This document shows, piece by piece, positions 1-24,000 of a stretch of 24,000 bases of DNA. The position numbers and the translations under genes are program-made. Source of the DNA: Cytophagaceae bacterium. Lineage in GTDB: Bacteria; Bacteroidota; Bacteroidia; Cytophagales; Cytophagaceae. Positions within the stretch are counted from its first letter, which is position 1. Every line of letters begins with the position of its first letter. Location of the stretch: the NCBI GenBank assembly GCA_035535995.1, contig DATLOZ010000012.1, positions 62,326 through 86,325 on the forward strand. The letters run 5' to 3'. The notes beneath the pieces are model-generated. The model was not told the DNA's origin. It did not search any database and saw nothing but the letters and a program-made list of their open reading frames with translations.

Positions 1-6
1 GCCTAA

Positions 7-642
7 TCACAGTTCAGACTTTTTCACTACATCATCCTCATTTCCCTTTATACCATCCTTCCCATAGGAAGTTAGTGTAAAGCTATTAGCAGACACTGTA
101 TATTCTACCTGGTTTCCCCAGGCATCCTGGTACCACTCACGCTTGAGAGGATCGTTGCCAATGAGCTCGGATAGGTTTTGAGGATAATTTCCAAAATGAT
201 TTTTATACTTCACAAGCGCCTGCGCAGTGCGGGAAAGTTGTTTTTCGGTTACGCTTGTCTTGGAATAACTTGTGTAAACAAGTACAGAACCTACAAAGAG
301 AATTGTTACCGCTACAATTGTCAGTGCCACCTTCCGGAAATATTTGCGCAGCAAATTGACAAACTCCGTCCAGCTTTTTTGAAGATTCTGGCCAAAGCCA
401 TTTCCCTCCATAGAGGATCTTTCTCCCAATTGCAAGGCACGCAGGGCAAAATAACCCAGGAATATGATCAACCCTATTGGCAATGCCACTCTGAAAAGCA
501 GCCACAGCAGGGGTCTATAGATCCACCATAAAAATGGGAATGTAAGAAGCAACATCAAGATCAGGAACCCAAGCAGGATCTTATCACCAGGTTTCATAGG
601 CTCTGGCTTATCAATAGGCAGCGGGTCGTTGGCGTCGATCAT
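7..642 (-). CDS. Membrane protein with C-terminal type II secretion GspG-like (pseudopilin) domain
   Basis: ORF track 7..735 (-). The C-terminal ~100 aa (AQALVKYKNHFGNYPQNLSELIG...YQDAWGNQVEYTVSANSFTLTSYGKDGIKGNEDDVV) follows the GspG/pseudopilin globular-domain pattern (Y...G.YP..L..L ... D.WGN...Y ... F.L.S.GKDG..G..DD). A hydrophobic helix precedes it and further TM helices lie N-terminal. Start placed at ATG 640-642 (MIDANDPL...) because the longer ORF reads through an intergenic repeat at 680-707. Start is uncertain. Confidence 0.6.
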   Translation of the reverse strand: MIDANDPLPIDKPEPMKPGDKILLGFLILMLLLTFPFLWWIYRPLLWLLFRVALPIGLIIFLGYFALRALQLGERSSMEGNGFGQNLQKSWTEFVNLLRKYFRKVALTIVAVTILFVGSVLVYTSYSKTSVTEKQLSRTAQALVKYKNHFGNYPQNLSELIGNDPLKREWYQDAWGNQVEYTVSANSFTLTSYGKDGIKGNEDDVVKKSEL

Positions 643-679
643 GGGAGTATGGTTTTGTGAAGTGCAAGATACAGAAAAA

Positions 680-707
680 GGATACCGGATGCCAGATGTA
701 GGATAAG
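680..707. repeat. Solo arm of heptamer-repeat family A (RGATRCC units)
   Basis: GGATACC GGATGCC AGATGTA GGATAAG: two exact and two decayed heptamer units. The same family occurs at 16021-16048, 16145-16172, 17397-17430 and 21037-21102. No inverted partner lies nearby. Confidence 0.8.
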
Positions 708-740
708 ATTCAGTTTGTTTGAGCGAATAGAGCAAAGTTT

Positions 741-804
741 ACTCAATACTGTTGCTGTTGCTCTTGCTGACGGGATAGCAAGAGCAACAGCAACAGTATT
801 GAGT
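741..804. repeat. 28-bp perfect inverted repeat (family B palindrome) in a divergent intergenic region
   Basis: ACTCAATACTGTTGCTGTTGCTCTTGCT (741-768), loop GACGGGAT, AGCAAGAGCAACAGCAACAGTATTGAGT (777-804). Complementarity was checked base by base. It is followed by TTTT. It shares the 17-mer TTGCTGTTGCTCTTGCT with 3590-3606. Confidence 0.95.
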
Positions 805-864
805 TTTTGGTACACCATCGCTAATATTCTTTCTTCAAACCCTTTCAGTTTTAACATATTTATG

Positions 865-872
865 TATTTTTG
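865..872 (+). promoter_or_regulatory. Candidate Bacteroidota-type -7 promoter box for the lemA operon
   Basis: TATTTTTG matches the TAnnTTTG -7 consensus exactly, about 30 nt upstream of the lemA ATG (903). The -33 TTTG element is only approximated (TTTC at 843-846). Confidence 0.3.
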
Positions 873-902
873 TTCTACTTAAAACTTAAATTCCAAGAGA
901 TT

Positions 903-1481
903 ATGAAAAGATTATGGTTGAACCTGATGATTCTGGCATCAGCTGTTTCGTTGAGTTCCTGTGGGTATAACAGCATGGTAGAAAAGCAGGAAGCTGTAGA
1001 AAGCCAATGGGCACAGGTTCAGAACGTATACCAGAGAAGAATGGACCTTATTCCTAACCTGGTGGAAACAGTAAAAGGGGTAGCTAATTTTGAAAAAGGT
1101 ACACTGGAAGCAGTAGTACAGGCCAGAGCAGAAGCTACCAAAACTACGATCAATGCAAACGATCTTACTCCTGATAAAGTAGCTCAATTCCAAAAAGCAC
1201 AGGAAGGACTGACCGGAGCGCTTTCTAAATTTATGAGCATCGTAGAAAACTATCCTGATCTGAAAGCAAATCAAAATTTCAGCGAGCTGCAAGCACAGCT
1301 GGAAGGCACTGAAAACAGGATCTCTGTAGAAAGAATGAAATTCAACGAAGCGGTACAGGAATACAACACTTACATCCGCAAATTCCCCAACAACATGACG
1401 GCCGGAATGTTCGGATTTGAAAAGAAAGGTTATTTCGAAGCCTCGGCCGGTGCCGATAAAGCTCCTACCGTTAAATTCTAA
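903..1481 (+). CDS. lemA: LemA family protein (lipoprotein-type signal peptide)
   Basis: ORF 870..1481 (TTG) trimmed to ATG 903, giving MKRLWLNLMILASAVSLSSCGYN (signal peptide with lipobox-like Cys). The body (QWAQVQNVYQRRMDLIPNLVETVKG...FSELQAQLEGTENRISVERMKFNEAVQEYNTYIRKFPNN) is the characteristic LemA pattern. Confidence 0.9.
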   Translation: MKRLWLNLMILASAVSLSSCGYNSMVEKQEAVESQWAQVQNVYQRRMDLIPNLVETVKGVANFEKGTLEAVVQARAEATKTTINANDLTPDKVAQFQKAQEGLTGALSKFMSIVENYPDLKANQNFSELQAQLEGTENRISVERMKFNEAVQEYNTYIRKFPNNMTAGMFGFEKKGYFEASAGADKAPTVKF

Positions 1482-1485
1482 ACGC

Positions 1486-1923
1486 ATGGCACAACATTTA
1501 TTCAACGAGGCACAACAGAAAGCCATCGTAGATTCCATCAAAAAGGCAGAGCTGAATACTTCGGGAGAAGTACAGGTGCATATTGAAAACACTTGCAAAA
1601 AAGAAGTGATGGACAGAGCAACAGAAGTATTTGCATCGCTCAATATGCATAAGACAAAACTTCGCAACGGAGTATTGTTTTATCTCGCTATCAAGGATAA
1701 AAAATTTGCGATCCTAGGAGACGCCGGCATTAATGCTGCAGTACCCGGCGATTTCTGGGAGAAAATCAAAAATTATATGCAGGAAGAATTCCGTAAAGGA
1801 AATTTTACCGAAGGCCTTTGCGAAGGCATCCGTATGGCAGGGGAACAATTAAAAAGCCATTTCCCTTATCAATCGGACGATGTGAACGAGTTGCCAGACG
1901 ATATTTCGTTCTCTAATAATTAA
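1486..1923 (+). CDS. TPM domain-containing protein (soluble, no signal peptide)
   Basis: ORF 1417..1923 trimmed to ATG 1486, 5 nt after the lemA stop. GEVQVHIE...NGVLFYLAIKDKKFAILGDAGIN...FWEKI...F..GNF.EG fits the TPM (TLP18.3/Psb32/MOLO-1) fold pattern and the usual lemA-TPM gene pairing. Confidence 0.8.
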   Translation: MAQHLFNEAQQKAIVDSIKKAELNTSGEVQVHIENTCKKEVMDRATEVFASLNMHKTKLRNGVLFYLAIKDKKFAILGDAGINAAVPGDFWEKIKNYMQEEFRKGNFTEGLCEGIRMAGEQLKSHFPYQSDDVNELPDDISFSNN

Positions 1924-1965
1924 AACAATACTAAAGCAAGGGGACGGATTTTCTTTCCCCTCTTT

Positions 1966-2730
1966 TTGATTTTATCTGATTTGATCGTGTTAAAAAAAAC
2001 AGTTTTACTGGTTTTCCTATTCCTGTACGCAACCGCAGGAATAATGGCTGAGGATAAAAATATTCCCGCTAAGCCTGATTCGCCAAGAATGGTGAATGAC
2101 CTGGCCGGAGTTCTTAATCCAGGTGATGCCGACTATATCGAAGCGAAACTGAGAGCCTACAACGATTCTACCTCTACACAAATTGTAGTAGTCACGGTCA
2201 GTAGCCTGAACGGGTATGATATTGAAAGTTTCTCCTACAAACTCGCCGCAAGCTGGGGCATTGGCCAGAAAGGAAAAAACAATGGGTTACTGATCCTGAT
2301 AGCGCCGAATGAACGCAAGATGCGGATCGAAGTTGGCTACGGATTGGAAGCAGTAGTACCCGATGCGAAAGCCAAATGGATCGAAGACAACATAATGAAA
2401 CCCGCTTTCAAGCAAGGTAACTATGCAGCGGGAATCGACAGTGCAGTTGATCAGATCATCGATAGAAGCGCCGGAGCATACAAACGCGATGGCAAGGAGA
2501 CCGATAAACTTGCTTCTAAAAAAGGCGGCGGCTGGCTGGCTTGGCTGATCATTATTATGATCGTAATTTATGTATTCCTGCGCAGAAATTCCGGTGGCGG
2601 TTTTACTCGCTATTCTTCCGGCGGATATTATGGCGGAGGAGGTTTTAGCGGTGGAAGCTCCGGAGGCAGCAGTTTTGGTGGCTTCGGCGGTGGAAGCTTT
2701 GGCGGAGGTGGTGCCAGCGGCGATTGGTAA
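1966..2730 (+). CDS. TPM domain-containing membrane protein (YgcG-like) with Gly-rich C-terminal tail
   Basis: N-terminal hydrophobic signal. PRMVNDLAGVL...STQIVVVTVSSLNGYDIESFSYKLAASWGIGQKGKNNGLLILIAPNERKMRIEVGYGLE is the TPM core. A TM helix (WLAWLIIIMIVIYVFL) follows, then a Gly/Ser tail ending GGGGASGDW. Start TTG 1966 or GTG 1987 is uncertain. Confidence 0.85.
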   Translation: MILSDLIVLKKTVLLVFLFLYATAGIMAEDKNIPAKPDSPRMVNDLAGVLNPGDADYIEAKLRAYNDSTSTQIVVVTVSSLNGYDIESFSYKLAASWGIGQKGKNNGLLILIAPNERKMRIEVGYGLEAVVPDAKAKWIEDNIMKPAFKQGNYAAGIDSAVDQIIDRSAGAYKRDGKETDKLASKKGGGWLAWLIIIMIVIYVFLRRNSGGGFTRYSSGGYYGGGGFSGGSSGGSSFGGFGGGSFGGGGASGDW

Positions 2731-2763
2731 TCAATATTTGTACAAACTAATAGTTAAAGATAA

Positions 2764-3549
2764 ATGCTGAGATATTTCTTTTTACTGATCTTTTCCGTTT
2801 TCCTGACCAGTGCAGCGCTGGCGGATAAATCTATTGCGATCCCTGCAAGGCCAGAACCTAAAAGGCTTGTAAACGATATGGCAGGCCTGCTGACCGAACC
2901 TAAAAGAACCGAAGCCCTGGAATATAAACTCAATAAGCTGAACGATTCTCTCGGCGTAGAGATTTTTATCGTTACCGTAGAATCCCTGCGCAATATTGAA
3001 GTGGGCAATTATGCACGCGAACTTGCCAGCGTATGGGAAGATGCAAATGATAAAGAGAACGGAATTTTTATTCTCTTCGACTACGAAGACCGTGGTTATG
3101 CAATTATTCCAGGAACTAAGTTTCGCGAAAAATTTCATGATATAATTGTTAAAAAAATTGAGGCGCATTATCTGAAGCCTCACTTTAAAAAGAAACAATT
3201 TTACGAAGGCTTCAACCTTGCTGCCGATGCGATCGCCAATCATATCACTGGAAAACTCACCGATACAGAACTGAAAACTGACGACGAGTATGATCTTTAT
3301 CTTATCACACTTGGGATCTTCTTTTTCTTCCTGATCTTCTTTCCACTTTATCAATATTATCAATTTAAGAAACAACATTTTGGCACGAAGAAAATCGGGT
3401 TCGTTTCCGCTTTTATGCTGATGAACCATTTAAAACCATCACACAGCACATTCGACGATTTCAAAAAAGGAACCGGGTCATTCTCGGTGAGAGGCGCAAG
3501 CGTGACAAGCTTTGGTGGAGGCGCAGGCGGCAGCTGGGGCGGCTGGTAG
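2764..3549 (+). CDS. TPM domain-containing membrane protein, second paralog with Gly-rich tail
   Basis: ATG 2764. Signal peptide (FLTSAALA), then KRLVNDMAGLL...GVEIFIVTVESL...ARELASVW...NGIFILFDYEDRGYAIIPG as the TPM core. A TM helix (ITLGIFFFFLIFFPL) follows and the tail ends GGGAGGSWGGW. Confidence 0.8.
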   Translation: MLRYFFLLIFSVFLTSAALADKSIAIPARPEPKRLVNDMAGLLTEPKRTEALEYKLNKLNDSLGVEIFIVTVESLRNIEVGNYARELASVWEDANDKENGIFILFDYEDRGYAIIPGTKFREKFHDIIVKKIEAHYLKPHFKKKQFYEGFNLAADAIANHITGKLTDTELKTDDEYDLYLITLGIFFFFLIFFPLYQYYQFKKQHFGTKKIGFVSAFMLMNHLKPSHSTFDDFKKGTGSFSVRGASVTSFGGGAGGSWGGW

Positions 3550-3553
3550 AACC

Positions 3554-3606
3554 AGCAAGAGCAAGAGTAGAGAATTCTTCTGTATACTCTTGCTGTTGCT
3601 CTTGCT
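3554..3606 (+). terminator. Imperfect hairpin after the lemA-TPM operon; degenerate copy of the family B palindrome
   Basis: AGCAAGAGCAAGAGTA (3554-3569) pairs with TACTCTTGCTGTTGCTCTTGCT (3585-3606) leaving a 6-nt bulge. It begins 5 nt after the stop at 3549. The right arm contains the 17-mer shared with 752-768. There is no T-run. Confidence 0.55.
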
Positions 3607-3630
3607 CGCAGCCTATTAATTCAACAATCC

Positions 3631-4365
3631 ATGATCTTAATTAGATTTTTTAAGCAACAGAGTTGGAAGTATGCAGTGCCTTGTATTCTTTTTCTTTTGC
3701 TGTTTCTGGATATTTCGATTCCCTGGACAAATTTTTTTATTGGAAAATATTACGAAGCATGGCATCTTCTTTTTGCTACAGCTTTTCTTATTTGCTATAG
3801 CTTAAAATTTGCAGAGAAATACAACAACCTGGTTATCGACCGGCTGAAGCTATTTTTTTATTTTCTTTTCTTCACCGCTTTCCTGCTTGCCCCTGGCAGA
3901 AGCTTTAGATCGTTAGTTGTAGAATGTTTTCCCTGGTTCGTATTTTATTTGTATTTTTATAGTATACTCGTTCTTCACCAACAAGAAATGCAAGCTCAAG
4001 GAAAAACTACAAAACGCTCTTCCTGGTTAATCATTACAATTGTTCAGTCTGTATTGATCTTATCGATAGCTGTATGGGCGATCACGCAAAAAGTAGAGGC
4101 CGAAAAACAAAAAGAACAGGCCGTTGCAGCGCAAATAGATGCTGAGAAAGCAAAGGATTACGTTCTCCGGGCAAGGCAATCCGAACAAAAATCGAATGAA
4201 TATGCGCTTCAACTACAGCTATTGGCACAGGACTATAGAGCTCTTTTATTAAAAGAAATAGAAATCAGAGATCACTTGAATAATGATCCGAAAAAAAACA
4301 ACCAGCTCGCTAATGAGTTCGAAGAAATAGAAAATAAACGTAGACGAATACGATCTGATAAGTAA
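3631..4365 (+). CDS. Hypothetical polytopic membrane protein with C-terminal coiled coil
   Basis: ATG 3631. Several hydrophobic helices fill the first ~160 aa. A charged heptad-like region follows (KVEAEKQKEQAVAAQIDAEKAKDY...LQLQLLAQDYRALLLKEIEIRD). No family was recognised. Its stop (4363-4365) is 1 nt from the Crp/Fnr start. Confidence 0.6.
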   Translation: MILIRFFKQQSWKYAVPCILFLLLFLDISIPWTNFFIGKYYEAWHLLFATAFLICYSLKFAEKYNNLVIDRLKLFFYFLFFTAFLLAPGRSFRSLVVECFPWFVFYLYFYSILVLHQQEMQAQGKTTKRSSWLIITIVQSVLILSIAVWAITQKVEAEKQKEQAVAAQIDAEKAKDYVLRARQSEQKSNEYALQLQLLAQDYRALLLKEIEIRDHLNNDPKKNNQLANEFEEIENKRRRIRSDK

Positions 4366-4366
4366 T

Positions 4367-5065
4367 ATGAACCCAGAAGCTCACTTCATATTATTACGCA
4401 ACCACGTATTGTTCAACCAGCTTACCTATAAGGAATGCAGGCAGCTCAATATTGTTAATGGCTATCTTGAACCGAAAAAAAATGAATACGTTTACTTTGA
4501 TAAATTCAGTCACGACCGGCTTTATTTCCTAAAAAAAGGATACGTCAAAATTGGTTTCTATGATGAGCAAGGCAACGAAGTAGTGCGCGAGATCCTGAAA
4601 GCCGGCGATATCTTCGGCCAGATCGGATTGGAGCGCTACGACCATGAAGGCGAGTTTGCACAAGCCATTAAAGGCAATGCTTCCATCTGCAGTTTCACTA
4701 TTACCGATTTTGAAGAGATCCTTAAAAAGCGCCCTGACCTTGCCATCTCGTTTACAAAATTAGTAGGCTTAAAATTTAAAAAATTACAGAACCGTCTTTC
4801 CAATATTGTTTTCAAAGACGTACGTCAGCGTCTGGTAGATTTTTTTATAAATTTTGCCGAAAATAATAATCCCGAAAAAACCGACGAGCTCATCATTCAA
4901 AACTATCTCACCCATGCCGATATAGCCAGCCTCATTGGCTCTACACGACAAACGGTGACCACACTCATCAATAAAATGGAAGAAGACCGCATGCTTCTAT
5001 TCGACCGGAAACTGGTGACAATCCCTAGTTTTAAGAAATTGAGAACATATAATATTCCAGCTTAA
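4367..5065 (+). CDS. Crp/Fnr family transcriptional regulator
   Basis: Cyclic-nucleotide-binding-like beta-roll (LYFLKKGYVKIGFYDEQGNEVVREILKAGDIFGQ) plus a C-terminal HTH (LTHADIASLIGSTRQTVTTLINKMEEDRML). Confidence 0.9.
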   Translation: MNPEAHFILLRNHVLFNQLTYKECRQLNIVNGYLEPKKNEYVYFDKFSHDRLYFLKKGYVKIGFYDEQGNEVVREILKAGDIFGQIGLERYDHEGEFAQAIKGNASICSFTITDFEEILKKRPDLAISFTKLVGLKFKKLQNRLSNIVFKDVRQRLVDFFINFAENNNPEKTDELIIQNYLTHADIASLIGSTRQTVTTLINKMEEDRMLLFDRKLVTIPSFKKLRTYNIPA

Positions 5066-5315
5066 ACCAGATTAAAGAATTTCAGGGTCAACAGAATACT
5101 TCGTCCTACTGGATGTACCTTCTTCAAATTGCCAATCGTAAAATCAAATCACGTAAATCTTCTAATCCTGAACACCAAGGTTCAGATAATTTGATCGCTA
5201 TAATACCCTTCTCCTATCAGGCATTCAGCAAGTTATATTTAAAAATATTTTTTTAATTTCTGGCCTTTCCTAAAAGCCCTCTTTTCAGCTTCATTGCTGG
5301 TAGCTGTAGAAGCAA

Positions 5316-7253
5316 ATGATTATTTTCTTCTACATGAGAATCGCTGATATACAGAAAGGCCGGAGAACGATTATTTCTGGCATTGCCAGATTGATTTTTG
5401 CTGCGTTGTGGCTGCTATTTTTCTCCAATCATGCATTAGGAGAAAAAATAGTGGAGCTTCACGACCAGCAGGATGATTATGTTCTAAATGGGGCATATAT
5501 CGCAGTGTTCGAAGATCCAGCGCATCAATATAATATTCTTCAAATTAGTGCTCCTGCTTTTAAAGGTTTTGAGGAAAATGGAAAAGCAGGCTTCAACCGG
5601 ATCCCGCAGGCTACTTATTGGCTTCGGTTTCGCGTACGCAATCATACGCATGAGCTGAAACGTTTTTTATTGGAAAGTTATTCTCCCCACTCAAATCGTA
5701 TTCAAGTCTATCTTCCTACAAGCAACGGCCGCTTTGAGGTGCAGCAGGGCGGTGAAGATTTTAAATTTGATCAGCGGATCTACGTTACCAAAAATCTTGT
5801 ATTCGATCTGCCGCTGGATGCTCATCAAGAGGTCACCACTTTCTATGTGCGCATCGACTCGCGCAATTACAGCGCTTTTGATTTTCGCATAAAAACAATC
5901 AATTATTTTCTTTACTACATCACGAACGAATATTATTTCCTCGGTCTCTACTACGGCATTTTATTGATCATGGCGGTGTATAACCTGTTGGTGTATTTTA
6001 CAGTTAAAGAAAATGTTTATCTCTATTACGTATTCTATGTATTTGGTAGCGCCATACTAACCATGACCGACGATGGCCTGGGCTTTCAGTACCTCTGGCC
6101 TTCCCTGCCTTCGCTCAGCAGGCCGATCGGGTACACACTGGCCCCGCTGGCATTGATGTTGATGTTTGTACTATATGCTTCCTCTTTCCTGGATTTGAAA
6201 ATTCGTTTCCCTAAACTTTGGAGAGTATTATTATTTACTACTGCTTTTTATCTTTTTTATTTTACAATTTCGTTAGCCTTTACAGGAAAAGCCTTGCCTA
6301 TTCTCTATACCATTCCATTCCTTATCACCTATGGGATCGCCTGGCTCTGCTATGTGAAAGGCTATGAGGCTTCGCGCTTTTTTATTCTTGGTTATACTTT
6401 TATTCTTATAAGCATTATGATCATTCAACTGCGTGCCGAGCATATGATCGAAGGGAATTTCTTTACTGTCTATAGCCTCAACATAGGACTGATGCTGGAA
6501 GTAGTGATCTTCTCTTTTGCACTTTCTGATAGAATTCGTCTGATCAAAAAAGAAAAAGCGCTGGCGCAACAAGCCATTATTGAAAGCCTGAAAGTGAACC
6601 GCGAACTCCAGGAAAAAGTAAACCGCGAACTAGAAGAAAAGGTAGCTGCACGTACACGTGAGCTGAGCGATAAGAACCTTGAACTCGAAGAAGTCAACGA
6701 TAAACTCCACACGCTCAACAATGCCGTAAACGAAATGAACGCGAAGCTTGACTACGATAATTGGTATTTGAAAAAAGATCTTAAGCAGGATATTCAATCG
6801 AGAATTTTGGAAGCGGAAGTTCCTTATGAAGAATTTATAAAGGTTTTTCCCGATGATCTGTCTTGCCTGAGATACCTGGCCGAACAGAAGTGGCAGCATT
6901 TTTACCGTTGCCGGAAATGTGGCAATTTAAAATACAGCGAATCGCCTGATGGTACTAAACGTAAGTGTACAGTATGCGGGTTTGTAGAATCAGCTACCGC
7001 CTATACTTTATATCATGGCGTTCGTTTCCCGCTCAACAAGGCATTTTATCTCACTTACCTTTTCTACAAAAAAGCAAACAGGCGCAATCTCTCAGACCTC
7101 TCGGAAATGCTACAGATCCGGCGCAATACCTGCGGAAAATTTCGCGCCAAAGTAAATGAAAGCCGTGAGCAATATAATCTCCGCAACAAAAACAAAAAAC
7201 CGGAAACATGGGAAGAACTCATCAGCGTACGGCTTGTGCAAAAGAAATTATGA
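5316..7253 (+). CDS. 7TMR-DISM family receptor with C-terminal IS1595-type zinc-ribbon/HTH domain
   Basis: 645-aa ORF. It has an anchor helix, an extracytoplasmic region (ATYWLRFRVRN...TTFYVRIDSRNYSAFDFRI, 7TMR-DISMED2-like) and seven hydrophobic helices (aa ~195-405). A coiled coil follows, then CLRYLAEQKWQHFYRCRKCGN...KRKCTVCGFVESATAYTLYHGVRFPLNKAFYLTYLFY, resembling the N-terminal Zn-ribbon of IS1595 transposases. Start ATG 5316 or 5334. Confidence 0.85.
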   Translation: MIIFFYMRIADIQKGRRTIISGIARLIFAALWLLFFSNHALGEKIVELHDQQDDYVLNGAYIAVFEDPAHQYNILQISAPAFKGFEENGKAGFNRIPQATYWLRFRVRNHTHELKRFLLESYSPHSNRIQVYLPTSNGRFEVQQGGEDFKFDQRIYVTKNLVFDLPLDAHQEVTTFYVRIDSRNYSAFDFRIKTINYFLYYITNEYYFLGLYYGILLIMAVYNLLVYFTVKENVYLYYVFYVFGSAILTMTDDGLGFQYLWPSLPSLSRPIGYTLAPLALMLMFVLYASSFLDLKIRFPKLWRVLLFTTAFYLFYFTISLAFTGKALPILYTIPFLITYGIAWLCYVKGYEASRFFILGYTFILISIMIIQLRAEHMIEGNFFTVYSLNIGLMLEVVIFSFALSDRIRLIKKEKALAQQAIIESLKVNRELQEKVNRELEEKVAARTRELSDKNLELEEVNDKLHTLNNAVNEMNAKLDYDNWYLKKDLKQDIQSRILEAEVPYEEFIKVFPDDLSCLRYLAEQKWQHFYRCRKCGNLKYSESPDGTKRKCTVCGFVESATAYTLYHGVRFPLNKAFYLTYLFYKKANRRNLSDLSEMLQIRRNTCGKFRAKVNESREQYNLRNKNKKPETWEELISVRLVQKKL

Positions 7254-7259
7254 ATGCTG

Positions 7260-7285
7260 AGCTATGAATATTCAAAGCTTTTTTT
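7260..7285 (+). terminator. Weak hairpin plus T7 run after the 7TMR-DISM gene
   Basis: AGCTATGAAT/ATTCAAAGCT (7260-7279, one A-A mismatch, AT-rich) is immediately followed by TTTTTTT (7279-7285), 7 nt after the stop. Confidence 0.4.
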
Positions 7286-7349
7286 ACTCCTAATTTATAA
7301 TTAATTTCTTTTTGTCAGCGAGATGACAAATATTTCCTGTAACCCCTAT

Positions 7350-7357
7350 TATCTTTG
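7350..7357 (+). promoter_or_regulatory. Candidate -7 promoter box for the DUF3667-to-NRDE gene string
   Basis: TATCTTTG matches TAnnTTTG exactly, 27 nt upstream of ATG 7384. No well-spaced -33 TTTG was found. Confidence 0.3.
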
Positions 7358-7383
7358 TTTCGTAAAGATTGTTAAAAGCTATC

Positions 7384-8178
7384 ATGGTCTGTCCAAACTG
7401 CGAAACGGTATACGAAGGAAATTACTGCCCGGAATGTGGACAGAAGACCGTTCATGGGCGGTACACGATCAAAGCGCTAGCTTCCGAATTGATCTTTTCT
7501 GCTTTTCATCTTGAGAAAAAAGGGCTTCCTTATACGGTAAAAGAACTGACGATCCGTCCTGGTATTGCCATTCGCCATGTGCTCGAAGGACAACGTCTAA
7601 GCTTATATCCTCCTTTCAAATACCTTGTGCTTGTTGGAGCATTTGTCGTTGTGTTATCCTTACGTTATGGTTTTTTTCATAGCGATGAACTTACTTCTGC
7701 AGATGCCGATACCTATCAGTTCAGTGTGCTGATGGATCACAAATTATTCTTCGATGGATTTTTCCGCTTTGCAGAAGATTATGCGACCCTACTCAATCTC
7801 GTGGCGATTCCTATATTTTCTTTTTTCTCATTTCTATTCTTCAAAGAATACGGATACAACTTCGCCGAAAATCTTATTCTGAATACCTTTATCACTGCTC
7901 AGCAATTGCTATTCCTTGTATTGCTGGTGCCTTTTATAGAATTTATTCCAGGCATCAAACATATTCTAATTCCTGTATACACTGTAGCAATGGTGGTCTA
8001 CAATATAATTGCTTATGTGCAATTCTATGGTACCAATCTTAGCAATATCTACCGCGCGGTGATCGCAGTGGTTACTTCATACCTGTATCAATTCCCGGCA
8101 AACCTGGGCATGTATTACATCGCACATAATTATGTGATACCATATCTTCATTGGGTTCCTGATATAAATTTACCATGA
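7384..8178 (+). CDS. DUF3667-like membrane protein with N-terminal zinc ribbon
   Basis: ORF 7369..8178 (TTG) trimmed to ATG 7384. MVCPNCETVYEGNYCPECGQK is followed by ...ELTIRPGIAIRHVLEGQRLSLYPPFKYLVLV and multiple TM helices, the pattern I associate with DUF3667. Confidence 0.75.
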   Translation: MVCPNCETVYEGNYCPECGQKTVHGRYTIKALASELIFSAFHLEKKGLPYTVKELTIRPGIAIRHVLEGQRLSLYPPFKYLVLVGAFVVVLSLRYGFFHSDELTSADADTYQFSVLMDHKLFFDGFFRFAEDYATLLNLVAIPIFSFFSFLFFKEYGYNFAENLILNTFITAQQLLFLVLLVPFIEFIPGIKHILIPVYTVAMVVYNIIAYVQFYGTNLSNIYRAVIAVVTSYLYQFPANLGMYYIAHNYVIPYLHWVPDINLP

Positions 8179-8648
8179 GCACTTCATCATTCTTTCTATC
8201 GATAAGTTTTCTCTTCGTTTTCTTTGTCTCTGTAAAAGCACAGGAAACTGAGGCCATACGTATGAAACAATTCAACCTCGAAGACGGCGTAGCCATGAGC
8301 GGTTACGATCCTGTAAGTTATTTTTCGGGTAAGCCTGAAAAAGGATTGAAAACATTTATATTGAAATACAAATCGGTTACTTATCGTTTTGCTTCACAAG
8401 CTAATCTCGATAAATTCAAAACCGATCCAGGTCGCTACGAGCCAGCATACGGCGGCTGGTGCGCATATGCTATGGGGGAGCGAGGAGAGAAAGTAGAAGT
8501 AGACCCTGCAACCTTCAAGATCATCAATGGAAAAATTTACCTATTCTATAACGCTTTCTTTAATAATACGCTTCACGATTGGAACAAAGACGAAGCGAAT
8601 TTAAAAAAGAAAGCTGATCAACACTGGACCTCTTTCACCAAACCATAA
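8175..8648 (+). CDS. YHS domain-containing protein (secreted)
   Basis: The ATG overlaps the upstream stop (ATGA at 8175-8178). Signal peptide present. GYDPVSYFSGKPEKG...YKSVTYRFASQANLDKFKTDPGRYEPAYGGWCAYAM is the YHS-type motif. Confidence 0.8.
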   Translation: MSTSSFFLSISFLFVFFVSVKAQETEAIRMKQFNLEDGVAMSGYDPVSYFSGKPEKGLKTFILKYKSVTYRFASQANLDKFKTDPGRYEPAYGGWCAYAMGERGEKVEVDPATFKIINGKIYLFYNAFFNNTLHDWNKDEANLKKKADQHWTSFTKP

Positions 8649-8652
8649 TGCA

Positions 8653-9069
8653 ATGGTATTACAACCCACAACCAAACAAAACATCTTAAGCTGGATAGCC
8701 CAGCTCACTGCAGCAGCGATTATGCTGCAAACATTAGTATACAAATTTTCCGGCGCCGATGAATCCGTTTATATATTTTCCAAAATAGGCATAGAGCCTT
8801 GGGGCCGTTATCTCACAGGCATAGCGGAATTGATCGCCTCTACGTTACTATTGGTACCTGCATACTGCTGGACTGGTGCCTGTATGGCCAGCGCACTTAT
8901 GACAGGTGCAATTGTTTTGCATCTTACCATTCTTGGTGTAAGCGTAAAAAACGATCACGGCTGGTTATTTATACTTGCGATGATAACATTGTTGTCATCC
9001 TTATTGGTGATCTATTTGCACCGGCGTTCAATTCCTTATATCAATAAATATTTTCCGCCTTATGTTTAA
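8653..9069 (+). CDS. DoxX family membrane protein
   Basis: 138 aa with four hydrophobic helices. LTAAAIMLQTLVYKFSG...GRYLTGIAELIASTLLLVP...TGAIVLHL is DoxX-like. It starts 4 nt after the YHS gene. Confidence 0.75.
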   Translation: MVLQPTTKQNILSWIAQLTAAAIMLQTLVYKFSGADESVYIFSKIGIEPWGRYLTGIAELIASTLLLVPAYCWTGACMASALMTGAIVLHLTILGVSVKNDHGWLFILAMITLLSSLLVIYLHRRSIPYINKYFPPYV

Positions 9070-9130
9070 GAAACATTTTGTGGTTAAAAAATTGTATCTT
9101 CAGTATAGTTCAATTTAAACTATTGCTATT

Positions 9131-9661
9131 ATGAGATCCTTAATTTTTATACTACTTAACGTATTTGCGCTTTCTTCTTTTGCTCAAACCAGAAAGATCA
9201 CGCCGGATAATATTGTATCGTTCAAAATAAAAAACGCCGGTATCAAGGTAGACGGCAGCTTTAGCGGATTACAAGGCACGATTGTTTTTGATCCAAAAAA
9301 CCTGGCGCAAAGCTCTTTCGATGTAAGTATAAAATCAGCCACTGTCAATACAGGTATCGAGGCCCGTGATACACATTTGAAGAAAGAAGAATATTTTAAC
9401 GCGGTCAATTACCCAACAATTAATTTTCGTTCCAAAAAAATTGAAATGACTAGCTCTGGCTTTGTCACCACAGGAACTTTATCAATCAAAGGAAAAACAA
9501 AAGAGATCAAAATTCCTTTCACCTTTTCGGAAAATAACGGCGAAGGAATTTTCAATGGCTCTTTTACTATAAACCGTCTCGACTTCGGCGTGGGTGAATC
9601 CAGCTGGATCTTGTCAGACGAGGCAACTGTTGTATTAGCGATCAAAACATTAAAACCATAA
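9131..9661 (+). CDS. YceI family (polyisoprenoid-binding-like) periplasmic protein
   Basis: Signal peptide, then SFKIKNAGIKVDGSF..LQGTIVFDP......DVSIKSATVNTGIEARDTHLKKEEYFNAVNYPTINFRS...GTLSIKGKTKEIKIPFTF, the YceI signature. Confidence 0.9.
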   Translation: MRSLIFILLNVFALSSFAQTRKITPDNIVSFKIKNAGIKVDGSFSGLQGTIVFDPKNLAQSSFDVSIKSATVNTGIEARDTHLKKEEYFNAVNYPTINFRSKKIEMTSSGFVTTGTLSIKGKTKEIKIPFTFSENNGEGIFNGSFTINRLDFGVGESSWILSDEATVVLAIKTLKP

Positions 9662-9664
9662 TTC

Positions 9665-10180
9665 ATGAATTCAATACTGATTGGGCAAACACGTGCGGTA
9701 TTAAATCAACTCTCCGAAGCGATCAATCTACTCGAACATGCGGAGTACAAAAAACCACTCGACATTCTTTCCGGTTCTACACTAGGACAGCATGTGAGGC
9801 ATGTGATCGAGTTTTACCAATGTATGCTGAAAGGCTACGAAACCGGCGTGATCAACTACGACTTGCGTGTGCGGGATAAAATGATCGAAGAGAGCCGCGA
9901 ATTTGCACTTCAGTGCATCCATAAAATCATGTATGATCTTACCATCGTAGCGCAAAGCAAAACAATTATACTGGAAGTAGCATACGAAGAAACCACCGCA
10001 TTACCTACTACCTTTGAACGTGAGCTCGTGTACAATATTGAACATGCCATTCATCATATGGCGCTTCTCAAGATAGGTATAAAAGAAGTAAATGCTGCGC
10101 TTACACTGCCTGCCGAATTTGGTGTAGCCGCTTCCACTATACGTCATCAACAGCATGTGCACCGTAACCTATCTGCCTAA
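9665..10180 (+). CDS. DinB-like (His-rich helical bundle) family protein
   Basis: 171 aa with spaced His motifs (GQHVRHVIEFY ... NIEHAIHHMALL) typical of the DinB/DinB_2 superfamily. It starts 3 nt after yceI and overlaps the next gene by 26 nt. Confidence 0.5.
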   Translation: MNSILIGQTRAVLNQLSEAINLLEHAEYKKPLDILSGSTLGQHVRHVIEFYQCMLKGYETGVINYDLRVRDKMIEESREFALQCIHKIMYDLTIVAQSKTIILEVAYEETTALPTTFERELVYNIEHAIHHMALLKIGIKEVNAALTLPAEFGVAASTIRHQQHVHRNLSA

Positions 10181-10832
10181 GTCGGGCGGCGATTATATCC
10201 TCACTTCCAACCGCGACGAAAGCACCGCAAGACCCGCCGCTTTAGCGCCTGCTACATATCTTGTTCATGGGAAAAATATTACCTTCCCCAAAGATCCACT
10301 TGCCGGAGGAAGCTGGATCGCTTATGCAGAAGGCCGCGCCGCTTGTTTGCTCAATGGCGCCTTTCACAAACATATTCCTACGCCACCTTATAAAAAAAGT
10401 CGCGGGTTAGTAGTGCTTGATTATTTTGCCTTTGAAAATGTCCGGCTATTCTCTTCGCAATACGACTTTACCGGTATTGAACCATTTACTTTATTATTGT
10501 TGGAAAATGCATCACTCTCCGAATTGCGCTGGGATGGAGAACTACTGCATGTACGTAACTGCAATCCGAACGTACCGCAGATCTGGTCGTCCGTAACGTT
10601 GTACCCGGATGAAATTATTTCTAAAAGAAAAAAATGGTTTGCCGAATGGCTTACAAAAAATTATTCTTACCAGCAAAACGCGATCGTCCTTTTCCATCAC
10701 ACCGCTGGAGAAGGCAATGAAACAAATGATATACTAATGAAGCGACATGGACTGCAGACAGTGAGCATTACTTCTATTGAAAAGACAGGCAAGCAGTTGG
10801 CGATGGTATATGAAGACTTGTCTAAACCATGA
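10155..10832 (+). CDS. NRDE family protein (TANGO2-like, N-terminal Cys)
   Basis: MCTVTYLPKSGGDYILTSNRDE... carries the Met-Cys start and the NRDE motif that name the family. Confidence 0.85.
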   Translation: MCTVTYLPKSGGDYILTSNRDESTARPAALAPATYLVHGKNITFPKDPLAGGSWIAYAEGRAACLLNGAFHKHIPTPPYKKSRGLVVLDYFAFENVRLFSSQYDFTGIEPFTLLLLENASLSELRWDGELLHVRNCNPNVPQIWSSVTLYPDEIISKRKKWFAEWLTKNYSYQQNAIVLFHHTAGEGNETNDILMKRHGLQTVSITSIEKTGKQLAMVYEDLSKP

Positions 10833-10834
10833 TT

Positions 10835-10869
10835 AACATGTTGTTGGAGCTTTTCTCCAACAACATGTT
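10835..10869. terminator. Bidirectional hairpin between convergent NRDE gene and polA
   Basis: AACATGTTGTTGGAG (10835-10849), loop CTTTT, CTCCAACAACATGTT (10855-10869): a 15-bp perfect stem, verified. There are no flanking T-runs. Confidence 0.6.
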
Positions 10870-10924
10870 TCGACCAAGAAAGGTCACTTTCGGCAAGCAC
10901 AAAATCATTCATAATTCAACATTT

Positions 10925-13768
10925 CTAGTGCGCTTCCAACCAGTTCTCCCCTACTCCAACTCCAATTTCCATCGGCACGCCAATATCGATGGCGGTTTTC
11001 ATGTATTCTGCAATTTTCAGTTTCATTATCTCTAATTCGCTTTGATGCACATCGAAAACCAATTCATCATGTACCTGCATAACCATTTGTGATTGGAGCT
11101 TTTCTTTTTTCATCCAGTCATGAATATTGATCATCGCCACTTTGATCATATCGGCGGCGCTTCCCTGGATTGGCGCATTGATGGCGTTTCGCTCGGCATA
11201 TCCTCTCAGCGTAGCATTGCCGGAAGTAATATCAGGAAGATATCTTCTTCTTCCCATGATCGTTTCTACAAAGCCCATTTCGCGTGCGCTGTTCACGATC
11301 TCGTCCATATATACTTTGATGGCAGGGAATTGTTCGAAATACGATTCGATGATTTCAGCAGCTTCTTTTCTTGGAATATCGAGTCGCTGCGCGAGTCCGA
11401 AAGCAGAGATCCCATAGATGATCCCGAAGTTTACCATTTTTGATTTTCTCCGCATATCGGAAGTAACAGCCTCCAATTCTACCTTGAAAACTTTACTGGC
11501 CGTAGTCGAGTGAATGTCGATTCCATTTTTAAAAGAATTGATCATATTCTCTTCCTTACTGAAAGCTGCCATAATACGAAGCTCAATCTGTGAGTAATCG
11601 GCTGAAAGGATCAGATGGTTTTCGTCTTTTCGCACAAACGCTTTTCTGATCTCTTTCCCCCGGTCAGTACGGATCGGAATATTTTGCAAGTTCGGATTTG
11701 TAGAGCTCAGGCGGCCTGTAGCGGCCACAGCCTGGTTGTACGAAGTATGCACACGCTGGTCTACTTTGCTGATCAACGTAGGCAATGTGTCTACATACGT
11801 AGATTTTAATTTCTGAAGCTCACGGTAATCAAGAATATCGGCAGCAATTTTATGTTCGTACGCAAGACGACTCAAAATTTCTTCGCCGGTAGCGTATTGT
11901 CCTGTCCTGGTTTTTTTTGCTTTCGGATCCAGTTTTAATTTTTCAAACAGCACATCGCCCAATTGTTTTGGTGAAGCAATGTTAAACTGTACTCCAGCCT
12001 GGTCATAAATACTTTTTTCGATCACCAATACTTCTTTGGCTAGTTCGCCCGAAAAATCTTTCAACGCCGAAGGATCGATCTTCACGCCTGCGTATTCCAT
12101 ATCAGCGAGTACATCAATGAGTGGGTTTTCTACCTGGGTGAAAAGTTTTTCGAGCTGATGTTGTTTCAGGATAGGTTCAAAAATATTTTTTAACTGGTAC
12201 GTAACGTCGGCATCTTCGGCTGCATATTCGGAAATTTTCTCGATCGCTACATCCCGCATATTTCCTTGCATGCCGCTCTTCTTACCGATCAGGTTTTCAA
12301 TAGAGATAGGAGAATAATTCAAATAGGTTTCCGAGAGAATGTCCATACCATGCCGTTTGTCAGGTTCTATCAGGTAGTGCGCCAGCATGGTATCGAAAAT
12401 TTTTCCTTTTACTTCGATCCCATAGTTTTTTAGCACCAGTACATCGTACTTCAGGTTTTGCCCGATCTTAACGATCGATTCATCTTCCAGTACTCCTTTG
12501 AATTCGTTTATGATCTTCTGCGCTTCCGCTCTATCGGCCGGGATCGGAACATAGTACGCTTCTTTTTCATAATAAGAAAAAGCTAGTCCTACCAGCTCTG
12601 CTCCCACAGCATCGAGACTGGTGGTTTCAGTATCAAAACAAAACTCGCTTTGTTGCTTCAAATATCCAATCAAACTTTGTCTCAACTCGGGAGTATCAAT
12701 GGTATGGTAATCGTGCAATACAGTTTGCACGGTATCATAATTTTTTCCAACGATTTCATCCTCCTCTTCTACTTCGATGATTACTGTAGTTTCGCCTCCG
12801 CCAAATAAGGACATCTGCGATTGATCTCCTTTTTTAGAAGCCTTCGTAGAAGCCTTTGGAGTAGCGGCTGCTGGTGTTTCGTCCGCAAATTCATCGCCGA
12901 TGATCCGTTTTTTCATATTACGGAATTCCAGTTCGTCGAAAAGTGCTGAAAGCTTTTCTTTATCCGGACCATCGTAAAATAATTCTTCTTCGGTAAAAAC
13001 AATTGGAACCTCGCAATGAATAGTGGCGAGTTCTTTGGACATCAATCCTTGCTGCGCAAAATTGATCACGTTTTCTTTTTGTTTCCCTTTTAGTTTATCC
13101 GCATTGGCAATGAGATTCTCAACCGAGCCAAATTCGGCGATCAACTTCTGCGCTGTTTTCTCACCAATGCCTGGAATACCCGGAATGTTATCGACGCTAT
13201 CACCCATCAATCCAAGGATATCGATTACTTGTTCTACACGTTCTACGCCAAATTTTTCCAATACCCTTGCTACATCGTAGGTTTCATAGCCTGTACCAAT
13301 GTAGGAAGGTTTATAGAGAAACACATTTTCGTTGACAAGCTGACAATAATCTTTATCCATCGTCATCAGGTACACTTTGTAACCATTGGCAGAAGCGTAT
13401 TTGGCAAGTGTACCGGCCACGTCGTCGGCTTCGTAGCCAGGAATTTCCAGTACAGGGATGTTAAAACATTTCAAAAGCTTTTTCACCAGTGGAATTGCCA
13501 GCGTGATATCTTCCGGCTGTTCCTGGCGGTTGGCTTTATACTCTGAATAATTATCATGACGGAAAGTATCCTCGGGTGTGTCGAATGCTACGGCGATGTG
13601 CGTAGGTTTTTCTTTTGAAATTACTTCCCAGAGCGTATTGGTAAAACCAAACACAGCAGAAGTATTAAGTCCGGCGGAAGTAACGCGTGGATTTTTGCTG
13701 AAAGCGAAATGCGCCCGGTAGATCAGGGCCATAGCGTCCAGCACGAAAAGTTTTTTGGGAGTACTCAT
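10925..13768 (-). CDS. polA: DNA polymerase I
   Basis: 947 aa. It has a 5'-nuclease N-terminus (LFVLDAMALIYRAHFA...), a 3'-5' exonuclease region (FCFDTETTSLD) and polymerase motifs (LSADYSQIELRI, RRKSKMVNFGIIYG, VMQVHDELVF). Confidence 0.97.
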   Translation of the reverse strand: MSTPKKLFVLDAMALIYRAHFAFSKNPRVTSAGLNTSAVFGFTNTLWEVISKEKPTHIAVAFDTPEDTFRHDNYSEYKANRQEQPEDITLAIPLVKKLLKCFNIPVLEIPGYEADDVAGTLAKYASANGYKVYLMTMDKDYCQLVNENVFLYKPSYIGTGYETYDVARVLEKFGVERVEQVIDILGLMGDSVDNIPGIPGIGEKTAQKLIAEFGSVENLIANADKLKGKQKENVINFAQQGLMSKELATIHCEVPIVFTEEELFYDGPDKEKLSALFDELEFRNMKKRIIGDEFADETPAAATPKASTKASKKGDQSQMSLFGGGETTVIIEVEEEDEIVGKNYDTVQTVLHDYHTIDTPELRQSLIGYLKQQSEFCFDTETTSLDAVGAELVGLAFSYYEKEAYYVPIPADRAEAQKIINEFKGVLEDESIVKIGQNLKYDVLVLKNYGIEVKGKIFDTMLAHYLIEPDKRHGMDILSETYLNYSPISIENLIGKKSGMQGNMRDVAIEKISEYAAEDADVTYQLKNIFEPILKQHQLEKLFTQVENPLIDVLADMEYAGVKIDPSALKDFSGELAKEVLVIEKSIYDQAGVQFNIASPKQLGDVLFEKLKLDPKAKKTRTGQYATGEEILSRLAYEHKIAADILDYRELQKLKSTYVDTLPTLISKVDQRVHTSYNQAVAATGRLSSTNPNLQNIPIRTDRGKEIRKAFVRKDENHLILSADYSQIELRIMAAFSKEENMINSFKNGIDIHSTTASKVFKVELEAVTSDMRRKSKMVNFGIIYGISAFGLAQRLDIPRKEAAEIIESYFEQFPAIKVYMDEIVNSAREMGFVETIMGRRRYLPDITSGNATLRGYAERNAINAPIQGSAADMIKVAMINIHDWMKKEKLQSQMVMQVHDELVFDVHQSELEIMKLKIAEYMKTAIDIGVPMEIGVGVGENWLEAH

Positions 13769-13867
13769 GCTATAAAGATACGAATATTTAAAGACTTTGC
13801 GGAAAGGAATAGGTTTTGAGGTTTGCTTTCTTTTTCCTAATTTTAATAACGTTCAAAAACATGATTT

Positions 13868-14002
13868 ATGACTTCTGACAAGACAAAGAATCCTGAAAAT
13901 CTGAATATCTACGAGAAGCGTTTTTTGTTGATGATGAAAATGATCAAGATTGATAAGATGCTGAAGGGGGCGAAAATTACTCATAAAAAATGGAATAAGT
14001 AA
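13868..14002 (+). CDS. Possible 44-aa basic small protein immediately upstream of the nucleotidyltransferase gene
   Basis: Hand-translated: MTSDKTKNPENLNIYEKRFLLMMKMIKIDKMLKGAKITHKKWNK. Its stop TAA (14000-14002) is 1 nt before ATG 14004. It is below the ORF-track size cut-off and I have no homology evidence. Confidence 0.25.
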   Translation: MTSDKTKNPENLNIYEKRFLLMMKMIKIDKMLKGAKITHKKWNK

Positions 14003-14003
14003 A

Positions 14004-14480
14004 ATGGATGTTTTTGATGAAGAAGTTTTGGCTCTATGGAAAGCGTTTGATAAAAACCAACTGGAATATATCATGGTAGGGGGCTTTGCGACCAATCTTC
14101 ATGGGTATATGCGCACCACTGCAGATATGGATATATGGATTAAGGACACCATTGAAAATAGAAAAAAATTAAACCAATCGCTAATAGATTTCGGCTATGG
14201 CGAAATTCACAATATCGAACGATTAGAATTTATTCCAGGGTGGACTTCTCTTAAACTAAGCTCTGGATTAGAACTTGATATTATGACTTTTTTAAAGGGC
14301 TTTCCTCAAGAACGTTTTGATGAATGCATGCAACTTTCAAGTTCTGCCATTATTTTTAACACAGAAATAAAATTTCTCCATTTTAATCATTTGATCGAAG
14401 CCAAAAAGGCAACTCATCGTAACAAAGATCTTATTGATATAGAAGAATTGGAAAAAATAAAAAACAATAATTCAATTTAA
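14004..14480 (+). CDS. Minimal nucleotidyltransferase-fold protein (Pol-beta NTase superfamily, DUF6036/AbiEii-like)
   Basis: IMVGGFATNLHGYMRTTADMDIWI fits the hGG-x(9-13)-D-h-D NTase signature. The C-terminal HLIEAKKATHRNKDLIDIEELEK is the K..sgR.KD..D motif common in this group. By eye it is more AT-rich than polA and nth. Confidence 0.65.
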   Translation: MDVFDEEVLALWKAFDKNQLEYIMVGGFATNLHGYMRTTADMDIWIKDTIENRKKLNQSLIDFGYGEIHNIERLEFIPGWTSLKLSSGLELDIMTFLKGFPQERFDECMQLSSSAIIFNTEIKFLHFNHLIEAKKATHRNKDLIDIEELEKIKNNNSI

Positions 14481-14489
14481 CCTCACTCC

Positions 14490-14512
14490 GTGTTCTGTGG
14501 CACACAGAACGC
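14490..14512. repeat. Family C hairpin repeat, copy 1 (between NTase gene and higA)
   Basis: GTGTTCTGTGGCACACAGAACGC: stem GTTCTGTG/CACAGAAC with loop GCA. A 21-nt core identical to this one lies at 15297-15317. A partial left half (CTTCCCCTGTTCTG) follows at 14531-14544. Confidence 0.9.
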
Positions 14513-14555
14513 TATTACTCCCGACTGCCTCTTCCCCTGTTCTGCATCATACTTT

Positions 14556-14912
14556 TTAATACGCCTGAATAAGCGATTCCAATGGAATATTTAATTTCTC
14601 ATGCAAACTGCGAATCATCTCTAACGTAAGTTTGCGCTTCCGATTCAAGATCTCACTCACTCTTCCTTTATATCCAATGATCTCTGCAAGATCTTTTTGT
14701 TTATAGCCCATTTGTTCCATCCTAAACTTGATCGCTTCAATAGGATCTGGAGCTTCGATCTTATAGTGCTCGTCTTCATATTTTTCGATCAACACTGATA
14801 AAATATACAACTCATCACCTTCCTTTGTACCAGGACTTGCGTCAAAAATTTTTTCAAGGCGTTTCAATGCCTTATTATAATCTTTTTCTGTTCTAACAGG
14901 TGTTATATTCAT
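14556..14912 (-). CDS. higA: Type II antitoxin HigA (HTH/Xre-type)
   Basis: ORF 14556..14975 trimmed to ATG 14912 (MNITPVRTEKDYNKALKRLEKIFDA...). The C-terminal HTH is YKQKDLAEIIGYKGRVSEILNRKRKLTLEMIRSLHEKLNIP, like E. coli HigA. It starts 2 nt after the higB stop. Confidence 0.85.
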   Translation of the reverse strand: MNITPVRTEKDYNKALKRLEKIFDASPGTKEGDELYILSVLIEKYEDEHYKIEAPDPIEAIKFRMEQMGYKQKDLAEIIGYKGRVSEILNRKRKLTLEMIRSLHEKLNIPLESLIQAY

Positions 14913-14914
14913 CT

Positions 14915-15208
14915 TCAGATTGTATTGGCGTCTATCTTGTCGTATTGAGCATGCGTGCCTATAAAACGAACCCAAACCATTTTGTGGGGGTAATTAATTT
15001 TAACAATTAGCCGATATAGGTTTCCTTTGATATTAAAGACAACCCGGTTGTCGGCCAGGAAGCTTGCACCGGGATAATTTTTCTTAATATCTCCAGGTTT
15101 TTTCCAGGTAGCTTTTGCGGCTTCATCGTACCAGCTTTTCAATTGCTGTTCACAATCTTCGTGTTTTTCCCAAAATTGTTTCAGGGTCTTTTTAGCGATC
15201 ACTCTCAC
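14915..15208 (-). CDS. higB: Type II toxin HigB (RelE-fold mRNA interferase)
   Basis: ORF 14915..15253 trimmed to GTG 15208 (VRVIAKKTLKQFWEKH...). FNIKGNLYRLIVKINYPHKMVWVRFIGTHAQYDKI matches the HigB toxin family pattern. Toxin-first order is typical of higBA. Confidence 0.85.
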   Translation of the reverse strand: MRVIAKKTLKQFWEKHEDCEQQLKSWYDEAAKATWKKPGDIKKNYPGASFLADNRVVFNIKGNLYRLIVKINYPHKMVWVRFIGTHAQYDKIDANTI

Positions 15209-15245
15209 TGCTTTTAGATTTGTAAAAATAATAAAAAATAACAAT

Positions 15246-15262
15246 GTTCCCAAATTGGGAAC
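15246..15262 (-). promoter_or_regulatory. Candidate HigA/HigBA operator palindrome
   Basis: GTTCCCAA-A-TTGGGAAC: perfect 8+8 palindrome, 38-54 nt upstream of the higB GTG start. Type II TA operons are typically autoregulated at such sites. Confidence 0.5.
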
Positions 15263-15296
15263 TAAAAAATATACTCAAAAAATATTACTTCTTCCT

Positions 15297-15319
15297 GTGT
15301 TCTGTGGCACACAGAACAC
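15297..15319. repeat. Family C hairpin repeat, copy 2 (at nth stop / upstream of higB)
   Basis: GTGTTCTGTGGCACACAGAACAC: 10-bp perfect stem with loop GCA. It overlaps the nth stop codon (15319-15321) and probably serves as the nth terminator. Confidence 0.9.
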
Positions 15320-15978
15320 TACTCTTCCTGCGTCTCTTTCACATACTTCCCATAATACCAGCAAAAATCTGTCAGCGGGCATTCATTGCATTTCGGATTG
15401 CGCGCTACGCAGATATAGCGCCCGTGCAGGATCAACCAGTGATGTGCTACATGCACATACTCACTCGGAATATATTTAACCAATTGTTTTTCCACTTCCA
15501 GTGGCGTATTGGCTGTTTGTGTTACCAATCCTATTCTTTTGGAAACACGGAACACATGTGTATCCACGGCCATAGCGGGTTGGTGGTAAATGACCGACAC
15601 AATCACATTCGCAGTTTTTCTTCCTACACCTGGTAGTTTTTGCAAGTCTTCTAGATTGTCCGGCACTTCCCCTTTGAAATCTTTGATCAGCATTTTCGCC
15701 ATGCCGAGTAAATGTTTGGCTTTGTTATTTCCGAAAGAAATACTTTTGATGTATCCGAATATTTCTTCTTCGGAAGATTTTGAAAGTTCGTACGCATTAG
15801 GAAATCGCTGAAACAGTGCAGGTGTGGTCATATTTACTCTTTTGTCTGTACACTGCGCGCTAAGGATCACGGCCACCAGCAGTTCATAAGGGTTGGAATA
15901 ATGTAGCTCTGTTTGAGCATCAGGAGAATGATTTTTAAAATAATTGATAAACCGCTCGTAGCGTTCTTTCTTCTGCAT
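15319..15978 (-). CDS. nth: Endonuclease III (DNA glycosylase/AP lyase)
   Basis: ORF 15319..16065 trimmed to ATG 15978 (MQKKERYERFINYF...), because the extension translates an intergenic repeat. It has the HhH-GPD motif (LQKLPGVGRKTANVIVSV...AVDTHVFRVSKRIGL) and a 4Fe-4S Cys cluster (CVARNPKCNECPLTDFC). Confidence 0.95.
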   Translation of the reverse strand: MQKKERYERFINYFKNHSPDAQTELHYSNPYELLVAVILSAQCTDKRVNMTTPALFQRFPNAYELSKSSEEEIFGYIKSISFGNNKAKHLLGMAKMLIKDFKGEVPDNLEDLQKLPGVGRKTANVIVSVIYHQPAMAVDTHVFRVSKRIGLVTQTANTPLEVEKQLVKYIPSEYVHVAHHWLILHGRYICVARNPKCNECPLTDFCWYYGKYVKETQEE

Positions 15979-16020
15979 GGGATTATAAGCTTTGATTGCT
16001 AAAGTAAGAAAAAAGATGCT

Positions 16021-16172
16021 GGATACCAGATGCCAGATACCGGATGAAATGAGGTCAATACTCACTGTTCTTTCTAAACGCCGACCAATCTCTAAACTGG
16101 ACTTAAAGAATTTTCGAGATAATACCTTTTACCAGAATTTATCTGGCATCTGGCATCTGGTATCCGGTATCC
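16021..16172. repeat. Inverted pair of family A heptamer arrays flanking a unique spacer of roughly 90-100 bp
   Basis: Left arm: GGATACC AGATGCC AGATACC GGATGAA (16021-16048). Right arm: GGCATCT GGCATCT GGTATCC GGTATCC (16145-16172), the complement orientation. It lies between the nth start and the sigma-operon terminator. Confidence 0.85.
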
Positions 16173-16188
16173 TATTCCAGGTATCGAC

Positions 16189-16234
16189 AAAAAAATTCCA
16201 ACCAGTGAATAAAACTAGAAATTCACGGTTGGAA
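16189..16234 (-). terminator. Rho-independent terminator of the sigma-factor operon
   Basis: TTCCAACCAGTGAAT (16196-16210) pairs with ATTCACGGTTGGAA (16221-16234), leaving one bulged A. On the minus strand the hairpin is followed by TTTTTTT (A-run 16189-16195). It begins 21 nt after the stop at 16255. Confidence 0.75.
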
Positions 16235-16254
16235 CTAAATAACAATTATTGGGA

Positions 16255-16485
16255 CTATTGAATTTTCATAAACGATACCGAATAATTTAAAATGGCATCG
16301 ATGCTTTTTTGCCTTGGCTGAAATGACAAGGCCTCCAGCGATATTTTGATGTCTTCAAATTCGTCTCTTTCTTCCGAAAGAGTTGAATTCATTACACATT
16401 CTGTCTGAAAATCTTCCTGTGAGCTTTCGCTGTTTTCTTTGTATACATTAAGGATGATCTCATTTTGGGTAGTAGTTTTTATCAT
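16255..16485 (-). CDS. Small acidic hypothetical protein co-transcribed with the sigma factor (possible anti-sigma/partner)
   Basis: 76-aa ORF overlapping the sigma gene 3' end by 26 nt. Acidic (SESSQEDFQTE...SEERDEFED), with no TM helix. It ends ...QPRQKSIDAILNYSVSFMKIQ. No family was recognised. Confidence 0.5.
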   Translation of the reverse strand: MIKTTTQNEIILNVYKENSESSQEDFQTECVMNSTLSEERDEFEDIKISLEALSFQPRQKSIDAILNYSVSFMKIQ

Positions 16486-17059
16486 AGGCTATCGACTCTT
16501 TTTGCAATTGTTTCCTGAGATTGATCAGGGCATAACGCATTCTACCAAGAGCGGTATTAATGCTAACGCCCGTTTCTTCGGCAATCTCCTGGAAACTCAT
16601 GTCGCCGTAATGCCTCATCAGCACCACTTCGCGTTGAACGTCCGGGAGCGCCTGGATCGTTTTTCTTAATAACGCATGAGTGTCGTCTTTTATTTTAAGG
16701 TTTTCGACAGATTCTTCAGAAAAATCCATCGAGTTGTAAACAGCGGGAGTTTCGTCGATATCGTGGTGCGGATAACGCTTGTCCTTGCGGAAACTATCGA
16801 TCGCCATATTTCGCGCGATACGGCATACCCATTGCACGAATTTGCCTTCATTATTGTATTCGCCGGCTTTTAGCTTACGAATTACCTTAAAGAAGGTATC
16901 CTGCAAAAGATCTTCCGCATGGTCACGGTCTTTTACGATCAGATAAATGGTGGTTAATACTTTGGATTTGTGTCTTTTGAGAAGAACCGCAAAAGCTTCC
17001 TCCTTGCCTTTAACATACAGCGATACAAGCTCGGCATCGCTCATCTTGTTAATCATCAT
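16460..17059 (-). CDS. RNA polymerase sigma-70 family, ECF-type sigma factor
   Basis: Region 2 (DHAEDLLQDTFFKVIRKL...FVQWVCRIARNMAIDSFRK) and region 4 HTH (LPDVQREVVLMRHYGDMSFQEIAEETGVSINTALGRMRYALINLRKQL). Confidence 0.9.
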   Translation of the reverse strand: MMINKMSDAELVSLYVKGKEEAFAVLLKRHKSKVLTTIYLIVKDRDHAEDLLQDTFFKVIRKLKAGEYNNEGKFVQWVCRIARNMAIDSFRKDKRYPHHDIDETPAVYNSMDFSEESVENLKIKDDTHALLRKTIQALPDVQREVVLMRHYGDMSFQEIAEETGVSINTALGRMRYALINLRKQLQKESIAYDKNYYPK

Positions 17060-17308
17060 AAATTCTCTAGTTTTAGTGAACGTAGAGTTTTATCTCATAG
17101 GCAAATCGGTTTTTCTAAATATAAAAGGTTGATTACTATCTATCAAATATACTACCAAATTTTATATTTCTATAAGAAAACAGGTAAAATTTGTAATATA
17201 TTTTATAGCTATTATACTATAACGAGCAGAATAAAGTTTCAAAGCTTAATCTTTTTTTAAGAAAAAAGGTAACCGAAGGTCCGTATTGAGTGTGAGCCTT
17301 TCTCTCTA

Positions 17309-17381
17309 TTGCTGGCGGGGACGCCAGCAAGAACCTGCTACCAAAAAGGAAATATATAAGTTTTGCTGGGTCCGCCAGCAA
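17309..17381. promoter_or_regulatory. Two copies of a TTGCTGG(CG)...(CG)CCAGCAA palindrome in the sigma/uvrA divergent region
   Basis: Copy 1 (17309-17330): TTGCTGGCG-GGGA-CGCCAGCAA, 9-bp perfect arms. Copy 2 (17363-17381): TTGCTGG-GTCCG-CCAGCAA, 7-bp arms. Their centres are about 52-53 bp apart. Confidence 0.45.
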
Positions 17382-17390
17382 AAAGGGGAA

Positions 17391-17430
17391 GACACCGGAT
17401 ATTTTATCTGGCATCCAGAATCCGGTATCT
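17391..17430. repeat. Degenerate family A heptamer palindrome
   Basis: GACACC GGATATT TTATCT GGCATCC AGAATCC GGTATCT. ACCGGAT (17394-17400) pairs with ATCCGGT (17420-17426). Confidence 0.7.
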
Positions 17431-17534
17431 CTCGCAGAGAACCTTATTCTTCATCTCATTGTTATTAAAAGCCGCTACAAGATGGAGCAGCCGTGAATTT
17501 TGTGTAAATTTACTAGTTAGAACAACCCTTTAAT

Positions 17535-20387
17535 ATGTCCTTACTTCAGGAACAAGTAGAAAACAAACAGGCGATCGACGACCTGGACCCAAAGAAATTT
17601 ATCGTCATCAAAGGAGCACGGGTCAACAATCTTAAAAACCTCAGTGTAGCCATTCCAAGAAATAAGCTGGTAGTGATCACCGGCCTTTCCGGCTCGGGAA
17701 AATCTTCCCTGGCTTTTGATACTCTTTTTGCCGAAGGACAAAGAATGTATGTGGAAAGCCTCAGCTCTTATGCCCGCCAATTCCTGGGCAGGATGCAGAA
17801 ACCGGAAGTAGACTATATCAAAGGTGTTTCGCCCGCTATCGCCATTGAGCAAAAAGTTACTTCTAAAAACCCTCGCTCTACCGTAGGCACCACTACTGAG
17901 ATCTACGATTATCTAAAACTTCTTTTCGCACGCATCGGACATACGTATTCGCCTGTATCGGGCAGGATGGTGAAGAAGGATACGGTGACGGATGTAGTAA
18001 ATTATATCTACACCTTCGACGAAGGCGATCGCGTAATTGTCTTCACACCGCTGAAAATAAAAGAGGGAAGAAAAAGAGAAGAAGAACTGAAAGTATTGCT
18101 GCAAAAGGGATTCACAAGAATCATTGCAGATGGTGTCACTGTTTTCATAGAAGAAATCCTGGAACGACCTGCAGAGATCAAAAAATTCAAAGAAGTATTC
18201 ATCCTCATCGACCGCAACGTATTGAACAAAGCGGAAGAAGAATCCCAGTTCCGCCTGGCCGACTCGATCCAGACTGCCTTCTTTGAAGGCGAAGGTGAGT
18301 GCATGGTGGAAATTGTAGGAAAAGAAAAAAAATCCTTCTCCGATCGCTTCGAACTCGATGGCATTTTATTCGAAGAACCTACTGCCAACTTTTTCAGCTT
18401 CAATAATCCATACGGCGCCTGCAAACGTTGCGAAGGGTTCGGCTCTGTGCTGGGCATCGACGAAGACCTGGTGATCCCAAATAAAAACCTCTCTATCTTC
18501 GAAGGAGCCGTTGCTCCCTGGCGCGGAGAAAAAATGCAGGAATGGGCAAAACCATTGATTAAAAACGGAATCAAGTTTGACTTCCCGATCCATCGGTCTT
18601 ACAGTGAATTGACACAGGCTGAGAAAGATCTGCTTTGGACAGGAAATAAATATTTTGAAGGGCTCAACGATTTCTTCAAATACCTCGAAACACAAACGCA
18701 TAAAATTCAATACCGCGTGATGCTTTCACGCTACCGCGGACGCACCACCTGCCCCGATTGTCGTGGCTCACGTTTACGCAAAGATGCTTCTTATGTAAAA
18801 ATAAATGACCGCTCTATCACTGATCTCGTGCTTTCACCGATCAGCGATGCTTTACAGTTCTTTCAATCCATCGAACTAAGCGAGTACGAACAAAAAATAG
18901 CGCAGCGAATTCTTACCGAGATCATCAACCGTTTGAGCTATATGGACAAAGTTGGTTTAGGCTATCTTACCCTGAACCGCCTTACCTCTACGCTCTCCGG
19001 CGGGGAATACCAACGGATCAAGCTGGCTACTTCATTGGGAAGCGCGCTGGTTGGTTCTATGTATATTCTGGATGAACCAAGCATCGGACTTCACCCGAGA
19101 GATACTAAAAAACTGATCGACGTGCTGCTGCTGCTGCGCGACATGGGAAACACGGTGATCGTAGTGGAACATGAAGAAGAAGTAATGCGTGCCGCCGACC
19201 AGGTGATCGATATCGGGCCAGATGCAGGAAGCCACGGCGGCGAGCTGATCTTCCAGCTCAACGCTGCTGAGATCATGGCAAAAGACCCGAAAAATGTTAG
19301 CCCTGCCTTAGCGCAATCGCATACCTTCCGTTACCTCAATCATATTGATACCATTGCGATTCCGAAAGTTCGTCGGAAATGGTCGGAATGTGTAGAAGTG
19401 AAAGGTTGCCGTGAAAATAATTTGAAAAATGTAGATGTAAAATTTCCACTCGGTGTGATGACGGTGGTAACAGGAGTCAGCGGTTCGGGGAAATCCACGC
19501 TGGTAAAGAAAATCCTGGCGCCCGCGCTGATGAAGCAATTGGGAATGGTCGGAGATTTCACCGGGAAATTTGACGGCATCGAAGGAACAACCCAACGTAT
19601 CACACAAGTAGAATACGTGGATCAGAATCCGATTGGAAAATCTTCCCGTTCAAACCCCGTAACCTATGTAAAGGCTTATGACGTGATCCGCGATCTATAC
19701 GCCGATCAGCCGCTTGCCAAAACGCGTGCCTATAAGCCCGGATTTTTCTCCTTCAACGTAGACGGCGGCCGCTGCGAAACATGCCAGGGCGAAGGCGAGA
19801 TCACCGTGGAAATGCAGTTCATGGCCGACATTCGCCTTAAATGCGAAGCCTGCGATGGAAAACGTTTCAAACAGGAATTACTGGAAGTAAAATACAAAGA
19901 CCGTTCGATCAATGAGATCCTCGATATGACGATCGAAGACAGTATTGATTTCTTCAAAGACAAACCAAAGATCATAGAGAAATTAAAACCGCTGCAAGAT
20001 GTGGGACTTGGGTATGTAAGACTGGGACAATCTTCCAGCTCGCTCTCCGGTGGTGAAGCACAGCGCGTGAAGCTGGCTTCCTTTCTTAACAAAACACCTT
20101 CGTCTGCCAAAGAACAAATCCTCTTTATCTTCGACGAGCCTACTACAGGTTTGCATTTTCATGATATCAAAAAATTGCTTACCGCGATCAATGCATTGGT
20201 AGAACAAGGCAACAGTGTGATCATTATTGAACACAACATGGAAATGATCAAAAGCGCCGACTGGATCATCGACATGGGCCCGGAAGGCGGTGACAAAGGC
20301 GGACACGTAACCTTTGAAGGCACGCCGGAAGATATGTGTAAGCTGAAAGACAATTACACGGCAGCTTTTTTGAAAGAAAAGATGTAA
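17535..20387 (+). CDS. uvrA: Excinuclease ABC subunit A
   Basis: 950 aa. It has two ABC ATPase modules ([14 protein letters not shown]; [11 protein letters not shown]), signature motifs ([12 protein letters not shown]; [12 protein letters not shown]) and Zn-finger cysteines ([24 protein letters not shown]...CEACDGKR). Confidence 0.97.
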
Positions 20388-20388
20388 C

Positions 20389-20416
20389 ATTAACAATGGC
20401 CGCAGGCCTTATTAAT
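20389..20416. repeat. Imperfect hairpin (ATTAACAATGGCC-GCA-GGCCTTATTAAT), left unit of a three-hairpin block
   Basis: It starts 2 nt after the uvrA stop. GGCC/GGCC core with an AT-rich extension. It is related to the unit at 20510-20537: both carry the ATTAACAA/TTGTTAAT motif and a GGCC-loop-GGCC core. Confidence 0.7.
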
Positions 20417-20427
20417 CGTGCTATTAA

Positions 20428-20482
20428 TTATGAATGTTGAATTATAAGTTATGAATGAAAAAACGTAATTCAACATTCATAA
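20428..20482 (+). terminator. 17-bp perfect AT-rich hairpin downstream of uvrA (putative terminator / repeat core)
   Basis: TTATGAATGTTGAATTA (20428-20444) and TAATTCAACATTCATAA (20466-20482), verified complementary, with a 21-nt loop. TTATGAATG recurs in the loop and ATTCATAAC recurs after the stem. Confidence 0.5.
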
Positions 20483-20509
20483 CTCATAATTCATAACTTT
20501 ATCCAAACG

Positions 20510-20537
20510 ATTGTTAAGGCCTGAAGGCCATTAACAA
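20510..20537. repeat. Hairpin (ATTGTTAAGGCC-TGAA-GGCCATTAACAA), right unit of the three-hairpin block
   Basis: 11-bp stem with one bulged A. It ends 1 nt before ATG 20539 of the thioesterase gene. Confidence 0.7.
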
Positions 20538-20538
20538 C

Positions 20539-21006
20539 ATGAAACCTCTTATGAAAGAAAATAAAGTATTACCAATATTTAAGTCATACATCGGGAAGGA
20601 GTTTGAGAACAATCCTTCGCGCTATGGTGCCTGGTTGAAAGGTATTCTGAAAGAAGCCGAAGAAGGCATGCTGGTGGCGGAATTTATCGTCCGAAAAGAA
20701 ATGACCAACGGCATCGGCACGCTGCACGGTGGCGTGATTGCAGGCATTCTGGACGATATCATGGGCGCTACAGTAGTATCATTGGGCGATCCTAATTTCT
20801 ATACTACTGTAAATTTAACAGTTGATTATTTTTACCCTGGAAAAGAAAACGATCTGCTGACAGCAAAAGCATTCATAATTAAAAAAGGGAAACAGATCCA
20901 TCACGTGCAAGCAGAGTTGTGGAATCTTTCCACCAACAAAATGCTCGCCAAAGGAAATTCTAACCTGCTACGCATCGACGTGCCGGTGAAACATGCGGCG
21001 GAATAA
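20539..21006 (+). CDS. PaaI-family hotdog-fold thioesterase
   Basis: NGIGTLHGGVIAGILDDIMGATV is the PaaI/4HBT-type core motif, in a protein of ~150 aa. An alternative start is ATG 20551. Confidence 0.85.
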   Translation: MKPLMKENKVLPIFKSYIGKEFENNPSRYGAWLKGILKEAEEGMLVAEFIVRKEMTNGIGTLHGGVIAGILDDIMGATVVSLGDPNFYTTVNLTVDYFYPGKENDLLTAKAFIIKKGKQIHHVQAELWNLSTNKMLAKGNSNLLRIDVPVKHAAE

Positions 21007-21036
21007 ACTGGTTGAAAATTATTATGAGTTAAAAAT

Positions 21037-21102
21037 GGATACCGGATGCCAGATACCGGATAAAAATATTATGTGGTATCTGGCATCCGGTATCCGGTAT
21101 CT
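21037..21102. repeat. Archetype family A palindrome: two inverted arrays of four heptamers (likely also the terminator of the thioesterase gene)
   Basis: Left arm: GGATACC GGATGCC AGATACC GGATAAA (21037-21064). Right arm: GGTATCT GGCATCC GGTATCC GGTATCT (21075-21102). 21038-21057 and 21075-21094 form a 20-bp perfect stem, verified. Confidence 0.9.
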
Positions 21103-21117
21103 ATTTTAGACTACACT

Positions 21118-24000
21118 ATGAAAAACCAATACGACCTATCCTTCCTGGACGAGCTCGACAAGCTAAATCCTGATCAGCGGTCTGCGGTGGAGCAGATCGA
21201 TGGGCCAGTGCTTGTTATCGCCGGACCTGGTACAGGGAAGACGCAGATCCTTTCTGCGCGCATTGGTAAAATTCTTTCAGACACTGATACCAAACCTCAT
21301 AATATTCTTTGTCTCACCTACACAGACGCCGGTACAGTAGCGATGCGCAAGCGTTTGCTGAAATTCATCGGGCCGGATGCGTATCGTGTCAATATTTATA
21401 CCTTCCACGCTTTTTGCAACCAGGTGATCCAGGAAAACCTGGATATCTTTGGCATTCGTGGCTTGCAGCCTATCTCCGATCTAGAAAAAGCAGAATTGTT
21501 TGAAAAACTGATCGACGGTTTTAATTCTAAACATATTCTCAAGCGCTATTCCGGCGATGTATATTATGAGATCGGAAAATTAAAATCGCTTTTCTCTACC
21601 ATGAAACGAGAAGGCTGGTCTTCCGATTTTATTTCAAAAAAAATTAACGAGTATACTCAGTCGCTTTCTACGCGCGACGAATACATTTACAAAAAAGGAA
21701 ATTCCAAAACAGGCATCAAGGCCGGCGATCTGAAAGTAAAAGCCATTGAAGAGGAAACCGAACGCATGGAAAAACTCCGCGCCGCTGCGCAGGAGTTTGA
21801 TAATTTTGAAACGCTCATGCGCAAGGCAGGACGCTACGACTACGACGATATGATCATCTGGGTACTCGATGCGTTTCGTACTAATCCAAATTTATTGGCC
21901 AGTTACCAGGAACGTTTTCTCTACATCCTTGTAGACGAATACCAGGATACCAACGGAGCGCAAAACCAGATCGTAAATCTCCTTGCCGCTTATTGGGACA
22001 GCCCGAATATTTTTGTAGTAGGCGACGACGATCAATCGATCTACCGCTTCCAGGGCGCGAATATGAGCAATATACTCGACTTCAACGATCGCTTTGCCGA
22101 ATCAATTAAGATTGTGCTGCTCAAAGAAAATTATCGCTCCACACAACCAATTCTCGACGCTTCCAAAACACTTATTGAATACAACCACGAGCGGTTGATC
22201 AAAAAATTGCCTGGATTGGATAAAAATCTTCAGGCGGGGAATAAAGAACTTACCAGCAAATCAGCCGTGCCGCAGGTGATTGAATATTACAATACACTGC
22301 ACGAAGAACTGGCCATTGTAAAACGCATCCAGGAGCTACAGGCCGCAGGCGAAGATCCAAGCGAGATCGCTGTGATCTATCGGAGTCATAAGCAGGTTGA
22401 TAATATTGTAAAGCTTCTTCAGAAAAATAATATTCCGCTCAACGTAAAAAGAAAAGTAAATATTCTTTTGCTCCCGATCATCCAAAACCTGATCAAGCTA
22501 CTGCGCTATATTGAAGAAGAAGTAAACTATCCTGATAGTGCCGGTTATTCGTTGCTCTATGAGATCATGCACATAGATTTCTTTGGTATTTACCACCAGG
22601 ACATCAACGCCATCGTGCGCGCCTGCGATGTGCGTGAGAATGCGGAAGGCACGCGAAAATCCTGGCGGCTGCTAATGCAGAGCAACGAACGCATGTTCAA
22701 GCTGGGACTGCAAAATGCAAAAGCCATTTCTACCTTCGAACAAAATCTTAGCTATTGGATCAAAGAATCGGTAAACATGACCGTGCAGGGATTGTTTGAA
22801 AAAATACTTACCCGTGGCGGTTTGCTCAGCTGGATCATGACTTCTACCGACCGTATCTGGATGATGCAGGTCATCACAACTTTTTTCGATTTCATCAAAG
22901 AAGAATCTGCAAGAAAAGTTGGTTACTATCATCTGAACGATTTGCTTCAAACACTCGACCAGATGCAGTACCACGATATTCCGATGGAAATCAATCAATC
23001 GGTGTTTGCAGAGCATGGCGTGAATTTTATCACTGCGCACTCTTCGAAAGGATTGGAGTTTAAATATGTTTTTCTTATCGGCTGTAGCAGCAACCAATGG
23101 GAGCGCAAGCGCGCAGGCGGGGATCATTTCAAATTTCCGGATACTCTTGTGGAATCGGTGGAAGAAAATAAACTGGAAGAAGAGCGTCGCCTCTTTTATG
23201 TAGCGATGACCAGGGCCAAGCAATATCTCTACCTTTCTTATCCCGGCAACGATGAGAATGGAAAAAATCTCGAAGCTTCGCAATTTGTAGCCGAAGTACT
23301 CGAGAGTGACCAGATCGAAAAAACAACCGTCACGCTGCCAGACAATGAAGTGGTGCAATATCAATCCGATATCATGCTCAGCCAGGCACCTCCGGAGATC
23401 AAGCTGATGGACGAAGAGTTTTTGAAAGAAGCGCTGAAAAATTACAAGATGAGCGTAACGCATCTTAATAAATATCTCAACTGTCCGCTACGTTTTTATT
23501 TTGAAAACGTAGTGCGTGTACCTTCTGCGCGTAGCGAAAGCATGGGCTTTGGGAATGCCGTACACCACGCCATGGATCAGCTGTTCAAGAAGATGAACGA
23601 ATCGCAGGAAAAAGAATTTCCTCCACTGGAATATTTCCTCAGTTCTTTCCATTTTGGCATGAAGATGTATCATTCGCATTTTACCAAAAAAGAATACGAG
23701 CGTCGCAAAGAATACGGCGAAGAATTTTTACCAAAACTTTACAGCGAATACAAAGCCGGTTGGAATAAGAACGTAATCACCGAATATGCCGTCAATGGCG
23801 CAGAATACGAGGGCGTGCCGATCACAGGAAAACTCGACAAGGTAGAATTTGAAAGCAAGAACGAGGTAAATGTGATTGATTACAAAACTGGCAAAGCTGA
23901 CAATGGAAAGAAAAAACTAAACCCTCCAAGCGAAAAAGAACCGAATGGCGGCGATTACTGGCGACAAATTTTATTCTACAAAATATTGCTCGATAGTGAC
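21118..24000 (+). CDS. UvrD/PcrA-like superfamily 1 helicase with C-terminal PD-(D/E)XK (RecB-type) nuclease domain, 3' end beyond window
   Basis: Not in the ORF track because no stop lies in the window; I read it in frame from ATG 21118. Motifs found are AGPGTGKT (Walker A), VDEYQDTN (motif II), GDDDQSIYRFQGA, HSSKGLEF and EERRLFYVAMTRAK. Near the end, GKLDKVEF...VNVIDYKTGK...YWRQILFYK gives the nuclease D...(D/E)xK and QxxxY motifs. Confidence 0.9.
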   Translation, partial: MKNQYDLSFLDELDKLNPDQRSAVEQIDGPVLVIAGPGTGKTQILSARIGKILSDTDTKPHNILCLTYTDAGTVAMRKRLLKFIGPDAYRVNIYTFHAFCNQVIQENLDIFGIRGLQPISDLEKAELFEKLIDGFNSKHILKRYSGDVYYEIGKLKSLFSTMKREGWSSDFISKKINEYTQSLSTRDEYIYKKGNSKTGIKAGDLKVKAIEEETERMEKLRAAAQEFDNFETLMRKAGRYDYDDMIIWVLDAFRTNPNLLASYQERFLYILVDEYQDTNGAQNQIVNLLAAYWDSPNIFVVGDDDQSIYRFQGANMSNILDFNDRFAESIKIVLLKENYRSTQPILDASKTLIEYNHERLIKKLPGLDKNLQAGNKELTSKSAVPQVIEYYNTLHEELAIVKRIQELQAAGEDPSEIAVIYRSHKQVDNIVKLLQKNNIPLNVKRKVNILLLPIIQNLIKLLRYIEEEVNYPDSAGYSLLYEIMHIDFFGIYHQDINAIVRACDVRENAEGTRKSWRLLMQSNERMFKLGLQNAKAISTFEQNLSYWIKESVNMTVQGLFEKILTRGGLLSWIMTSTDRIWMMQVITTFFDFIKEESARKVGYYHLNDLLQTLDQMQYHDIPMEINQSVFAEHGVNFITAHSSKGLEFKYVFLIGCSSNQWERKRAGGDHFKFPDTLVESVEENKLEEERRLFYVAMTRAKQYLYLSYPGNDENGKNLEASQFVAEVLESDQIEKTTVTLPDNEVVQYQSDIMLSQAPPEIKLMDEEFLKEALKNYKMSVTHLNKYLNCPLRFYFENVVRVPSARSESMGFGNAVHHAMDQLFKKMNESQEKEFPPLEYFLSSFHFGMKMYHSHFTKKEYERRKEYGEEFLPKLYSEYKAGWNKNVITEYAVNGAEYEGVPITGKLDKVEFESKNEVNVIDYKTGKADNGKKKLNPPSEKEPNGGDYWRQILFYKILLDSD

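Follow-up and report, generated by a model that had tools for sequence, protein, structure and literature searches.

A gene within a 24,000-nucleotide stretch of a Cytophagaceae contig (the window, DATLOZ010000012.1) joins a 7TMR-DISM receptor to a basic C-terminal module that is homologous to the N-terminal part of IS1595 transposases. We propose, with a probability of roughly 70%, that it encodes a one-component regulator which is embedded in the membrane, is of the DNA-binding type and would work independently of a phosphorelay. According to architecture and topology, sensor, membrane span and a cytoplasmic domain of DNA-binding type are found in one polypeptide devoid of phosphorelay domains. 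We infer a role as transcription factor from the structure and charge of the module and from the synteny of relatives with PULs, which also supports the predicted binding to DNA.

Architecture of the predicted receptor

Read from the N-terminus, the protein consists of an N-in anchor, a DISMED2 domain, a seven-helix membrane region, a long signalling helix and a basic module of 146 aa (Table 1). The anchor, which comprises aa 17-35 in the AlphaFold model, is preceded by four K/R residues (N-in). An alternative start is located at Met7 (position 5334) and leads to the 639 aa of the public annotation. An identical 639-aa protein is contained in public data (P0002), and the same contig was recovered as locus L001.

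Table 1. Features of the receptor gene and its downstream flank in the window
Feature	Position	Strand	Description
Whole gene	5316..7253	+	645 aa; 7TMR-DISM receptor with IS1595-transposase-derived C-terminal module; ORF list
N-terminal signal anchor	5367..5438	+	aa 18-41; hydropathy scan
Periplasmic 7TMR-DISMED2 sensor, beta-sandwich	5493..5891	+	aa 60-192; PF07696, E=1.9e-25
7TMR-DISM seven-helix TM bundle	5928..6533	+	aa 205-406; PF07695, E=5.5e-43
Signalling-helix/coiled-coil linker	6534..6812	+	aa 407-499, ~95 residues, continuous with TM7
C-terminal module	6813..7250	+	aa 500-645, 146 aa; shares homology with everything N-terminal of the DDE domain in IS1595 transposases
Zinc ribbon	6849..6980	+	aa 512-555; ligands C532, C535, C551, C554; PF12760
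Three-helix HTH-like bundle	7032..7184	+	aa 573-623; helices 573-586, 592-599, 603-623
Weak AT-rich palindrome (AGCTATGAATATTCAAAGCT) and T7	7260..7286	+	palindrome 7260-7279 (I14); possible terminator

The original prediction had described an ORF of 645 aa with an anchor helix, an extracytoplasmic region of about 150 aa, seven hydrophobic helices and a subsequent coiled coil. All of these parts were recovered. Hydropathy and the AlphaFold model place a beta-sandwich in the extracytoplasmic region, and Pfam, the profile search that had been suggested, matched both 7TMR-DISMED2 and 7TMR-DISM_7TM. Seven TM helices are present in the model, the last of which (TM7) runs on as one helix from aa 382 to 499. 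The scores are 89.8 bits for PF07696 (cut-off 22) and 147.7 bits for PF07695 (cut-off 29), the latter covering the full model (1-205). The best structural matches of the DISMED2 domain are the periplasmic domain of RetS (2xbz/3jyb; E=3.5e-5, TM 0.66) and, after it, sugar-binding domains and CBMs. Carbohydrate binding has been predicted for DISMED domains (PMC6107284).

Hydropathy scan and model leave a basic cytoplasmic tail of 235 aa after TM7. Searches with Pfam and NCBIfam detected no HisKA, HATPase or receiver domain in the protein, and no kinase, GGDEF/EAL, cyclase or phosphatase output domain at E<=1.

The linker carries the putative S-helix core EKVAARTREL, in which A445-R446-T447 correspond to nt 6648-6656. 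S-helices are parallel coiled coils of about 40 residues with a central ERT signature that lie between sensor and output, and links of S-helices to HTH domains occur occasionally (PMC1592074). The family alignment gives LEEKVxERTxEL as the linker consensus, in which T447 never varies and R446 hardly does; at the signature position the window protein reads A-R-T, whereas the family has ERT. The S-helix is a tentative assignment from this consensus and the continuous helix of aa 382-499. Another, strongly conserved motif, KLDYDNWYLKK (aa 476-486; family form KLDxDNWxLKK), is found in the only low-confidence stretch of the model (aa 471-491, pLDDT <50).

Such a conserved motif in a stretch of low pLDDT might serve as a hinge or for processing, and the latter would fit an activation by release (RIP-type), in which ligand-triggered proteolysis of the linker frees the ribbon-HTH module to diffuse to its targets, in contrast to binding from the membrane as in ToxR and BguR. 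However, we consider this unlikely, as the S-helix-type signature of the linker is characteristic of signalling by conformational change in dimers, none of the recurrent neighbours encodes a protease, and the short stand-alone modules are truncations at contig edges. Furthermore, published descriptions place the analogues SusR and BguR in the membrane. We therefore favour a regulator that remains in the membrane.

Homology of the C-terminal module to IS1595 transposases

The structure prediction, which had been recommended as a check on the module, returned a zinc ribbon of three strands and a three-helix HTH-like bundle (pLDDT 94.2, AlphaFold). The bundle contains the basic putative recognition helix RRNTCGKFRAKV. 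Net charge amounts to +13 for the module and +10 for the HTH-like segment, with a family mean of +6.9 for the module, and the four ribbon cysteines are invariant among 62 full-length relatives. PDB sequence searches with the module and with the family profile gave nothing significant, no solved structure corresponds to the module, and its matches to ribosomal and TFIIB ribbons are weak.

The claim that this ribbon is of the IS1595 type holds at the family level and in pairwise comparisons; the window protein alone, however, stays below the threshold. Its PF12760 score is 17.1 bits with the whole protein and 20.9-21.1 bits with the tail, compared to a Pfam gathering score of 25.4. The same profile is matched by 56 of the 59 relatives (best E=7e-11), several of which exceed the gathering score with 26-30 bits. 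The NCBIfam model for IS1595 transposases (NF033547) did not match the window protein at E<=1; among the relatives, 42 of 59 match its positions 1-57 only, just after the ribbon, at module residues ~70-125. A match to GerE (PF00196) was obtained for a single one of the 59 modules (E=0.008).

In BLASTP, aa 517-616 of the window protein align to aa 22-121 of an annotated Cytophagales (Chondrinema) IS1595 transposase with 36% identity over 100 residues, ungapped (E=7e-23). In hhalign the probability reached 99.9% (transposase residues 7-127) and 99.4% (residues 11-135), the HTH-like bundle being aligned to transposase residues ~78-127. When three transposases were compared with the whole window by tblastn, nt 6831-7178 were the sole match. 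Since the BLASTP alignment is ungapped and the tblastn match is limited to the tail, the homology of the P-L-x-K-x-F segment and the HTH stretch, at first only a recognized pattern, is real and not a chance resemblance; the family matches to NF033547 and the hhalign result agree with this.

With a module sequence as query, tblastn retrieved proteins annotated as IS1595 transposases, which cover 85-93% of the query (E 1e-15 to 4e-23). These possess PF12760 and the DDE domain PF12762 at aa ~131-280, and the homology ends where the DDE domain begins. On the basis of these sequence comparisons, the module is assigned to the complete N-terminal zinc-ribbon and HTH region of an IS1595-family transposase, and the homology is secure.

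Conservation and selection of the fusion

A protein search yielded 739 full-length matches. By exhaustive search the fusion was found in 1,698 protein clusters at 50% identity, and an alignment-based genome scan with a narrower family alignment located it at no fewer than 552 genome loci, down to 35-40% identity. Whether the fusion is conserved as one ORF had been raised as a check, and the same fusion is indeed present as a single ORF in hundreds of genomes. Cultured carriers belong to Algoriphagus, Echinicola, Cyclobacterium and Imperialibacter. Genomes carry several paralogs, and one chromosome of 4.5 Mb contains at least five copies. Purifying selection within the protein is strongest on the module, which shows the lowest pN (0.10-0.17) with saturated pS; because of the saturation of synonymous sites, only pN and pS are given and not dN/dS. 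Taken together, the fusion genes make up a family in Cytophagales that is old, under selection and present in multiple copies.

A second architecture was detected in relatives of about 1,000 aa, in which Reg_prop and Y_Y_Y domains are followed by a TM segment, a coiled coil and the module. Free-standing module proteins were considered as well and rejected, since the short forms result from truncation at contig edges (P0196 starts at an edge). A word-indexed search with the tail alone returned one match.

The original prediction had also stated that neither a DDE domain nor terminal inverted repeats (TIRs) accompany the gene and that it is not an IS fragment. Both statements are borne out. A tblastn search with three DDE domains found no DDE-like segment across the window (best E about 0.9), PF12762 (DDE_Tnp_IS1595) is absent from the window protein according to Pfam, the inverted-repeat scan gave no convincing pair around the gene, and the window contains no IS1595 copy. 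The closest IS relatives, active-looking IS1595 elements of Cytophagales, have TIRs of 25 nt and target duplications of 8 bp; sequences resembling these TIRs are absent or not enriched in the window and in the intergenic regions between regulator and susC. Operators derived from IS ends were rejected on the same grounds. The orthologs are syntenic, and no transposase genes are located near the chromosomal loci. From the conserved single ORF, the synteny and the purifying selection it follows that the fusion did not arise by a recent insertion of an IS.

The C-terminal part might still be suspected to be a recent IS1595 insertion, or an artefact of assembly or annotation, that lies by chance in frame with a truncated 7TMR-DISM histidine-kinase gene, given that members are named as transposase by NCBI or as sensor histidine kinase LadS by JGI and that the window protein scores below the PF12760 threshold. 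The conservation data refute this, and we attach practically no weight to it: a single-ORF fusion in more than 1,600 clusters at syntenic positions, with the strongest selection on the module and neither DDE segment nor TIRs in the window, is hardly compatible with a recent event, and the identical protein on a public contig speaks against an artefact.

Another possibility is that the module does not regulate genes at all. It could have kept the ancestral role of the transposase in recognising the ends of IS1595 elements, leading for instance to sense-dependent repression or tethering of resident copies, or it could bind RNA or another protein. The nearest non-receptor relatives are the active-looking elements mentioned above, and zinc ribbons can contact protein or RNA, which would be in line with the weak ribosomal and TFIIB matches. 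We regard this as very unlikely. TIR-like sequences of the closest element are not enriched in the window or between regulator and susC, an IS1595 copy is missing from the window, and the conserved neighbourhood of SusC/SusD and glycanase genes speaks for the control of an ordinary operon. In addition, the module shares 31-36% identity with the transposases versus 74-85% among orthologs, so that there was ample time for a change of specificity. A gene regulator thus remains the preferred reading.

Gene neighbourhoods and candidate targets

At 24 of 80 loci SusC is encoded directly downstream of the fusion gene, and SusD is found at 22 of 80. Big/LamG lipoproteins and T9SS enzymes of the families GH16, GH18 and GH81 also recur near relatives, and a Reg_prop variant (P0225) ends a SusC-SusD-GH43 locus. 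The PUL-linked members belong together in one broad clade of orthologs; the SusC/SusD synteny therefore counts as one conserved association and not as many independent ones.

A search for a shared operator in 24 regulator-susC intergenic regions by k-mer enrichment gave A/T runs only. Conserved blocks (TTAGTATCCATGCGGGACAAAA and TTTTTACTGAGAT..GGGAAA) were observed in the regulator-susC regions of close relatives (Algoriphagus-type) only, and a PWM test of these blocks in distant clades gave no clear signal either way.

The window copy adjoins no PUL, and the neighbours vary between orthologs. As had been noted before, a Crp/Fnr regulator is located upstream of the gene (Pfam). It was rejected as a conserved partner, being present at locus L006 and absent from L002, L005, L007, L008 and the P0009 locus. 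The DUF3667 protein reported downstream is a borderline case, with 26.8 bits against a Pfam threshold of 27. Genes for DUF3667, YHS, DoxX and YceI recur downstream on the same strand, and these are no more than candidate targets of the window copy. A hairpin with a T-run had been described behind the stop codon; palindrome and T7 are indeed present, but the palindrome is weak and AT-rich (fold dG -8.2 kcal/mol, z=-1.9), and a terminator scan reported none at this site.

Proposed mechanism

The DISMED2 domain would bind a ligand in the periplasm, probably some glycan or another small extracytoplasmic cue, and the resulting conformational change would travel via the 7TM bundle and then along a putatively dimeric S-helix. 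Re-orientation of the two ribbon-HTH modules by the S-helix could then cause binding to, or release from, specific operator DNA, with the protein staying in the membrane. In this way the expression of nearby genes might be started or stopped with no need for ATP or for a response regulator as partner. Such switching would parallel that of BguR, for which it was shown genetically, and of SusR, for which it was proposed. The DNA-binding module was most likely captured once from a resident IS1595 element and may later have been shuffled between sensor types.

A more far-reaching interpretation is an undescribed, Cytophagales-wide class of ATP-independent transducers, in which the IS1595 module, captured once, would have become a portable output domain, wired by S-helices to at least two sensor types (7TMR-DISM and HTCS-type beta-propellers), and its carriers would act as direct membrane regulators of PULs and secreted glycanases. 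For this wider claim we see about even odds.

Comparison with known regulators

The concept is less unprecedented than originally implied, as precedents exist with ChiS-type proteins carrying 7TMR-DISM, SusR and BguR. BguR and SusR are membrane-spanning one-component regulators of PULs, and the function of BguR was shown by deletion and transcriptomics, in a paper without mention of 7TM, zinc or transposase (bioRxiv 10.64898/2026.01.10.698779). BguR of Formosa agariphila, SusR of Bacteroides and the window family have in common a periplasmic sensor, a membrane span, a helical linker and a C-terminal domain of DNA-binding type. Like the relatives of the window protein, BguR and SusR lack kinase and receiver domains and are encoded beside SusC/SusD in Bacteroidota, and the relatives of about 1,000 aa even have the BguR-type Reg_prop/Y_Y_Y sensor. 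However, the membrane span of BguR is a single TM helix and its HTH is of the GerE/LuxR type, whereas the window protein has DISMED2, 7TM and a transposase-derived zinc ribbon with HTH. It is therefore an analogue of BguR and SusR and not a member of their family.

With RetS, LadS, NicD and RgsP the window protein shares DISMED2, 7TMR-DISM_7TM and, putatively, an S-helix in front of the output. In these four the output is formed by histidine kinase, GGDEF/EAL or PAS modules (PMC6107284), in contrast to the module of DNA-binding type described here. 7TMR-DISM has also been catalogued among the sensor domains found with the ChiS-type DNA-binding domain. ChiS-family proteins such as Vibrio ChiS resemble the window protein in combining a membrane sensor with a C-terminal DNA-binding domain, but they occur in Proteobacteria and use an unrelated cryptic HTH without zinc ribbon; ChiS itself additionally has kinase and receiver.

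HTCS are membrane-anchored PUL regulators with a C-terminal HTH and presumably exert their effect from the membrane. Their Reg_prop/Y_Y_Y sensors are of the type seen in the longer family variant, but they contain HisKA, HATPase, receiver and an AraC-type HTH, whereas the window family has no phosphorelay parts. In ToxR, CadC and TcpP one protein senses outside and binds DNA inside. Their order is the reverse of that in the window protein, running from an N-terminal winged HTH through a single TM to a periplasmic sensor at the C-terminus, and the domains of the two kinds share no relationship.

Among the IS1595 transposases, Chondrinema litorale WP_284687978, ISPma1 and ISRhtr1 have N-terminal regions of about 125 residues that are homologous to the module, each with two helices, a Cys4 ribbon and a three-helix HTH. 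The module precedes the catalytic domain in the transposases, whereas in the window protein it is C-terminal to a receptor, and the window gene differs from these elements in having no DDE_Tnp_IS1595, TIRs, target duplications or mobility. We know of no demonstration of DNA binding by the N-terminus of any IS1595 transposase, and the modules could give a first functional handle on DNA recognition by this region. The recruitment of transposases as transcription factors is well known in eukaryotes and rarely documented in bacteria; the present family, if the proposed reading is true, would be a clear bacterial example for the DNA-binding region.

If the module binds DNA, the family would join SusR and BguR as a third type of membrane regulator that controls glycan use in Bacteroidota without a phosphorelay, and the IS1595-module type would be the common one in Cytophagales. 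To our knowledge, PUL regulation in this order is largely unstudied, and our literature search found no paper linking 7TMR-DISM with IS1595/PF12760 or with PULs. The cultured carriers make the regulator hypothesis directly testable.

Public names of the family are inconsistent and include, besides the transposase and LadS labels, 'ribosomal protein L37E' and 'SlyX'; as a consequence, both mobile elements and signalling proteins are miscounted in the genomes of carriers. Precomputed Pfam hits already show the combination of 7TMR-DISM and IS1595 ribbon.

Domains and topology of the receptor

The receptor had been predicted to be a 7TMR-DISM protein, and profile searches matched both domains named, 7TMR-DISMED2 and 7TMR-DISM_7TM (Table). 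By these two defining domains it is a bona fide 7TMR-DISM receptor with an undescribed output, an architecture already visible in precomputed Pfam hits. Public databases contain an identical protein of 639 aa, annotated from Met7, whose contig is collinear with the window. The start is ambiguous: the longest ORF begins at 5316 (MIIFFYM...), the public gene calls at 5334 (Met7, 639 aa).

In the hydropathy analysis, a positively charged N-terminus precedes an anchor helix (aa 18-41); the periplasmic stretch after it has about 166 residues, and behind the TM bundle comes a tail of 235 aa starting with SDRIRLIKKEK, an order that places the C-terminus in the cytoplasm. The AlphaFold model (pLDDT 86.5), for which 62 full-length relatives were used, comprises a beta-sandwich, seven TM helices and a compact C-terminal domain, into which TM7 runs on as a single helix (aa 382-499). 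Among solved structures, the sensor is matched best by the RetS periplasmic domain (2xbz/3jyb, E about 4e-5 to 8e-5, TM 0.66), followed by sugar-binding beta-sandwiches and CBMs.

The linker is unusually conserved. Its consensus LEEKVxERTxEL, with conserved R446 and T447, resembles the 'ERT' signature that marks the signalling helix; this parallel coiled coil acts as a switch connecting sensor and output domains and occasionally precedes HTH domains (PMC1592074). The receptor itself reads A-R-T at this position. A second motif, KLDxDNWxLKK, in which L478, D479, D481, N482 and L485 are invariant or nearly so across the 62 relatives, falls in the sole stretch that the model predicts with low confidence (aa 471-491, pLDDT <50) and could serve as hinge, dimer contact or processing site.

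Features of the receptor gene, its surroundings and the closest mobile relative of its tail
Feature	Position	Strand	Basis or content
Receptor ORF, 645 aa	5316-7253	+	ORF list
7TMR-DISMED2	aa 60-192		Pfam, E=1.9e-25
7TMR-DISM_7TM	aa 205-406		Pfam, E=5.5e-43
Conserved motif KLDYDNWYLKK (family KLDxDNWxLKK)	6741-6773, aa 476-486		Between putative S-helix and module
Tight same-strand run downstream of receptor	7369-10832		DUF3667, YHS, DoxX-like, YceI, 171-aa ORF, TANGO2
LemA, then three consecutive TPM-domain genes	870-3549	+	
244-aa membrane/coiled-coil protein of unknown family, Crp/Fnr gene	3631-5065		
Closest IS1595 element	L092 ~1081-2093; also L093		Chondrinema litorale plasmids

Origin of the C-terminal module

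For the receptor alone, the profile evidence for IS1595 likeness is weak: PF12760 reached 17-21 bits, short of its gathering score of 25.4, and the NCBIfam IS1595 model (NF033547) gave no match to the protein. The expected Zn_Tnp_IS1595 match stayed below threshold for the single protein and held for its family, as 56 of 59 diverse family modules matched PF12760 (best E=7e-11), several of them above the gathering score. Judged from sequence, four independent lines settle the likeness of the tail. NF033547, a 215-position model beginning after the ribbon, was matched by 42/59 modules, only at model positions 1-57 (module residues ~70-125). Therefore, two different profiles cover adjacent segments in the order of a transposase, with the catalytic part missing. 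In tblastn searches against plasmids, annotated IS1595 transposases (Chondrinema litorale, Klebsiella, ISPma1, ISRhtr1) matched 85-93% of a module sequence of the family with 31-36% identity (E-values 1e-15 to 4e-23); they carry PF12760 and then DDE_Tnp_IS1595 from about aa 131, and C. litorale itself belongs to the Cytophagales. The receptor tail aligns without gaps to the Chondrinema transposase (36% over 100 aa, E=7e-23), and the family profile aligns to transposase residues 7-127 (99.9% probability) and 11-135 (99.4%). The predicted zinc-ribbon/HTH fold is reproduced by the module model (pLDDT 94.2), with two helices, a three-stranded Cys4 ribbon and a three-helix HTH-like bundle; the net charge is +13. 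No solved structure resembling the whole module was detected by sequence, profile and structure searches.

Outside the receptors, the nearest relative of the module is an IS1595 element of about 1 kb that occurs in multiple copies, on at least five plasmids of one C. litorale strain, with 25-nt TIRs ATAGGGTTACCCAT(T/C)TAA(A/G)TC(T/G)CAG and 8-bp target duplications. Neither the window nor the PUL promoters show an echo of these TIRs.

Such similarity could also come from a recently inserted IS, of which the tail would be a fragment. Three full transposases matched the window at 6831-7178 only, their DDE domains gave no match across the whole window (E>=0.9), and no credible inverted repeats surround the gene, as had been predicted. 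The next gene starts just 115 nt behind the stop codon; in this gap, the proposed hairpin and T-run exist as a palindrome followed by T7, although the palindrome is weak. Orthologs with 64-74% identity share the chromosomal neighbourhood (LemA, three TPM genes ... polA), and no transposase lies near them there. In comparisons with four orthologs, pS is saturated (0.75-1.0), and the module has the lowest pN of the receptor (0.10-0.17; 74-85% amino acid identity), the periplasmic domain showing 0.26-0.32 (52-60%). These data argue that the tail is not an IS fragment. Lacking a DDE domain and ends, the receptor with its IS1595-derived tail is not an IS1595 transposase either.

Distribution of the family

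A full-length search yielded 739 hits, the best 120 of which, mostly from Cytophagaceae MAGs, all have about 600-670 aa, the CxxC...CxxC ribbon and the LRRNTCW.F.KK helix, so that the fusion is conserved as one ORF in these relatives. The exhaustive search with the tail alone gave 1,698 clusters at 50% identity, of which 588 had E<=1e-10. Among species-representative genomes, at least 552 loci were detected, with Algoriphagus, Echinicola, Cyclobacterium, Imperialibacter, Pseudochryseolinea and Penaeicola among the cultured carriers and at least five copies in one 4.5-Mb chromosome. In three proteins of about 1,000 aa, the sensor in front of the module is built from Reg_prop repeats and a Y_Y_Y domain, joined to it by a single TM helix and a coiled coil; Bacteroidota hybrid two-component systems share this sensor type. 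The module is portable between sensor types. Apparent stand-alone module proteins were contig-edge truncations and were rejected.

A 56% identical paralog, P0019 (locus L003), stems from the same metagenome sample as the window (SRR8549365), which is consistent with multiple paralogs per organism; its gene is oriented divergently to neighbours that comprise unknown genes, a large TPR protein and a TonB-dependent receptor. Database names of the family are inconsistent and partly wrong (P0001, P0021, P0033, P0062 at NCBI; P0003, P0024, P0007, P0017 at JGI), including 'transposase', 'sensor histidine kinase LadS', 'ribosomal protein L37E' and 'coiled-coil protein SlyX'.

Link to polysaccharide utilization loci

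Neighbours were clustered across 80 genome loci and recurrent clusters annotated. In 24/80 loci, the next gene downstream on the same strand encodes a SusC-like TonB-dependent receptor, usually across a gap of 210-380 bp; SusD comes next in 22/80, and in a further subset a Big/Laminin_G lipoprotein comes after it. Other family members adjoin T9SS-secreted GH16+CBM6+ricin, GH18 and GH81 proteins. All 24 regulators linked to PULs belong to a single broad orthologous clade (43-98% identity), and the link is conserved synteny over deep divergence, not many independent events. An independent case is P0225 (Reg_prop, Y_Y_Y, TM, coiled coil, IS1595 module), which closes a SusC-SusD-FG-GAP/ASPIC-GH43 locus (L089 1-11069); like the window, this locus has a YceI gene close by. 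Together with the carbohydrate binding predicted for DISMED domains (PMC6107284), the synteny points to glycan-responsive regulators of adjacent loci.

No robust operator motif was found between regulator and susC. Candidate operators are the conserved blocks TTAGTATCCATGCGGGACAAAA and TTTTTACTGAGAT..AA..GGGAAA in these intergenic regions of seven loci (L030, L033, L035, L043, L052, L064, L074; alignment A4 columns 124-146 and 183-208), with a TAnnTTTG-like -7 box (CTAGATTTC) about 90-170 nt downstream of them.

Possible mechanism and precedents

Architecture, topology, module ancestry, conservation and synteny are established. In a mechanism compatible with them, a ligand would bind the periplasmic domain, the signal would travel via the 7TM bundle and a dimeric S-helix, and the paired ribbon-HTH modules would be re-positioned on operator DNA with the receptor still in the membrane. 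By analogy, BguR of Formosa agariphila is a direct functional precedent, in which a Reg_prop/Y_Y_Y sensor is connected to a GerE HTH by a single TM helix and a helical linker. Mutants lacking BguR no longer grow on laminarin, and in the wild type the associated laminarin PUL is induced more than 80-fold; SusR is the only comparable regulator known to the authors (bioRxiv 10.64898/2026.01.10.698779). The likeness to SusR and BguR would lie in the way of working, whereas their DNA-binding parts are non-homologous to the module. One catalogued precedent of 7TMR-DISM with a DNA-binding domain is the ChiS-family domain of Proteobacteria. In our literature search, no paper connected 7TMR-DISM with either IS1595/PF12760 or PULs.

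Neighbourhood in the window

The copy in the window is not PUL-linked. It is one ordinary family member, and the value therefore lies in the family itself. Upstream, the LemA-TPM cluster is kept in three orthologous loci (L002, L005, L006). The Crp/Fnr neighbour originally noted is present, but is kept at only one of five orthologous loci (L006), there together with the 244-aa protein, which in the window ends 1 nt before the Crp/Fnr start (4365/4367); the other orthologous loci lack the pair. Downstream, DUF3667, YHS, DoxX and YceI are recurrent neighbours, with DUF3667, DoxX and YceI recurring behind receptor orthologs, and the DUF3667 protein has the N-terminal double CxxC expected of the predicted zinc-ribbon protein. 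By this syntenic link, the downstream run is a possible target of the receptor.

Follow-up and report, generated by a model that had tools for sequence, protein, structure and literature searches.

Next to polA in a Cytophagaceae genome, a very short open reading frame (ORF) is followed almost immediately by the gene for a minimal nucleotidyltransferase (NTase), and the locus raises the question of whether these two genes form a functional pair and, if so, of what kind. They lie within a 24,000-nt stretch of DNA, the whole of which is referred to here as the window. An earlier note on it had proposed that the small ORF encodes a new partner of the NTase, and the coordinates and peptide strings that it gave for the two ORFs, including the 1-nt spacing between them, hold. 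The features of the locus are as follows:

13768, minus strand: start of polA, divergent from the small ORF.
13769 to 13867, plus strand: 99-nt intergenic region between the polA start and the small-ORF ATG, presumed to contain the operon promoter.
13868 to 14002, plus strand: small ORF (44 aa), candidate antitoxin gene; a single A separates its TAA stop from the NTase ATG.
14004 to 14480, plus strand: NTase (158 aa), a minimal Pol-beta-fold NTase of DUF6036 type; candidate toxin, related to MenT1.
14490 to 14510, no strand: palindrome GTGTTCTGTGGCACACAGAAC, 9 nt past the NTase stop codon, a copy of a REP-like hairpin.
14556 to 15253, minus strand: higBA module, convergent to the NTase operon.

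The gene order is polA, small ORF, NTase, higBA, nth, so that the islet is flanked by the housekeeping genes polA and nth, as had been described. Its AT-rich appearance, previously judged by eye, was confirmed by calculation, with a GC content of 34-37% over 13600-15400 vs 42-45% in both flanks. The higBA neighbor is bona fide: HigB matches HigB_toxin (PF09907, E 5.7e-32) and HigA matches HTH_3 (E 3.9e-8). Besides the small ORF and the NTase, the islet contains only higA and higB, and it lacks any HEPN or AbiEi-like gene, again in agreement with the earlier note. An in-frame TGA two codons 5' of the small-ORF ATG makes a longer ORF impossible. Scanning 13769-13867 for the sigma-70 consensus yielded no match, as expected for Bacteroidota, whose promoter type falls outside that consensus. 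The palindrome GTGTTCTGTGGCACACAGAAC, a possible bidirectional terminator serving the NTase operon on one side and the convergent higBA on the other, is present in 19 genome copies, compared with 0 for a reversed control. The fact that this repeat is dispersed weakens the case for reading the 21-nt palindromes on either side of higBA as islet-specific marks of a mobile cassette.

The association between the two genes was assessed in a scan of NTase relatives with one genome per species, in which the best 80 of 164 relatives were kept. A homologous small ORF adjoins the NTase start in every one of these best 80 of 164. At 77 of the 80 loci this is an ATG-initiated ORF of 40-93 aa, and at the other three the same peptide is present with a non-ATG start. 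The gap between the genes, 1 nt in the window, has a median of 2 nt across the 77 loci and lies between -17 and +15 in 75 of them, while the pairwise identities of the small protein and the NTase are correlated (r = 0.70). Beyond these two, no gene family is common to more than 12 of the 80 loci; the neighbors are varied, mutually unrelated housekeeping genes, with by-eye matches that include rpe, gcvT, pnp and rpsO. One apparent neighbor family, seen at 14 loci, was discarded as an antisense frame within the NTase gene. The two genes are co-inherited. Their products carry complementary charges, the 44-aa protein having a pI of 10.1 and a net charge of +7.6 and the NTase a pI of 5.1 and a net charge of -8, with family medians of pI 10.0 and 5.1, respectively.

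When the small ORF was compared with its three closest relatives, nonsynonymous differences were found at 19-23% of sites and the synonymous proportion was saturated (0.72-1.01); over the closest pairs taken together, the proportion of nonsynonymous differences (pN) was 0.19-0.27 and the synonymous proportion 0.72-1.06. Few amino-acid changes against saturated synonymous sites indicate purifying selection on the small protein. Only the closest pairs were used for this purpose because synonymous saturation renders dN/dS over all 355 locus pairs uninformative (median ratio 0.65). On this sequence evidence the 44-aa ORF is a real gene, and its co-occurrence with the NTase together with the selection acting on it upholds the proposal that it encodes a new NTase partner.

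A profile of the small protein recovered 564 proteins in a 90% identity database and at least 362 clusters at 50% identity. Family members are 34-107 aa in length, with the conserved part at the C-terminus in almost all and no fusion to another domain in any, and are all unnamed or termed 'hypothetical protein'. No meaningful match to the 44-aa family was found in Pfam, NCBIfam, PADLOC or the PDB. The Pfam family YjcQ was considered and rejected, its score with the small ORF (19.7 bits) being below the cut-off and the match being seen in no other family member. Natural fusions of the small protein to the NTase were sought among the longer family matches and none was found, the longer matches being artefacts of upstream read-through or frameshift. 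An annotation as 'membrane fusion protein' was noted for one cyanobacterial homolog.

The core motif in the window is Y-E-K-R-F-x2-M-x2-M-I-K-I-x-K-M-L-K-x-A-K-I-T-H, that of the family being (Y/H)-(T/E)-(E/Q)-R-F-x2-L-M-x-L-(I/M)-(K/R)-I-x-(K/R)-M-L-K-x-A-K-I-(T/I)-H. In many members an additional segment (EEEKL..L.R) precedes the core at the N-terminus. Directly before the E-R-F motif there is often a Tyr or His, and P, D and F also occur at the Tyr position. An AlphaFold2 model of the 44-aa protein consists of a disordered N-terminus, a helix at 14-33 (pLDDT >90) and a basic C-terminal tail. The helix was expected to be amphipathic, but its hydrophobic moment is 0.12 vs a shuffle mean of 0.26, and that label was dropped. 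Hydrophobic residues lie all round the predicted helix, which would therefore need to be enclosed by one or more partners. The protein is hydrophilic (GRAVY -0.87) and has no transmembrane segment.

The Pol-beta NTase signature that had been recognized in the 158-aa protein is real, ten residues being invariant in 18 close homologs (G26, R37, T39, D41, D43, D92, K134, R139, D142 and D145). With paralogs of 25-37% identity added, the invariant positions are G26, G34, T39, D41, D43, N52, K134 and D142. The catalytic set of the window NTase comprises G26-G27, T39, D41-x-D43, D92, K134, D142 and D145. Motif I (V25-G26-G27) and motif II (D41-M-D43-I) are both present, the motif being kept in 77/80 loci; motif III is L-D92-I, with D or E at position 92 throughout the aligned NTases; and in motif IV K134 is invariant and D145 nearly so, the pattern K-x4-R-x2-D-x2-D occurring in 78/80 loci. 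T39 is invariant in both the A1 and the A4 alignment, and almost all paralogs examined have R-x-T-x-D-x-D. The AlphaFold2 model of the NTase is of high confidence (pLDDT 90, pTM 0.85).

With regard to known families, the window NTase scores 20.7 bits (E 3.9e-4) against DUF6036 (PF19502), for which the gathering threshold is 23.6 bits. Homologs at 54-81% identity carry PF19502 in precomputed annotation, and for the paralogs that were scored the values range over 20-37 bits, mostly above the cut-off. A total of 1207 NTase homologs were detected, many with PF19502, mainly in Cytophagales, Chitinophagales, Sphingobacteriales and Flavobacteriales and in metagenome-assembled genomes (MAGs) as well as isolates. 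The window NTase had no match to PF08843 (AbiEii) at E up to 1 and is therefore filed as a superfamily relative rather than as a DUF1814 member; several distant paralogs do exceed the PF08843 threshold, with scores such as 27.0 and 26.2 bits vs 22.5. PADLOC gave no match for the window pair.

We then considered the distribution of the pair. The close NTase occurs in 20/41 relatives, and the broader NTase superfamily in 88/301 sampled Bacteroidota genomes (about 29%), representing 64/144 genera. A single genome can hold as many as about 4 matches, and numerous copies are broken into fragments or contain stop codons. With its patchy occurrence, multiple copies and varying contexts, the clade is not uniformly housekeeping; a uniformly housekeeping clade was the outcome that the note had named as fatal to its proposal. 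The content of the polA-nth gap varies within the genus: in genome G005 it reads polA, small ORF, NTase, nth, with neither higBA nor the hairpin, and in G001 the pair adjoins polA. In G002 and G003 the same place is occupied by a large ORF whose product by eye resembles a secreted protein carrying a C-terminal sorting domain of T9SS type. Further afield, a distant homologous pair is located on the cyanobacterial (Geminocystis) plasmid pGM02, between the type I restriction-modification (R-M) genes hsdS and hsdR and beside a VapC module. A search of phage GenBank records and IMG/VR for relatives found none, and a BFVD fold search with the NTase returned uncharacterized phage NTases only. Several of the loci relied on here belong to MAGs. 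In distribution and context, the pair has the character of a mobile accessory cassette.

The closest known relative of the NTase was sought by fold and by sequence profile. In a Foldseek search of the PDB, the top match to the NTase model was MenT1 in the MenAT1 complex (8an5_B, E 1.6e-4, TM 0.62). LnuA (E 2.1e-4), TM1012, the Paracoccidioides NTase-like protein 5uvd and ANT(2'')-Ia followed close behind, the TM scores for LnuA, ANT(2'')-Ia and TM1012 (0.57-0.59) being nearly equal to that for MenT1. Given that the fold matches are almost level, the sequence profile decides. A narrow NTase profile matched MenT1 at E 0.48, and the broad profile A4 matched MenT1 (8an4) at E 8.8e-7 over positions 15-148 of 155, compared with E about 1e-3 for TM1012 and 4e-3 for LnuA, i.e., about 1000-fold better. 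The A4 alignment, in which the MenT1 chain index equals the residue number minus one, pairs T39, D41, K134 and D145 of the window NTase with T39, D41, K137 and D152 of MenT1. These four MenT1 residues have been mutated experimentally (PMC10435456). T39 is the site of an antitoxin-induced, inactivating auto-phosphorylation, and a Ser or Thr is strictly conserved at this site across the DUF1814-superfamily toxins, e.g., MenT1 T39 and MenT3 S78 (PMC11375011). By profile and motif, the NTase is a pared-down relative of the MenT/AbiEii toxin branch. The comparison with MNT-HEPN and AbiE systems drawn in the earlier note needs one refinement: the protein is a minimal AbiEii-superfamily NTase, but by both profile and Foldseek its closest counterpart is MenAT1 rather than MNT-HEPN or AbiE proper.

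The likeness to MenAT1 of Mycobacterium tuberculosis (MenA1/Rv0078B and MenT1/Rv0078A; 8AN4/8AN5) extends to the organization of the module. Both have a two-gene plan in which a short helical protein is encoded upstream of a minimal NTase; the GG, T39, DxD, K and D residues align with those of MenT1; and the small partner, here of 44 aa and encoded 1 nt upstream, has no DNA-binding domain. Both NTases are also net acidic. MenT1 has 15 K/R vs 23 D/E in the 144 aligned residues (14-157), so that the acidity of the window NTase is no argument against a tRNA target. The differences are also clear. MenT1 has about 197 aa vs 158 aa here, shares about 19% identity and belongs to DUF1814/AbiEii rather than DUF6036, whereas MenA1 has 68 aa and two helices vs 44 aa and one predicted helix, with no sequence similarity. 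The host is M. tuberculosis in the one case and a member of the Bacteroidota in the other.

Two other NTase-based TA systems share less with the pair. AbiE (AbiEi-AbiEii, type IV TA, COG5340-DUF1814) has the same motifs I (hGG), II (DxD), III (h[DE]h) and IV (K...D). However, AbiEii is about twice the size of the window NTase, and the AbiEi/COG5340 winged-helix partner is absent, the upstream 44-aa gene having no winged helix-turn-helix match above threshold. The MNT-HEPN systems (type VII TA) likewise contain a small Pol-beta NTase in a two-gene module, but here the HEPN gene is absent, the profile kinship is with MenT1 rather than MNT, and gene order and decay pattern (see below) point to the NTase as the toxin.

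The near-level fold matches bear on the alternative that survives best, which we nevertheless regard as unlikely, namely a two-subunit enzyme whose role is not that of a toxin. The NTase would modify a small molecule or nucleic acid, as do LnuA and ANT(2'')-Ia, and the basic helix would be an obligatory activating or substrate-recruiting subunit. LnuA, TM1012 and ANT(2'')-Ia are of the same size class and have the same two-lobed minimal NTase fold, and weak matches to Pfam Aminoglyc_resit exist, that of the window NTase being 15.4 bits, below the cut-off of 21. An antitoxin is not usually as strongly basic as this partner, which would equally suit the part of a subunit that binds RNA or DNA, and an obligate heteromer would explain the strict co-occurrence as well as a TA pair does. 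Against this, the sequence profile clearly prefers MenT1 to LnuA and TM1012, and none of the NCBIfam families, including the resistance models, matches the window NTase. A metabolic or resistance enzyme would not typically show the patchy distribution, several paralogs per genome, frequent pseudogenes, changing neighbors and vicinity to higBA, VapC and R-M genes seen here, and small ORFs persist without the NTase. We know of no description of a small partner protein as being needed by the LnuA, ANT(2'')-Ia or TM1012 enzymes.

Which of the two proteins would be the toxin is indicated by the way in which the loci decay. At locus L008 the NTase contains an internal TAA and has lost R-x-T-x-D-x-D, with the small frame still open, and at L037 and L058 the NTase has lost catalytic residues and the partner is kept. 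In G003 the small ORF is intact and the NTase ends after about 12 codons, where a neighboring gene starts; as this genome is a 74%-complete MAG, its orphan small ORF could be an assembly artefact. Within the close clade, no intact NTase without its partner was found. This asymmetry, together with the location of the small gene ahead of the NTase and the kinship to MenT1, makes the NTase the candidate toxin and the small protein the candidate antitoxin. For the latter, the profile of the small-protein family (A2) had no MenA1 match among all PDB chains at E up to 10, and without detectable similarity to MenA1 the antitoxin role rests on analogy.

The opposite polarity, as in a type VII-like system, was also considered and appears quite improbable. 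The small basic protein would then be a toxin that binds nucleic acid or membrane, and the NTase an antitoxin that nucleotidylates or sequesters it, as in MNT/HEPN. It is true that MNT antitoxins are small Pol-beta NTases, that a Lys-rich peptide of 44 aa could be harmful and that the Tyr/His preceding E-R-F is a possible modification site. However, the small gene occupies the usual antitoxin position, upstream, and is retained at loci whose NTase has been deleted, disrupted or catalytically inactivated, which a toxin gene should not tolerate; the Tyr is not invariant, the protein lacks a transmembrane segment, and the NTase is kin to the MenT/AbiEii toxin branch and not to MNT. Finally, it is very improbable that the small ORF is merely a regulatory leader (a uORF or attenuator peptide) for NTase translation with no protein function, since, despite being very short, tightly coupled and without an annotated family, it has a 30-residue core conserved at the protein level with saturated synonymous sites, a confident helix prediction, homologs of up to 107 aa with conserved C-terminal cores, a charge complementary to that of the NTase and longer related partners alongside distant paralogs.

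Taken together, we favor the reading that the pair is a MenAT1-like TA module in which the NTase is the toxin and the small protein represents a new family of single-helix antitoxins; this we hold to be probable rather than assured. Most likely, the pair represents an undescribed TA family that is common in Bacteroidota. Short helical antitoxins paired with NTase toxins are already known from MenAT1, and the novelty here lies in the subfamily of the toxin, in the family of its partner and in the phylum.

As a self-contained, translationally coupled two-gene module, the pair would work as MenAT1 does. By homology, the NTase toxin would extend tRNA 3' ends and thereby block aminoacylation. MenA1, a 68-aa protein without a DNA-binding domain, needs only its N-terminal helix to function, the opposite sides of its central helix bind two MenT1 protomers, and a truncated helix induces phosphorylation (PMC10435456, PMC11375011). 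By analogy, the basic 44-aa helix would bind the acidic NTase and cover its active-site face, and might bridge two NTase molecules, given that its hydrophobic residues face all sides. Perhaps it would also push the invariant Thr39 towards bound NTP, such that the NTase phosphorylates itself and becomes inactive. Were synthesis of the small protein to stop, or the protein to be degraded, free NTase would arrest growth. Candidate roles for the module are islet addiction, stress-induced stasis and abortive infection.

More distant NTase paralogs (24-40% identity) hint at how widely such partners may extend. Nearly all are preceded by an ORF of 57-90 aa that overlaps them, the product of which contains the motif (Y/F)-W-x3-(T/S)-P-x-E-R-(L/I/F), followed by a helix and then a basic strand, e.g., R-L-Q-R-V-Y-R-I-x-K. 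In two paralogs the small ORF is of another kind and lies downstream, and in one paralog subfamily no obvious upstream partner was seen. Profile-profile comparison of the paralog partners with the 44-aa family aligned the E-R-(F/L) helix (P = 1.8e-4, 48% probability), an alignment that falls short of proof and suggests a common origin. Tentatively, and with rather less confidence than we would need to adopt it, we propose a large partner superfamily, as yet without a name, of which the 44-aa protein would be the shortest branch and whose core would be a (T/S)-x-x-E-R-(F/L/I) helix followed by a basic strand. Together with NTases of DUF6036/DUF2204 type, these partners would form one of the commonest TA families of Bacteroidota, reaching into Cyanobacteria, in which a single helix clamps the NTase and triggers Thr39 auto-phosphorylation. 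Among the papers searched we found nothing relevant to DUF6036 or DUF2204, the former being mentioned in none of them and the latter named once, in passing.

The auto-phosphorylation mechanism has so far been proposed for MenAT1 and MenAT3 of M. tuberculosis and, according to a 2026 preprint, for the AbiE system of S. agalactiae. If the superfamily reading is true, the mechanism proposed for MenAT1 and MenAT3 would extend to further phyla and to a new antitoxin fold. Work on toxins of MenT/AbiEii type has concerned mycobacteria and streptococci, where their partners are AbiEi-type regulators or, in the case of MenT1, MenA1. The pair described here would add a large family from environmental Bacteroidota in which the toxin is reduced to 158 residues and its partner to a single helix. 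Naming the partner family would improve annotation at hundreds of loci, and the pair would be a minimal system in which to ask how general antitoxin-induced Thr auto-phosphorylation is among NTase toxins.

At two loci, the small open reading frame (ORF) that precedes the nucleotidyltransferase (NTase) has outlasted a broken NTase gene. In the same-genus metagenome-assembled genome (MAG) G003, the small ORF (MKFTSRKMPENLNIYGKRF...) is intact at locus L098 (contig C208, 1083-1300, minus strand), and the NTase ends after ~12 codons, cut where a neighbouring gene ends; by eye, the latter looks like a gene for a T9SS-sorted protein. The L098 small ORF is an orphan partner, one that could nevertheless be an assembly artefact, given that the MAG is only 74% complete. 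At the other locus, L008 (G033:C15, around 1300-1970), an NTase paralog carries an internal TAA and the R-x-T-x-D-x-D catalytic motif is gone, the sequence there being RLLPVMGIW; the upstream partner frame (...NHTERFYLMTELFRIGKMMEKAIIEPAK) remains open.

The upstream partner was absent from the loci of two distant NTase paralogs, L124 and L125. A 67-73 aa ORF (...W.E......F......TPE(D/E)...) was found directly downstream of the NTase in each (L124, 1186-1386; L125, 1268-1486), and may belong to a separate family of partners or show the two genes in the opposite order. No recognizable upstream small ORF, nor any other partner, was found for the NTase subfamily LP.DFKEFL.LLN.H.V.YLLIGGYAVGYHGY.RAT.DMD at seven loci (L129, L131, L133, L135, L137, L149, L154). 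A homologous pair was identified on plasmid pGM02 of Geminocystis sp. NIES-3708 (L126, 1329-1902), where an NTase of 145 aa is accompanied by a YW..T..QRL partner of 60 aa. The pair lies within a type I restriction-modification system, with hsdS on one side and hsdR on the other, and is adjoined by an HTH gene and a VapC toxin gene. Its small gene carries the annotation "toxin secretion, membrane fusion protein", which looks like a mis-annotation.

Short repeats were found in the window on both sides of the higBA module and upstream of nth, as follows:

14490-14510 and 15297-15317, 21-nt palindrome GTGTTCTGTGGCACACAGAAC, direct copies either side of higBA
16010-16052, second short repeat, more abundant than the palindrome, 5' of nth

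The palindrome, a dispersed REP-like element, occurs 19 times across the genome (13 of these copies are exact) as compared with a genome count of 0 for the reversed control; the second repeat has ~40 genome matches at 82-97% identity. Window segment 14481-15318 looks like a later insertion because, in the sister genome G005, NTase and nth abut with a 2-nt gap and both the hairpin and higBA are absent. In two same-genus genomes (G002 and G003; loci L095, L098 and L100), the toxin-antitoxin islet of the polA-nth gap is replaced by a large ORF of ~600 aa, which by eye looks to encode a secreted protein whose C-terminal sorting domain is of the T9SS type. The polA-nth site looks like a hot spot for variable cargo.
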